Source of the DNA: Candidatus Micrarchaeota archaeon
GTDB taxonomy: Archaea; Micrarchaeota; Micrarchaeia; Anstonellales; Bilamarchaeaceae
Direction of reading: 5' to 3'
Length of the DNA stretch: 64,000 nucleotides
Assembly (NCBI GenBank): GCA_043827025.1
Contig: JBDRPL010000010.1
Location: 18,837 to 82,836, forward strand
The translations under genes were made by a program, and so were the position numbers. The first letter of the stretch is position 1, and each line of letters begins with the position of its first letter. Positions 1 to 64,000 of the stretch are shown here, in pieces. Below the pieces are notes generated by a model. The model was not told the origin of the DNA and ran no database searches. It worked only from the letters and a program-made list of their open reading frames with translations.

Positions 1-583
1 ATCTGAACAGAGTCCTTGCGCTTATTTTCAATTCCCTTATGAATCTTGTTTCCTGCTTTTCTGCGTCTTGGAGAGGATGGATTATTGTTTCGCCGATTCG
101 CTGGTAAAGTCCTGGAATTGTTTGCAGATGCTCCCTGTCAACCTCTGTTCCTCTTGCCTTGCATTCGTCAACATGTTCGCAGAATCTCCTGAAGCTCATC
201 AATCCCGAACCTGCGAAGAAAAAGTCTGCGCCAGTATGCAGTAGCGCAGCTTCTGCCAATCCTTCTGGAACAGGGCCACCTATTGCATAGATCGCATCAG
301 AATTAAGCTCTTTCACATATTGGACATTTGATTTGACAGTATGCCCTTTTGGAATTTTCCCAGGAGGCACTGCCAATTCATCAACATACAATGTGGAACA
401 AACAATTTCTGCAGAAGCAACTTCTTCAAAACCTGCAGAATTCATGTCTCGGTATTCAAGTTTTCCAATCTGCCTCCAACCAAGTTTTGGCTGTTCAGAG
501 AGCATTGCATCTAGCAATACTGGAACAAAGTTCTCTCTGTTCGTTTTCGAATCGGATTGTGGCAGGAATAGTACTTGGAGCAT
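1..583 (-). CDS. Partial ORF running off the window edge; resembles the N-terminal B12-binding domain of radical SAM proteins
   Basis: Manual translation from ATG at 583 is open to position 1: MLQVLFLPQSD...AIYAIGGPVPE...ADFFFAGSG...TIPGLYQR. The GGP / AD..F.G / IPGL pattern is typical of B12-binding domains; no CxxxCxxC is inside the window. Confidence 0.5.
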   Translation of the reverse strand, partial: MLQVLFLPQSDSKTNRENFVPVLLDAMLSEQPKLGWRQIGKLEYRDMNSAGFEEVASAEIVCSTLYVDELAVPPGKIPKGHTVKSNVQYVKELNSDAIYAIGGPVPEGLAEAALLHTGADFFFAGSGLMSFRRFCEHVDECKARGTEVDREHLQTIPGLYQRIGETIIHPLQDAEKQETRFIRELKISARTLFR

Positions 584-628
584 TTTTATCTGTTTTTTAA
601 TTGTTGCAAAAAGTTTATAAATGAGGCA

Positions 629-1636
629 TTACTTTCTAACCTTTAGATCTATGACTATCTGATTAACCTTCGGAGCATATGGTCTCACAATTTTCCAATT
701 TAATATCTCGACCTTCACTCTTTCGCGCTCAGCAGCCTTCTTTACTATATTAATTGCCTTGTCTGGCATATCTTTCAAATCAACCATTGCGTAAAAGTGA
801 ATTATGCATCCGTTTTTCGCAGCTGAGAATGCAACATCTAAAAAGTCTTCAGCAGAATGCGGAAGCGGCATTGCAATCCTGTCAGCACAGTTCCTTGGCG
901 TGACTTTTCGAACATCACCTTCAATCACCTGTACATTGGCCAATTTATTGAGCTTCACGTTCTCGCGCATGTATCTTACAGCATCAGGATTCAATTCAAT
1001 CGCAATCAACTTTGCATCAGGATTTTGTTTTCCTATTACAAGTGCAAACGGTCCGACACCTGCGAACATTATCATTATATTCTCAGCTCTGCCACCAACA
1101 ATATCTGCAATTCGTTTTCTTTCGGTTGCCAGCCTAGGTGAAAAGTAAACCTTTGCAACATCGAGTTTCATTGAGCAGCCATGTTCTTTGTAAATAGTTT
1201 CTGTAGTCTCAATTCCAGCAATGTGCTTCAACTCGCGAACGCGATACTCACCTTTCATTGCACTCATTTTCTTGTAAACAGAATGGATGCTCTTATGGAC
1301 TTTCATTATCGCGTTTGCAATTTCTTTTTCTCTGCCAGTCATTTTTTCCGGTATCTCTACAATCGCAATATCTCCTATCATGTCGAATGAGCTTATTGAT
1401 TCTTTTAGAATTTGACCTATACTTTCAGGTCTTTTTACTTTGGTGCCTCTTCGTTTTATTATCTCAAGTCCATCCTTTCCATCTGTTTCTTTAGCTTCTT
1501 TAGTAACTGGAAAGAAAACAAAATCGCCTTCGGAAAACGCAAGATAATTCTTGTCATACTTCTGCCTGTCAACCAGCTTCTTCCTGGTCCTTTCGGCATC
1601 TTTCTTATGGACTTTGATGAACAACATTTGTTTCAC
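629..1636 (-). CDS. trm5: tRNA (guanine37-N1)-methyltransferase, Trm5/Met-10 family
   Basis: SFDMIGDIAIV, KVYFSPRLATER, MFAGVGPF, IELNPDA motifs. Confidence 0.9.
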   Translation of the reverse strand: MKQMLFIKVHKKDAERTRKKLVDRQKYDKNYLAFSEGDFVFFPVTKEAKETDGKDGLEIIKRRGTKVKRPESIGQILKESISSFDMIGDIAIVEIPEKMTGREKEIANAIMKVHKSIHSVYKKMSAMKGEYRVRELKHIAGIETTETIYKEHGCSMKLDVAKVYFSPRLATERKRIADIVGGRAENIMIMFAGVGPFALVIGKQNPDAKLIAIELNPDAVRYMRENVKLNKLANVQVIEGDVRKVTPRNCADRIAMPLPHSAEDFLDVAFSAAKNGCIIHFYAMVDLKDMPDKAINIVKKAAERERVKVEILNWKIVRPYAPKVNQIVIDLKVRK

Positions 1637-1744
1637 GCTTGGTTTATATATCTCTTAGGATGATTTAAACTTGATTTTAATGGAGAGTTTCATTCATTTT
1701 CTGAAAGAACAAATTTAAATTTTTATTCTAACATTAAAAAAGGT

Positions 1745-2158
1745 ATGGTAATTAAGTTCAACACAAAAATTCCGCTATATGAGTTGGAAGAATATCTCAG
1801 AACAATGCTTGAAGGAATTAGGCCAATTATCCACATTGGAACTGTTGATCGACAAACAAAGGCAGGAAAGGTGGTAAAAGTAAGCGAAATGGACGCCGGT
1901 GAAATCGACAGAAGAGCTGCAAAATTCTATCCTCATATACGAGAAGCATTAGGCAAAAAAGAAGTTTATGATGCATTCATAAAGAAACTGGTGGATCAAA
2001 AAGAAGGATTCGAAGGGGTTTTGAGGATGACTCTGCCTCAAGGCCAGATTAGGGTTGAACTCTCTAAAGACAGAGAAGGAATTGACATATTTCTTCCAAA
2101 AGATAGAGTCGGAACAGTAAGGGCGCGGATTTACATCGACGATCAGGACAACATGTAG
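1745..2158 (+). CDS. Hypothetical protein (possibly the 5' part of a gene interrupted by TAG)
   Basis: 137-aa ORF after an AT-rich promoter-like region; in frame with the next ORF. Confidence 0.5.
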   Translation: MVIKFNTKIPLYELEEYLRTMLEGIRPIIHIGTVDRQTKAGKVVKVSEMDAGEIDRRAAKFYPHIREALGKKEVYDAFIKKLVDQKEGFEGVLRMTLPQGQIRVELSKDREGIDIFLPKDRVGTVRARIYIDDQDNM

Positions 2159-2200
2159 GTACATACCAAAACAAGAATAGATTGTATAAATACAGGTCAA

Positions 2201-2557
2201 ATGATCGCATTCATTGCAAAACACAAGGAAGGCCAGGTCGAGGGTATCAAGGAAGAATTGGCGCGTGATAAGACTAATTTCGCTATTTTTGATTATCTTC
2301 GAATGACTCAGAAATACGAAAAGCTTGATGATCTTCAAAGGCAAAAGCTTCGTGATTTATTATATGGCAAACTAGATGTTCAAGTAGAAAACGGAGTAAC
2401 TTATGTGACGAATATGAGTAAATCTCCCGAAAAAAGGACAGTTACTATCACAGAGCTATTTCATGTGACTGCAGATGGGCAAATCATTCTTGATTTTCCA
2501 AAGTCAGAGACAACTGACCTAGAAGAATACATCAGAAGATCGAGAATATCTAAGTAG
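2201..2557 (+). CDS. Hypothetical protein (possibly the 3' part of the same gene)
   Basis: 118-aa ORF in the same frame as 1745-2158, separated by one TAG and 14 sense codons. Confidence 0.5.
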   Translation: MIAFIAKHKEGQVEGIKEELARDKTNFAIFDYLRMTQKYEKLDDLQRQKLRDLLYGKLDVQVENGVTYVTNMSKSPEKRTVTITELFHVTADGQIILDFPKSETTDLEEYIRRSRISK

Positions 2558-2559
2558 TT

Positions 2560-5316
2560 CTATTCAACATCCAACTTAATCGCTGGTTTCCCCGGGAGTG
2601 CGTTCTTCGCTTTTGGCTCTGCACCAGCTTTGTCCTCAAGCATTACCCTGACCTCACAGGAATATTCCTTCTCAAAGAATTCCTTTGCATCCTTAAGCGC
2701 ATCCATCTCGCTTTCTTCTGTTGGAGGCACAGGAAGTGCATAAACATTTTTTATGGTCTGCTTCACAATGCGCTGGACTTCTCCCATGTTCATCTTTTTC
2801 GCAGATGCAATCTTCATTATCTTGTCCAAAGCCTTTTCTTCACGCATTATTACCTGAAGATCTCGTTTCCATTGGGATGCGACATATATTTCGATTGATT
2901 TTATTTTCTGTGTCGAATCCTTGATCACGAATCCTTTTATCCTGTCAATATCCTCTTTCATCTGTTTTACTGCGTTCTCAGCATCCTCTATTTCTTTGCT
3001 AATCTCCCTATCATCACATTCTGGGAACTTCTGTTCGCAACAGAATCCCTTGCCACCAAGCATGCTCCAGAATTCTTCGGCATGGAATGGCATGAATGGG
3101 GAAATCAATAGAGTCCATTTTTTGAAGAATGATTCGAGCCTCGGCTCCTTTGCCCTTTTCAGGTACCAGGAAAGGTCAGCATGTATGTCATAGAATATCT
3201 CAAGTGCTAGTTCCCTAAGCGCAAGGTTTGGATAAAGCTCATTCGCCTTTCTTATCTTTCGATTAAGTCGAGACATTAACCATTTGTCGATTTGTCCAGG
3301 TTTGGCCTTGCCCTTTTCTTTTGAAGCTAATTCCATCAATCGTGAAAAGAATTCCAATCTTGTTTTCGTTCCTTCAGCAACGCTCTTGTTGAAATCCGTG
3401 TCCTGAGTAAGGTCTGCTCCGCTTACTGTTGAGAATCGAACCACATCTGCTCCGAATTCCTTTATTGCCTTTCTTAGTGGAAGGATGTTACCCATGCTCT
3501 TGCTCATCTTCTTTCCATCCATCAAAACAAATCCGTTCGTAACAATCTGTTTAGGCCAGTTTTTCTTTTCAAATATGGCAACATGGTTGAATATGTAGAA
3601 TGGAAGGTGGTTCCTCACAAGGTCAGCACCGCTGTGCCTTGAATCGCATGGATACCAATACGAAAAACTCTGGCGGAGTTTTTCGAGTTTTGGGTTCCAG
3701 GTCTTGTGTTTTGTTTCCTCTCCTAGGAACACGTAATCAAAGAATTCATCGCCCATCTCGCTTTCATCGACTTCTCCAAGAAGGTGGGAAATCGTATAGA
3801 ATGCCATGTAAATTGTGCTGTCAGACAATGCCTCTATGACCAGTTTCTCGTCAAAGGGGAATTTGGTCCCAAGCCCTCTGCTGCGGGCGCAAGGCTTTTG
3901 CTTGAACCAGTTGATCGCATATTCATATTCGCTTCTTGTTTTTTCAGGGATTATGGTCATTTTCCCAAGGCATTCTTCCGCCTTCTTCTTCCATTCCACA
4001 ATTCCATAGTCAATGAACCATTGGTCGATTATATTGACAATTACCTCGGCTCCGCATCTGCACCGCACCGGCTTGTTGCTTATTTCCCATAATATGACAG
4101 CCTGCTTCTTTGCAAACATCTCATTCTTTGTTTTTTCAATTGCAACAGAAACCTTTTCACCAGAATGCGGTCCTGCGACCATAATTCCCGTCAGTATCTC
4201 TTTCTTGTAGACCTCCTTTACTATATCCTCTATTTTAGGATCATGTTGGTCCTTCACGCCCATCTTTTCAAGGAGTTCAAGAGCCATGAATTTGTAGCCT
4301 TCAACTTTTATAATCGGGGTATAATCCAATTTTATTCCAAGATCAACAAGTCCCATGTGGTCATAAGGCGCATGGGAAGGCACGCTCATCACGATTCCTG
4401 TGCCGACATCATCCTTCACATATTCTGCCTTGTAGATTGGGACCTCCTCCCCAGTCACGATATTTTTCGCTTTTCTGCCAACCATTTCTTTTCCATAGAA
4501 CTCTTTAATCACCTGAAGCTCGAATCCTTGCGAATTCATCTTGTCGCATGTCTTTTTTGAAATATAGTATATGTCGCCGGTTTTCTTGCTCATTGCCTTT
4601 ACATGCTCTGTAGATGGATTGACCCAGATATTGGTGACGCCATATATTGTTTCAGGCCTAAGCGTTGCTGTGAGTATGAAACCATCTTCATATCCGAATT
4701 TAATTGCTGTAAATTCCTTTAGTTCTGGATCAACATCTCCCTTAGTGTCATGGCCACCAACTGCCTGGTTATCTACAGGGCACCATGCAATAGGGTATTT
4801 GCCCTGCACTATGTAGCCTAGTTTCTTCAATCTTCTGAACTGCCATTGGATGAACCTGTTGAATTTTTTGTCAGAACTGTAGAATTTCCTTCTCCAATCT
4901 ATGCTATAGCCCATCTCATGCATTCCTACTTCTATCTCCTTTGAGAAGTACATCACCAAGTCTTCAGGCTTTGTAAGCTTTGCAGCTGTTTTTCGATCGA
5001 TGCCATAGATGTTTTCAAACACCGAAAGCACTTCTTCATCTTTGTCTGCTATTCTTTTGGCCATGGCGATTATAGGGGTTCCAGTGACATGAAAGCCCAT
5101 TGGAAACAGTGTGCAATATCCTTTCATTCTTAGAAAACGGGCATAGATGTCTGCAGTCGTATATGTCCTTCCATGGCCTATGTGCTGGGGTGAATTGGGA
5201 TATGGAAATGCAGCAGTTATCATCTTCTTTTCTTTTTTGGAGGGTTCTGGGTTGTAAACATTTTCAGCATTCCATTTCTTGGCCCATTTTTCTTCTATTT
5301 TAGTATGCATAAACAT
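2560..5316 (-). CDS. leuS: Leucine--tRNA ligase (archaeal type)
   Basis: AFPYPNSPQHIGH, TLRPET, GTGIVMSVPSHAPYD editing domain, KMSKS. Confidence 0.97.
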   Translation of the reverse strand: MFMHTKIEEKWAKKWNAENVYNPEPSKKEKKMITAAFPYPNSPQHIGHGRTYTTADIYARFLRMKGYCTLFPMGFHVTGTPIIAMAKRIADKDEEVLSVFENIYGIDRKTAAKLTKPEDLVMYFSKEIEVGMHEMGYSIDWRRKFYSSDKKFNRFIQWQFRRLKKLGYIVQGKYPIAWCPVDNQAVGGHDTKGDVDPELKEFTAIKFGYEDGFILTATLRPETIYGVTNIWVNPSTEHVKAMSKKTGDIYYISKKTCDKMNSQGFELQVIKEFYGKEMVGRKAKNIVTGEEVPIYKAEYVKDDVGTGIVMSVPSHAPYDHMGLVDLGIKLDYTPIIKVEGYKFMALELLEKMGVKDQHDPKIEDIVKEVYKKEILTGIMVAGPHSGEKVSVAIEKTKNEMFAKKQAVILWEISNKPVRCRCGAEVIVNIIDQWFIDYGIVEWKKKAEECLGKMTIIPEKTRSEYEYAINWFKQKPCARSRGLGTKFPFDEKLVIEALSDSTIYMAFYTISHLLGEVDESEMGDEFFDYVFLGEETKHKTWNPKLEKLRQSFSYWYPCDSRHSGADLVRNHLPFYIFNHVAIFEKKNWPKQIVTNGFVLMDGKKMSKSMGNILPLRKAIKEFGADVVRFSTVSGADLTQDTDFNKSVAEGTKTRLEFFSRLMELASKEKGKAKPGQIDKWLMSRLNRKIRKANELYPNLALRELALEIFYDIHADLSWYLKRAKEPRLESFFKKWTLLISPFMPFHAEEFWSMLGGKGFCCEQKFPECDDREISKEIEDAENAVKQMKEDIDRIKGFVIKDSTQKIKSIEIYVASQWKRDLQVIMREEKALDKIMKIASAKKMNMGEVQRIVKQTIKNVYALPVPPTEESEMDALKDAKEFFEKEYSCEVRVMLEDKAGAEPKAKNALPGKPAIKLDVE

Positions 5317-5352
5317 TACCTTACGATTAGTGGCTTCTTTTCCGGAAAAACT

Positions 5353-5545
5353 ATGGGGACTTAGCTTTTTATAGCTAACCCATACCCCGTGTTTTCCTTA
5401 AAAAATAGTTGGGGGTGGTCAGAAGGCCCGATTGACTAAACGTCAATGGGCACAGTGAACGAAGTTCACTTGTGGTGCGTGGAAATGGGAGGGGGAACGG
5501 CCCCCTCGCGTTTTCGCATGGGGACTTAGCTTTTTATAGTTAACC
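5353..5545. repeat. 28-bp direct repeat (5353-5380 and 5518-5545, one mismatch) flanking a 137-bp GC-rich hairpin-containing spacer
   Basis: atggggacttagctttttatagctaacc versus atggggacttagctttttatagttaacc; each copy has a TATA-like ttttata; lies between divergent leuS and the membrane operon. Confidence 0.9.
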
Positions 5546-5561
5546 TGATTAGATATTATGC

Positions 5562-6821
5562 ATGTTATTCCCAGTGGCACAGCTAGTTATAAGTGGTCCC
5601 GTGTGGGGCAACATACTAGTTGCACTGATGTTTGGGGTAATTTTAACTTCGTTGACTTATTTTGTAGGTGCTATAACCCAAAGCCCTAAGATTAATGCGG
5701 CTGCAAAAGAAGAGCTTATTGCCCTTGTTTTCAGTATGGTAATAATAGGTTCATTTGCATTTGTGCTTGCAACCCTGAGCCAGGTAACTGCAGCCATATT
5801 TGCGGATGCAACTCATGATGCAGGCTTTGATCCTGCCCATGTTGCCAGTGGCGGGATGATAAATTCTCATTTTGACCTTGCAAGTTCTGCCCTGGACATT
5901 TTGTTTGTGAAACTCAAGAGCATATACGCAAGCCTTTATCTTTATGATGTCCTCATAGGTTTCCTTTCAACAATGTCATTTCCTCTTGGAAATCCTATGC
6001 CATTTCTTGCGCTCATTACATTTTCATTCATGCCTTTTGATGGATTGGTGCTTCTTGTTAATGCCCATACTATAGTTGTGGAAGCAGTTGGCTACCTTAT
6101 AACTGTGGTAATGGCAAAGCAGTCATTACTGATTTTTTCGCGGGATGTTGTCATAGCACTATTGCTTCCCCTTGGGCTTGTGATGCGCGCATTCCCCTGG
6201 CTGAGGATGACTGGTTCGAGCCTCATAGCGTTTTCTGTAACTCTTTATTTTATTTATCCGCTTACATTACTGCTTTCCAATTACATGATATTTGATGTCT
6301 ACAAACCAGTTGACTTTGTCTATTCACCAAACCAGAAAATGCTTTCATTTTTCGGTTCTGATAGTGACAGTAAAATTCCCGATGACACTATAACAGAACT
6401 TGAAAAGCTTACCGAACGCTCTGGAGAGGTTATGCATACCATGGCTGTTGAACCCGAGCATGATTGCTCGGGGTCTACCTTCGCATTTCTCTGCAACCTT
6501 AAATATTATGCTTCGATGGTTTGGAGTGGTGTCACAGGATTTGCCGGGACTGTGTGGAATGTCTCGAAATTCATGTGGGGTTTTGGAGGGGATTATTTGG
6601 GCTATTTCTTTGGGAGCAAGGGAGGCCCGGCTTCTTTTGGTTCCACTGTTTCAGGGCTTTATAAATTCGTTATTGAGGAAGTTGTGACTGTATCGCAGTT
6701 TATAGTGCTTATAACAATAACTTCGGTGATAGAGATAATAATCACTGTTACTATGTACAGGAACATAGCATTGCTGATCGGAGGAGAGGTTGAAATTGCA
6801 GGCCTTACGAAACTGGTGTAA
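5562..6821 (+). CDS. Multi-pass membrane protein, CedA/VirB6-like paralog 1
   Basis: LGLVMRAFPWLRMTGSSLIAFSVTLYFIYP; C-terminus GGEVEIAGLTKLV. Confidence 0.6.
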   Translation: MLFPVAQLVISGPVWGNILVALMFGVILTSLTYFVGAITQSPKINAAAKEELIALVFSMVIIGSFAFVLATLSQVTAAIFADATHDAGFDPAHVASGGMINSHFDLASSALDILFVKLKSIYASLYLYDVLIGFLSTMSFPLGNPMPFLALITFSFMPFDGLVLLVNAHTIVVEAVGYLITVVMAKQSLLIFSRDVVIALLLPLGLVMRAFPWLRMTGSSLIAFSVTLYFIYPLTLLLSNYMIFDVYKPVDFVYSPNQKMLSFFGSDSDSKIPDDTITELEKLTERSGEVMHTMAVEPEHDCSGSTFAFLCNLKYYASMVWSGVTGFAGTVWNVSKFMWGFGGDYLGYFFGSKGGPASFGSTVSGLYKFVIEEVVTVSQFIVLITITSVIEIIITVTMYRNIALLIGGEVEIAGLTKLV

Positions 6822-6823
6822 TC

Positions 6824-8110
6824 ATGAAAAAACTCTCCATAATATTTATCTTGTTGTTGTTCGCAGGCTTGCTTTTTGCAGCAGTTGATTTCAACCAGAG
6901 TCTCACAGATGTGCGTGATCTTATTGAGGGAATGGTAACGCAGCTCCTTCCTATTTTGGCCTTGACAATGGTTGTTTTCGCAGCTTTTGTATACCTCGCG
7001 GGCAGTATAGGTGATTCGTCAACTAGAGCAAGGGCAAGTGTTTGGGCAAACGCATTCTTGGTCTCGGCAGTCGTCTCAATACTGCTTTATATGGTATTGA
7101 TAGCTTTCTTTGAGCAGGTGTTTAAGGACCTACCGCCTGAGATACAATTATATCAAAACATTTTTCTTGCAGTAGTCACCGTCCTGACAGGAATAATTGT
7201 AATCGCATATGGGATCTCTAGTGTCCTTAACAATTCTGAGTGGAAGGCCTATTGGGGCCATGAGATTTCGCAACTCGTTGCATCAGTACTCATACTTTTT
7301 TTTGCATTGGCATTCTTCGTCACAGTGAATGCATTCTCTTCAAGCATGACTACATCTATAACTGGAATCAATGAGGCTACTGCGCCTCTTGCTGCAAATG
7401 CCTTTCTTGAGAGGATACTTCTTAAGAACATAGCTCCTGCAATCGACGATCTTTTCAAGCTTCAGCTCTGTCTTTCGCACCTAAGCACATTCCAGAGAAG
7501 AATTGGCGAGTATGTGCTTACGATGACTTACAAATTGTTTCCTGCAGTAGATTCCCTTCTTCAGGTAGTGAATGTGATTTTTTTTGGGTTCGTTGCAGTT
7601 CTGGGAAGCGTTTCGACCCAGATGCTGATCCTTAATATTGTGGATTCCGTAATGATCTATGTGTTGACTGCAGGAGTGATACTTAGGTTCATACCCCCTA
7701 CGCGAGAGGCTGGCGTTTTTCTTATAGCTCTTGCAATAGGTTTTCAGGCAATATTTCCGCTCACCTATATACTTAATATACATGCACTCAGTATTGTTGG
7801 TTTTGCTGATTACACACCACCAATCCAGATAATGACTCTTTGCGGTGCCAAATACATTGCATTTGGGGTCGGAACTGAATTAATCAGTTCAGCTCTTTCA
7901 GGAGTTCCTATCCTTGGTACTGCATGGGCTGCAATTTCGGGTTTGGTTACTGAGCTTCCGATAAACCTTTTGAGCCCCTTGGAATTCACAGTATTCCTGG
8001 AGAATGTTGCATATCTGTCGCTCATAGCGCTTTTCATGCCCGCATTCTCAACGACGATTACGTTTGCATTTATAAATGCGTTCACCAAATTTGTTAATAT
8101 GAAAATGTAG
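6824..8110 (+). CDS. Multi-pass membrane protein, paralog 2, with N-terminal signal peptide and VirB2/pilin-like hairpin
   Basis: AGVILRFIPPTREAGVFLIALAIGFQAIFP; N-terminal LLPILALTMVVFAAFVYLAG...TRARASVWANAFLVSAVV. Confidence 0.6.
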   Translation: MKKLSIIFILLLFAGLLFAAVDFNQSLTDVRDLIEGMVTQLLPILALTMVVFAAFVYLAGSIGDSSTRARASVWANAFLVSAVVSILLYMVLIAFFEQVFKDLPPEIQLYQNIFLAVVTVLTGIIVIAYGISSVLNNSEWKAYWGHEISQLVASVLILFFALAFFVTVNAFSSSMTTSITGINEATAPLAANAFLERILLKNIAPAIDDLFKLQLCLSHLSTFQRRIGEYVLTMTYKLFPAVDSLLQVVNVIFFGFVAVLGSVSTQMLILNIVDSVMIYVLTAGVILRFIPPTREAGVFLIALAIGFQAIFPLTYILNIHALSIVGFADYTPPIQIMTLCGAKYIAFGVGTELISSALSGVPILGTAWAAISGLVTELPINLLSPLEFTVFLENVAYLSLIALFMPAFSTTITFAFINAFTKFVNMKM

Positions 8111-8139
8111 AAAATATGTAGAAATAAAGATGTGGAAAA

Positions 8140-9564
8140 ATGGCTTTGCTATGTCAGGGAAATGTTCCGTATGATTCTGCTGTCCAAGGTGCAGCCCATG
8201 CAATATCCACGTCTACATTGTGGTCTTCAGCCATTCCAATAGCAGCGCTTCTCATGATAATCGGCGTCATCCTTGTAGCCCTGGTTTACATGCTGAGCGG
8301 CATATTTCAGGATGACAAGATGAAGGTCTGGGCAAGGATGGAACTTTTTGAGATCATCTATTCTGCAATAATACTTTGTATGGCTGTTTTTGCAGTAGGG
8401 CTTGCGGATGAGGTCGCACGTTGTGTTTCGCTTGACCCTAATCTATCGCCCACATCCAGGGCACTTTGCGACAATCCAGACGACCCCTTTGGCACTTCTA
8501 CAACTTCTGTTTATAATGGTATCCCATACTGCCACATGAGGATGGCGATTTCATATACGGATACTATATTTGCAGAAACCAATAAATTCGCCCTTTTGCT
8601 TTACGGCAGTTATATCTACACGTCCACATTTGCAGATATGGCTATAAATGTGGAGTTTGTTTTCGAGAAAGCAGGTTTCATGACTTTTAATCCGTTGAGA
8701 GGATTATTTACCATAGGAAATGACATGCGTTCCTTTCTTTTTGATACCCTCATCAAACTAATGCTCGTCACGAAATTCCAGGAAATTCTGCTTGTGTTTA
8801 CTGCAAAGGTGCTTTTCCCATTGCTGTTCATAATCGGTGCAGTGCTGAGGACATTTGCATTTACCAGACGGCTTGGAGGATTGCTAATGGCACTTGCCCT
8901 TGCATTATTCTTCATTTACCCCATGTTCTATGTGTTCGGAATGTTCATCCTAGATTCCCTGAAAACACAGGCAGTGGGATACTGTGTCCATTCTGGCCAG
9001 GGTACATTGGACGAATGCCAAGATTCTGTTTCAGTATTCTCAAATTTCTATAGTGGCGGCAGCGTTCCGCTTATAGGCTCTTTTAATCCTGGGGAACTTG
9101 AAGGTTCAACAAAAGGCAAGAGATCTACTGAGGTATTTGACCCATTTGTCAATGGTATCAATGGAGAAAGTGGATTGCCTAAATTCTATACGCCGCCTCA
9201 TTCCTGCACTGTACCTGTTGATTGCATAGGCGATCCAAAATGTATGGTCGATGAGGGCAATGGAAAGGTCAATTATTGCGAATGCAAGGACTCTGAATGT
9301 AAGCTAAATGATGCAGCAAATGAGAAAATCCAGGGATTCGGAAGCAGTCTACTGCAGGGCTTGACAGAAAGGTCATGGAGCGATTCGCTTTTCATAACTG
9401 ATTTTTCGAAAGATGGGGGATATGTGGACATAACTGCCAGAATTGCGTTCTTTTCAGTTTTCTTTTCATTATTTGGATTGCTTGCAACTATTGCTGGAAT
9501 CAGGAGCATTTCGATGTTCCTTGGTGGGGATCTTGAGATCGCGGGTTTGACGCACCTTATCTGA
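8140..9564 (+). CDS. Multi-pass membrane protein, paralog 3, with Cys-rich soluble loops
   Basis: IGAVLRTFAFTRRLGGLLMALALALFFIYP; C-terminus GGDLEIAGLTHLI. Confidence 0.6.
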   Translation: MALLCQGNVPYDSAVQGAAHAISTSTLWSSAIPIAALLMIIGVILVALVYMLSGIFQDDKMKVWARMELFEIIYSAIILCMAVFAVGLADEVARCVSLDPNLSPTSRALCDNPDDPFGTSTTSVYNGIPYCHMRMAISYTDTIFAETNKFALLLYGSYIYTSTFADMAINVEFVFEKAGFMTFNPLRGLFTIGNDMRSFLFDTLIKLMLVTKFQEILLVFTAKVLFPLLFIIGAVLRTFAFTRRLGGLLMALALALFFIYPMFYVFGMFILDSLKTQAVGYCVHSGQGTLDECQDSVSVFSNFYSGGSVPLIGSFNPGELEGSTKGKRSTEVFDPFVNGINGESGLPKFYTPPHSCTVPVDCIGDPKCMVDEGNGKVNYCECKDSECKLNDAANEKIQGFGSSLLQGLTERSWSDSLFITDFSKDGGYVDITARIAFFSVFFSLFGLLATIAGIRSISMFLGGDLEIAGLTHLI

Positions 9565-9573
9565 TGTGATGCT

Positions 9574-10797
9574 ATGAGCATGTTGACTACTAAAAATTTA
9601 TTTTTCTTCCTCATATTACTCACTTTGACTTATGCTTCGCTTAATAACCCTCAAGAGCAAGAGCAGGCTCAAGAAGGCCTGACCAAGCTATTCAGTGATA
9701 TGGCGCAGGAAGCCAAAGGAGTTACAGGCGGAGTGGTCCATACTCTTTTCGGCGCCTTTCAACCAAGTTCCTGTGGTGCTGAGGATACATGGTTGAATTT
9801 CGGAACAATGAATTGGCTTATTCCATCTGTCTTTGTTGCGATGGTTGTCCTATTTGGAATCACAATACTCTACATGATGGGCAATCTTTTCCAGCTACAG
9901 AACCTCATTTTGGTTGCTAAAGAAGAATATTTTAATTCATTCGCAACAGTTCTGCGTGTAATACTGGTACTTGGCGCAGTTGCAACTGTTGATGCTGCCT
10001 GGTATGGTTTGCAGACTAATAATCTTGGCCCTGACCCTGATCCAGTATATAGTTCTTCGCCAGTCATGATTGATGCAGCTCTTGTCTTCAGCTACCAGAC
10101 AATGACTGAGCTGAATTCTGTTTTCAGCAATTTGCTGATGTTCAACATGGTTGTCCATACCCTTTATACCTCTACGCTTTATTTTGGAGTGACATGGCGT
10201 GCAATGTACTCTTTCAACCTGGGTCCCGTACTTAAGCCAATAATTGATATTTTGGGAGTTTCAATGAATATGCTTTCTGTAGCCATAGGCGAATGGGTCA
10301 TTCATATGGCTACTCTTTGTATAATAAAGAAATGGGCCTTTACCTTATTCATCCCATTGGGCATGCTTCTCAGAGCCATACCTCATACAAGGGCAGGAGG
10401 AGAAGCGCTTTTCGCGCTTGTATTTGCCTTTGCAGTTATCTATCCATTCATGTTCATAGTTGATTATGAAGCGCATAAGATACTAAAATCTTCGATACTC
10501 GATCCAACTGAAAATACGCTTATGACTGATCTTATGGAAGGAACAGGGCTGTTCAAGGTTGCAACTATGATGGTCGCATTCTTTTTCCTTAGCGGAGGTG
10601 TTTTTGTACCTGTGCTTGTAGAAGCAGGACTTTCAATTACCTTCGAGCTTGTCAATGCTGCTGTCTATTACATTGTAATTCTTGGGCTGTTATTGCCTTT
10701 TATAAATATTTTTATAACTCTTACTGCTGCCAAGGAATTTGCAAAAGGATGGGGAGGGGTTGACATAAATTACATGGCATTCGTGAGGCTGATCTGA
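9574..10797 (+). CDS. Multi-pass membrane protein, paralog 4
   Basis: LGMLLRAIPHTRAGGEALFALVFAFAVIYP; C-terminus GGVDINYMAFVRLI. Confidence 0.6.
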   Translation: MSMLTTKNLFFFLILLTLTYASLNNPQEQEQAQEGLTKLFSDMAQEAKGVTGGVVHTLFGAFQPSSCGAEDTWLNFGTMNWLIPSVFVAMVVLFGITILYMMGNLFQLQNLILVAKEEYFNSFATVLRVILVLGAVATVDAAWYGLQTNNLGPDPDPVYSSSPVMIDAALVFSYQTMTELNSVFSNLLMFNMVVHTLYTSTLYFGVTWRAMYSFNLGPVLKPIIDILGVSMNMLSVAIGEWVIHMATLCIIKKWAFTLFIPLGMLLRAIPHTRAGGEALFALVFAFAVIYPFMFIVDYEAHKILKSSILDPTENTLMTDLMEGTGLFKVATMMVAFFFLSGGVFVPVLVEAGLSITFELVNAAVYYIVILGLLLPFINIFITLTAAKEFAKGWGGVDINYMAFVRLI

Positions 10798-11942
10798 TGG
10801 GCATCATCTATGATAAAATCTGCGTGAACGGCGGTGCAGCCATAAGCGATGTAGTCACACAGTGGAGATTTGGGGATGTTGCCATAAATTGGATGCCTCT
10901 TGCAGCTGCAGCAATGCTTGCCTCTGTTGTAGTAATCGTATTGATCTACCTTTTTGGAGTTATAACTCGGGACCCGAATGCAAATACATTTGCAAAAATA
11001 GAGTTATACGAAGTATTCATCTCCTTCATCATAGTTCTTTTCCTCATGGGAGTACTTGGTTCGCTTTGTTCTGTGAGCATAGGAAAACTTCTGGTAGTCA
11101 ATCAACAAGCTCCCCTTCCGGCAGGAAATGATGATATTGATGAATTCCTTGACATGGATGTTTTTTCTGCAGGTGAGGACTATTTCGAAAAGGTTTCTGC
11201 TGACATGGAAGGCTGGATGGTTGTCAATTATTTCTTTGCCATCTGGCTTGATGAGGCCGCGACCATAACTCCATATTCGAGGCCATTGGGTGTTGGTATG
11301 GTGGCAGCTCCTCTTGCAGGGCTTGCAGCACCCCTTAAGCAAGTAGTTTACAATGTGTATGTTGCTCTTTCCATCGCATACATAATCAACTATGCCCAGC
11401 TTTATGTCTTCCGTTTTTCAATAATCGCATTCATGTTCATTTATTTCCCAATAGGTATTTTCCTGCGTTGCTTCACGCCTACAAGAAGAATTGGCGGAAC
11501 CCTGCTTGGAGTGGGCATTGGTTTCCTTGTAATTGTCCCTCTCCTGACTCTTGTTGCGCACGTGATGTTCATGTCCTCATATGGAGTCATTACACTATTG
11601 AATGATAGCATTACCAACTATGTCGGCAGCTCTCTCTCTGTTACAGCAGGAGCCAAATCCATATTGGCCAACCTCTTTGACATTAGCGTGCCTACCATAA
11701 TAGGCAGTTTTGTTGCAGGGAAATTTGGAGCAATGCTTGGTTTCATAATAGGCGCAGGTGGAATACCCGGCTCATTGCTCACTGCAGCATTTATCATTCC
11801 AATATCAACAGTTGGCGCCGCGTTCCTTATAGGATTCCTTATTCCTGCATTTAACACTATCATTCTTGTATATTCTGTGAAATCCCTTTCCAGATCTCTT
11901 GGCGAGGAGATTGATGTCAGTTCTTTGACGAGGTTGATATGA
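10797..11942 (+). CDS. Multi-pass membrane protein, paralog 5
   Basis: IGIFLRCFTPTRRIGGTLLGVGIGFLVIVP; C-terminus GEEIDVSSLTRLI; TGATG overlap with the previous gene. Confidence 0.6.
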   Translation: MGIIYDKICVNGGAAISDVVTQWRFGDVAINWMPLAAAAMLASVVVIVLIYLFGVITRDPNANTFAKIELYEVFISFIIVLFLMGVLGSLCSVSIGKLLVVNQQAPLPAGNDDIDEFLDMDVFSAGEDYFEKVSADMEGWMVVNYFFAIWLDEAATITPYSRPLGVGMVAAPLAGLAAPLKQVVYNVYVALSIAYIINYAQLYVFRFSIIAFMFIYFPIGIFLRCFTPTRRIGGTLLGVGIGFLVIVPLLTLVAHVMFMSSYGVITLLNDSITNYVGSSLSVTAGAKSILANLFDISVPTIIGSFVAGKFGAMLGFIIGAGGIPGSLLTAAFIIPISTVGAAFLIGFLIPAFNTIILVYSVKSLSRSLGEEIDVSSLTRLI

Positions 11943-13105
11943 TGAAAATGCGATTGCTGTTGCTTGTTTTTATTCTGTTCCTGAGTGTTCCGCTTCATTC
12001 AGATGATGCTTCAGTTGGCCGTGTCCTAATCGGCTGGGAGGCTCTTGCATACGGTGCAGCAATAGTCTCATTCGTTTTTGCTATTCTTGCATTGATGATT
12101 GGAAGGGCATTTGACCTGAGGAATATCACCCAGGCAGCCAAAACAGAGCTCATCTATATTTTTTCTACCATTTTACTCATAATGATGCTTGGCGTTTTCG
12201 TTACAACTGGGTCAGACCTGCTCTATGAACTTTCCACGCAATTGCTTTGCTCAAGTTATTCTAATGTCCCGTCTTTCCAACAGGCTTTTCCGGATTGTGA
12301 ACTATATGTGGCACCTCCGCCAGTCTATGATTATGATTCAAATGGGGGTAGGATTGAAGTAACTCTCAAACCCCATGTCATTGATGTTGCAAAGCTCTAT
12401 CTTCAGCCAGTGGTGCTGGGAGCGCAGACTTCGCAAAAAATATTATATGGATTGAGCATACCTGTGGAAGCCATGGCTTCCATTTATGTCGAGATCTTCA
12501 TGAGTGAGCATGCCTCAGGATTCGGATTCAAGCCATTTGCCGAGAGGATAAAGAATACCAACATGGCAATCAGCTTCTATCTCTTTGCATATTATCTGAT
12601 AATCCATATCCTGAATTTCATAAGAGCATATGGCCTGTTTTTCTTATCTATAGGGGTAATATTAAGGTGCTTCCCACCTACTCGCGGTGCTGGTGCATAT
12701 GTCATTGCACTCACGCTAGGGCTTTATTTTGTCTTCCCGTTTTCATTTGTCATGGCTTCAGCAGTCAGTGCAGGTTATTCTTTCGAACAGAGTTTCCTTG
12801 GTTTCGGCGGAGGCAAAAATCTCATATTTGCCCTGCCTTTTGAGCTTCCGGAGAACTCAAAAATATGCAATGGCATGGATTCCAGCTCTGTTGTTGATGC
12901 CATTCAATATTTCAAGGCTAACAAGTCGGACATATTCAATATAATGGATGTCATCAGCCTTAATGTGGTCAAAGCCATGACGCTTAGGATATGCCTGCTT
13001 CCGCTTGTTGCGCTTACAGTGACATTCACATTCATCCTTTCCACTACAAACCTTTTCGGAGGCAATATTCCTGAAATAGGAAGAGGGCTGGTTAAGCTTA
13101 TTTGA
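11939..13105 (+). CDS. Multi-pass membrane protein, paralog 6
   Basis: IGVILRCFPPTRGAGAYVIALTLGLYFVFP; C-terminus GGNIPEIGRGLVKLI; ATGA overlap. Confidence 0.6.
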   Translation: MMKMRLLLLVFILFLSVPLHSDDASVGRVLIGWEALAYGAAIVSFVFAILALMIGRAFDLRNITQAAKTELIYIFSTILLIMMLGVFVTTGSDLLYELSTQLLCSSYSNVPSFQQAFPDCELYVAPPPVYDYDSNGGRIEVTLKPHVIDVAKLYLQPVVLGAQTSQKILYGLSIPVEAMASIYVEIFMSEHASGFGFKPFAERIKNTNMAISFYLFAYYLIIHILNFIRAYGLFFLSIGVILRCFPPTRGAGAYVIALTLGLYFVFPFSFVMASAVSAGYSFEQSFLGFGGGKNLIFALPFELPENSKICNGMDSSSVVDAIQYFKANKSDIFNIMDVISLNVVKAMTLRICLLPLVALTVTFTFILSTTNLFGGNIPEIGRGLVKLI

Positions 13106-13106
13106 C

Positions 13107-14036
13107 CTAAGGACAAGCGATTCTCATATGCTTATACTCATAATTTTCTTCAGCATCCTCTTTCTTCCTTGTTGAGTAATAGAGCTGGTCTTTTTCTGAA
13201 GCATAGAACTTCTGTCCATATATTTTCTCAAGATAAGCATCTTGATCTTGCACTTCGCTTGATGCGTTTATATTCTTTGCAATATGAAGGAAATTTACAT
13301 CTACAGTTACTTGTTCATTGAACTCTCTGACAATTATATTGTTCCACATCTCTTTCGGATATAGTTTGATTTCACTGATGTCATAAAATCCGTAGTCGAA
13401 TATGTCTATGTATCCCTTTGTATTTTTGATGCATTTATTGATGTGTTCGATTGTAAGTTCATTGATTGGAATCTCGTAACCTTCGGGCATGTTGATCATG
13501 AACTTCATCACCTTTCCGTTCCTTGCCTTCATATATTTCTTTTCAAGTTTTTCGTTGTAATGAACTTCGAACAGTTCTCTTTCTTTTATTACGAACACTT
13601 TTGCAGGCAGGTCATCATAGAGTTCATTGCTTCGAACGTAATTTGCATCATTTATCTTGGTTTGGAGTGCATCTCCACAAATCGATTCGACATTGGCAAA
13701 ACTATTGATTTTTTCCGCATTTTCGAGCATTTTTTTCGATATGTCGCAAAGGCAGTATTTGACTCTTTTGAAGAAAATCGGATCAATTCGCTTTAGTTTG
13801 CTTAGAAAATAGAATGCAATCTTCCCATTGCCTACCCCGAATTCATAGACATTCAATTCATTGTCTAAGTTAGCCTCGTTTTCCTTTGCAAATGCATAAA
13901 ATTCAAGCGCATTTGCCTCGCTTATCAATCTTGAAGAGCCGAATGTCTTGAAATCCTTGTAAATCCCAGGGCCTTTTTCAGTGTAGTATGCTTCGTTTCT
14001 TTGTTTTTGCAATTCGTCAAGCTGAAGAAACTCCAT
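13107..14036 (-). CDS. SAM-dependent methyltransferase, MidA/NDUFAF7-like
   Basis: VYEFGVGNG, SNELYDDLP, IFDYG, QVTVDVNF motifs. Confidence 0.75.
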   Translation of the reverse strand: MEFLQLDELQKQRNEAYYTEKGPGIYKDFKTFGSSRLISEANALEFYAFAKENEANLDNELNVYEFGVGNGKIAFYFLSKLKRIDPIFFKRVKYCLCDISKKMLENAEKINSFANVESICGDALQTKINDANYVRSNELYDDLPAKVFVIKERELFEVHYNEKLEKKYMKARNGKVMKFMINMPEGYEIPINELTIEHINKCIKNTKGYIDIFDYGFYDISEIKLYPKEMWNNIIVREFNEQVTVDVNFLHIAKNINASSEVQDQDAYLEKIYGQKFYASEKDQLYYSTRKKEDAEENYEYKHMRIACP

Positions 14037-14172
14037 GTTCTAAATTAGATTAGTTATCTTTAATAATTCTTGTTGGCAGCCTTGGGTTTGCATATGCTGC
14101 AAGCCTTGCCTGGTATATTTCTTCGGACTCATAAAACCCTCTTTTTGGTATTCCGAAATCCTTTTCAACAAG

Positions 14173-14916
14173 CTAGCTCATACACACCTCAGGCGAGTTG
14201 TTTGCCATTAATATCCTTAGAACATCTTCAGGAGTCAGTTCAACAACTATCTGCATTGATTTTGTATGGATATTGCTTGTAACTGCTGGGATTAGTCTAT
14301 GATCTAAAATCCCTTTATCTAGGTATCCGTACACTTGTGGACCGACATATGAACTTCTTCTGTAAATATAACTGTCTGTTTGATGTGGAGTTATCAGTTC
14401 TGGATTCAGGATTTTTTTACCATTTGCACTGCTTATTTCTTCCAAAACTTGCATTCTTGAGTCTGGGACGCGAATATGCACAATTCCATTGCTATTTATC
14501 TTCAAATCTCCTGCAGTTATGTCTTCGATTACAATTATCTTGTTTTTTTCGCCTACAAACCTGCCAGTTGAAATTGCCAACATTGTCTCATAATCTATTT
14601 GGACATCTGCAAATGGCGCGTGTGGAAGGAAATATGCAATCACTCTCCGGGTCACGAATCTTTTAGGGAAATCACCACTTCTCATGTCCCATGGGATTTG
14701 GCCAGAAGTTATAACTGGGAGGATATCTTCCAGTATGGTGCGTGGTGATGCAAGTTGCATGCTTGCTCCGCTTTTTCGGTTCATGGCATCAATAAGCTGA
14801 AGCCCTTCGACAAAGGAAAATTTTTGACGAAACATGCCTATAACTGTTCTTCCTTTTTCATACTTTTCTACTGATGCGATTGCTATTTGTGGTTTGCAAG
14901 TTGCCATACAATTCAC
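14173..14916 (-). CDS. Hypothetical protein
   Basis: 247-aa ORF filling the gap between two genes; no recognised motif. Confidence 0.6.
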   Translation of the reverse strand: MNCMATCKPQIAIASVEKYEKGRTVIGMFRQKFSFVEGLQLIDAMNRKSGASMQLASPRTILEDILPVITSGQIPWDMRSGDFPKRFVTRRVIAYFLPHAPFADVQIDYETMLAISTGRFVGEKNKIIVIEDITAGDLKINSNGIVHIRVPDSRMQVLEEISSANGKKILNPELITPHQTDSYIYRRSSYVGPQVYGYLDKGILDHRLIPAVTSNIHTKSMQIVVELTPEDVLRILMANNSPEVCMS

Positions 14917-14986
14917 GAATATGTTGTTATTAGTATGAACAATTGTGTATCCTTATATTTAAAAATCTGTTTTCCGAATTCATTTC

Positions 14987-15541
14987 ATGAGAAAATTCGT
15001 TATCGATACTTCGCTGTTCGTCAATCCGTATGCAAGAGGGGCTTTTGGCAAAGACCCAAGGGCTGCGCTCAAGGCATTTGTCAAAATAATAAAGAAAAAG
15101 AAGATCGAGTTCTTCATGCCCCCGTCCATCTTCCGCGAATTGACTAACTTTGTCGGAGATGATATTGAGCATCTAGAGATGGTCGTAAAGCGTAAGTCGC
15201 CAAACCTGTATTCCATGTACCTTCCGGCAGCAGTTTTCTATGATTTCATAGAAGATGTGCGTGCAAGAATAAACAAGGGTTTGAGGCTTGCGGAAGAGGC
15301 TGCAAAGGACAATACTCCTGATAATGATCCGAAGCTCAATAAACTAAGGCAGAAATACAGGGAATTCATGCGCACTGGTCTGTTGGACAGCAGTGAAGAT
15401 CTTGAGCTTGTTCTTTTGGCAAAGGAAATTGAAGCTACTTTAGTTAGTTGCGATGAAGGCGTAATTCATTTCGCAAGCAAGATTGGCTGTGAAGTATTGA
15501 ATGCGACTAAGTTCGCGAAGCTGCTGAAGACGCTGAAGTAA
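14987..15541 (+). CDS. PIN-domain protein-only RNase P (HARP / RNA ligase partner, UPF0278)
   Basis: FVIDTSLF, MPPSIFREL, RINKGLRLAEE, GLLDSSEDLELVLLAKE, VSCDEG. Confidence 0.88.
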   Translation: MRKFVIDTSLFVNPYARGAFGKDPRAALKAFVKIIKKKKIEFFMPPSIFRELTNFVGDDIEHLEMVVKRKSPNLYSMYLPAAVFYDFIEDVRARINKGLRLAEEAAKDNTPDNDPKLNKLRQKYREFMRTGLLDSSEDLELVLLAKEIEATLVSCDEGVIHFASKIGCEVLNATKFAKLLKTLK

Positions 15542-15548
15542 TTCTTAG

Positions 15549-16610
15549 TTAATCTATCTGCCCCCTTCCTCTTAGGGCCCCATTTATCTTTTCTGATGTC
15601 TTTCTGTATATTTTCCTGAACCTTATCCTTTTCCTGTTGCCTTCTTTCTTTTCAAAAACAGTTTCTACCCTTATCTCCTTGCTCATGTGCTTCTTTATGT
15701 TTTCGTAGATTCTTGGATCTTTCACTAGTATTTCATATTCCTCGTGACTATGGCCTTCTTTTTCTGATTGTTTTATGGAATCAATTAAATTGAAGAATGC
15801 CTTCCCCATCCGTTTCTCATATTCGTCTCTCTTGAGCCCGAAGTCATTTAGGAACATTGAAGCTCTAAAGATGCGCTGCATGAAGAATCCTGGCGGCATA
15901 TCAAAAAAGCTTTTCACTGCTTCTTCCACGTCGGCAATGTCTGAATTCGCCACTACATATTTCACGGTTTCCTTTCTGCTCGCTGTTTTTATTACTATTC
16001 CTTCCCTGTTGGAATTGTTTATATCAAGTGCGATTTTCTTTATCTTGTCAATATCTTTTGTGCTGAATTTGCCAAGCCTGGGCACGCTTTCGATATCGTA
16101 TTTGTCCAGCAACTTATACTTTTCTGCAATAGGCAGATAGGTTTCGTTTTCCAATCCTATGTCAAAAACAAGGAATTTCACATCAAACTTTTTTGTTGGC
16201 AGGGTATATGGCGTATTGCCGACCATCTCTCCGCACAATACATATTTCGGATGATCTTTGAAGAACTTCTCAAGTTTCATTTCCCTTGCCTTTTCAGTTG
16301 AGAACAAATCAATGAAACCGCCTCTTGAAAAGGCAAATACCTTGCCTTCAACAATTGCCACCCTGACATTGAAGCCATCTATCTTCTCTTCTATGTAAAT
16401 CTCTTTTTCAGTTATGTTCTTCTCAATGCCTTTGTCCAAGGTAAAGATTCGTTTTATGTGAGGGTAGCCAGGAACGACTCGTTCTCTTGTTATTACTCGC
16501 CCTCGGTTTATTTCTCTAAAGCCTTCGCGGAATCTATAATATTCAATATCTTCTTTGTGGTGTATAATCTTCCCGCGCTTGATTGCCTCGTCCAGCTCCT
16601 TCTTTTCCAT
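15549..16610 (-). CDS. ATP-dependent RNA ligase, Rnl3/Pab1020 family
   Basis: GYPHIKR, motif I EEKIDGFNVR, CGEMVG, FDI, REGIVIK, KY. Confidence 0.9.
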   Translation of the reverse strand: MEKKELDEAIKRGKIIHHKEDIEYYRFREGFREINRGRVITRERVVPGYPHIKRIFTLDKGIEKNITEKEIYIEEKIDGFNVRVAIVEGKVFAFSRGGFIDLFSTEKAREMKLEKFFKDHPKYVLCGEMVGNTPYTLPTKKFDVKFLVFDIGLENETYLPIAEKYKLLDKYDIESVPRLGKFSTKDIDKIKKIALDINNSNREGIVIKTASRKETVKYVVANSDIADVEEAVKSFFDMPPGFFMQRIFRASMFLNDFGLKRDEYEKRMGKAFFNLIDSIKQSEKEGHSHEEYEILVKDPRIYENIKKHMSKEIRVETVFEKKEGNRKRIRFRKIYRKTSEKINGALRGRGQID

Positions 16611-16705
16611 GATTAGAGTTTTTGTTCAAAGTTTTTATATTTGCTGTTTTGCATAAGGGGGTAAGATACTAGGGGGAATTCGAGTTTGACAAGTGTCCCC
16701 CTGTA

Positions 16706-17215
16706 TTACCAAGGAACTTTCTTGACTCCAATCCTGTTCGCAATGAAATTAGTCAGTGGATGAAGAATAAGTGTAATGGCCAATATCAAAACTATTCCGT
16801 CAGGCTGGTAATATATCTTTGGGCTTGAGGAGTATGCAAAAGCCAATGCTATCACAAGGAAAAAGAATGTGTCAAGCACGAATGGTTTTCCAGAATCGAT
16901 GTTCAGCCTTCTTTTTATGAAACTTCCAAGCGAATCTCCGACCATGGTTCCAAGAGATAGAAGGAATGCGACAAACACCATCTGGTCTGCTGTGAATTCA
17001 GGAAGAAGATATAGCCTGCTCAAAACGAATCCGAACAAAGTTCCTACAAATACTCCTCCGATGAAGCCCCTTATTGTTTTTCCATCCCCCAATATCCTTT
17101 TGCCATCAATGGATTTTCCAAGGTCAATCGGAGTTCCACCTCCTAAAATCACAGGGGAAGAATTAGCGATGTATGCAGGAAGAATGAACAGCACCAGATA
17201 AATAAGTTCGATCAT
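16706..17215 (-). CDS. carS: CDP-archaeol synthase
   Basis: PAYIANSSPV, PIDLG, RILGDGKT, GDSLGSFIKRR, terminal KKVPW. Confidence 0.93.
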   Translation of the reverse strand: MIELIYLVLFILPAYIANSSPVILGGGTPIDLGKSIDGKRILGDGKTIRGFIGGVFVGTLFGFVLSRLYLLPEFTADQMVFVAFLLSLGTMVGDSLGSFIKRRLNIDSGKPFVLDTFFFLVIALAFAYSSSPKIYYQPDGIVLILAITLILHPLTNFIANRIGVKKVPW

Positions 17216-17255
17216 TGAATCGAATACTTATTCGATACTATTTTAAAATTATTAT

Positions 17256-17511
17256 GTGGGCTCCCTGGTTTGCTGCAAACCACCAAGAAGGAGCTTTTAC
17301 CTTGGGCTCCACTCTGGAGTCTCACTAGCACGATTTGGTATACTTAGGGATGCTCCTTTCGGCCTGACCCGTTTTGCACAACAAACCGTCAAATGAGGTA
17401 GAGTATCAACACTTGCGATAAAAGGCATCCTAGCGACTACAACGCCGCAGGTTTTTGGCCCGTCTAAAGGGGACGTACGGTGAAGGGACCCCTGGCCCCA
17501 ACCTAGCCCAC
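17256..17511 (-). ncRNA. ffs: Archaeal SRP (7S) RNA
   Basis: Minus strand has the helix-8 motif GGGUCAGGCCGAAAGGAGCAUCCC, an Alu-like 5' start GUGGGCUAGG..AGGGGUCCC, and complementary ends gtgggct/agcccac. Confidence 0.88.
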
Positions 17512-17544
17512 GATAAGAATATGAATAGAGGCTTATTTAAGATT

Positions 17545-17835
17545 TCACTTTTTTCGTTTCTTCCCTGCCTTTTTCCTTACCTTTGATTTAGCAGGTTTCT
17601 TTTTCCCTGCCAGCTCATTTTCCATCGCACGTTCTCCCGCCTTCTTTTTTTGGTATTTTGAATCTTCATCCAGCCCTGCGAAAACCATGAGCAGGCCCAG
17701 AAGGAAAACTACTATAACTACAAATCCAAACAGAGTTTTTATGAATATGTCCAGAAGGTCCTTAAGATATTCAATTGTCATGAATGCAGTTATCAAAAGA
17801 ACTATTCCCACTATACAATACTTCATTCCGCCCAT
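17545..17835 (-). CDS. Small two-helix membrane protein with basic tail
   Basis: MKYCIVGIVLLI...EYL...G hydrophobic hairpin; Lys-rich C-terminus. Confidence 0.65.
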   Translation of the reverse strand: MGGMKYCIVGIVLLITAFMTIEYLKDLLDIFIKTLFGFVVIVVFLLGLLMVFAGLDEDSKYQKKKAGERAMENELAGKKKPAKSKVRKKAGKKRKK

Positions 17836-17839
17836 GTTC

Positions 17840-18085
17840 TTACCGTGTTCTTTTTAGTTTAGGGTTTTCTTCCCCTATCCCCATTACTAGGAATGCAACT
17901 CCTGACAGTATCGTTATAGCAACCATCAGGCCGAGTATGACGTTCTTAGCTGTTCCTAGAAACTCTCCGAAATATTCAGTCATCCCAATAGCAATAACTA
18001 TCAGCAATATGCCCAGCAGGCAATACTTCCATGATTCCATTAATTGTTTGTGTTTAGCAGGTTTAAATGGGTTTTGCTTAAGCAT
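17840..18085 (-). CDS. Small two-helix membrane protein, paralog of the neighbour (true start may be at MESWKY)
   Basis: KYCLLGILLIVI...EYF...G, same pattern as 17545-17835. Confidence 0.6.
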   Translation of the reverse strand: MLKQNPFKPAKHKQLMESWKYCLLGILLIVIAIGMTEYFGEFLGTAKNVILGLMVAITILSGVAFLVMGIGEENPKLKRTR

Positions 18086-18632
18086 ACCTCGCCCTTTTCT
18101 TTACTTGTTCTATTCTTTTTTCAATCTGGTCAAACTTATTGCATTTTCTGTAACCTTCAACGAATTTCTCGCCTTCTTCCGTATTAATCATCTTCAGCAT
18201 TGTCAAAACATCGATTGCCTTGTCTTCTATGTCTGATGAAACGAATCCAAGCCCGAAATCTATTACAACTAGTTTTCCATTTTCGAAAAGAAGGTTTGCT
18301 GGTGTAAAATCACCATGAATGATATCTGCATTATGCAGTTTTGCAAGTATTTCTCCAGCCTGTTTTGCAATTCCACCATCTATCTTCCGTTTGCCTTTCA
18401 CAAACTCTAGTGTTAATTTAAACTCTTCAACAGCAAGCACTGTTGGGCATGAAACCCCAGCTAGTTTTGCTTTATGAAGGAGCCTTGCCTCGCGCCTTGT
18501 CCTTTCTCTTCTTAATTTCTCGTCAAGCTCCTTGTTCCTATAATTTTTCACTACCCTGTCTTTCACAACTACCTTTCTTCCTATGAATTTGCTAGTAGTT
18601 ACAATTGCTTCTGCACCTTTACTTTGCTTCAT
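18078..18632 (-). CDS. bud32: KEOPS complex kinase Bud32
   Basis: GAEA, KDRVVKNYRNKELD, RTRREARLL, IIHGDFTPAN, IDFGL, EDKAID; start placed at the ATG overlapping the upstream stop. Confidence 0.92.
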   Translation of the reverse strand: MKQSKGAEAIVTTSKFIGRKVVVKDRVVKNYRNKELDEKLRRERTRREARLLHKAKLAGVSCPTVLAVEEFKLTLEFVKGKRKIDGGIAKQAGEILAKLHNADIIHGDFTPANLLFENGKLVVIDFGLGFVSSDIEDKAIDVLTMLKMINTEEGEKFVEGYRKCNKFDQIEKRIEQVKKRARYA

Positions 18633-19381
18633 TTCCTTACCCTTGAAAAAAGCCCTGAGATGAGCATAAACAATACTAGCAATATTCCCCAACTCACAAC
18701 CATGCCCATGAAAAACCCTGGCATGTCAAGCATCTTTTCCATGACTATGGCAACTATTCCAGTGGCAATCAGGAATCCACCCCATACTACTTTGCTCCAT
18801 GCGAATATCTTGCTTCCGTCAAGCGGGAATACTGGTATAGCATTGAAAAGTCCAAGCAGGAGATTTATGTAGGCTCCGAACTGCCATACTGAGATTGGCC
18901 CTCCAAGTATGGCAAGGAAAACAGTTATCTCTTTGGTTGCGCTTAGGAATATGAACGCAATTGCAACAACAAGATTGGTCACTGGCCCTGCAAGCGAAAT
19001 CATCCCGTTTTCTTTTCTCGTTATCCTTGGGGCATAGATATAAACTGCACCAGGGGCTGCGAATATGAAGCCGAAAAGAGAAGTCAGCATCATCAGGAAT
19101 ATTCCCTGAAACCACATCACGAATTTTGCAGATGCCCCATAATAGATTGCAGTTATCTTGTGGGCCATCTCGTGAAGTATGAATCCGCTTCCTACTGTGA
19201 CAATGCAAAGGAAAGTCATCACTATAAATTCATCAGGATTATTGGCCATTGTTTCTATTCCCGAAAGCCCTCCTGCAAAAAATATGGTGAATGCTACGGA
19301 TAAGGCGAGTATGGAGGCGATAATGTCTCTGATTTCATCTTTTCCGAATTTTATTTGATTAAACATTTGCAATCTCCTCAT
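18629..19381 (-). CDS. Site-2 protease, M50 family
   Basis: HEMAH, AAPGAV, LAGPVTN, FNAIPVFPLDGSK. Confidence 0.92.
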   Translation of the reverse strand: MRRLQMFNQIKFGKDEIRDIIASILALSVAFTIFFAGGLSGIETMANNPDEFIVMTFLCIVTVGSGFILHEMAHKITAIYYGASAKFVMWFQGIFLMMLTSLFGFIFAAPGAVYIYAPRITRKENGMISLAGPVTNLVVAIAFIFLSATKEITVFLAILGGPISVWQFGAYINLLLGLFNAIPVFPLDGSKIFAWSKVVWGGFLIATGIVAIVMEKMLDMPGFFMGMVVSWGILLVLFMLISGLFSRVRK

Positions 19382-19736
19382 ATATTGCCCTTATCCTGGG
19401 TGGTGAAAAAACTCCGCTGTATGACTCTACAATGCCAAGCGCCTCGCTTCCATTTCCGAATCTTACCCTTATCTTATCATTTTTCTTTCCTTTGTCAACT
19501 GCAGTGCCTGTCCTTCCAATAACAACAGGAGTAGAATTGCTTACTACTGAAACAGTGTCGCCTGCCTTTATCCCCCTTATCTCAGGATAAATGATGGATG
19601 CAGTTATTGAAATCGCGCACCCTATTGCCAGGAATTTTGCAAGATCTGTGAGATCTGCATCAGGTATCATGCCAAAATAAAAAAGCGACAATGCGACCAA
19701 TACTGCGAATAGCTTTACGAATATCTTAAGTCTCAT
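19359..19736 (-). CDS. Small membrane protein with C-terminal beta domain (NfeD-like)
   Basis: Two N-terminal TM helices followed by a beta-rich soluble domain. Confidence 0.45.
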   Translation of the reverse strand: MRLKIFVKLFAVLVALSLFYFGMIPDADLTDLAKFLAIGCAISITASIIYPEIRGIKAGDTVSVVSNSTPVVIGRTGTAVDKGKKNDKIRVRFGNGSEALGIVESYSGVFSPPRIRAIYEEIANV

Positions 19737-19779
19737 TTTATAGCACCATTACTTTCATCATCTATATTCATCGATCTAT

Positions 19780-22874
<3,095 letters not shown>

Positions 22875-22899
22875 GCGCTGTTCAAGGAACAGTCTATAA

Positions 22900-24594
22900 T
22901 CAGGATTCCTCTTCCCAAAGTTTCTTTATGAGTCCTTTCAATTCCTCTCTTTTCTTTCTGAATTCGGTCTCTTCTTCCCTGGTGAGGGTTATTTCATTGG
23001 CAACTTCATCTTCTGTGATGCCCTCTTCGCTTCCAAGAGCACCACTGCTCCTTATGGAAAGCATTTCAGCTTGTTTTGAAAGCATATTGAGTTTCCTTGT
23101 AAGGTTGCCTGCAAGCGTGACAGTTTCATCTATTTTGTATTTTATCTCGTCTATAGTATCTTTCTTGTTTTTTATCTCTTCTATGTTCTTGAGTAGCGGA
23201 CCTATATCTCCAATCTCGCCCTTTTGGAGTTTCTTCCTGTAGTTTTCTATTTCGGCATCTATGCCTTTTGAAAGTTCCTTTTTCATGCCTTGCACATCTT
23301 CTTCTATTTCAGAGAGCTGTGTCGAGTAGGCTTCCAGCGAACCAAGAGTCCTTTCCTTTATCTTCTGGAACGTTGCATATGTGCTTCCTTCTTCCTCAAC
23401 TGCCCTGAACACTTCTTCGGATTCTGCGATTATTTGGTTTCTTATGTCCTCTGCCTTCTTTTGTATCGTCTTGAATTCCTTGAGTATGTCTATTGGGCCT
23501 GAAACTTCTGAAAGGAGTTTTTCCATTGCCTCCATTTTTTCTCCCAGGTCATTTTCCTTGGATTCCAGTTCTGCCACCTTTGCATTGACTTCTTTTTGCG
23601 AAGGGAATTTTTTCATTATGTCTTTTGCAACATCTATGGAATCTGCGAACCTTTCAACAGTGTCGGCATCGCCCTTTATTTCTTCAAGCATTTCAGCGCT
23701 TCTTTTTTGGACGTCTCCCATTGTCTTGAGCATGCCCTGCATTTCTTTTTTCATGGACTCTGTTCTTTTCTCATGGGTTTTTATTGCATCTGCTATTGAC
23801 TGGCTTAGTTCAGCGGTTTCTGTGAGGTTCCTCATATCTTCCTTTACCTTGAAATTGTTTTTAGCAAGATCCTTGAATTCTAGTTTTAGCTTGTCTAGTT
23901 TTTTGGTGAAATCGAGTTTCTGCATTTCTTTTGGCAGCATTTTCCTGGCTTCATCTATTTTTTCCTCGATGTCTGTGACTTCTGTTTTTATGCCTTTAAT
24001 CTCTTTTCTTAGAGAATCCATCTTGGTGTTGTCCATTCCACCCTTTCCTTTTATTTCGGACTTGATTGACTGTACCTGGCCCTTGAGTTCCTTGTTAGAG
24101 TTTTCAATTATCTGAAGTTTGTCTTCAAGTTCCTGTTTCTTGAATTCGTAATCCTCGTATTTCTTTTCGAGTATTGTCTTGATATCTGTATTTGCCCCTA
24201 GCGAGCCTTCTATTTTCTTTATCTTCGGGTAAATCTTTTCGTAAAAATCGTCAAATGTCTTCTTCATTTTCTCGAGGCTCTTGATCTCAGGTTCAATTTC
24301 GTCTTTTAGTTCCGCAACCTTGGTTTTTACAGAAGCCTTTTCCCGATATATGGCCTGGGTCTCCTTTTCCACTTCCTTTTCAGTTGGTTTGACCCAGCTT
24401 AAGTAGACTTTGGTCAAATAATAATCAACGCGTATTATTCCCTCTTCATCAAGAACCTTGGCCCAGTCTTCGACCTGTTCTATTTCGATTTTGAGGATCT
24501 TAGCTGCCATTTCGAGCTCTATCTTCTGCTTTTCCTTTACTAATCTAACAAGTTTGTCCACACCTGTCGTAACAAGAAGCTCGTCGAATTCCAT
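22900..24594 (-). CDS. Long coiled-coil protein with N-terminal winged-helix domain
   Basis: TGVDKLVRLV...AAKIL...VEDWAKVLDEEGIIRVDY followed by about 480 aa of E/K-rich heptads; no Walker motifs. Confidence 0.7.
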   Translation of the reverse strand: MEFDELLVTTGVDKLVRLVKEKQKIELEMAAKILKIEIEQVEDWAKVLDEEGIIRVDYYLTKVYLSWVKPTEKEVEKETQAIYREKASVKTKVAELKDEIEPEIKSLEKMKKTFDDFYEKIYPKIKKIEGSLGANTDIKTILEKKYEDYEFKKQELEDKLQIIENSNKELKGQVQSIKSEIKGKGGMDNTKMDSLRKEIKGIKTEVTDIEEKIDEARKMLPKEMQKLDFTKKLDKLKLEFKDLAKNNFKVKEDMRNLTETAELSQSIADAIKTHEKRTESMKKEMQGMLKTMGDVQKRSAEMLEEIKGDADTVERFADSIDVAKDIMKKFPSQKEVNAKVAELESKENDLGEKMEAMEKLLSEVSGPIDILKEFKTIQKKAEDIRNQIIAESEEVFRAVEEEGSTYATFQKIKERTLGSLEAYSTQLSEIEEDVQGMKKELSKGIDAEIENYRKKLQKGEIGDIGPLLKNIEEIKNKKDTIDEIKYKIDETVTLAGNLTRKLNMLSKQAEMLSIRSSGALGSEEGITEDEVANEITLTREEETEFRKKREELKGLIKKLWEEES

Positions 24595-24648
24595 ATGCTT
24601 ATAATAATTTAGATATGGTTAATAAACTTGCGCCTCCATTATTTTTGA

Positions 24649-26169
24649 GTGGTACTAATGGATCAGGGCTTGGATTATAACATCATCAAAAACGAAAAGG
24701 GTCCTCTTCAACGTTTCAAGAACCAAAATCTCCTTTTGAAAAAGTTCGGAGAAGTTGGCCTTCAGGTTTACAAAGTAATAACTGGGAAGAGAACTGTCAA
24801 CGAGCTTAGGAAAGACCTTGGGATGGATAATGATGTTTTCTCAGGTATAATTACTTATATGGAAGAAGCAGGCATGATAACTTTGGAGTCTGCTGGTGAA
24901 TCCAAAAAGCAGAAACCTTCGGAAACTGGCAAGGCAAAGGGAAGGAAGCCTATAGAAGAACCTACTGAAGAGCCTGTTGAAGAAACAAAAGAAGAGAAAT
25001 CACCTGAAGAATCATTTGAGATACTTCCTGAGGAGGATCTTGAGATAAAGCCAGATGATGGGGCAAATGAAGAATCAGATATTTTCCCTCCAAGGTCTAG
25101 GAAGGGCCAGAAAAAGAAACCTGAGGAGGAGATTTTTGAAATTTCAGAAGAAGACACTACGGCCTCTGATGAAAATACTGAAGAACCTCAACAGGAAGAA
25201 GAGGTTGCTGAAGATGCTGATGATCAAGAAAAACCTGTGGATGAAATAGAGCCTTTCGAGGTAGAAAATGCTGATGAAGAGCCACTGACTGATGAAGCTA
25301 GTGAGGGCAAAGATACTTCAGAAGAAGGCGAGACGCGGGAAGAAGAGGACCTAGTACCTTCAGATGAGGGTGAAGGATTATCTTTGGATGAAGGGTCTGA
25401 AGATTTGAGCCCTGTGGAGAAAATAATAAAGGAGAAATATGGCGACGTTGGTATAAAGGTTTACACTCTTATAGATGGCCAGAGGACTGCTGAAGAGATA
25501 ATGAATGAAACAGGCCTCACGGAATCAAAGCTTGTTGAAATATTGGATTTTATGGATGAGCAGGGCATAATAAAGCTTGAATATCCAAAAGGCAAGAAGA
25601 AAACCGAAGGTGGTCTAAGTTCTGGCATTGAAGATGTGCACAAGGAGGAGTTCATTCCAATATTGTCTTCCCAGGAAGGCGATGCGGATATGAAGATAAT
25701 CGATCTTTCTCCTTTAGAAGTTCCTATAAAATCAAGAGTAGATATTATGGCTTCTATGCAGCTGAAGGCAAAGCTTTTCATGAATCAGAAAGCCTCGAAA
25801 GTGTATGATGCAGTTGATGGCCAGAAAGATTCTATTGACTTGTGCCTGAAGCTCAACATCCCCATCTACGATCTTGCAAGTGTGTTGAAGTTCCTGATTT
25901 CAGAGAAGGTAATTGTGGTTAAATCGCTGATGCGCGCAGAAGTGAAGAAAAAATACGGCGATGATGCATACAATGTCTATAAGAAATACGGAAAAGAAGG
26001 ACTTTTGCTTTACCAGCTTATAGGTCGTGAAGACTTGTCATTCAAGCAGATGGCGGACAAAGTTTCAAAGGACAAGGAGAAGATAGTCGAGATATTCATG
26101 TTCATACAGAAAGTACTGAGTCTTGACCTTCCGCTTGATAAGGATGTGCTATATAAACAGCTTGAATGA
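24649..26169 (+). CDS. Protein with repeated winged-helix-like domains and long acidic linker
   Basis: Repeats KKFGEVGLQVYKVITGKRT, EKYGDVGIKVYTLIDGQRT, KVYDAVDGQKD, KKYGKEGLLLYQLIG; E/D-rich linker of about 170 aa. Confidence 0.7.
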   Translation: MVLMDQGLDYNIIKNEKGPLQRFKNQNLLLKKFGEVGLQVYKVITGKRTVNELRKDLGMDNDVFSGIITYMEEAGMITLESAGESKKQKPSETGKAKGRKPIEEPTEEPVEETKEEKSPEESFEILPEEDLEIKPDDGANEESDIFPPRSRKGQKKKPEEEIFEISEEDTTASDENTEEPQQEEEVAEDADDQEKPVDEIEPFEVENADEEPLTDEASEGKDTSEEGETREEEDLVPSDEGEGLSLDEGSEDLSPVEKIIKEKYGDVGIKVYTLIDGQRTAEEIMNETGLTESKLVEILDFMDEQGIIKLEYPKGKKKTEGGLSSGIEDVHKEEFIPILSSQEGDADMKIIDLSPLEVPIKSRVDIMASMQLKAKLFMNQKASKVYDAVDGQKDSIDLCLKLNIPIYDLASVLKFLISEKVIVVKSLMRAEVKKKYGDDAYNVYKKYGKEGLLLYQLIGREDLSFKQMADKVSKDKEKIVEIFMFIQKVLSLDLPLDKDVLYKQLE

Positions 26170-26171
26170 GG

Positions 26172-26552
26172 TCATATGCGGCTAATGGACATCTTTTCCA
26201 GTTCCATATCGGTAGCTTTCTTTCTTATTTTGTATTTTATCTTCTTTCCAATTTTTATTTTATCTGCATCGTCTGTAAAATTTATCAATAGTATTTCATT
26301 CCTGTCCTTGAACCTCATTTCTTCAACAGCTCGTCCGATGTCTTTTTTCCCAGAGAGCCAGAGAAGAAACTCGAGTTTCTCCTTTTTCGCCAGGTTTGTC
26401 TTGTTTTCAATGGATTTTTTGCATAGCTCGTAGGCCAGCATTATCTGCTCCTCGCTTGTCTTTTCAGGGTCAAGAAGCAGTATTTCATTTTCCATTTCCA
26501 GTCCTTTAAGCTCTCCTATACTTAGGTCTGATGAAATGATTTCAAATTTCAT
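26172..26552 (-). CDS. cgi121: KEOPS complex subunit Cgi121
   Basis: NLAK..LEFLLWLSGKKDIGRA motif. Confidence 0.75.
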   Translation of the reverse strand: MKFEIISSDLSIGELKGLEMENEILLLDPEKTSEEQIMLAYELCKKSIENKTNLAKKEKLEFLLWLSGKKDIGRAVEEMRFKDRNEILLINFTDDADKIKIGKKIKYKIRKKATDMELEKMSISRI

Positions 26553-26677
26553 GCATTATTTATCTCCAGTATCATTAAAAACTCCATCCCGAAAGAGTTA
26601 AAAAAGCTACTCATGAACATTAATTTCCTATTATATTGATTATAGAGTATAATGGAATATTTATTCGAGGTTAATTT

Positions 26678-27061
26678 ATGGATCAATATCAAAGATCACA
26701 CGAGAAGAAAGTCGGAAGCGGCACAGGCGGCCGTAAGAACAAGGCAAGGGACAAGAAGCTTGCGCACATGGGAAACCCATTCATTAGCCCTAGAGTCAGG
26801 GATGTAGAAGAAACGGTATGCATGAGGGAAAGGGGCGGAAACAGAAAATTCAAGGTCAAAAAAGCACTTTTCATAAACGTGATCATGAAGGACAAGAAGG
26901 CGAAGAAAGTGAAGATCATCTCTGTTGTCGAGAGCCATAATCCTGAATTCGTAAGGCAGAATGTAGTCACCAAGGGTGCAGTTGTGAATACTGAACTTGG
27001 AAAGGCAAGAGTTATGAACAGGATTGGCCAGGACGGATTAATCAACGGCGTTCTTCTCTGA
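26678..27061 (+). CDS. rps8e: 30S ribosomal protein S8e
   Basis: GTGGR, RGGNRK, VTKGAVVNTELGKARV, GQDGLINGVLL. Confidence 0.95.
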   Translation: MDQYQRSHEKKVGSGTGGRKNKARDKKLAHMGNPFISPRVRDVEETVCMRERGGNRKFKVKKALFINVIMKDKKAKKVKIISVVESHNPEFVRQNVVTKGAVVNTELGKARVMNRIGQDGLINGVLL

Positions 27062-27136
27062 TTTTATCTTTTTATCATCTTATTTTTCTGATTTTTTAAT
27101 CTTCTAATTTATTAATTTTCTCTTCTTAATCAGCCT

Positions 27137-27835
27137 ATGCAGTATAGATATTTTTGTCTGTTGCTGATTGTGCTTGTTTTTTTCGGGTGCACTAGTAATA
27201 TTCCGGCAAAGCAAGGAAACGGCCAAGACAATGTTACTGTACAGAATATTTCAGAGAATGGTGAAACAATGACTGCGAAACAACACATGGCCAAAGAAGA
27301 TTATCTGAAGATTGGGAAAGTTGTCAATAATATTCCTGAATTCCCCGGACAGAAGATGCTGGAGATATATAAGAAAACAGAGTTCAAGTTCAAGCCATTT
27401 GCAAAGAAACTTGTGGAATCTCCGTACAGCAACACGAGCTGTGCTTATTATGTTGCAATAGAATACGATGATTCCGACCCAGAAGCAAGGCAGCACATAA
27501 ATACTCAGGTTTCAGACAACGAGTTCTTTGTCGAATATGATTCCTATTGGATAGAGCCGGATGTTGTGAAACTAGAGGTGTATGATGGGGAGAAATTCAC
27601 CTACAGCCTTGAACCAATCATCACAAAGAAGGGAAAGAAGACTTATGAAGAATATTGCATTGTCCCTGGTAGGGAATACATGCTCAGAATATTCGCATAT
27701 GGCTCGTCATATGAAGGCGATGGTGGAGTTGTAAGCAGGCAGAACTTCCATTTCTACATAAGCGACCAGAAGTATGATGGAAAGAAGATGGTGAAGGAAG
27801 TCTCGACAGAAGTGGAGAGTACTTCTCGCACATGA
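27137..27835 (+). CDS. Putative lipoprotein
   Basis: Signal peptide with lipobox-like VFFGC. Confidence 0.65.
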   Translation: MQYRYFCLLLIVLVFFGCTSNIPAKQGNGQDNVTVQNISENGETMTAKQHMAKEDYLKIGKVVNNIPEFPGQKMLEIYKKTEFKFKPFAKKLVESPYSNTSCAYYVAIEYDDSDPEARQHINTQVSDNEFFVEYDSYWIEPDVVKLEVYDGEKFTYSLEPIITKKGKKTYEEYCIVPGREYMLRIFAYGSSYEGDGGVVSRQNFHFYISDQKYDGKKMVKEVSTEVESTSRT

Positions 27836-27844
27836 TTTCAGGTT

Positions 27845-29905
27845 TCATCTAACGTTTCCTTCTTTTATTTTATATGATTCAATTTTCTTGCCATTTGCAG
27901 TCAATGGTTTTCCATTGTAATACGCCTTTCCTTCTTTCACTTCCATCTTTACTTTTGAGAATTCCTTGAATGATATTTTTTCCTTTGGCTGGCCATGCTC
28001 GCCTTCTACTTTTATTTTCGTGCCAACTGGAACATCTGGTGAAAACAATTCATATTTTGTTTCCTTATCTTCAACACCAAGCACCATTCCTTCGGATTTT
28101 GCATTACGTATCACAGCCGGCTCAAGGTTCTTTACTATGACAACAGTCTTCCCAACTATCTCTTCAGGAGTGTAGTCTTTTGCAAGACCTGACACCACCT
28201 GTATTTCTTTGTCTCCGAGTTTTATCTTTTCGATGAACAGCTTGTCTGCATCAGGATGCTTCTTTGCCTCTAATATTTGGCCAACTTCAAGGTCAAGATC
28301 CGCGAACTTCATCTCAATTTGCACTGGCTTGGCTGCCTGTTGCTTCAATTTTTCAATCTGTTTCACATCAATCTTGTTGAACAATATCTGCGGTTCTCCG
28401 ATTAATTCTACAGGGAATATGGTAAGCATTTCACGTATTCTTTTGGTTGTATTCGGCATGTAGGGCTCTATCATGTCTGCAATGAGGTAAACCTGCCGTG
28501 CCAGCAAACAGATTACAGTTGTTGCCCTTTCCATATCTGTCTTTACCAATTCCCAGGGCTTGTTGTCCTGGAAATATTTGTTCGCATTCTTGCTGTATGC
28601 CATTATCCTGTGGAGCGCGCTGGTTAATTCATATTTTTTCAAATCCGCTTCAACTTCTTTATTTATTTTTTCTTGCCCTTCGAGGAATTTTTCATCCTCT
28701 TCAGTGAATTCTCCCTTTTCGTTTTCCATTTCTATTTTCGAATCAAAATTGTTTTTTATGAAAACTAAAGTTCGATTGACAAGGTTTCCCAAATTGGCAA
28801 CAAGCTCATTGTTTATTCTTTCAACAAGCTTTGACTCTGAAAAGTCTCCGTCATCAAATGTTGGCACCTCTGCCATTAAATAATATCTCAATTGGTCCGC
28901 GCCGTATTTTTCAATCAGCACCATTGGGTCAAGCACATTGCCAAGGCTTTTGCTCATCTTCTGGCCCTCTACTGTGATATATCCATGGACAAATATTCCT
29001 TTTGGCAGTTTCAATCCTGCGGAAAGAAGCATTGCTATCCAGTAAATGGCATGAAATCTGATAATTCCCTTTCCAATTACATGCAAATCGCAGGGCCACC
29101 ATTTCTTGAACTTCTTTTCATCGAATCCGTAGCCTACTCCAGTTATATAACAGCTCAATGCATCGAACCATACATACATTATCTGTGTCTCGTCCCCTGG
29201 AACTGGCACGCCCCAATTCCTTGCCCTTGCCACTGACCTTGAAATGCTGAAATCCTCTAATCCTGCCCTTATGAAGCTCAGTACTTCGTTTTTTCTGGTT
29301 TCAGGATATATCTTCAGTTCATCATTCTCTATAAGTTGTTCGAGCTTCCTCTGGTATCTTGAAAGCTTGAAAAAGTAGTTTTCTTCTTCCACTTCAACTG
29401 GTTTTGAATTATGCTCTTTGCATAAACCATCTGAAAGTTCATCTTCCTTGTAGAATGCCTCGCATCCAACGCAGTAAATTCCCTTATATTTCTTTTTGTA
29501 GATGTCTCCTGATTTATTGCACAGTTCCCATAGTTTCTGCACACCTGGCCAATGATCCGTCTTGCTCGAGGATTTCTTGAACTCATTATATGACAGCCCT
29601 ATCTTGTCTGCAAGTTCCTTGAATTTTCGGCCGTTTTCATCGCATAATCGCTGGGTGGAGATGCCAAGCTTCTCAGCCGCCTGCACGTTCTTCAAGCTAT
29701 TCTCGTCAGCCCCTGTGGTGAGGAACGTTTCCTTGTAAAGCCCAGACTGATATCTTTTGATGACATCTGTTTGTACGAATTCCAGCACGTGCCCTATATG
29801 GGGTTTTGCATTCACGTATGGAATGGCGGTTGTTATGTAAAATGTCTCTGCCTTTCTGGGCTTTGGTTTTGTCCGATTTCTTGTTTTTGATGCCATGAGA
29901 ATCAC
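27845..29905 (-). CDS. metG: Methionine--tRNA ligase with C-terminal tRNA-binding OB domain
   Basis: YITTAIPYVNAKPHIGH, YVWFDAL, FHAIYW, KMSKSLGN; C-terminal HPDADKL...SEGM. Confidence 0.96.
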   Translation of the reverse strand: MILMASKTRNRTKPKPRKAETFYITTAIPYVNAKPHIGHVLEFVQTDVIKRYQSGLYKETFLTTGADENSLKNVQAAEKLGISTQRLCDENGRKFKELADKIGLSYNEFKKSSSKTDHWPGVQKLWELCNKSGDIYKKKYKGIYCVGCEAFYKEDELSDGLCKEHNSKPVEVEEENYFFKLSRYQRKLEQLIENDELKIYPETRKNEVLSFIRAGLEDFSISRSVARARNWGVPVPGDETQIMYVWFDALSCYITGVGYGFDEKKFKKWWPCDLHVIGKGIIRFHAIYWIAMLLSAGLKLPKGIFVHGYITVEGQKMSKSLGNVLDPMVLIEKYGADQLRYYLMAEVPTFDDGDFSESKLVERINNELVANLGNLVNRTLVFIKNNFDSKIEMENEKGEFTEEDEKFLEGQEKINKEVEADLKKYELTSALHRIMAYSKNANKYFQDNKPWELVKTDMERATTVICLLARQVYLIADMIEPYMPNTTKRIREMLTIFPVELIGEPQILFNKIDVKQIEKLKQQAAKPVQIEMKFADLDLEVGQILEAKKHPDADKLFIEKIKLGDKEIQVVSGLAKDYTPEEIVGKTVVIVKNLEPAVIRNAKSEGMVLGVEDKETKYELFSPDVPVGTKIKVEGEHGQPKEKISFKEFSKVKMEVKEGKAYYNGKPLTANGKKIESYKIKEGNVR

Positions 29906-29947
29906 ATTTATGTTAATACTCTTAAGAGAGAAACATTTTTAGTTGAT

Positions 29948-30270
29948 TTGAAAAATGCAAATCTGCCGCAAACCAATTGCTTTGGCTTTAGATGGAGCAT
30001 TTTTCAACATTAGGGAACTTTGTTCCTTATGTTCATTGACCCATGGTTAATTGGGATATTTGACAGTCCAATTGAACGCTGTGTGTTCAATGGACACATG
30101 AACGATGTTCGTTCATGCTGTGTCGCGACCGAAGCATCGATGTCGTGAATTGTTATTCACGAACATGCTCAAGAACGACGCTTCGTTCTTGACATCACAA
30201 GTATGCTTGCGAACCTTAGTTCGCGACATCTCATTGGCTGACTGGCCAAATGGTTACATAAGTCTATGTA
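29948..30270. other. Intergenic array of about nine or more adjacent and nested inverted repeats
   Basis: ttgaaaaatgc/gcatttttcaa; tagggaac-ttt-gttcctta; catgaacg/cgttcatg; tcgtgaat/attcacga; tcaagaacga/tcgttcttga; enclosing tgtcgcga (30121)/tcgcgaca (30221). Confidence 0.8.
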
Positions 30271-30375
30271 CGTTTTTTGTGGCATTGCCGTATTTATCTA
30301 TTTCTGAACTAATTATTCTGATAGGAATTAAAGTTCGCAAACCAATTTCAGAAACAAAAGACTTATATATGGTTT

Positions 30376-31104
30376 TTGCTTAAGTGCAACATGGATAATA
30401 AATCTGTTTTTTCATTGGGATTGCTTTTGATGCTTCTGCTCAGCGGTTGTACACAGAATATCTTTGATCAAGTGCCTCCCTTTTCTCAACCGCCTCCTGT
30501 TTCCCAACAACCGCCTGTTTCTGACAATAAGGTTGGTGGCAATGATGTGGGTAACGGGAACGACGTGTCACATTTTTTCTGCGGAGACGGAACTTGCAAT
30601 GAAGGAAAAGAAACAATAGAGAACTGCCCAAGTGATTGCAAGCTCTGCGACCTTTTAGTAAAGGAATATGGTCGTGGGCCTACGTCATCCCAAAGCATGA
30701 GGGATATGATAAACGGAGAGTATAAGGAACTGGATGCGCAGGTGAATAAATACGCTCCTGGCATGGACTGGCTGCCTTTAAAATTTGAGGAGAACAAGGG
30801 AAAAAGAGTGACGTGGGTTGGCGTTGTTAGAACTATTTCTAATAATGAAAATGATTTTGTGGTGGTTTTTAACACCGGTGGAAGGACGTATTCTGCCAAA
30901 GTAATGCCAAAAGATGATTATGATGTCTGCATGACTAGTTTCATTCACCACAAGTCAACCAATGAAATGATTTGGAAAAACGACGTGGTTTTAGTGAGTG
31001 GGCGGCTATCGGGCGTAAATACTTTTGGAACTATCTATTTGGATGATGTAACTGCTCTGAGATTGTTTGATGGCGATACCAGTCGCATTTCCGGAGTCAA
31101 GTGA
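30376..31104 (+). CDS. Putative lipoprotein with small Cys-rich motif and OB-fold-like domain
   Basis: LLSGC lipobox; CGDGTCNEGKETIENCPSDC; KGKRVTWVGVV. Confidence 0.7.
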   Translation: MLKCNMDNKSVFSLGLLLMLLLSGCTQNIFDQVPPFSQPPPVSQQPPVSDNKVGGNDVGNGNDVSHFFCGDGTCNEGKETIENCPSDCKLCDLLVKEYGRGPTSSQSMRDMINGEYKELDAQVNKYAPGMDWLPLKFEENKGKRVTWVGVVRTISNNENDFVVVFNTGGRTYSAKVMPKDDYDVCMTSFIHHKSTNEMIWKNDVVLVSGRLSGVNTFGTIYLDDVTALRLFDGDTSRISGVK

Positions 31105-31177
31105 ATCTGCCAGAGTCGCACGTTGCTCATTGGCCGAACATTCCTATTTTAATATTTTTCTATTCTCTTATTCCGAT

Positions 31178-31732
31178 ATGAATTTTGATGTTAAATCTAT
31201 TGGCAGTCTAAGGAGGAAACTTGGCCTTACCCAGAACCAGCTTGCCAAGCTGTCAGGTGTGAGTCAATCTCTTATAGCAAAGATTGAATCCAATAGGATT
31301 GATCCCGCATATTCCAAGGTGGTTGCAATCTTCCAGGCAATTGAGCAGGAGATGAATCGAAAGAAGCAGACAAAAAAAGCACGAGATCTCATGACCAGAG
31401 ATTTAGTTTATGTCTCTCCGGAAGAATCGCTTGAGAAGGTCATAAAGCTCATGAAGCAGAAGGCCATTTCACAGGTTCCAATATTCGATGGAAAGAATTA
31501 TGTTGGCAGCGTTACCGATGACATGTTTGTCGACTGGTTTACAAAATATGGCAATCGCCTTGGAAACGTTATGGTTTCCGAAGTGATGCATGAATGTTTT
31601 CCGATTATCCCTGTAGACTCAGACATTGACATAATTGTAGAGATGCTCAAATTCTATAAAGCGCTTTTGGTTGCAAATGGAAAAGTAGTGGGCATAATCA
31701 CAAAAGCTGATCTGATGAAAGCTATGAAATAA
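31178..31732 (+). CDS. XRE-type HTH plus CBS-pair transcriptional regulator
   Basis: LRRKLGLTQNQLAKLSGVSQSLIAKIE; ARDLMT...GIITKADL. Confidence 0.9.
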   Translation: MNFDVKSIGSLRRKLGLTQNQLAKLSGVSQSLIAKIESNRIDPAYSKVVAIFQAIEQEMNRKKQTKKARDLMTRDLVYVSPEESLEKVIKLMKQKAISQVPIFDGKNYVGSVTDDMFVDWFTKYGNRLGNVMVSEVMHECFPIIPVDSDIDIIVEMLKFYKALLVANGKVVGIITKADLMKAMK

Positions 31733-31771
31733 TTCATATGAATACATGATGCTGTAGATGGTTTGTTTTTT

Positions 31772-32986
31772 ATGGAATACAATTATTTATCAAAGACTCA
31801 TGGTATAGGCGGAAAGATGAAGCAGAAGCCAGAGGATTTCGTAGTTGAGGAGATAATGCAGGACGGAACTGTATTGGAAATAAACAAGAAAGTTGAAAGA
31901 GCAGGAGAAGAAGGAAAGTTCACCCATTTCGTTCTACAAAAAACAGACTGGTCAACTGCAGGGGCTTTGGAAAGAATTGCAAGAAAGATAAGAACAAGCC
32001 AGAGGAGATTCAATTTTGCAGGCACAAAAGACAAGCAAGCCCTTACCACGCAATTAGTTTCATGCTTCGGCAAATGGCCAAGGGATTTTGAGAATCTGAT
32101 GTTGAAAGACATTGACATTCTCGGAGCATGGGAAGCAAAGGACAAGGTAAGGCTTGGAGAACTTCTGGGAAACAGATTCACAATCAGGGTTGATGGGTGC
32201 AACGAAGATTCGGAATCGGTTGTTGCGAAAATATATTCGGAGCTTGGAGGGAAATTTCCAAACTACTTCGGTGAACAAAGATTCGGAACAACTAGGAAGA
32301 ATACTCATATTATAGGTGAAAAGCTTCTGAGGGGCCAGTTGGAGGATGCCGCGCTTTCTTTCCTATGCGATACTGAAGGAGAGGAACACGAAGCTGCCAG
32401 CAATGCAAGGAAAGAATTATTGGAAACAAGGGATTTCAATATTGCACTGAAAAATTTTCCAAGGCATCTTAGGCTTGAAAGGAGCATGATTGCAAGGCTT
32501 GCCACGGATCCAACTGATTTTGCTAATGCATTCAGGAAATTGCCAAGAAACATATTGCTTCTTTTCGTCCACGCATTCCAAAGCCATCTCTTCAATACAA
32601 TGCTTTCAGAAAGGATTGCAGAAGGAGGACTGGAAAAAGAGGATGGCGAATATTTCTGCGGAGAGGCTCATGGGTTTCCAGATATTGAGCAGAAGCAAGA
32701 GCAGGAGAATAGCATCTGGCTCGTAGGAAGAATCGTTGGCTATGAAACTGTATTGAACAAACGAGAGAAAGAGCTTTTGGAAAGGTTTGGAATGGACCAA
32801 GAGGTTTTCAGGATGAAGACAATGCCTGAGATAAATACAAAAGGCACCTATAGAACACTTATGGCCCCACTGGCTGATTTCAAATTCGCATCAGACATAT
32901 TCAATTTTTCTTTGCCTTCAGGTTGCTATGCAACAACTGCATTGAGGGAATTTCTGGACACTAAGCCTGCTTCGCTAGGTTATTAA
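31772..32986 (+). CDS. truD: tRNA pseudouridine(13) synthase
   Basis: PEDFVVEE, AGTKDKQALTTQ, GNRFTI, PNYFGEQRFG, HAFQSHLFN, FSLPSGCYAT. Confidence 0.96.
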   Translation: MEYNYLSKTHGIGGKMKQKPEDFVVEEIMQDGTVLEINKKVERAGEEGKFTHFVLQKTDWSTAGALERIARKIRTSQRRFNFAGTKDKQALTTQLVSCFGKWPRDFENLMLKDIDILGAWEAKDKVRLGELLGNRFTIRVDGCNEDSESVVAKIYSELGGKFPNYFGEQRFGTTRKNTHIIGEKLLRGQLEDAALSFLCDTEGEEHEAASNARKELLETRDFNIALKNFPRHLRLERSMIARLATDPTDFANAFRKLPRNILLLFVHAFQSHLFNTMLSERIAEGGLEKEDGEYFCGEAHGFPDIEQKQEQENSIWLVGRIVGYETVLNKREKELLERFGMDQEVFRMKTMPEINTKGTYRTLMAPLADFKFASDIFNFSLPSGCYATTALREFLDTKPASLGY

Positions 32987-33009
32987 ATTGTTGTGATACG
33001 TATATTCTT

Positions 33010-33780
33010 ATGCATATACTCCCTGCCAAGCAACCATTCAAACCAAAAGCCCCTATGCATACTTCTTTTTCTTGTTGCCAGTCCAACCCATTTAATTCCG
33101 GGTGCATGCGGGTTCCAGACAGTCCTTTGATTCCCCAGGTATCTCGGGAGTATCTTGCCCAGCATCCATGGTTGACAAGGGAAAGGGTTCATGGCAGGTG
33201 GTGTTCAGAGGATTCTGTTCGACATGCGGTTCGATGGTTTGTTGAGCAACACCGGCTGCCTCTTGGCCATACTTTGAAAGTAGTCACTGAGCAGATGTTG
33301 CCTTCAGAACTAAGGAGTTGCCAATACAGGGCTTGCGGATTATATGGGCTGTTTATACATACCCTGGATGGAAGCAATTACCAAGCGATGTTGTTTGCAG
33401 GTTATGATCTTGAGCCAGGTGTCAGATCTCCACTTGAATTGAATGCTTTGAATAGGTTTGGAAGGGAAAGCGGTTTGAAGTACATCGAATCCCACCCTTG
33501 GATCATGAACCGTATGCTGTTTTGGAATGAATCTCTTGCAGTCTCGGCTATGAAATGGCTGGCAGACCAATTGGCTCTTGCAGAAGACGATTCTGCTCGG
33601 GTAGCTGTCGGCCGGCAGAAAAGCCCGTCCAGCATAGACAGATTCGATCTTAGAAACAATCTGCTTTCCCACCTTCTTACGGTTTACGGTTCTGCAACCG
33701 ACTCTTTAGCCCTGATTGGAGTGTCCAAATATTATAATCCGGCTCTTAATCTTGGGACGTATGCCATGCAAAGAGTTTAA
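33010..33780 (+). CDS. Hypothetical protein with two internal HPW..W..A..W repeats
   Basis: YLAQHPWL...W...HAVRWFVEQ and YIESHPWI...FW...SAMKWLADQ. Confidence 0.55.
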   Translation: MHILPAKQPFKPKAPMHTSFSCCQSNPFNSGCMRVPDSPLIPQVSREYLAQHPWLTRERVHGRWCSEDSVRHAVRWFVEQHRLPLGHTLKVVTEQMLPSELRSCQYRACGLYGLFIHTLDGSNYQAMLFAGYDLEPGVRSPLELNALNRFGRESGLKYIESHPWIMNRMLFWNESLAVSAMKWLADQLALAEDDSARVAVGRQKSPSSIDRFDLRNNLLSHLLTVYGSATDSLALIGVSKYYNPALNLGTYAMQRV

Positions 33781-33804
33781 ACCGAAATCCTCGAATTGTT
33801 ATCC

Positions 33805-34878
33805 ATGGAAGAAGAAAATATAGGATTCAATACATCTGATAAGATATTCTACAATCCTGCTATGAAGTTCTGCAGGTCATTCTTTTCACTTGCTGTTGGG
33901 GCGATAGATGAGAAGCTGGATTTGCTTGACGCCTTTTCCGCAACAGGCATTAGGGGCATAAGATACAAGAAGGAGAACAAGAATGTCAAATCCATTGCCT
34001 TCCTTGATTACAGCAAGAATGCTGTGAAGCTAATCAAGCAAAATATCAAGAAGAGCAAAATCAAGGGAAAGGTTCACAATGATGAGTTCGGCAGTTTTCT
34101 TGTGTGCAACCGCAAGGAAATGGACTTCAATTTCATAGAGATTGATCCGTTTGGAACTCCTGTCCCATATCTTTTTGATGCAGTTCGTGCATTATCAAAG
34201 CAAAAGAGGTCCTATCTTTCAGTGACTGCGACAGACATGGCGGTATTATGCGGTTCGGAAAAAAGAGCATGCATGCGCAACTACCATGCAAAATCATTGA
34301 ACAATGAATTCACCCACGAGAATGGGCTGCGAATAGTTATGAAGCGAATTATTGATTCAGCATCAGAATTCAATCTTGGCATTACCCCACTAGTTTCATT
34401 GTCTCATCGCCACTACATAAAAATACTTGTAAAGCTCGAAAGGAATGCTGAGAAATCAAATGAGAATATGGCGCAGATTGGATACATAAATTATTGTCCG
34501 AAATGCCTTAATCGAAATGCAGGTGAATACGAGAAAACATGTCCCATATGCGGAGCTGTTTTCGATCATGCAGGTCCATTATGGCTTGGAAGGCTGTTCG
34601 ATTCTGTTTTCCTAAAAACAATGAAGAAAAACAACGAGTCAAGGCTTTATTCTGATAGAAAAGAAATAGGCAAGGTCCTTGATCTGATGATTGGAGAAGC
34701 AGACATGCTTCCGTACTATTATGACCTCCATGTGCTGTCCAAGAAGCTTGGCCATAAAGCCATCCCACGTACAGAAGATGTGCTTAAGAGGATTGAAGGG
34801 GTGAGAACACATTTTAATGTGCTTGGGTTCAAGACAAAAAAATCTTTCAAGGAGCTTGTGGAATTGCTTAATGATTAA
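33805..34878 (+). CDS. trm1: tRNA (guanine26-N2)-dimethyltransferase
   Basis: FYNPAM, DAFSATGIRGIRY, IDPFGTP, VTATD, HENGLR, GPLWLG. Confidence 0.95.
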   Translation: MEEENIGFNTSDKIFYNPAMKFCRSFFSLAVGAIDEKLDLLDAFSATGIRGIRYKKENKNVKSIAFLDYSKNAVKLIKQNIKKSKIKGKVHNDEFGSFLVCNRKEMDFNFIEIDPFGTPVPYLFDAVRALSKQKRSYLSVTATDMAVLCGSEKRACMRNYHAKSLNNEFTHENGLRIVMKRIIDSASEFNLGITPLVSLSHRHYIKILVKLERNAEKSNENMAQIGYINYCPKCLNRNAGEYEKTCPICGAVFDHAGPLWLGRLFDSVFLKTMKKNNESRLYSDRKEIGKVLDLMIGEADMLPYYYDLHVLSKKLGHKAIPRTEDVLKRIEGVRTHFNVLGFKTKKSFKELVELLND

Positions 34879-35027
34879 TGTTGTTAATCTGGAAATATAT
34901 TTTCGAAATTGCTGATTTTTCTTCATGGGATTTCTTCCAGGAAATCTTTAGAGAAGCTTTATATTTTTAACCTTCGATATTTATCTGTTCTTTTTTATCT
35001 TGTAAGACAGCTATTTTGGTGGAAGAG

Positions 35028-35681
35028 ATGGACTTAGAAGTAATACCGGCAATTCTAGTCAAAAGCAGAGAGGAGCTTGTCCGTCGCATCGAGCTTGTAA
35101 AACCCTACGTGAGGACTGTTCAAATAGATGTCATGGATGGCAAATTTGTTCGAAATACTACTGTCACTGATTTTTCCGACCTTCCCAGGAAGGTGAACTA
35201 CGAATTCCACTGGATGGTTGAAAACCCGGGAGATTACATTCGTGAAGTTCCTGGAAAGCATATGCACATGGTTCATATCGAAACAGTCAGTGACTGGAAG
35301 GAAATGGAAAAGGTCAATGAGCAGGCGGGCGGAAAGCTTGGACTTGCCTTTAATCCAGAAACACAGCTTGCAAGAGTGACTCCATATTTGGACAAAGTTT
35401 CCAGATTCCTGGTGATGACTGTGAATCCTGGATTCGATAAACAGAAATATCTTCCGGAGATGGAAGAGAAGATGCATGCCCTAAGGAAGCTGGATCCAAC
35501 AATTGATATAGAAGTTGATGGCGGGATAAATCTCGAGACAATCGGAAGGGCAGCTTCTGCAGGGGCGAACAAGTTTGATGTTGCAAGCGCGATTTTCGGA
35601 TCAGGCAATATAGGAAAAACAATCAAGGATTTGGAAGCTATTGCAAAGAAATGCAGCGATGAGGCGTTTAAGGATGTTTGA
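35028..35681 (+). CDS. rpe: Ribulose-phosphate 3-epimerase
   Basis: IDVMDGKFV, HWMV, NPET, MTVNPGF, EVDGGI. Confidence 0.95.
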   Translation: MDLEVIPAILVKSREELVRRIELVKPYVRTVQIDVMDGKFVRNTTVTDFSDLPRKVNYEFHWMVENPGDYIREVPGKHMHMVHIETVSDWKEMEKVNEQAGGKLGLAFNPETQLARVTPYLDKVSRFLVMTVNPGFDKQKYLPEMEEKMHALRKLDPTIDIEVDGGINLETIGRAASAGANKFDVASAIFGSGNIGKTIKDLEAIAKKCSDEAFKDV

Positions 35682-36525
35682 AAAAGTTACAAGTTCAAGG
35701 GAATTGAGTTTGATTGCAAATTCATTGCGCCGGCACATAATCGAGATGCTTGTCGAAGCGAAGTCTGGGCATCCTGGTGGCCCGCTTGGGCTTGCTGATA
35801 TTTATGCAGTTCTCTATTTTCACAACCTGAGATTCGACCCTAAGGATCCAAATTGGGAGGATCGGGATCGTGTCATTTTATCAAATGGCCATGTGTGCCC
35901 TGTGCTTTATGCAACCTTGGCAGAAGCAGGCTTCTTTCCAGTTTCTGAACTCAAGTCTCTAAGGAAACTCGGTTCAAGGCTTCAAGGGCATCCTCACAGA
36001 GGCCAGTTGCCTGGCATTGAAAATTCATCAGGTCCTTTGGGACAGGGATTATCGCAGGCTGTTGGTATGGCCCTTGTTGCACAGCGGGAGAAAAAGCCAT
36101 GGAGAGTATATGCAATGCTTTCTGATGGCGAACATAATGAAGGCCAGACTTGGGAAGCCATAATGCTTGCAAATAAATATTCACTTGGCAACCTTACTGT
36201 GATAATTGACAGGAACTTTATCCAGATAGATGGCAAGACTGAGGAAGTTCTTCCAATGGAGCCTTTTGCAGACAAATATCGTTCATTCGGCTGGCATGTG
36301 ATTGAAGTTGATGGCCACAATATTTCTGAACTCAAAAGAGCAGTTGATGCCTCGGCAAACATAGCAAAACCAACTGTGATACTCGCAAGAACAATTCCAG
36401 GCAAAGGGGTTTCATTTATGGAGCATAGGTATCAATGGCACGGGAAAGCTCCTAATGCGGACGAAGCCAAGCAGGCGCTTGCAGAGCTAAATGAAGAGAA
36501 AAAAAGATTCGAATCCATGCTATGA
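35674..36525 (+). CDS. Transketolase, N-terminal subunit
   Basis: SGHPGG, LSNGH, LQGHP, GPLGQG, SDGEHNEGQTWEA, GKGVSFME, WHG. Confidence 0.95.
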   Translation: MFEKVTSSRELSLIANSLRRHIIEMLVEAKSGHPGGPLGLADIYAVLYFHNLRFDPKDPNWEDRDRVILSNGHVCPVLYATLAEAGFFPVSELKSLRKLGSRLQGHPHRGQLPGIENSSGPLGQGLSQAVGMALVAQREKKPWRVYAMLSDGEHNEGQTWEAIMLANKYSLGNLTVIIDRNFIQIDGKTEEVLPMEPFADKYRSFGWHVIEVDGHNISELKRAVDASANIAKPTVILARTIPGKGVSFMEHRYQWHGKAPNADEAKQALAELNEEKKRFESML

Positions 36526-36534
36526 GGTTTTATT

Positions 36535-37518
36535 ATGACAACTACCAATTCAATGCATTTAATTGAAAATCTTCTTGAGCCAAAGGTTTCAGTGAGAATA
36601 AGCGAAGGCTTTGGTAAGGGGCTTGTTGAGCTTGGCGAGAAGGATCCGAATGTCTGGGGCCTTAGTGCTGATGTCACTGAATCAACAAGAATGCATTATT
36701 TTGCTGAAAAATTCCCTGAGCGTTTTGTACAGGTTGGGGTTGCAGAGCAGAACATGGCAGGGGTTGCAGCAGGAATCGCTGCCTGCGGAAAAACCGCGTT
36801 CATTTCTGCATACGGAGTTTTCTCTCCAGGAAGGAATTGGGATCAGATAAGGGTTTCAATTTGCTACAATGATGTTCCAGTAATAATTCATGCCTCTCAT
36901 ACAGGCGTAACAGTTGGTCCTGACGGTGCGAGCCATCAGGCGCTTGAGGATGTTGCGTCAGTAAGACCAATTCCTAATCTGATAATAGAAGCGCCATGTG
37001 ATATGGAACAGGCAAAGAAAGCTGTTTTCGCTCTTGCAAAGACAAAGAAGCCGGGATATCTTCGAACTTCTAGAGAAACTGCACCTGTTTTCACAACTGA
37101 CAAGACGCCTTTTGTTATTGGAAAGGCAAATGTCTATCGTGATGGAAAGGACATTGCGATATTCGCATGCGGAATGGTTGTCTATGAATCATTGAAGGCT
37201 GCAATGCAATTGGAAAAGGAAGGTATCTCATGTGCAGTGATTGATATGCATACAATCAAGCCTATAGATGAAGACTGCATTTTGAAATATGCAAAAAAGT
37301 GCAAGGTGTTGATGAGCGTCGAGGACCATCAGGTCATCGGTGGATTGGGAGGTGCGATTTCAGAAGTGCTCTGCGAGAATTCACCAGCATTGCTCCATCG
37401 CCACGGAATCTACAACCGATTCTGCGAATCCGGTGGCGGAAAGGAACTGATGCACAAATATGAGCTGGATGCTGAAGGTATAGTGAAGCAGGCTAAGAAG
37501 GCATTGAAGATGAAATGA
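36535..37518 (+). CDS. Transketolase, C-terminal subunit
   Basis: GVAEQNM, GPDGASHQ, TIKPID, EDHQVIGGLG. Confidence 0.95.
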   Translation: MTTTNSMHLIENLLEPKVSVRISEGFGKGLVELGEKDPNVWGLSADVTESTRMHYFAEKFPERFVQVGVAEQNMAGVAAGIAACGKTAFISAYGVFSPGRNWDQIRVSICYNDVPVIIHASHTGVTVGPDGASHQALEDVASVRPIPNLIIEAPCDMEQAKKAVFALAKTKKPGYLRTSRETAPVFTTDKTPFVIGKANVYRDGKDIAIFACGMVVYESLKAAMQLEKEGISCAVIDMHTIKPIDEDCILKYAKKCKVLMSVEDHQVIGGLGGAISEVLCENSPALLHRHGIYNRFCESGGGKELMHKYELDAEGIVKQAKKALKMK

Positions 37519-37838
37519 ATGCACAAAATCGGGGCCATCATATGAAATATTCTATCAGGGAAGTATTATCTGCTTTATCAGATTTCAATAATTGGACTAG
37601 GCTGTATCCGGCATATTCCGAAGCAGAGCGTAAGAAAAACCCTTCGCCTCCATTGCATTATAATATCCCCAATATAAAAGTGATCGAAATGGTTTCAACA
37701 TATGCCGACGAATCCACAAATTCAAAAGACCTCAGTTCCCTTTTGGAAGCTCTTGAAAAAATAAATCGTGAAGGAAGCGACGTTTCTCCCTTAATCAATA
37801 AAGTGTCTGTCAAACTAAAAAATTTGGTGAAAAAATGA
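37515..37838 (+). CDS. Hypothetical protein inside the pentose phosphate operon
   Basis: 107-aa ORF with ATGA overlaps at both ends. Confidence 0.5.
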
Positions 37839-38488
37839 AATTCTTTCTAGACACTGGAAATATCCAGCAGATAAAGGAAGCTGTTGAGCTTGGAATGTGC
37901 GATGGAGTTACTACAAACCCTTCATTGATTGCGAAAGAGGGAAGAGATCATAAGCAAGTGATTCAGGAAATATGCAAGCTTTTGGGAAACAAGCCTGTTT
38001 CTGTTGAAGGCATTGGCGACACTGCGGAACAGATGGTGAAGGACGCAGAAGAGTTCGTTGCCTGGGGCAAGGGGGTTGTTGTAAAGATTCCAATGACAAA
38101 AGAAGGATTGAAAGCGGTTCGTATCCTGTCACAGAAAGGGATCAAGACAAATGTCACATTGGTTTTCAGTCCAGCGCAGGCTTTGCTAATTGCAAAAGCA
38201 GGTGCAACCTACGTCTCTCCATTTGTTGGTAGATTGGATGACATTGGCCAAAATGGAATGAATGTGATTTCAGATATAATGGAAGTCTACAAAGCATATG
38301 GATACAAGACTGAAGTCATAGTCGCGTCAATCCGCTCAGTTGACCATGTGGTTGAGGCGGCAAAGCTTGGCGCACATATTGCAACCATTCCAGCAAAAGT
38401 GATGGACCTGATGTGGAAGCATGAACTTACAGATAAGGGAATAGAGATATTCAATAATGACTGGAAGAAAAGTCATGAGAAGAAATAA
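37835..38488 (+). CDS. tal: Transaldolase (short TalC/FSA family)
   Basis: [39 protein letters not shown]. Confidence 0.93.
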
Positions 38489-38494
38489 ATAATT

Positions 38495-39412
38495 TCATTT
38501 TTCTCTGGAGTAGTATTCTATCAGTCTTTCAATTCCCTCTTCCAATCCTATTTTGTATTTGAATCCTAATTCTCTTTCTGCTTTTGAAGTGTCCGCCAAA
38601 GTATCCTGGACATAGTTCTTTATCGGATTTTCGATGTATTTTGCCTCAATATTCTTGTTCATCTTTTGATTAAGTAGTTTTATCATTTCCTTTATGGTGA
38701 TGCTTTTTCCAGTTCCTGCGTTGTATATTCCGAACTCGATGTCTGATTTGATTGCAAGCATATTTGCTTCAACAATGTCATCAACATAAGTGAAATCCCT
38801 TGTCTGCGAGCCATCGCCATAAACAACAGGCTGCGCGTTGTTCTGCAAGTCCCACATGAACTGGCTTATCAGGTTGGCATATTGCTTCTTGGATTTTTCA
38901 TGAGGTCCGTAGACGCTGAAATACCTAAGGCCGATTGACTTGACTCCGTAAAGTATGTGGTATAATTGCGCGAGCCTTTCCATTTCATATCTTCCTTCTG
39001 TGTAAAAATCAGTTATCTTCACTTCCATATCTTCACGGTGCGGAGGTTTCTGCCCACTGTATACTGAAGAAGTTGCTGCCCAGACTATCCTTGCTTTGTT
39101 TTCCTTTGCATATTCAAGAATTTTTATGAATTCTTCAATCACTTTTGCAGTGAGCAATGGGTCTTTCTTATACATAGGGGTCGAGGAGTAGGTGCCGTTA
39201 TGCACTATCACATCGAATCTTTCATTAGTGTGTTTTTGGAAATCTCCTGCGTTGCATTGTATGATTTTTATTTTTCCTTCGATATTTTTTAGGTTTTCCT
39301 TGTTGCCGGTGTGCAGATTGTCAGCTACAGTCACCTCATGACCTTCTTTTACCAGTCTTTCAGTTATGTTTGACCCTATGAATCCTGCTCCGCCTGTTAC
39401 AAGTATTTTCAT
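38495..39412 (-). CDS. NAD-dependent nucleotide-sugar epimerase/dehydratase
   Basis: TGGAGFIGS, LRYFSVYGP, GDGSQTRDFTYVDD; YxxxR in place of YxxxK. Confidence 0.9.
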   Translation of the reverse strand: MKILVTGGAGFIGSNITERLVKEGHEVTVADNLHTGNKENLKNIEGKIKIIQCNAGDFQKHTNERFDVIVHNGTYSSTPMYKKDPLLTAKVIEEFIKILEYAKENKARIVWAATSSVYSGQKPPHREDMEVKITDFYTEGRYEMERLAQLYHILYGVKSIGLRYFSVYGPHEKSKKQYANLISQFMWDLQNNAQPVVYGDGSQTRDFTYVDDIVEANMLAIKSDIEFGIYNAGTGKSITIKEMIKLLNQKMNKNIEAKYIENPIKNYVQDTLADTSKAERELGFKYKIGLEEGIERLIEYYSREK

Positions 39413-39635
39413 TTTATCATCCCAACAAGGTTTTATTTTATTCCCATATTCTTTTATACATTTTGCATGTTTTAGGTTTTCTGTGCGTATTTCAGTTCTT
39501 TTTATATTTTACTCCCATAAACATGCACAAACACTTTTAAACTTAACTTAACAAATTCAATAACCATGACTTCCTTTAAGGAAATCGGAATAGGAAGTTT
39601 CTTTTCAGTCAGTTCTACTTATTCAAGTGTGAGTC

Positions 39636-41639
39636 GTGGTGTTTATGAAACTTAAAAGAATGGATAGTATTAGGAGTGTTAGGGAGGTCAGCGTCCAACA
39701 CAGAGGAGGTTTTTTAGCTGCATGTACTGCATTTGCTACGATCATTGCATCATCTTTCATTCCGAGTTTGGCGCATGCAGGGTCTGATTGCGCAGCTTTG
39801 CAGCAAAACTGCATTGATGCTGACAGCTCAAATGCAAAACAATGCAGGACATTTGCAAAACGTTGCGGTATATGGTCAATAGACCAGAAATCCAAGGCTG
39901 CATTAGTTCTTGAGAATGACATTGCCACCTCTTTATCACAGATTAGTGCAGGCACTCCTACTGAGGATGTTACTGCTGTTTTTCAGGAATTCCAGAGCTT
40001 GCGTGCTACTGCAGAAAAATCTATGGGCAAGCTTGGAAAAAAGCCAAAACCAAAAAACATTGCTGCAGTTACCAATGCCTTTGATAAGGTATTGGCAAAA
40101 GGCCAGGAAGCAAAGGAGAAAGTAGATTCCCTTGATCAAAAATCACAAGTTCCAGAACTTACTGCACAAAGGCTGATAGACAATAGGGCAATATGCCGTT
40201 CCATGCTTTCTGATTTTAAGGAAAGGTTGGATAAGGTAGGGGAAATGGCTGCAAAACAAAAAAAGAAAATTGATTTTGCAGATGCGAATCTCTATTATAA
40301 AAGAATGAAAAAATCCTATGACCTTGCTCTTAAGACTGAGCACGTTCTGCTTGAAAACAATTCAGAGGTGACTAATGCGCAAAATCCTCCTGGGATTTTG
40401 ACTCTGGCAGATCTAACTGGAATTGCAGATGACTATACTCAAGCAGTTGCTTCTGGAAGAAAACTTGAAGTTGCCTTAGCTGGTTTTGAAGCGACCCTTT
40501 TTCCAAAGCCTAAAGACTCTGGACAACTAGTGCAATCAGTACAACCCACTGCCCTCCCATCTGAATTGCTAGAAATGGAAGGTATGCAATGGGCAGGTTC
40601 GCAGGTTCTAGGTGCAGATTGGGCATTTGTTACTGCAGTTCGTGGAATCCGATTCAATTTCACTCCTGATTCTGCGGAATATGCTGATGCTCAAGGCGCA
40701 GAAAATCTTACGCTTGACACATCTCCTGCTAAATATGCTACAACTTCTGTGACTGGGCTGTTGAAGCTCAGCGAAATGTTTTATGCTTCATTGGGATATG
40801 GATATATTCATGCTGGAGTGAGTTCTCCGTTCGTGGAGCTTGATCCTGAGAATCCTCTCCAGGCAAGCCCGAAATTTGCAATATTTAAAACGACAGAGCA
40901 CAGGTTCCTTTTAGGGCCCGGACTTCTTTTTAATCTTGGAGATAATCCTCTTCTTTTGGTTCCGAAGTTTGGGTATTCTATGTCTTCAAGCCAAGTCCAA
41001 ACCTCTTCATTGCAAGGGGTTGATGCAACAAAGGTCGATTCAACGGCTGATGGAGGGTCATCATCTGGCCTTGTAGCCGAGTTTCATGCTTCTTTCTTGA
41101 TGAAACGTATGTTGGCTTCTCTTGATTTGAGCAACAATCCTAGTACATTGGCATCTTTTTCCTTGCATTTGGGCTTGCCTAATTTCACTACAAGCGACAT
41201 GCGGTTAAGCCTAGATGGACAATTTGGAACTGTTTTGAGTGCTTCTGAACCAACACGTGTTGGCGATTCTGTAACTTATAAGTCTGATACTCGTTCATTC
41301 CAAAGAATTGGAATGAATCTATTGCTGCCACTTTTGGATCTCTCCGGAGGATCATATACTCTTGCATTGGATCTTGGCGGAAGCGCGCTTGCAGTGGATG
41401 GAGAATCAACTTCATTTGCAGGAAGCGCAGGGGTTGCATTCAAAATATCGGATGCATTCTTTATTTCGGTTTCCTATGATTCCTCGAATGCAATATTTGC
41501 ATGCGTAAACGGGCGCGTAGAAGGAAATGGTGCATTCACCAATGTTGATTGGCGCCTTTCAATTCCATCTGATATTAATAATCTTGTTGGTTCAGGCCGC
41601 ACTAGTTTCGGCAGAGCTATGTCTGAGGTGAAAAAATGA
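39636..41639 (+). CDS. Secreted hypothetical protein: helical N-half, beta-strand-rich (barrel-like) C-half
   Basis: Basic leader, hydrophobic stretch ending AHA; alternating strands such as YASLGYGYI, PKFGYSM, AEFHASF, LALDLGGS, AGSAGVAF, FISVSYD. Confidence 0.5.
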   Translation: MVFMKLKRMDSIRSVREVSVQHRGGFLAACTAFATIIASSFIPSLAHAGSDCAALQQNCIDADSSNAKQCRTFAKRCGIWSIDQKSKAALVLENDIATSLSQISAGTPTEDVTAVFQEFQSLRATAEKSMGKLGKKPKPKNIAAVTNAFDKVLAKGQEAKEKVDSLDQKSQVPELTAQRLIDNRAICRSMLSDFKERLDKVGEMAAKQKKKIDFADANLYYKRMKKSYDLALKTEHVLLENNSEVTNAQNPPGILTLADLTGIADDYTQAVASGRKLEVALAGFEATLFPKPKDSGQLVQSVQPTALPSELLEMEGMQWAGSQVLGADWAFVTAVRGIRFNFTPDSAEYADAQGAENLTLDTSPAKYATTSVTGLLKLSEMFYASLGYGYIHAGVSSPFVELDPENPLQASPKFAIFKTTEHRFLLGPGLLFNLGDNPLLLVPKFGYSMSSSQVQTSSLQGVDATKVDSTADGGSSSGLVAEFHASFLMKRMLASLDLSNNPSTLASFSLHLGLPNFTTSDMRLSLDGQFGTVLSASEPTRVGDSVTYKSDTRSFQRIGMNLLLPLLDLSGGSYTLALDLGGSALAVDGESTSFAGSAGVAFKISDAFFISVSYDSSNAIFACVNGRVEGNGAFTNVDWRLSIPSDINNLVGSGRTSFGRAMSEVKK

Positions 41640-44600
41640 AATCTTTACACTTAAGAAATACCGGAAATTCACATGGAAGACACTCAACTAGAGGAGTAAT
41701 AAAATCCACATTGGTAGCAGCAGGAGGAAGCCTAATCGGATTAAGTGCAGTTTCTGTCCTTTCTGGTTGTCTTGATACGTTGAAGCCTTCAGGCACTTTC
41801 ATTGAAAATCAAATTCTTTGCGGAGTTACACCTGATGGAAAATCCGCTTATCTCATGGATGGCGGAAAAATTATCGAGGAAACTCGTAAAGATAAGGAAT
41901 GCAAGGGCATTGAGGCAGTGTCAATTCCTTATTGTGAGGATGGCGAAGTTAAAACAAGGGAAGAAAGTTGCAAGGATCAGGGAAAAAGATGTAACAATAC
42001 TACCAAAGAATGCGGTGATGCAGAGGTAGTGTGTACTGATTCCAATGGCAGCGTCCTAAGGACTCTTGGAGACGAAGTTTTGGAAAGCAAGCCAAAGAAA
42101 GAATGCGCCCCTGATGGAAGCGCAGTCATAGATAGGCGCTGTGGGGATGACAAACAAATAGCTGAAACACAAACTTCATGTGTTGAGGGTGAACTTTGCG
42201 ATCCAGGCCCTTTTGCATGCAAGGAAATCCAATTATGCGAGGTTTCGCCTGATGGAAGTATAAGCGTGACAAAAGGCATTAATGTAACTACTGTTGTGCC
42301 TGAATGCGACCTGAACGGTACGTCTTATTCGAGACCACGTTGCGATGGAGATAGGCTGGTTCCAGAAAATATCAATTGTCCTGAGACGCATGCGTGTACG
42401 CCAGGACCTTTAGATTCATTGAATCCAAGATGTGACATTCCTGTTGACAAGTGCAACACTCGGCCAGATGGTTCTGTTGTCCAGATCTCTGGAGGCCAGG
42501 TGGTTGCAACTGAAATCAAAAGATGCGTAGATGATTCAGTAGTAACTCCAAGGTGCGACGGAAATCAAATTGCCCGCGATACTGAAGTCTGCGATGAAGG
42601 CAATCATTGCGAGGAAGTAAGCGTTACATGCCAGGTAAATCTTAATTGCGAGTCTCTTGGAGGCGGAAGGATTCGTGTAACAAACGGAACAAATGTACGT
42701 GAAGACAGTCCTGTTTGCCGTGAGGGTAGAAGATCAAGAACAGTTCCGGCATGCAATGGCCAGGTTCCGCAAGATCCTGTTCCTGTTGAAAACTGCCCAG
42801 TAACCCATGATTGCGATGAGTTGGAAGGTACGTGCAGTGTTCCTGTTGTTTTGTGCAGTGTTCGTGGAAATGTTGGTACTGTTACTGTTGCAGGAGAAGT
42901 TCAGGAGGATAAGACTAGACAAAAAAGATGCAGTGATGATGGAAATTCTGTTTTGATTCCTTATTGTTCAAGTTCAAATAGTTTGGATGTTGAAGAAAGA
43001 GAAACTCAATGTAGTGCAGGAACTCAATGCGATGCTGGTACTTTGGCATGTGAAACTATACGCGCATGCCAGCCCTTGCCTAATGGGGTAGGGATAAGAG
43101 TAACCGAAGGCACAAATATCAGTGACATTGGCCCAGACTGCAGTGATGATTTAAAATCCCGTACTGCTCCTGTGTGCGACGGGGATGTTGCCCAGGTTCC
43201 TGTTCCTACAGTAGACTGCCCAGTAACCCATGATTGCGATGAGTTGGAAGGTACGTGCAGTGTTCCTGTTGTTTTATGCACTGAGAGGCCAGATGGTTCC
43301 GTTGTCCAGACCGAGGCAGGAAATCCCATTAAAACAGAATCAAAAAAATGTGATCATAATTCAGTGGTAACTCCGAGATGCGACGGAAATCAGATAATGC
43401 TTGATACACAACCTTGTCTTGATCATTTTGCATGCGATGCTGGAACAGTTTCATGCAAGCCGTTAACTGAGTGCGTAGTTGATGGTGGAACTGTTAGGCT
43501 TTTAGAAGGAGGCCAGGAAATACGTTCGGAAACAAGTGGTTGTGATGGAAATACTGTCGTGACTGCAAGCTGTGCAGGAAACCAGATAAATTTAGCTCGT
43601 CAGGACTGCGTTGCACCTAATTTTGAATGTAATGCAATTGCATTGGGTTGCGATCCTGTCACTAGGTGTACTGCGTCAAATGGATCTGCACGTGTGACTA
43701 GAGGTGTGGAAACAATTGAAGAGCAACAAAGAAGGTGCAGCGAAAACCAGAGGTCTGTTTTGAATTTCACATGTGATGGGAATCAGATAGTTAGTGATCA
43801 ACAAAATTGTGATCCTGGATTTGCATGCGGGCTTCAGGGGGGAACAGTTGCTTGCTATCCTACCAGTGCAAGATGTTTTGAGGACAACGGCTCTGCAGTT
43901 CTGTTGGATGACGAAGGTCAGCCAGTTGAAGCGTCTAGAAGAACTCCAGAATGTGATATAGGTACCAACGTATTGACAACCTTCAGATGCAATGCAGAAG
44001 GCCAGATCATTTCAAGTCCGCAGGCATGCGGGAATGCGCTGGATTTTGCATGCAATTCAATTAACAGATCTTGCGACCCTCTTTCAAGATGTATTCTTGA
44101 CAGGGGAGTTGGAAAATTCCTTGTAGGGGGAGTGGAGCAACCTGAACATACTCTTATAACGAATTGTGATGGAAATGTCCTGCAGGTTCCATTATGCCAG
44201 GTGCAGGACCAGCCGCCAGTACTTGATGACACCGACTGTAGGGAAACAGGTATATGCAATGATCTAGCTGCGGTTTGTGATCCAAAAAATGACTGCAGAA
44301 TAAATGCTGACGGGTCTGCACAGCTTTTTGTCGGTGGAGAACCAAATGGACAACCAGTTTCTGTTCAGTGTGAGGATAATATAATAAGAATCCCAATGTG
44401 CGTTGTTGATGATGCACAAAATTCTGCAAGTGTGACTGTGATTGACAGGGCGTGCGGTGTGAATCATGAATGCAGTGTCGAGGAAAGGACATGTCTTCCT
44501 AAGCCAGGGTGTACGCCTGCTGGAAATGGCACTGTAGTCCTGACTCTTGGAGGTCAGTTTATAGGGATAGAATCTCCTGCATGCGAGGGCAACGATGTGC

Positions 44601-46477
44601 GTTCATTTAGCTGTAATATTGATGGAAGTTATGAAAGTTATTTAGAGTCCTGTGGTGATCCACTGGATTTCAGGTGCAGCAATGCCAGATGTGAACCTCT
44701 TACACGTTGTATTGAATCAAAGGATGGTGATGAGGTAGTACAGAGTGCAGTTCAGATGGTTGGTGGTGTTGCTCAGGATGCAACAAGAAAAGAAAGGCAG
44801 TGTGCAAATGCTACAAGTATCAGCGTGCCCCAATGCGAAGGAACAACACCTGTTCATGCAAGAGTGGATTGCGCTCAGCACAATGAGTGCGATGATGTGT
44901 CAAAACAATGCATTCCATTGACAGAATGTCGCGTGAATTATTCAGGAGGTGTGCCTGTCATGGCAGAGCAAACTCTGGGCGGTCAGCCGAACGGTGTTTA
45001 TGAAGAAAGAAGGTGCTCGAACGGAGCTGTTTTGCTTGTTCCCAAGTGTACAAATGAGGCGCCAGATACGGATGCTGTTCAATGCGGTGCAGAACAACAG
45101 TGTTCTGTCAGAAACGAAATTGCAAATTGTTTTTCTGCAGATGCAATATGTGTTCAGGATGGCGATCAGACATATTTTGCGGTTAATGAAGTTGAAGTTG
45201 CTGGAACCAGAAGAAAACCGTCGTGTATGGATGGTATTGATGCTTATGGAAACAAATATCGCGTTCTGAAGCCAAGGTGCGATGGGGATGTTGAGGCAAA
45301 TTGTGCTGAAACTGAAAATTGCCTGACTCAGGATGGAATTGGTTCATGCCAAGAAGCTTCGGTTGTTTGCGAACAGTTGCAGGATGGAACTGGAGTAATA
45401 AGAAGACAAGCCAGAACATTATTTGAACCTGTTAAACATTTTTGCCAGGATGCATGGTCATGGGTCAGAAGGATTTGCAATGTAGATCAGTCTTATGGCC
45501 AATCGCAAGTAATTCCTTGTCCTAATGAAACAGACGTATGTGTTGAGCCAGGTGATGTTGCATCATGTATAGAAGACACTCCTGTTTGTACTGTTGACGG
45601 TGTAAATCATACAGCAACAGAAGCACAAGGAAGAAAAATTACTGTAGTGACTAGTGAATGTTCTATAGATAGGAGGGCACTTGAAAATGCGGAATGTGAT
45701 TTACAAGAACAACACGCAATATCCAATTCGGTTTCTTGCGATGCAGGTGCAGCATGTAATCCCCAGTCATTATCCTGTGAAGCTGTCAGTGATATTCTAA
45801 GTGGCTTGGTTCTAAGATTGCCTTTTGATTCTGTAGATGCAGGTATGACTGCAGCTGTTGTGTATGATGGAAACGGAAACCCAATCCAGACGCTTCAGGC
45901 AACTGTTAGCGGGCCAGTCCTTGCTGAAGGGATAGTTGGCAGTGGCGCCCTTTCTTTTAACGGAATCAATGATCGTGTTTCTGTACCACCTATTATTTCG
46001 AACATAGGTAAGGACTCATTCACTGCGTTATGGTGGGTCAAAATGCCTGCAGGGGATGTAGGAACGAGACGTATTTTCATGAGTAATATCGGAGTACCTG
46101 GAATTTCAGGCCAATTTAGCTTTGAAGCCTATAATCCTGACAAGTCTTATGTATGGTGGACATCATCACCTCGTGAATTCATGTCATCTGGTAATCTAGG
46201 CATCAAGGATGGCAATGTCCATTTAATTGCATATATACGAGATAAGCAAAATAATAAATGGCAAATATTCAAGGACGGAGAGATTTTCTACGAATATTTG
46301 GCAACTGCGGGTTCGGATATTCCTATGACTGATCCTGGTTTTGCAATTGGCTGGTTCAGCCATGCAGGTGCTGATCAGGGCATTTCCTTCTTTGGAGTAA
46401 TGGATGATGTGAGGCTGTATGGGAGGGTTTTAACTCCTCAGGAGCTTCAAACCGTTCTTTCCTTAGGGACTTTCTAA
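41636..46477 (+). CDS. Large Cys-rich repeat lipoprotein with C-terminal LamG/concanavalin-like domain
   Basis: VLSGC lipobox; roughly 65-70-aa six-Cys repeats; ALSFNG...SFTALWWVK...GVMDDVRLYGRVLTPQEL. Confidence 0.8.
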   Translation: MKSLHLRNTGNSHGRHSTRGVIKSTLVAAGGSLIGLSAVSVLSGCLDTLKPSGTFIENQILCGVTPDGKSAYLMDGGKIIEETRKDKECKGIEAVSIPYCEDGEVKTREESCKDQGKRCNNTTKECGDAEVVCTDSNGSVLRTLGDEVLESKPKKECAPDGSAVIDRRCGDDKQIAETQTSCVEGELCDPGPFACKEIQLCEVSPDGSISVTKGINVTTVVPECDLNGTSYSRPRCDGDRLVPENINCPETHACTPGPLDSLNPRCDIPVDKCNTRPDGSVVQISGGQVVATEIKRCVDDSVVTPRCDGNQIARDTEVCDEGNHCEEVSVTCQVNLNCESLGGGRIRVTNGTNVREDSPVCREGRRSRTVPACNGQVPQDPVPVENCPVTHDCDELEGTCSVPVVLCSVRGNVGTVTVAGEVQEDKTRQKRCSDDGNSVLIPYCSSSNSLDVEERETQCSAGTQCDAGTLACETIRACQPLPNGVGIRVTEGTNISDIGPDCSDDLKSRTAPVCDGDVAQVPVPTVDCPVTHDCDELEGTCSVPVVLCTERPDGSVVQTEAGNPIKTESKKCDHNSVVTPRCDGNQIMLDTQPCLDHFACDAGTVSCKPLTECVVDGGTVRLLEGGQEIRSETSGCDGNTVVTASCAGNQINLARQDCVAPNFECNAIALGCDPVTRCTASNGSARVTRGVETIEEQQRRCSENQRSVLNFTCDGNQIVSDQQNCDPGFACGLQGGTVACYPTSARCFEDNGSAVLLDDEGQPVEASRRTPECDIGTNVLTTFRCNAEGQIISSPQACGNALDFACNSINRSCDPLSRCILDRGVGKFLVGGVEQPEHTLITNCDGNVLQVPLCQVQDQPPVLDDTDCRETGICNDLAAVCDPKNDCRINADGSAQLFVGGEPNGQPVSVQCEDNIIRIPMCVVDDAQNSASVTVIDRACGVNHECSVEERTCLPKPGCTPAGNGTVVLTLGGQFIGIESPACEGNDVRSFSCNIDGSYESYLESCGDPLDFRCSNARCEPLTRCIESKDGDEVVQSAVQMVGGVAQDATRKERQCANATSISVPQCEGTTPVHARVDCAQHNECDDVSKQCIPLTECRVNYSGGVPVMAEQTLGGQPNGVYEERRCSNGAVLLVPKCTNEAPDTDAVQCGAEQQCSVRNEIANCFSADAICVQDGDQTYFAVNEVEVAGTRRKPSCMDGIDAYGNKYRVLKPRCDGDVEANCAETENCLTQDGIGSCQEASVVCEQLQDGTGVIRRQARTLFEPVKHFCQDAWSWVRRICNVDQSYGQSQVIPCPNETDVCVEPGDVASCIEDTPVCTVDGVNHTATEAQGRKITVVTSECSIDRRALENAECDLQEQHAISNSVSCDAGAACNPQSLSCEAVSDILSGLVLRLPFDSVDAGMTAAVVYDGNGNPIQTLQATVSGPVLAEGIVGSGALSFNGINDRVSVPPIISNIGKDSFTALWWVKMPAGDVGTRRIFMSNIGVPGISGQFSFEAYNPDKSYVWWTSSPREFMSSGNLGIKDGNVHLIAYIRDKQNNKWQIFKDGEIFYEYLATAGSDIPMTDPGFAIGWFSHAGADQGISFFGVMDDVRLYGRVLTPQELQTVLSLGTF
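42792..43275 (+). repeat. Exact 61-bp direct repeat (42792-42852 and 43215-43275) within the Cys-rich gene
   Basis: actgcccagtaacccatgattgcgatgagttggaaggtacgtgcagtgttcctgttgtttt occurs twice; encodes CPVTHDCDELEGTCSVPVV. Confidence 0.92.
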
Positions 46478-46530
46478 TTTTTGTTTTAATAACATCTCAT
46501 TTTTTATTTTCTTTTGATTAATGATTTGGC

Positions 46531-47058
46531 ATGCAGGACATACGCGAGCTCTTAGTTCTTCAAATAAAGGAAAACGGGATTTCATCTAGTGCATACTCTT
46601 CGTTGACTGAACACCGGAAGGGCATGCTTGAACCTGTCGAAGGTAAGTATTTCCTCAAGAAGGAATTCCGCTCCAAATTCAAGGTCGTAATCACAGGCGG
46701 AGCATTTGATATCCTTCATGCAGGCCACATATTCGCATTGAATGAAGCGAAAAAATACGGTAATTTCCTTGTGCTGGTTGTTGCAAGGGACGAGATGATC
46801 TTAAAAAAAGGAAGACAGCCAGTGCATAATCAGGAGTATCGTGCATTTATGCTTGACTTTCTGAAGCCTGTTGACCTAGTGCTTCTTGGCAAGGAACATC
46901 CTAAGGAAATTTTTGATCAGGTCAAGCCCGATGTAATTGTTTATGGCTATGATCAGCACGAGATAGTGAATGCTTCGAATGGCGTTGAAGTTGTTAAACT
47001 AAAAGAGCATTTTGGAGGTTTCAAGACAAGCAAGATCATAAAAGATCTTGGGACATGA
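46531..47058 (+). CDS. ribL: Cytidylyltransferase-family protein, likely archaeal FAD synthase
   Basis: GGAFDILHAGH, VVARD, KPDVIVYGYDQ, KTSKII. Confidence 0.75.
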   Translation: MQDIRELLVLQIKENGISSSAYSSLTEHRKGMLEPVEGKYFLKKEFRSKFKVVITGGAFDILHAGHIFALNEAKKYGNFLVLVVARDEMILKKGRQPVHNQEYRAFMLDFLKPVDLVLLGKEHPKEIFDQVKPDVIVYGYDQHEIVNASNGVEVVKLKEHFGGFKTSKIIKDLGT

Positions 47059-47121
47059 TCAGGAAATCTTGAACGCTTACGCTACTATAAGCTTTTAAAT
47101 ATTCATTGATTAATTTTTTTT

Positions 47122-47466
47122 ATGTTAGGCCTCTTCAAACCCTCTTTCAAAGAGCAGGAACCTTCTGAAAAAACCGAAGAAAGAACGACATCCAAAGCGC
47201 CTGAGTTCAAGGAATTGATAAAGGATGCTGAGTATGTAAAGCTTGAAAATGATTTTGTTAAAAAGGGCTTTACAAGAAGGGGAATAAGGGAATTGTTCAG
47301 GGTTACAACTGCACTCCACACCGAAAGGAAAAAATCTATGCGGGCTGCAAAAGATATTTTGCTGGGCCTTAAGGGCGAGGATGGCTTATCTAAAGTATTG
47401 GGTGCATTGAAGCTTGCAACAGAAGGCCTGGATTCCATACTGAAAGGGCGGAACAGGAACAAATAA
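47122..47466 (+). CDS. Hypothetical protein
   Basis: 114-aa ORF with an AT-rich upstream region. Confidence 0.5.
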   Translation: MLGLFKPSFKEQEPSEKTEERTTSKAPEFKELIKDAEYVKLENDFVKKGFTRRGIRELFRVTTALHTERKKSMRAAKDILLGLKGEDGLSKVLGALKLATEGLDSILKGRNRNK

Positions 47467-47536
47467 TTCTTCGATTATCCTTGTCCATCATTACTCTTTT
47501 TAAATTATTGTTCTCTACATTTTATCTCAAGTTCAA

Positions 47537-47693
47537 GCCTCGGTAGCTCAGTCGGTAGAGCGGCTGACTGTTAAGGCCCCTTTTCTTTGCAAAGAAAAGG
47601 CCCCTGGGTTCAAAAGAAACCTAGAGGTTTTCGTCTAATCGATTTGGGGTCAAGGACATCAGCAGGCCAGAAGTTCAAATCTTCTCCGGGGCG
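47537..47693 (+). tRNA. tRNA-Asn(GUU) with 84-nt canonical 37/38 intron (47574-47657)
   Basis: Acceptor gcctcgg/ccggggc; anticodon stem gctga/tcagc around ctgtta|a; T-loop ttcaaat; BHB-like junction with ggcccc/ggggtc intron stem. Confidence 0.93.
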
Positions 47694-47719
47694 TCAATTA
47701 CATCTGATTAGCCTTAGCA

Positions 47720-47757
47720 CTGGAGATAAGAGAACCCAAAGTTCTCTGTGTCTCCAG
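47720..47757. other. Strong hairpin downstream of tRNA-Asn, between convergent transcripts
   Basis: ctggagata-agagaac-ccaaa-gttctct-gtgtctccag. Confidence 0.7.
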
Positions 47758-47762
47758 GCGAT

Positions 47763-48302
47763 CTATTTTTTATCTTTTTTAAAATGGGATATCATATATT
47801 TTGGCACATCCTTGTTTTTAACCATTTTTTTAGCCTTATCCTCGACAGTTAAAAACTCTTTCGTACCAAAATGATGTGTAGCTAAGACCTCGATTGCTTC
47901 TTTTATTGAATTTTCTACTGAGTACCAACCAAAAAATTCACCCGTTTTAATAAGTTTTTTAGTTTCTTTGAAATCCTTGTTCTGTTCAATAACTACTACG
48001 GGAATTAGTTTATGCGATAAAGCAGCAGCGGTAGTTTTATGGCCACCATCAACAAGGAAATATTCAGCACCAGGGTGATCTTCAAGAAACTTTCTTAAGA
48101 GTCTATTATATTGTGCAGATTTAAAATTTTGATCATTTAAGTAAGGGATGCCTAAGGATTTATGTATGACTGGACAAGGCGGTAAAATTTTACCCTGGTT
48201 TTTCATGAATATTCTAAAATAAATTCTAAGAATATGTTCGTTGTACACAGGATAATCTCTTAGGGTAATTATTTGCCAAGGATGTAATAATTTGTTCTTC
48301 AT
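47763..48302 (-). CDS. Hypothetical protein with ParB/sulfiredoxin-like motif
   Basis: LPPCPVI...YFLVDGGHKTTAA...IPVVVI resembles the DGxHR motif. Confidence 0.5.
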   Translation of the reverse strand: MKNKLLHPWQIITLRDYPVYNEHILRIYFRIFMKNQGKILPPCPVIHKSLGIPYLNDQNFKSAQYNRLLRKFLEDHPGAEYFLVDGGHKTTAAALSHKLIPVVVIEQNKDFKETKKLIKTGEFFGWYSVENSIKEAIEVLATHHFGTKEFLTVEDKAKKMVKNKDVPKYMISHFKKDKK

Positions 48303-48406
48303 GATTTGAAATATTGTCTTCGTCTTTAATAACTTTATTGTTGGCCATTAGTTTAACCTCCTGCAAAAATCCCAAGCTGTTTAAATAATTTTCTTTCCCT
48401 ATCCTA

Positions 48407-49732
48407 TTGATACTTATGTCAACCTTAGGATTTGAATTTGAATTGTTTCTTCTTAATAATGAAGGAAGAGTTGTCAATGAGTCAGACAGGGTAATGAAAG
48501 AAACAAAAGTTGATTTTTTTGTAAAAGAGATTTCAGAGTCCATGGTTGAAATAAGGGGAGAGCCTCATCTCCAGGTAAGGGGCATCCTAAGGAACTTTTT
48601 CGAAAATCTTGAAAAGCTCATTGAAATTTCCCAAAGGATGGACCTTTATTTTTATCCCTATGGGACATATCCTGGGAGGTCTTCGCCAAATTTTCGAAGT
48701 TCGACATGGTATGACACTATAAAAATGAATTTTGGATCAAGAGCCATTGAGATCTTTCCAAAAGTATGCGGGTTTCATTTTCATTTTTGTGCGCCCCCCG
48801 GGATTATTTCGGATCCAAGTGGGGAAATGGATTTTTCATTTGCAGTTAAAAATAAGAAAAAAGTGGACATACTTCTTGGATTATATAATTTTTTAGTTGC
48901 TGCAGACCCTGCAATAACGACTTTCATGCAATCCTCCCCATTTTTCGAAGGAAAATATTATGGCAAGGACAGTAGGATGGTGGTTTGGCGCAACTTCTCC
49001 AAGAAAGATGGGTTTCCTGTCGATGGCCTTTTTCTCAAGCATCCTCAATTCAACATTTTGCCCTCTTATAAGGATTCGGTGTATTCCATTAGTGACTCAG
49101 CTAGAAAAAATAAAGAATCATGGCTGGAGATGGTCGATAATTATTCCCATAATCTTGATCCTGAACTGATCCAAAGGCCATCTTTGAAATATGGCTGGGG
49201 CCCGGTTAGGGTCAATCCTATTGGGACTTTAGAACAGCGAGGGATGGATATGAATACTCCAATGCATGTTTTGGGGGTAAGTAGCCTGCTTAAGAGGATT
49301 ATGAAACCTATTTTTCATGGCGAATTAAAAGTTGTTGTTGCGGATTTTGCCATTAAGGAACCCTTCAAAATAGAGGGCGACACGATCTACATTCCTCCTT
49401 TTGAGCATGTTTATGATTTACAATTTGATTCAGCAAGGGATGGATTTGATAGCCCTAAAATTTATGAATATTGCAAGGCATTTTACCGTTCTGCCATGAA
49501 ATTAAATTCAGCCAACAAGATTCTTGTTAAAGAAATTGTGCACATGATTGAAAAAAATAAAACAAAATCCGATGATATTATCGCCATTGCAGGTAAAAAA
49601 GGTGTTGATTTGAAAACTGCAGAACCTTCCAACGAAGTCTGGGCATCCATAGCACTCAATCTGTCACACAAATTTTATGAACAGTCCCAAGAGGCCCTCA
49701 AATTGATTGGTGACAATTTTGAAGTAGCCTAA
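48407..49732 (+). CDS. Glutamate--cysteine ligase family 2 (GCS2/YbdK-like) carboxylate-amine ligase
   Basis: TLGFEFELFL, KE..SMVE, GTYP, GFHFHF, SSPFF.G, DSR, GTLEQRGMD. Confidence 0.8.
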   Translation: MILMSTLGFEFELFLLNNEGRVVNESDRVMKETKVDFFVKEISESMVEIRGEPHLQVRGILRNFFENLEKLIEISQRMDLYFYPYGTYPGRSSPNFRSSTWYDTIKMNFGSRAIEIFPKVCGFHFHFCAPPGIISDPSGEMDFSFAVKNKKKVDILLGLYNFLVAADPAITTFMQSSPFFEGKYYGKDSRMVVWRNFSKKDGFPVDGLFLKHPQFNILPSYKDSVYSISDSARKNKESWLEMVDNYSHNLDPELIQRPSLKYGWGPVRVNPIGTLEQRGMDMNTPMHVLGVSSLLKRIMKPIFHGELKVVVADFAIKEPFKIEGDTIYIPPFEHVYDLQFDSARDGFDSPKIYEYCKAFYRSAMKLNSANKILVKEIVHMIEKNKTKSDDIIAIAGKKGVDLKTAEPSNEVWASIALNLSHKFYEQSQEALKLIGDNFEVA

Positions 49733-51120
49733 CTTTCAATTATTTTCTTATAAATTTCCGCCAAGATATACAAACTTTTTGTTGTTGCATGCTCATAGCC
49801 CCTATGGTCATTTCCACCTATTGGGCCAATTTCGACTGCTGGAATGTCCTGTTCCAGGAAATAGCAGGCATCAGACTGCCCTTTGTTTTCAGATCCTTTC
49901 TTTGTTTTGCCATATACTTTTTTTGCTATGCCTTCAATCTCGCTTGCCCATTTTCCATCTGATTTAAGGGTTCTTTTTTTACATATAAGTTCTATGTCCT
50001 CTATCCCACAACTCTTTGCTACGTTTCTTAAATACTCGTTGATCCCTTCAGTATCATCATCCATTATCCTTATGTCCAGATAAAATTTTAGTGCTTCACC
50101 GCTATGCTCAAGCCTGTTGCATGATATTGACGTTCCATATCCTGATTTTTCAGACCCAAAATCAAATACTTTCAGCTTATTTATGAATTTCAGCAGCTTG
50201 TCAATTGCAGGGTTTGTTGTGTCGTTACCATCAAACCAAACTCTTCCATGCGCAGGAACGACATTTGAAGGGCTTTCCCTTATTTTTCCTTGTTCCAGGT
50301 AACCTAATTCAATATCGCTCAGCCCCCATATCTTTCCGTTTACATAATCTTCTGCAATTGCAAATAGCGGATGTTTAGCCTTTCCTTCCCTGAATCGTTC
50401 TATGGAGAATTCAGAGCTGTGGAGTGATTGCCCGATATAAGTTCTTGCCATCAGCTTCTTGCCCTTTTTTTCACCAGGGATCCTCACTTTGAACATATAT
50501 TGTGCCCTTCTTTTAGTCGTTATGTTCAATTCAGTTGATTCTCCAACTATCGCATTTGTCCTTTTTTGGTCAATTGATTTTTCTTTTATTATTTGTTCAA
50601 GGGTTCTTTTGGTCCCTTCTCCCCTTGTTTCTTCATCAGGGACAAACATGAAAATTATCCTTCTTTTCATATTTCTTTTTTCTGCGCATTCCATTGCAGC
50701 CAGCATTGCGGCAACGCTTCCTTTCATGTCATATACTCCTTTTCCAAAGAATACATGCTTATTTTCGTATTCACCTTCAGTCAAGGTAAAATCATTCCAA
50801 TTGTCACTATCTATTACAACGTCGTAATGTCCGTTGAATATGACCGTTTCTTCTTTGTTGCCAATACGCCCTACCAATGTGTCAAGTCCATTATAATTAT
50901 ACTTTTTGACTTCCAATCCCATTTTTTTCATATTTTTTTCAAGGTAATCGACACATTTCTTCATTTCTTCATTATAACTCTTAGCATCAACACTTGTCCT
51001 AAATTGCACTAGGTTCGCTAAATGAAATATTGTCCTTTCCTGAATGTATGGCCTTGATTTTTTTACTATCCTCCTGAAAATCCCAACCAGTTTCAAACCT
51101 AATTCTTTAATCATTCCCAT
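49729..51120 (-). CDS. M20/ArgE/DapE family metallopeptidase
   Basis: NGHYDVV, GKGVYDMKG, PDEE, GE, SDA, H..YE. Confidence 0.88.
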   Translation of the reverse strand: MGMIKELGLKLVGIFRRIVKKSRPYIQERTIFHLANLVQFRTSVDAKSYNEEMKKCVDYLEKNMKKMGLEVKKYNYNGLDTLVGRIGNKEETVIFNGHYDVVIDSDNWNDFTLTEGEYENKHVFFGKGVYDMKGSVAAMLAAMECAEKRNMKRRIIFMFVPDEETRGEGTKRTLEQIIKEKSIDQKRTNAIVGESTELNITTKRRAQYMFKVRIPGEKKGKKLMARTYIGQSLHSSEFSIERFREGKAKHPLFAIAEDYVNGKIWGLSDIELGYLEQGKIRESPSNVVPAHGRVWFDGNDTTNPAIDKLLKFINKLKVFDFGSEKSGYGTSISCNRLEHSGEALKFYLDIRIMDDDTEGINEYLRNVAKSCGIEDIELICKKRTLKSDGKWASEIEGIAKKVYGKTKKGSENKGQSDACYFLEQDIPAVEIGPIGGNDHRGYEHATTKSLYILAEIYKKIIES

Positions 51121-51222
51121 TACTTAGGAACTTGTTCTTAATAGTTTAAAACATTTGGTTTATTTTCAGGGCCTTCAGGAATTAACAGAATGTTTATAAA
51201 TATCGTTTCAGAGTTCTTTTAG

Positions 51223-51450
51223 TTGGTGAAAACTATGGTTGATAAGACGGTAAATCTTGATACTGAGATCGATAAGGTTAAAAAAAAGGTTGTGGAACTG
51301 GAAAAAAAATTAGACCTCAAGGTTAGTGAGGGAAAAACACTCGTACGCTCCAAAGAACACGATGTTGAGCAATATGTCAAGACGAATCCGATGCAGGCAG
51401 TTGGAATTGCATTTGCACTGGGGTTCTTCTTGGGAAAATTATCAAAGTGA
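51223..51450 (+). CDS. ElaB/YqjD (DUF883)-like tail-anchored protein
   Basis: EQYVKTNPMQAVGIAFALGFFLGKL. Confidence 0.8.
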   Translation: MVKTMVDKTVNLDTEIDKVKKKVVELEKKLDLKVSEGKTLVRSKEHDVEQYVKTNPMQAVGIAFALGFFLGKLSK

Positions 51451-51541
51451 TTTGACTTGAATACAAACCTTTTGCTGCGCAGGTGGTCTTTGCAAACTAA
51501 TATAAACGTTCATTGCGTTCCCTACATACTACGGTGATAAT

Positions 51542-51700
51542 ATGGGAATGAGCAAAAAAGACTTATCAAGGAAGAAAGCCAATCTCAAGGCAAAGCTGGT
51601 GGAGCTTGAGGCAAAGGCGAGGATGGATCCTATGAAAAGGAATGTGGTATTACATCAGGAACTTGAGCAGATAAAAAAGAAGCTTGCAGAATATGAGTAG
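51542..51700 (+). CDS. 52-aa basic coiled-coil protein (below the ORF-track cutoff)
   Basis: MGMSKKDLSRKKANLKAKLVELEAKARMDPMKRNVVLHQELEQIKKKLAEYE, preceded by a ggtga SD-like motif. Confidence 0.75.
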   Translation: MGMSKKDLSRKKANLKAKLVELEAKARMDPMKRNVVLHQELEQIKKKLAEYE

Positions 51701-51780
51701 CTTTTCCAAACAAGAACGTTTATAAATTTTGTTTTTGAGTTCTAAATTAGATAATAACCAAAAAAACAGGTGGTAAAAAT

Positions 51781-51993
51781 ATGGCAGTTGACCTAAACGC
51801 AGAACAAATGAAAAGAAGAATTATTGATTTGGAGAAGAAACTGGCATCCAACGTATCTTCCAGAGTAGCGCACGGAAGAGAAGTGGTCATGGAGAGAGAG
51901 CATGATGTAGAAGAATATGTAAAGGCACATCCGATGAAATCAGTAGGGATTGCATTTATGGTCGGATTCATGCTTGGAAAAGCAACTAAGTGA
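51781..51993 (+). CDS. Second ElaB/YqjD (DUF883)-like protein
   Basis: EEYVKAHPMKSVGIAFMVGFMLGKA; ggtgg SD-like motif. Confidence 0.8.
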   Translation: MAVDLNAEQMKRRIIDLEKKLASNVSSRVAHGREVVMEREHDVEEYVKAHPMKSVGIAFMVGFMLGKATK

Positions 51994-52346
51994 TTCCAAT
52001 GTTTGATTTGATTTCTCACCTCATGGATAGTTTTCATGGCGGTGAGTTTGGGAAATTGAAAATGTTCGCAATGGGGGAAGTTGGGAAAGTAGGGGACACA
52101 CTCAGGCATACGCTTGAGGCTGCGATCGTAGGTGCGATGACAAAGATCGTTCCTCTTCTGATTTCAGCATTCCTTATGCTACTAGGGCTTATCTTCCTGT
52201 CTTTCGGGGCTGCAAAATATCTTGATTACCTGCTATATCCTCACAGTGGACTTGGCTATTTGGTAGTTGGCCTTATTGTAGTATTCTTTGGTCTCTTGAT
52301 CTACAGCAAGAACAAGAAAATCCACGAGACCAGCGCGAAAAACTAA
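51990..52346 (+). CDS. Two-TM protein, YqjE/phage-holin-like
   Basis: Amphipathic N-helix plus two TM helices with GLGYLVVG; overlaps the DUF883 gene. Confidence 0.55.
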   Translation: MIPMFDLISHLMDSFHGGEFGKLKMFAMGEVGKVGDTLRHTLEAAIVGAMTKIVPLLISAFLMLLGLIFLSFGAAKYLDYLLYPHSGLGYLVVGLIVVFFGLLIYSKNKKIHETSAKN

Positions 52347-52398
52347 TTTTTTTTATTAATTTTTTATTAATTTTTATTTTGGTTTCATTTTCTGGTTC

Positions 52399-53454
52399 TT
52401 ATTTCTTAGGTTCTGCCATTGCCCTTCTTTGCTCTATCACTTCGCTTGGAATAAGTTTTGTCGGCGACCTGTATATGTTTCCATCAGTGCCCAGCACCCT
52501 CAATGCGCTGACCCATGGCCCGAACAATCCGCCTCTTTCTTCATTATATGTTATCTGCTCTGCACCTACTATGTTTGATGGGATGGCTTTCAATCCCTGA
52601 TGCTCTTCCTTCAGGTCGAAAATCGTTACGAACGTATCTATCTTTCCAGTTGGATTAACAGATCTGCCATAATAGTAATATATTGTTGTGGTGCATCCAA
52701 TATCGCATAAAGGTATTACTGCAACCTCATCAGGGCTAAGAGGCGCAACCCTTGCGGAAAGCGGGTGTGGAATTGGCCAGGTATCGTCAGGAGGTATAAG
52801 ATATTTCTCGACTATGGTTGGGCCGTTTTGCGGCGGTCTGAACACGTGGATCCATCCGTCGTTAGTTACTGTTGCGACATAGGGCATCTTCTCGTCCCTT
52901 ATTGCCAGTATTCCAGCACCTATCACAGTCGCAGGAGGTGTTTTTTCCGGCAGAGTTACGTGCGATACTACTTGTTGAAGTTCAATTGCTTCTGAAATGT
53001 CTAGATTTATTTTTCCGGTGTATACTTTATTTTCAGTTACCCACCAAATAATATTATCAGTAGTCACTGTCATTGCCATTGGTTTTGTTCCTTCAAAAAC
53101 ATCGCCAGGCTTGAACTGCCATTCTGAAGTAAGCACGTTTCTCTTTGAGTTTGCAAGGTCATATGCAAGCAGAGTTTCGGTTTGGGGCAGATATTTATAA
53201 AAGATGGTTCGTTTGGATTTTGGTTCTGGGGGCTTTGGAGCGTTTTCAATTTCCCTTATCTGGGCAGCCCTTTTTTGTTCGGAACTTATGATGCTTGATG
53301 CTGCAAAGAATCCGCCAACCAATACTCCAATTGCTGCTCCGCAAACAAGTAGGAAATTAGCTGTTCTTGAGAATGATCTTAATCTTTGCATTGCCATTTG
53401 CACAGCTGGCATTTCATGTTTTTCATTGCCCTGCCTAGCTATTCGTTTCATCAA
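52399..53454 (-). CDS. Single-TM hypothetical protein with beta-rich ectodomain
   Basis: Basic leader, TM FLLVCGAAIGVLVGGFFAA, then a beta-strand-rich domain. Confidence 0.6.
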   Translation of the reverse strand: MMKRIARQGNEKHEMPAVQMAMQRLRSFSRTANFLLVCGAAIGVLVGGFFAASSIISSEQKRAAQIREIENAPKPPEPKSKRTIFYKYLPQTETLLAYDLANSKRNVLTSEWQFKPGDVFEGTKPMAMTVTTDNIIWWVTENKVYTGKINLDISEAIELQQVVSHVTLPEKTPPATVIGAGILAIRDEKMPYVATVTNDGWIHVFRPPQNGPTIVEKYLIPPDDTWPIPHPLSARVAPLSPDEVAVIPLCDIGCTTTIYYYYGRSVNPTGKIDTFVTIFDLKEEHQGLKAIPSNIVGAEQITYNEERGGLFGPWVSALRVLGTDGNIYRSPTKLIPSEVIEQRRAMAEPKK

Positions 53455-53510
53455 AGATATATATGCCTGAAATATTTAAAAAGTGTTGTAAATTGGAAAA
53501 AAAGGTGTTA

Positions 53511-54125
53511 TTATTCAGTCACCTGTTTAGTTTTTCCCTTTCTTGCAACGTCTCCTTCAGCAGAAGCAACCATCTCGCTCTGGCCTTCTCTTTCCACATC
53601 TCCTGTCACAGGCCTGACGCTTTTCTTTCTACCTTCCCTTTCAACGTCTCCGCCTGCAGGTTTGACATCTCTTGTTCTTCCTTTTCTTTCAACGTCCCCT
53701 GTTTCGGAATCAACTTCCCTGCGTTTTCCTCTTCTTTCAACATCTCCTTCGACTGTTTGCACAGGTCTTGTTTTTCCAGCTGCCAGCATTGTGCCTTCCG
53801 TATGTACAACTAAAGTGACTTCATGTATGAGTTTTGATTCCTCTTCCTGGAATCTTTCCTTGAGCTCCTGCTGGTTGGACGGATGAATTCTCTTGTCTTT
53901 TGGGTCGTAGACATATATTCCTACATCTGTTCGTATTTCATTACCGTTGAGAAAACGCACCAGGTCTTTTTTTGTCAAATGTCCTTTTACTATGAATGTC
54001 TTGTCTATCTCTTCGAATGTAATCCTGAATGTCTGGAGCGGATGTTGTTCCGGTCCTCTGAGCTTATCAGGCTTCATCATTTCAACGTGTTCAAATCCGT
54101 GCTGTACCTTGACTTCAATTGGCAT
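53511..54125 (-). CDS. Hypothetical protein with five C-terminal 16-aa repeats
   Basis: GDVERRG, GDVERKG, GDVEREG, GDVEREG, GDVARKG at 16-aa spacing. Confidence 0.7.
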   Translation of the reverse strand: MPIEVKVQHGFEHVEMMKPDKLRGPEQHPLQTFRITFEEIDKTFIVKGHLTKKDLVRFLNGNEIRTDVGIYVYDPKDKRIHPSNQQELKERFQEEESKLIHEVTLVVHTEGTMLAAGKTRPVQTVEGDVERRGKRREVDSETGDVERKGRTRDVKPAGGDVEREGRKKSVRPVTGDVEREGQSEMVASAEGDVARKGKTKQVTE

Positions 54126-54220
54126 ATGATCACAGATTCCATTTACAGCTCATTCTATTAAATTTATTCTTCTGATGACAGATACCACGTTTTTTAAGTT
54201 TTTCTAACTAATATCTTATA

Positions 54221-55909
54221 ATGAGGAGAGTAGGCAGAAGCAAGTTATTTTCAGCCGAACACGCCAAGGGCGGAAATGGCGACAAACATGACTTGTCATT
54301 TATCTTGAGGGATTCACAGCCGGCTCTTGATGCTGTTCATGCGCCTCCAAGTGCTTCTCTTATTCCAGTTTCTCCTCCGCTTCCTGCTGGGTCTCAACAG
54401 AGTAGGCCAGTTGGTTCTGATACCGACCTTCCGATTGCATTATCAGGGGTTGTTTTTTCAGGCCCTGCTCCGAAAAGCGGTGAGGCAGGCGGGTTGGTCA
54501 TAGGAGGAAAATATCGCTATTTAGAAATTCTTGGTCAAGGTGGCATGGGAACTGTTTTTCTTGCAGAAGCCCCAGATAGGACAAGGGCGGCTGTTAAAAT
54601 CCTGGTCCTTGAACAGATCCCTGCAGGAAGCCGTGATGGTGCAGTCGCAAGGTTTCTCCAGGAAGCGAATCTTGCAATCCATGTCAATCATCCGAATGTT
54701 GCAAAGATATTCGATTTTGGATTCGATCCTTCCTCAAAATGGTTTTATATCGCAATGGAATATATTAAGGGCAAGGATTTGGACAAGTATCTTAAAAGTG
54801 AAATTGGCACTGGCAGGATTGCGCTGAAAGATTTTTTCCAGATCGCACTCCAGTTTTGCGATGGTGTCCGTGCATTCCATGAAAAGGGGATTGTGCATCG
54901 CGACGTAAAGCTCGAAAATGCGATGGTACTTGACGATCGAAGCGGCCATCTTGTTGTCAGGATAATCGACCCCGGAATAGCCAAACAGAAATTTTTCGGC
55001 AGAACTCCATTGCCTGGCACAGGTATCACACAACAGCCGTTTTCTGCAATAGGCACCCCTGAGTATATGGCTCCAGAGGCTTACTGTGGTGACACAAGTT
55101 TCCGTTCGGATGTTTATTCTATAGGTATTTCTCTATATCGCCTTTTATGCAATAAATTCCCTTTCTTCGCCCCGGACTATGATAAACTTATGCGGAAACA
55201 CATGAATGAAACTCCAATCTCTCCGCATGATTTCGATCCGAATATTCCGGAAGAATTAAGTGCCATCATCATGAAATGCCTTGCCAAGGCTCCAAACGAC
55301 AGATATCCCATTGTTTATGAGCTTATTGTTGAGCTGATGATGTGTGCTGAAAGGCTAGGTGTTCCTGTTGATTTCACGCCCTACTCTCCTGAAGATTCAG
55401 ATCGCCTTAGGGTTTCTGAACCTATGCTTGACGTAGCTGGTTTCGGAGGAATTCCAGAATCGGATGCATCATCTTTAGTAGTAGGCGCTGTTGCGATTCA
55501 TCCTCCTGCAAGAAGCTTCAAGCATTGGATGGCAGCAGGTGCAGTTGCATTGACATTAGGTGCTATAGCATATGTTTTCCCAAGCATTGTTTATCAATCA
55601 ATGGTCCCTGTGACTCAAATTCCTCCAACTCCCATTGTTTCTGAGGAAGCAAAAAAGCCCATGCACTCAATTTTCATAGCTTCAGAGCCTGCTGGTGCAT
55701 CCGTAAGCGTCATAGAAGAAAACAGCATGGGAAACCATTGGTTCAGGGTTGTTGGTGAAACTCCCATTGCCAGAAATCAATTCACTGAAGGTACTGCATT
55801 GCTTGTCGAGAGAGAAGGTTATTTTCCAAGGATTCTAATCGTTGACAGGGATAGGGATTTCAATGTTATTTTGCCCCCCTTAAGGGCAGCAGCTCCTGGA
55901 TCGGAGTAG
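54221..55909 (+). CDS. Hanks-type (PknB-like) Ser/Thr kinase with TM helix and PEGA-like C-terminal domain
   Basis: LGQGGMGTVF, AVK, RFLQEA, HPNV, HRDVKLEN, DPG, GTPEYMAPE, SDVYSIG; SEPAGASV...VGETP...EREGY. Confidence 0.92.
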   Translation: MRRVGRSKLFSAEHAKGGNGDKHDLSFILRDSQPALDAVHAPPSASLIPVSPPLPAGSQQSRPVGSDTDLPIALSGVVFSGPAPKSGEAGGLVIGGKYRYLEILGQGGMGTVFLAEAPDRTRAAVKILVLEQIPAGSRDGAVARFLQEANLAIHVNHPNVAKIFDFGFDPSSKWFYIAMEYIKGKDLDKYLKSEIGTGRIALKDFFQIALQFCDGVRAFHEKGIVHRDVKLENAMVLDDRSGHLVVRIIDPGIAKQKFFGRTPLPGTGITQQPFSAIGTPEYMAPEAYCGDTSFRSDVYSIGISLYRLLCNKFPFFAPDYDKLMRKHMNETPISPHDFDPNIPEELSAIIMKCLAKAPNDRYPIVYELIVELMMCAERLGVPVDFTPYSPEDSDRLRVSEPMLDVAGFGGIPESDASSLVVGAVAIHPPARSFKHWMAAGAVALTLGAIAYVFPSIVYQSMVPVTQIPPTPIVSEEAKKPMHSIFIASEPAGASVSVIEENSMGNHWFRVVGETPIARNQFTEGTALLVEREGYFPRILIVDRDRDFNVILPPLRAAAPGSE

Positions 55910-55978
55910 ACCTCATTTTTTAATCTTTTGCTACCTATATTTTCTCCTACCTGATTGCTAGACAGGTATAGGTACAAC

Positions 55979-56393
55979 GCTCCGTTAGTCTAGTAAACTT
56001 TTTAGGAAAAAGTTTAATCAAAAACTCTCTCTAAGAAGTTTGGACATCCCGGTTAAGGACTTCAGACTCTCAAGGCTTTTTGGCCAGTGCATTTCAAATG
56101 CCAAAAACCCTGGAAACACTAGGGAACTTTGTTTCCTGTGCCCATTGAAATCGAAACCGATTTCAATCAGGAAGACAGTCAGGGTTTCATAAGCATTCGT
56201 GCATATCTTGCCAAAAATCATAGTCCTCTGGAAACCCGGGTTCGAAGCCCACCTTTTCTTTCTCGCAGAAAGAAAAGCTAGGCGTGACAAAAACCTTTCG
56301 GTTTTTGTCTGTATCGAAACAATTATGTTTCGATTGCGCACCAAAAGAAAGAAGGTGTGATCCTTTTTGTGGATGAAACTCCCGGACGGAGCA
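55979..56393 (+). tRNA. tRNA-Glu(CUC) with three introns: 55994-56047 (D-loop), 56073-56225 (37/38), 56247-56379 (T-loop, 59/60)
   Basis: Exons join to a 75-nt cloverleaf GCTCCGT TA GTCT AGCCCGGTTAA GGAC T TCAGA CTCTCAC TCTGG AAAC CCGGG TTCGAAT CCCGG ACGGAGC A; each junction forms a BHB-like motif. Confidence 0.9.
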
Positions 56394-56476
56394 ATTTCTT
56401 TTAATATCAGTTCTCTAACTGATCAGCACACCTGTGCTGATGTCTACATAAACCCTAAAATAAGCCTCTTGCTGGA

Positions 56477-57709
56477 GTGGTAAGCATGAGTGGGTTTGAT
56501 ATATACAACTATCCGAAAAAGCTTGATTCAGCCATAAATAAGCTGAATGCTGATTTGAGGGTTAGTGAAGAGAATAAGGAAGACATTGTATCTTTTTCTA
56601 AGGTAAAGCTAGCAAAGGGCTGTACCCACGCCAGGGTTAGCAAGATTATCTATTCTCTTAGGTGTTTAGCTGTTTGGTTAAAGGGATCTTTCAAACAAGC
56701 AACGAAAGATGATTTGATTGCCCTTATTGGCGATCTTGAGGCCAATCAAAAGTATTCGGAAAATACAAAACATGATCTGAAAGTTATTTTGAAAATGTTT
56801 TATAAATGGCTTAAGGGGAATGATGAAGAAGTTCCTAAGGAAATAAAATGGCTAGTACCAAGAATAAAAAACGAAGCCAGTAAATTGCCTGAAGATCTTT
56901 TGACAGAAGATGAAATCCTGCAATTAGCCAATGCAGCCAACCATCCAAGAGACAGGGCGCTTATTCTTGTCTTATATGAAACAGGCTGTAGAATAGGAGA
57001 GATCCTCACCTTAAAGATGAAAAATATTCAGTTTGACCAATATGGCGCAATTTTGAGAGTCACAGGAAAAACCGGTGACAGGAGAGTCAGGATAATCAGT
57101 TCAGCACCTGTTTTAGCTTCCTGGATAGACATCTATGAGAAGGCAAAGGAACCTGAAGCACCTTTATGGGCGCCTCGGGCAACTAAATCAACAGCAAGAA
57201 AAAATGCAGTTAAATTTCTTGACCATAGGTGTGCTTATGAATTAATTAGGCGTTTAGGTGAGAAGGCAGGGATAAGAAAGCACTTACACCCTCACTTGTT
57301 TAGGCATTCCCGAGCAACAGCATTGGCAGGAAAATTAACAGAAGCGCAGATGAAGGAATACTTTGGCTGGGTTCAAAGCTCAGATATGGCAGCTACTTAT
57401 GTGCACTTATCAGGTCGTGATGTTGATAATGCTCTTCTGAAATTGCACGGTTTGGCAAAGCCGGAAGATGAACATGAGGATAAGATGAAAGTTCGATCCT
57501 GTGCAAGATGCAAAGAACACAATTCACCAATTGCAAAATTCTGCATACGTTGTGGATTGCCTTTGGATCAGGAACTTTTGATCAGAGTCGAAAAGGAAAG
57601 AGAGTCAAGCGACGATCTGATGAACAAACTAATGGAAGACAAGGAATTCAGGGAACTCATGATGAAGAAGATATTGGAGAAAGGGTTGGAGAAGACGATT
57701 GCACATTAA
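56477..57709 (+). CDS. Tyrosine recombinase/integrase with C-terminal zinc ribbon
   Basis: YETGCRIGE, GKTG, HPHLFRHSRAT, FGW...MAATYVHL; CARC...CIRCG. Confidence 0.95.
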   Translation: MVSMSGFDIYNYPKKLDSAINKLNADLRVSEENKEDIVSFSKVKLAKGCTHARVSKIIYSLRCLAVWLKGSFKQATKDDLIALIGDLEANQKYSENTKHDLKVILKMFYKWLKGNDEEVPKEIKWLVPRIKNEASKLPEDLLTEDEILQLANAANHPRDRALILVLYETGCRIGEILTLKMKNIQFDQYGAILRVTGKTGDRRVRIISSAPVLASWIDIYEKAKEPEAPLWAPRATKSTARKNAVKFLDHRCAYELIRRLGEKAGIRKHLHPHLFRHSRATALAGKLTEAQMKEYFGWVQSSDMAATYVHLSGRDVDNALLKLHGLAKPEDEHEDKMKVRSCARCKEHNSPIAKFCIRCGLPLDQELLIRVEKERESSDDLMNKLMEDKEFRELMMKKILEKGLEKTIAH

Positions 57710-60204
57710 GGCGATTGATCCTTGTTTTTCTTTGCTTCTATTTCCTCTTTTCTTATCCTTAATCCAGTAAGTATCGCCCCTGCACTTGCCATCGTTGCAA
57801 TGAAAAAGACTACTGAGCCAATTACTCCAGCAGTTGCGAACCATGCAACTGGAGCAACATACTCTAGTGTAGTTTGAGCTGCTCCCCAGCCTGTCCACAA
57901 ATTATTTGCCTGTAATACTAAATTAGGCACTGCCATCGTTGCTGAGCCAACTATTGACAACTTTGATTTAGTTGCAACAAAGAACAGTTCCTTTGCTTCT
58001 TCATATTTACTTCTGCAAAACTCATGAATGGGATATAGTAGGGGTTGCAATCTTAAGACAAATCTATCAAAAAGACCAAGCATTTCTTCTTTCATTGCAA
58101 ATTCAAATAATTCTCTTTTAATTTTTGGGTCTTTTTCATCATGAATTGCCATCCTAGCAGGTTTGTTTAATCTATATGTAGGAATTGTTATTTCCATATT
58201 TTCTATATATAAATTTGACGAGAAAGTCCTCTTTAAACGTTTTATCTCTTTGAGCAATTCCATTCTCTGCTGTGAATTGAGCTGTTTTCCTAATTTCGAT
58301 CTGTGCCTTCTTGACGCTGCCAAATAAAAAACTAGAGAACCCATAATATTGGTTTTTTCTCTATAAGGCTCACGATTAAATGGATCTAACCCAATGGCAT
58401 CAGAACAGAGGGACAGTGCCTGAATGTAATCTCCAGATTCGGCCAGTTCGACGGCTCTGAAGAGTGCACAGCCTGCTTCAGCGAAATTAGGACTTTGGGA
58501 GACGTAATGCCGAACTTCCCATCCAACAATGGGGTTAAGACAGTTACAAATACCAATAAAAGCAGCATTAAGATTAATTGAAACAGGTTTAACATCATGA
58601 TGAGGTATCACACCGATATAAAAATTTCTTCCATTGAAAGTAAATGTTACTTCTCTGGCTTCTCTGTTGATAGACACTTGTTTGTAACCTTCCCTCTCTG
58701 CAACTCTGAATCCCGCATCTGGATCAGAAAATAATTCAAAAAATCTGTTTACAGTACGTTTATCTTTGAAACTTTGATAATCCGCTTTGGCTTCTGACAA
58801 ATCTTTCTCTAAATCCTTTCTTTGGTTTGGACGAATTCTATGTTTTATTGCACTGAAAAGTTCATCTGCCCTCTGAAGTTCGCCAGCTTCAAGATAAATA
58901 TTAATAATCACATGTAATGGAACTTTAAGGTGGGCAAACGAACTAGGTACAGTCCCAAATCTTCCCATGCTAAAAACAGACAAGTCAAGAGGAGCATTTT
59001 GCCCAACCAAAACGCGATTGTTTCTTAGATGAGATTCCAAAGCTTGAGTGATACGGTCAATGCCTAGCCCTCCGCGATCATATAATATTTTTATCGCAGT
59101 AATCCAATTCACAAATAGATCAGCATTTGTTTGCATACATTCTAAGACAGATGCAGATTTATTTTCACGTCTTTCGGCAAGGACACGCAGCCCTAGTTCG
59201 TGTGCCTTTGCAAATGCCCTTTCTGCAGCTTCGAAATTGTCTTCCAGTGCAAAAGATATGCCTAAATATTTATAACCAAGATAATGCCTTGATAATTGAA
59301 TAGCCCTCATAGCAGCAAGTTTCATTTTAGGGATTTGCCGATCTGCATAACAAACCCTGGCCCTCTCAACAAATGCTGATGAATTAGATACTCTCAAAAA
59401 ATCATCTGTCAGTTCCAATAACCTAGTATTGTCTCCCATTTCGCTATAGTGGGATGCCAGGTTGGAAGTTCCTAATTCATTTCCCAATCTTGCAGATTCG
59501 TGGAGTCTGGCAAATGCTGTGACTTGCTGTCCCATATTCATCAAGGCATTCCCGCTGTTGTTAAAATAATCTGAAATAATGTCTTCATTGGACATTGGAG
59601 TAACGTGAAAATGTTGAGTGCCTGGAACAGAAGCTGTAAAATCAAGCATAAGCAGACCTAAATTAGGTCGATCTTCCAAACCTGCTGTGCTCAGGACTTG
59701 GCGTCTAAAATCAGAATCCTTTTCAAACCTAGTGTGCCTCAAATTATCTGGAAGGTCGTCCAACAGAAAACTACCGCATGCATGCCACGTAGGAGTAGAA
59801 TTTTCATGGGAATAAACAGAGAAACCAACTGCTTGTGTCTGCTCAGCATTGATACCTGCTTGATTACAAATTGATAAAAACAAAAACGTGTGCTCCAAAC
59901 AACAGCCTTTTTTTCCTTCAGCTACTTCGAAAGCTCTAAAACAGCCATCTGGCCTTTTTTCCTGCAAGTCAAAGTTTATTCCATAGGTTCCCACCTTTGT
60001 CCTAAGGCGCTGAAATAATTGTTCGACTGCTTTTAACCTGTCTGTTGAAAATTCCCTAGCAAAAACGTCGGCTTCTTGTCGAATCCATTCGTTGGCCTGA
60101 ATTGGATTTGGAAGATCGGGGATTTTTGTGGAATCAACTAGATGTTTGTGGAAGTCTCCGGAATACAAGCCTTTGCCTGGTCGATTTGGAATACAAAGCA
60201 TCAT
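57706..60204 (-). CDS. Transglutaminase-like domain plus TPR repeats plus C-terminal hydrophobic helices
   Basis: KGCCLEHTFLF...AGI, WHAC, LDFT (Cys-His-Asp); TPR-like YLGISFALEDNFEAAERAFAKA and DAIGLDP; hydrophobic C-terminus. Confidence 0.7.
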   Translation of the reverse strand: MMLCIPNRPGKGLYSGDFHKHLVDSTKIPDLPNPIQANEWIRQEADVFAREFSTDRLKAVEQLFQRLRTKVGTYGINFDLQEKRPDGCFRAFEVAEGKKGCCLEHTFLFLSICNQAGINAEQTQAVGFSVYSHENSTPTWHACGSFLLDDLPDNLRHTRFEKDSDFRRQVLSTAGLEDRPNLGLLMLDFTASVPGTQHFHVTPMSNEDIISDYFNNSGNALMNMGQQVTAFARLHESARLGNELGTSNLASHYSEMGDNTRLLELTDDFLRVSNSSAFVERARVCYADRQIPKMKLAAMRAIQLSRHYLGYKYLGISFALEDNFEAAERAFAKAHELGLRVLAERRENKSASVLECMQTNADLFVNWITAIKILYDRGGLGIDRITQALESHLRNNRVLVGQNAPLDLSVFSMGRFGTVPSSFAHLKVPLHVIINIYLEAGELQRADELFSAIKHRIRPNQRKDLEKDLSEAKADYQSFKDKRTVNRFFELFSDPDAGFRVAEREGYKQVSINREAREVTFTFNGRNFYIGVIPHHDVKPVSINLNAAFIGICNCLNPIVGWEVRHYVSQSPNFAEAGCALFRAVELAESGDYIQALSLCSDAIGLDPFNREPYREKTNIMGSLVFYLAASRRHRSKLGKQLNSQQRMELLKEIKRLKRTFSSNLYIENMEITIPTYRLNKPARMAIHDEKDPKIKRELFEFAMKEEMLGLFDRFVLRLQPLLYPIHEFCRSKYEEAKELFFVATKSKLSIVGSATMAVPNLVLQANNLWTGWGAAQTTLEYVAPVAWFATAGVIGSVVFFIATMASAGAILTGLRIRKEEIEAKKNKDQSP

Positions 60205-62366
60205 TGTTGTCTTCCCTCATGCATAAACTTTCTTGCATTCTCAAGCAGTTTTTCAGGTGAAGGCCTATCCCGCAAGAAGAATCCCTTGGACCCATCAACA
60301 GATTCAAGACTTACTCCTAAATCCATAGTTTGTGTCCATCCTCCATATACTCCATTGGAAACAGAACGTAGATTTGAGGTTGTAAATGGAAAGTGGAACA
60401 CTTCTCTCAATCCAAATAAAATTAAATTACACATCATTGCAACTTCGGAATTCGTAGGGTCAAAAATATGAAATCGCCTCAATTCCTGACATGCAAGCTC
60501 GAAAAGACAATCTGCCTCTTTCTTGCCAGTGTAGGAAGGTAATTTTAATACGCGTATAATGGCTTGTTGCGCAGTCAAATCAAATTGTGCCTCGGATATT
60601 TTCGGATCAAGTGTTACTCCATATTTATCTTTGAATTTAGCATATTCCTTTGAATCTCTAGGGGAAAATCGTTTTGCAATATCTTGAGAAATATGCTCTG
60701 TTAAATCCCACACAGAACCTAAAACTAAATATTCCTTCTCATAATCTAATGCTTCTCTGTAGGCTCTTCTTGCAATTTCGTTCGGAGACGGTGGAAAACA
60801 AAAGTTACTCTCCAATTGTATTGTAATGCTTACTGCTTGTGTTAGTAATTGCAGATAATAATTTGTTGCAGCGGGATAGACTTGGTGAAGGTGTTCGAAT
60901 AAATCTTCGAATGTTTCAATCGCTTGAAACTCTTCCTCAGAAACATCTGCCAGTTTTAAACGCCATTCAATCGCACTTCGTTTAAAAGTCTCTTTTTCTT
61001 CAGCAGACGGTTCTTTGCAGGTAATCCAATTTTTGTCATCTTCTGCTTCTGCAACTTTTGGATTTATCCTTATTTCCCTTACTGATGGATCATAATCTCT
61101 AGTGGCTTGGGGTTCCTCATGGACATCTGCTAACCCTGAATTAGATGCACTCACTATAGGGTCGGTTGTAAGATTTGGAAATGACACACTAGATGCAAAC
61201 CCTGCCCATGCACCGCCAATAGGAACTGAAATTGCAGGCGCTCTTGCAGATGAAAAACCGTAAGAATGTCCATAAGCCGATGCAGCAAACTCTGGTCTGA
61301 CATATGCAATAATTCCTAAATCAGCACTAACATAATATTGATTTCCCGGAGTCAACCCCTCCAAAACAGTAGTCGTTTCAACCAAAGTCCTTGCCTGGAG
61401 TTCGTTTCTTACTTCTCCCTTAGGATCTACTAAAGTTATGCTCAAAGGTTGATCCTGAGGCAAAAGCTTTTTCTCCCTAAGTTCTGCCACAACAAGTCTC
61501 AGGTGGCTCGTTGCCTGTGCGACATCCCACGGAGTTGAAACTGGATTACTAGACACTAATCCTAACAGCGTTTCCATGCTAGGACCTTGTATATTCGCTT
61601 CCCTGAGCTTGTCCTCATATGCTTTCGCAATCGCTCCAAAATCTCCATTAAGAACTCCGCTTACAATTACATCCTTGCTTACTATTTGGCCTAGAACTTG
61701 AAAGAAATCAACTCCTGCTTCATATGCGATTTTTCCAATCTTAGTATCTACTTGCGGATCTTGTGTAACTGTTTGAAGTATCTGAAGAGATGCATATTCC
61801 GTACCACCTTCTTTTAGATATTGTTTGTCTGCACACGACATATCGCCAGTATCAAAACCAACATATTGGTGAAGGGTTTCATGAATCGCGTTTTGTGCAG
61901 CGCCTTCTGGAGTCGTCACTTGTTCATAATTAACCAACACTGTTTGGGTTTTACCGTCATAAACTGCCGGATTTTCTTTAGCAATTATTTCAAAAGTATC
62001 TTGATCTGAAGGTAGCGTTCCTTTGCAATAAAATTTTACCATTTCAACATCATCAACAGGCCTGCAATGGAAAGAGACTTCGGTTAATCCCAAAGCATGG
62101 TGCGCAACTTCAGTTCCAATCACTAATCCATGGAGAAAACTTTTGTTTGCCAATTCGACAGGACTCAGATCGGCAACTCTAGGGCCAGACATTCTAGCTG
62201 CAATCGGGTCAAGGCCTGCTTCGTAATTTGCAGGCTCAAATTCATGAACCAACGATGGCAATTTATCTGGTTCGGAAAGATATGATGAGAAAGTTCGATT
62301 TGTAGGTTCAGGCGGTTTGCTATGTAAAAGACTTTTAAAGAAATGTCTTACCCTTGCAAACCTCAT
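60201..62366 (-). CDS. Hypothetical protein with gluzincin-like metallopeptidase motif
   Basis: AIHETLHQY...LKEGGTEY. Confidence 0.6.
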   Translation of the reverse strand: MRFARVRHFFKSLLHSKPPEPTNRTFSSYLSEPDKLPSLVHEFEPANYEAGLDPIAARMSGPRVADLSPVELANKSFLHGLVIGTEVAHHALGLTEVSFHCRPVDDVEMVKFYCKGTLPSDQDTFEIIAKENPAVYDGKTQTVLVNYEQVTTPEGAAQNAIHETLHQYVGFDTGDMSCADKQYLKEGGTEYASLQILQTVTQDPQVDTKIGKIAYEAGVDFFQVLGQIVSKDVIVSGVLNGDFGAIAKAYEDKLREANIQGPSMETLLGLVSSNPVSTPWDVAQATSHLRLVVAELREKKLLPQDQPLSITLVDPKGEVRNELQARTLVETTTVLEGLTPGNQYYVSADLGIIAYVRPEFAASAYGHSYGFSSARAPAISVPIGGAWAGFASSVSFPNLTTDPIVSASNSGLADVHEEPQATRDYDPSVREIRINPKVAEAEDDKNWITCKEPSAEEKETFKRSAIEWRLKLADVSEEEFQAIETFEDLFEHLHQVYPAATNYYLQLLTQAVSITIQLESNFCFPPSPNEIARRAYREALDYEKEYLVLGSVWDLTEHISQDIAKRFSPRDSKEYAKFKDKYGVTLDPKISEAQFDLTAQQAIIRVLKLPSYTGKKEADCLFELACQELRRFHIFDPTNSEVAMMCNLILFGLREVFHFPFTTSNLRSVSNGVYGGWTQTMDLGVSLESVDGSKGFFLRDRPSPEKLLENARKFMHEGRQQ

Positions 62367-62374
62367 AAATTCAC

Positions 62375-62620
62375 CTAAAGATCTCTTAAAATCTGAATAA
62401 AACTCTCCTTACTACTTCCACAATAGGGGCACATATCTGGAGGCCTAAGAAAACATTCTATGATTCCAGAATATTTGCTCATCAAGTGTCTTTCCTGTAG
62501 ATATGCTCTAGCTGCACCACCCTCGTCCATTCCCATCTCTCGAAAACGGATTAGGGCACGCTCTGAAATACCACTTTGAAATCGTTCCTTACATTTTCCA
62601 CACTCAATAATTTCCATCAT
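62375..62620 (-). CDS. Small split zinc-ribbon protein
   Basis: CGKCKERFQSG...PDMCPYCGS. Confidence 0.7.
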   Translation of the reverse strand: MMEIIECGKCKERFQSGISERALIRFREMGMDEGGAARAYLQERHLMSKYSGIIECFLRPPDMCPYCGSSKESFIQILRDL

Positions 62621-62641
62621 ACTACCAACCTCAATATACAG

Positions 62642-63424
62642 CTACCTCTCGCATATTCTTCGTGATTTGCAATACGGGCATTCCGAAGGAGCATGCATCA
62701 AATGAACAACAGTTGCTCCAAAATCCTTCATTTCCTTGCAGTATGCTTCAAAAGCCTCGACATCATTAAGTCCTTGCAGTTTATAGTACTTCAAATAAAT
62801 GTAAGGAATACCTGCTGCAAAATTCTTTTTACAATCATCACAATTATAAGTAGATAAAGAAGTTTTCATTTCTATTTCATTAGAAAGAACAACAAAGTCT
62901 TTATCTTTACCACAATGAGGGCATTTATCAGGCATGGATTCGAGATAAATATCTTCGTTGTTATCTCGTCTTTCTCTATCTTTTTGAAACAACTTAAATG
63001 CAAGCTTGGGATCAGTTATTTCCATGAGACGATATCCCTCTAAACAAGATTCATAGAGTCCTACATTAAACTCTTTTCCACATTTTTTGCATCCTACACG
63101 TCTATGCCAAGATTCTTTTTCATAATCACTTGAACACCACTTTGAATTATCCCTAAGAAGCTTTGTCTTGATAGACGAACAATGAGGGCACTTATAAGGT
63201 GCAGGTGGATCAACAAGAAATGCAATCTTTTCCTTAGGAGGTTGGAGTTTCCAGGCTTCTTCCAAATCATTTTTTTCTCCTAGCAATATCTCTTCTCTGG
63301 TTTTGCCTTTATCTAGATATGCTTTGGTCTGGCGATCATCCCGACTATCAAGAGTCCCTAAAACGAATTTTCCATTACAGTTTTCACAAACAAACGTATA
63401 TGTTCCCATCATACCACCATTCAA
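62642..63424 (-). CDS. Protein with three tandem split zinc-ribbon units
   Basis: CENC/CPHC, CKKC/CPHC, CDDC/CPYC. Confidence 0.75.
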   Translation of the reverse strand: MNGGMMGTYTFVCENCNGKFVLGTLDSRDDRQTKAYLDKGKTREEILLGEKNDLEEAWKLQPPKEKIAFLVDPPAPYKCPHCSSIKTKLLRDNSKWCSSDYEKESWHRRVGCKKCGKEFNVGLYESCLEGYRLMEITDPKLAFKLFQKDRERRDNNEDIYLESMPDKCPHCGKDKDFVVLSNEIEMKTSLSTYNCDDCKKNFAAGIPYIYLKYYKLQGLNDVEAFEAYCKEMKDFGATVVHLMHAPSECPYCKSRRICER

Positions 63425-63694
63425 ATTTCATTCTTCCCCATATATATGCTGAATTGTTTGATGCTTATCAATTTTGCTTCATTGTAACACATTTATACAT
63501 AATATACGAAAACATTTATAAAGACTGTGTTTTTGTACAGATTTTAAGCGTAATTCTCACTTAGCCACTATCTCCTGCCGTTTCAAAATGTTGTTTTGCA
63601 CACTATTTTGGCTTTATTGCGTACAAACCCACAAAATTTGTACTAAAAACTCTGGGAAAATGTGTTATTTACACAGTAAAGTCATGGTCAGGCC

Positions 63695-64000
63695 TTAGCC
63701 AAACATCCCTTCGACCTTCTTATGTCTGGAATCCTTCAGTAATTCAACCAGATCAGGATAATCCTCGCCAAAAGTTAGATTATCTGTGTTTCTCTTGGCA
63801 ATCTCAAGCCACTCTCTCACGGTTCTAAATCTGCCGTTTTTAACGCCCTTTTCAATCACGGCAAGAATATCATCGGTCTTAACCTTTCTGGCAACCTTGC
63901 CCTTTACGCTCTCCATCCAGACCCTTCTCGCAGCTTCATTGCAGATTGACTTAATGTCCGCACAGGAGAATCCACTGGTTTTAGCCGATAGTTTTTCATA
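63695..64000 (-). CDS. C-terminal end of an AAA+ ATPase (partial; start lies outside the window)
   Basis: Frame open to the window edge: YEKLSAKTSGFSCADIKSICNEAARRVW, an AAA lid motif. Confidence 0.8.
   Translation of the reverse strand, partial: YEKLSAKTSGFSCADIKSICNEAARRVWMESVKGKVARKVKTDDILAVIEKGVKNGRFRTVREWLEIAKRNTDNLTFGEDYPDLVELLKDSRHKKVEGMFG

Follow-up and report, generated by a model that had tools for sequence, protein, structure and literature searches.

A conserved row of six CedA/VirB6-like membrane proteins in Micrarchaeota, candidate base of a chromosomal pilus machine

Introduction

Six consecutive genes for divergent membrane proteins lie within a 64,000-nucleotide stretch of a Micrarchaeota contig (the window), and raise the question of whether their products work together and, if so, in what machine. 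An earlier note on this DNA had compared them with CedA, the VirB6-like channel of the archaeal Ced DNA-import system, and had suggested a single heteromeric pore for exchange with a host cell. Here, we examine the relationship of the six proteins to known channels, their conservation across the phylum and their association with pilins and ATPases. A literature search, whose coverage left subscription journals largely outside, found no paper on such a system in Micrarchaeota.

Results

The window carries six ancient paralogs

The six-gene row (row A) lies on one strand, with intergenic gaps from gene 1 to gene 6 of 2, 29, 9, -1 and -4 nt (Table 1), bearing out the tight, co-oriented arrangement of 381 to 474-residue proteins first described. 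All 15 of the 15 pairs align with E-values between 1e-3 and 2e-20 (against a database of the six sequences), and the other five proteins are 19-26% identical to gene 1. A hairpin glutamate and the G, R, R, G and P of the core are invariant in all six proteins. The shared hairpin and core motif of the earlier note therefore stand, while its 'P.TR' element proved looser: gene 1 is without the T, gene 3 is without the P and the P of gene 5 is shifted. The C-terminal tail is indeed present in five of the six, gene 2 being the exception. Cysteine-containing loops, described as frequent, are mainly a feature of gene 3, the counts for genes 1 to 6 being 2, 2, 13, 2, 3 and 5. The row A genes are tightly packed, ancient and real paralogs.

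GC content is even across the window, and the flanks of row A hold housekeeping-type genes including a methyltransferase and a gene that we take to encode leucyl-tRNA synthetase. The two copies of the upstream 28-nt repeat (at 5353 and 5518, 165 nt apart, with one mismatch) are found only there in the genome; the region has no Rfam match and is possibly a doubled promoter. Downstream, a 184-aa gene and a convergent 353-aa gene (14987-16610), presumably PIN-like and RNA-ligase-like, respectively, follow row A in genomes G000 (that of the window), G050 and G059. A 1613-aa ORF of unassigned kind (41636-46477) lies within a long plus-strand run.

Table 1. Coordinates of the row A genes, associated features and related loci in the same genome. 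Positions without a prefix are those of the window; C and L numbers denote contigs and loci.
Feature	Location	Strand	Description
Row A	5562-13105	+	six ORFs
Row A position 1	5562..6821	+	CedA/VirB6-like membrane protein, 419 aa
Row A position 2	6824..8110	+	428 aa; family core preceded by a predicted signal peptide and an extra pilin-like hairpin
Row A position 3	8140..9564	+	474 aa; Cys-rich loop (13 Cys)
Row A position 4	9574..10797	+	407 aa
Row A position 5	10797..11942	+	381 aa; model aligns whole-chain with R388 VirB6
Row A position 6	11939..13105	+	388 aa
Upstream region	5353..5545	+	28-nt direct repeat holding a TATA-like run, before gene 1
Pilin-like domain of gene 2	6833..7144	+	about residues 4-107; homologous to free VirB2/TrbC-like pilins of the genome and phylum
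Row B, second six-gene row	C11:60441-67723		found with a profile of the six row A proteins
Row B with adjoining Cys-rich lipoprotein	C11:60441-68600 (L001:10442-18601)		lipoprotein runs off the contig
Single-copy system	C2:12485-16366 (L002:4486-8367)	-	family member, two-TM partner, DUF87 CedB-like ATPase, coiled-coil protein
Motor operon	C9:58832-65189 (L052:8833-15190)		two-TM partner, CedB-like ATPase, coiled-coil protein; same three genes as on C2
Three free VirB2-like pilin genes	C32:87636-88602 and C21:23775-24023		

The family is probably distantly related to CedA and VirB6

Scanning with the CedA model NF041796 yielded no protein above the cut-off of 330 bits in any of 21 genomes (best 21.5 bits); 13 of the 14 weak matches fell in the window's membrane-protein family. 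The VirB6/TrbL family (Pfam PF04610) was not matched at E<=0.1 in G000, nor did it appear, for any of the 128 members compared, in the list of 25 families, and a search for a confident match to a known transporter family returned none above cut-off. Structure models of positions 5 and 2 both align over the whole chain, at rmsd 6-8 A, with VirB6/TrwI of plasmid R388 (PDB 7o3v chain F) and with Legionella DotA (PDB 9ngy). The N-terminal hairpin of the family in turn aligned with the pilin profile (hhalign probability 79.7, E 1.5e-5, 55 columns). The proposed CedA/VirB6 likeness is supported by three weak, concordant tests together with gene context (see below). Judged by these profile matches, the relation to CedA is one of distant homology, not membership, and the system is of the Ced/type IV secretion kind while standing outside any named family.

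Gene number and order are constant among the rows compared

The family, which comprises 3,264 clusters at 50% identity and whose nearest ESM Atlas clusters are from Microcaldota (= Micrarchaeota), was found in 57 of the 61 genomes sampled from the phylum. Rows were taken from 50 genomes by best score, a selection biased toward the window's order, giving 75 rows of which three are cut by contig ends and were left out of the count of complete rows. All 72 complete rows (35 in a first set and 37 in a second) have exactly six genes in the same order, although four of them lie so near the edge of a contig (about 1 kb or less) that a seventh gene may have gone undetected. In the protein tree, sequences group by row position and not by genome, the latter being the pattern of lineage-specific expansion that would have counted against the earlier note's reading. 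When each genome was left out in turn, position was assigned correctly for 217 of 218 genes and row plus position for 156 of 156; likewise, all of the held-out genes (222 of 222) were given the right position by profiles built from the first row set. Each row position is its own lineage. The loops vary strongly between positions and between genomes, and the tail pattern is absent at position 2 in 35 of 35 rows while being present in 23-33 of 35 at the other positions. Two genomes of the window's family, with no more than 8 matches, may be without a row, and in G089 three position-3 matches on three contigs could represent a third row or contamination of the bin.

Rows A and B most likely arose by duplication of a whole operon

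A profile of the six proteins retrieved 13 family copies from the contigs of G000, namely two six-gene rows and one single copy; row B and the single copy, both on other contigs, were absent from the earlier note. Position 3 of row B carries a large Cys-rich insert (676 aa). Both an A-like and a B-like row occur in 13 genomes of the window's order in the first set and in three in the second. Profiles built from B genes alone assigned 71 of 78 A genes to their own position, and A-only profiles did so for 62 of 78 B genes, where 13 would be expected by chance. In a concatenated tree, the B clade received an SH-aLRT value of 100, A plus one outside row 99.5, and A alone 62. Rows A and B most likely derive from duplication of the whole operon; the occurrence of both rows across the order and the A and B clades in the concatenated tree would place this event before the order's spread. 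Two rows are present in several other families also, and in families f7 and f8 five well-assembled genomes have one row, to which orthology by row position is weak (56/156 and 14/30). The gene after row B encodes a giant Cys-rich lipoprotein in 12 of 13 cases; row A has no constant neighbours.

Association with pilins and a CedB-like ATPase

No HerA/VirB4-type (DUF87) match was found on the window's contig, in agreement with the earlier statement that the window holds no VirB4/CedB ATPase. In line with the expectation that the motor would be encoded elsewhere, CedB/VirB4-type ATPases, as well as VirB2-like pilins, are present on other contigs of the genome. The best NCBIfam match of both the C2 and the C9 ATPase is CedB, far below cut-off. 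Besides the genes listed in Table 1, the C9 operon encodes a 109-aa protein like the ATPase C-terminus, a 129-aa two-TM protein with CxxC and an 851-aa membrane protein. Further HerA/VirB4-like ATPases of G000 lie at C20:35325-37598 (757 aa), C20:40991-44044 (1017 aa) and C7:12458-14464 (668 aa), two of the three having CedD as a weak best match.

A CedB-type ATPase adjoins the single copy in G000 and the row in families f7, f8 and f9, unlike in the window. Motor-partner genes directly follow the row in 5 of 6 rows of these three families and in 2 of 2 further rows, and pilins are often upstream. The single copy, which was not found in G006 and G007, is preceded by a pilin in relatives (6 of 8 loci, by clustering). 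The 57 of 61 genomes that have the family are also those with the motor partner and the pilin; the other four lack all three, absences that may not be independent. In the window's order, genomes mostly have two copies of the motor partner, of which one belongs to the single-copy operon, so that a single motor probably serves both rows. Genomes other than G000 have 1 to 7 pilin-domain matches each. Among 56 pilin domains compared with Pfam, 19 matched T4SS_pilin and 12 TrbC/VirB2 at E<=0.1 (best 7.8e-6); none matched the solved pili by sequence. We are confident of homology to CedA/VirB6 and of a partnership with pilin and motor.

A pilin-like domain is fused to gene 2

Gene 2 of the row possesses an extra VirB2-like pilin domain at its front, a new feature that the earlier note does not contain. 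This domain is recognised by a profile built from 11 free pilins, gene 2 not included, with an E-value of 2.5e-8 and has the same loop motif as the free pilins in alignment; in the structure model, it forms a separate helical hairpin (helices 26-62 and 65-101) ahead of the core. Within the window's family, 18 of the 23 A rows contain pilin fusions, which involve four different positions: position 2 bears a tandem pair of pilins in 14 rows and one pilin in the window, and three genomes have fused pilins on positions 1, 4 or 6. Position 2 accounts for 15 of the 20 pilin-fused proteins. The spread over four positions suggests that fusion occurred repeatedly. With one apparent fusion set aside as a false match, B rows and the rows of other families showed none. 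In G011, a 687-aa surface protein with a C-terminal pilin domain (L040:15870-17933, minus strand) lies upstream of the row and is a possible tip or adhesin subunit.

Discussion

The closest precedents are the DNA-import systems Ced (Sulfolobales: CedA/CedE, CedA1, CedB/CedD) and Ted (Thermoproteales: TedA, TedC, TedB). As far as the available parts of the published accounts go (PMC9905601, PMC11868833), the Micrarchaeota system has in common with them a chromosomal pilin, a VirB6-like membrane protein and a VirB4/HerA-type ATPase, and with Ced a channel N-terminal hairpin homologous to the pilin (CedA/CedA1, PMC9905601); a Ted-like minimal layout is seen in the single-copy operon, with its pilin, one family member, partner and ATPase. 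It departs from their one or two channel genes in having six fixed paralogs per row, with two rows per genome in the window's order, in the extra pilin domains fused to subunits and in a separate two-TM motor partner; its matches are far below the family cut-offs and it is known from genes alone. The Rvh virB6a-e genes of Rickettsiales are similarly described (PMC2653234, in part) as VirB6 paralogs that lie in tandem, are inherited vertically, have diverged by about 80% and differ in their flanks; the cell is host-dependent, and the genes of the system are dispersed around its chromosome. However, Rvh has four to five copies with occasional loss, compared with the invariant six here, and belongs to a diderm system with VirB8-11 and VirD4; unlike here, whole-row duplication and pilin fusion are not mentioned in the available part of that account.

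We lean, if only slightly, towards the six position-specific paralogs, one copy each, being the membrane base of a chromosomal Ced/T4SS-like pilus machine, probably for DNA uptake. Such a machine would assemble a pilus of the VirB2 type and transfer DNA from cell to cell, an asymmetric ring of six chains replacing the homo-oligomeric VirB6 stalk base. The N-terminal hairpin would recruit pilins by analogy with helix 1 of R388 VirB6, the proposed pilin recruitment site (PMC9259494, in part); because of that proposal, a pilin fused directly before the hairpin may be held, pre-loaded, at the loading site. The C9 CedB/VirB4-like ATPase and its two-TM partner would power pilus growth or transport, with rows A and B as alternative bases on the shared motor, B together with the giant Cys-rich lipoprotein. 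The invariant count, fixed order, tight packing and survival through row duplication lead us to favour a fixed complex, and that the six chains form one heteromer seems reasonably probable. Against this, the known VirB6 and pilus base of R388, a mobile element that has its own relaxase and coupling protein, are five-fold, with five identical VirB6 chains, in the part of the report available (PMC9259494).

That same five-fold symmetry raises the possibility of a VirB6-like pentamer made up of the five paralogs that have the tail, with position 2, which lacks it, acting as a peripheral pilin loader, in keeping with the consistent lack of the tail at position 2 and its share of the fusions. Yet position 2 retains the full core and its model aligns to the whole VirB6 chain, fusions are found on positions 1, 4 and 6 too, and the tail pattern is a crude test, having missed 8 of 8 single copies; we consider this arrangement unlikely.

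No relaxase or coupling protein was found in G000 (91.6% complete) among the three families searched (PF03432, PF08751 and PF02534), and for this reason DNA import, as in Ced and Ted, would be the likeliest activity; whether DNA is the cargo is nevertheless an evenly balanced call. The same absence would suit a machine of this build that does not handle DNA, serving instead as an attachment pilus, in protein export into the host cell or in drawing material from it. The giant lipoprotein after row B fits such a role, and VirB4-linked giant surface proteins of nanohaloarchaea have been proposed as effector channels (PMC10266531, in part). The nearest named ATPase family is nonetheless that of the DNA importer CedB, though far below cut-off. 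To our knowledge, Ced and Ted are likewise without relaxases, and we rate a non-DNA machine just as unlikely as the pentamer with its loader.

A little less likely again are alternative homo-oligomeric or mix-and-match bases, co-transcribed and selected per target or cargo, with no single fixed complex. The strong divergence of the loops by position and genome would accommodate them, as would, in partly available accounts, the different import and export roles of CedA and CedE in Sulfolobales (PMC11868833) and the five divergent VirB6 copies of Rickettsia, one of which can be lost (PMC2653234). Independent units should, however, come and go singly, and all 72 rows have six genes, even through row duplication. 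Finally, it is very improbable that this is an unrelated membrane family resembling VirB6 through convergence of long helices, given that the enrichment of CedA-model matches, the pilin homology of the N-terminal hairpin, the pilin fusions and the synteny with CedB-like ATPases are all independent of the fold match.

Returning to the six-chain pilus base, its partner need not be a host: some Micrarchaeota orders may be less host-dependent (PMC12892359, in part), which would allow for a partner of the same species. Counting against the proposed machine, the tubes in the one imaged pair are host-derived in the available part of that report (PMC11329633). In its fullest form, which we put forward as doubtful, the proposal is of an undescribed phylum-wide T4SS-like machine in which six different VirB6-like chains make up an obligate asymmetric ring as the base, with two base versions on one motor in the window's order and pilins repeatedly fused as pilus primers in the window's family, serving as the symbiont's own conduit to other cells.

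A fixed base of six VirB6-like paralogs would depart from the five-fold homo-oligomer of R388, and the natural pilin fusions point to a pilin-loading site and offer ready-made constructs for studies of pilus nucleation. The system lends itself to multimer prediction, to expression in a foreign host, and to proteomic or tomographic work on the Micrarchaeota co-cultures already available. Few molecular candidates exist for the attachment of DPANN archaea to other cells or their exchange with them; this machine is a testable one with named parts (six base subunits, pilins and a motor), present in nearly all of the sampled genomes of the phylum.
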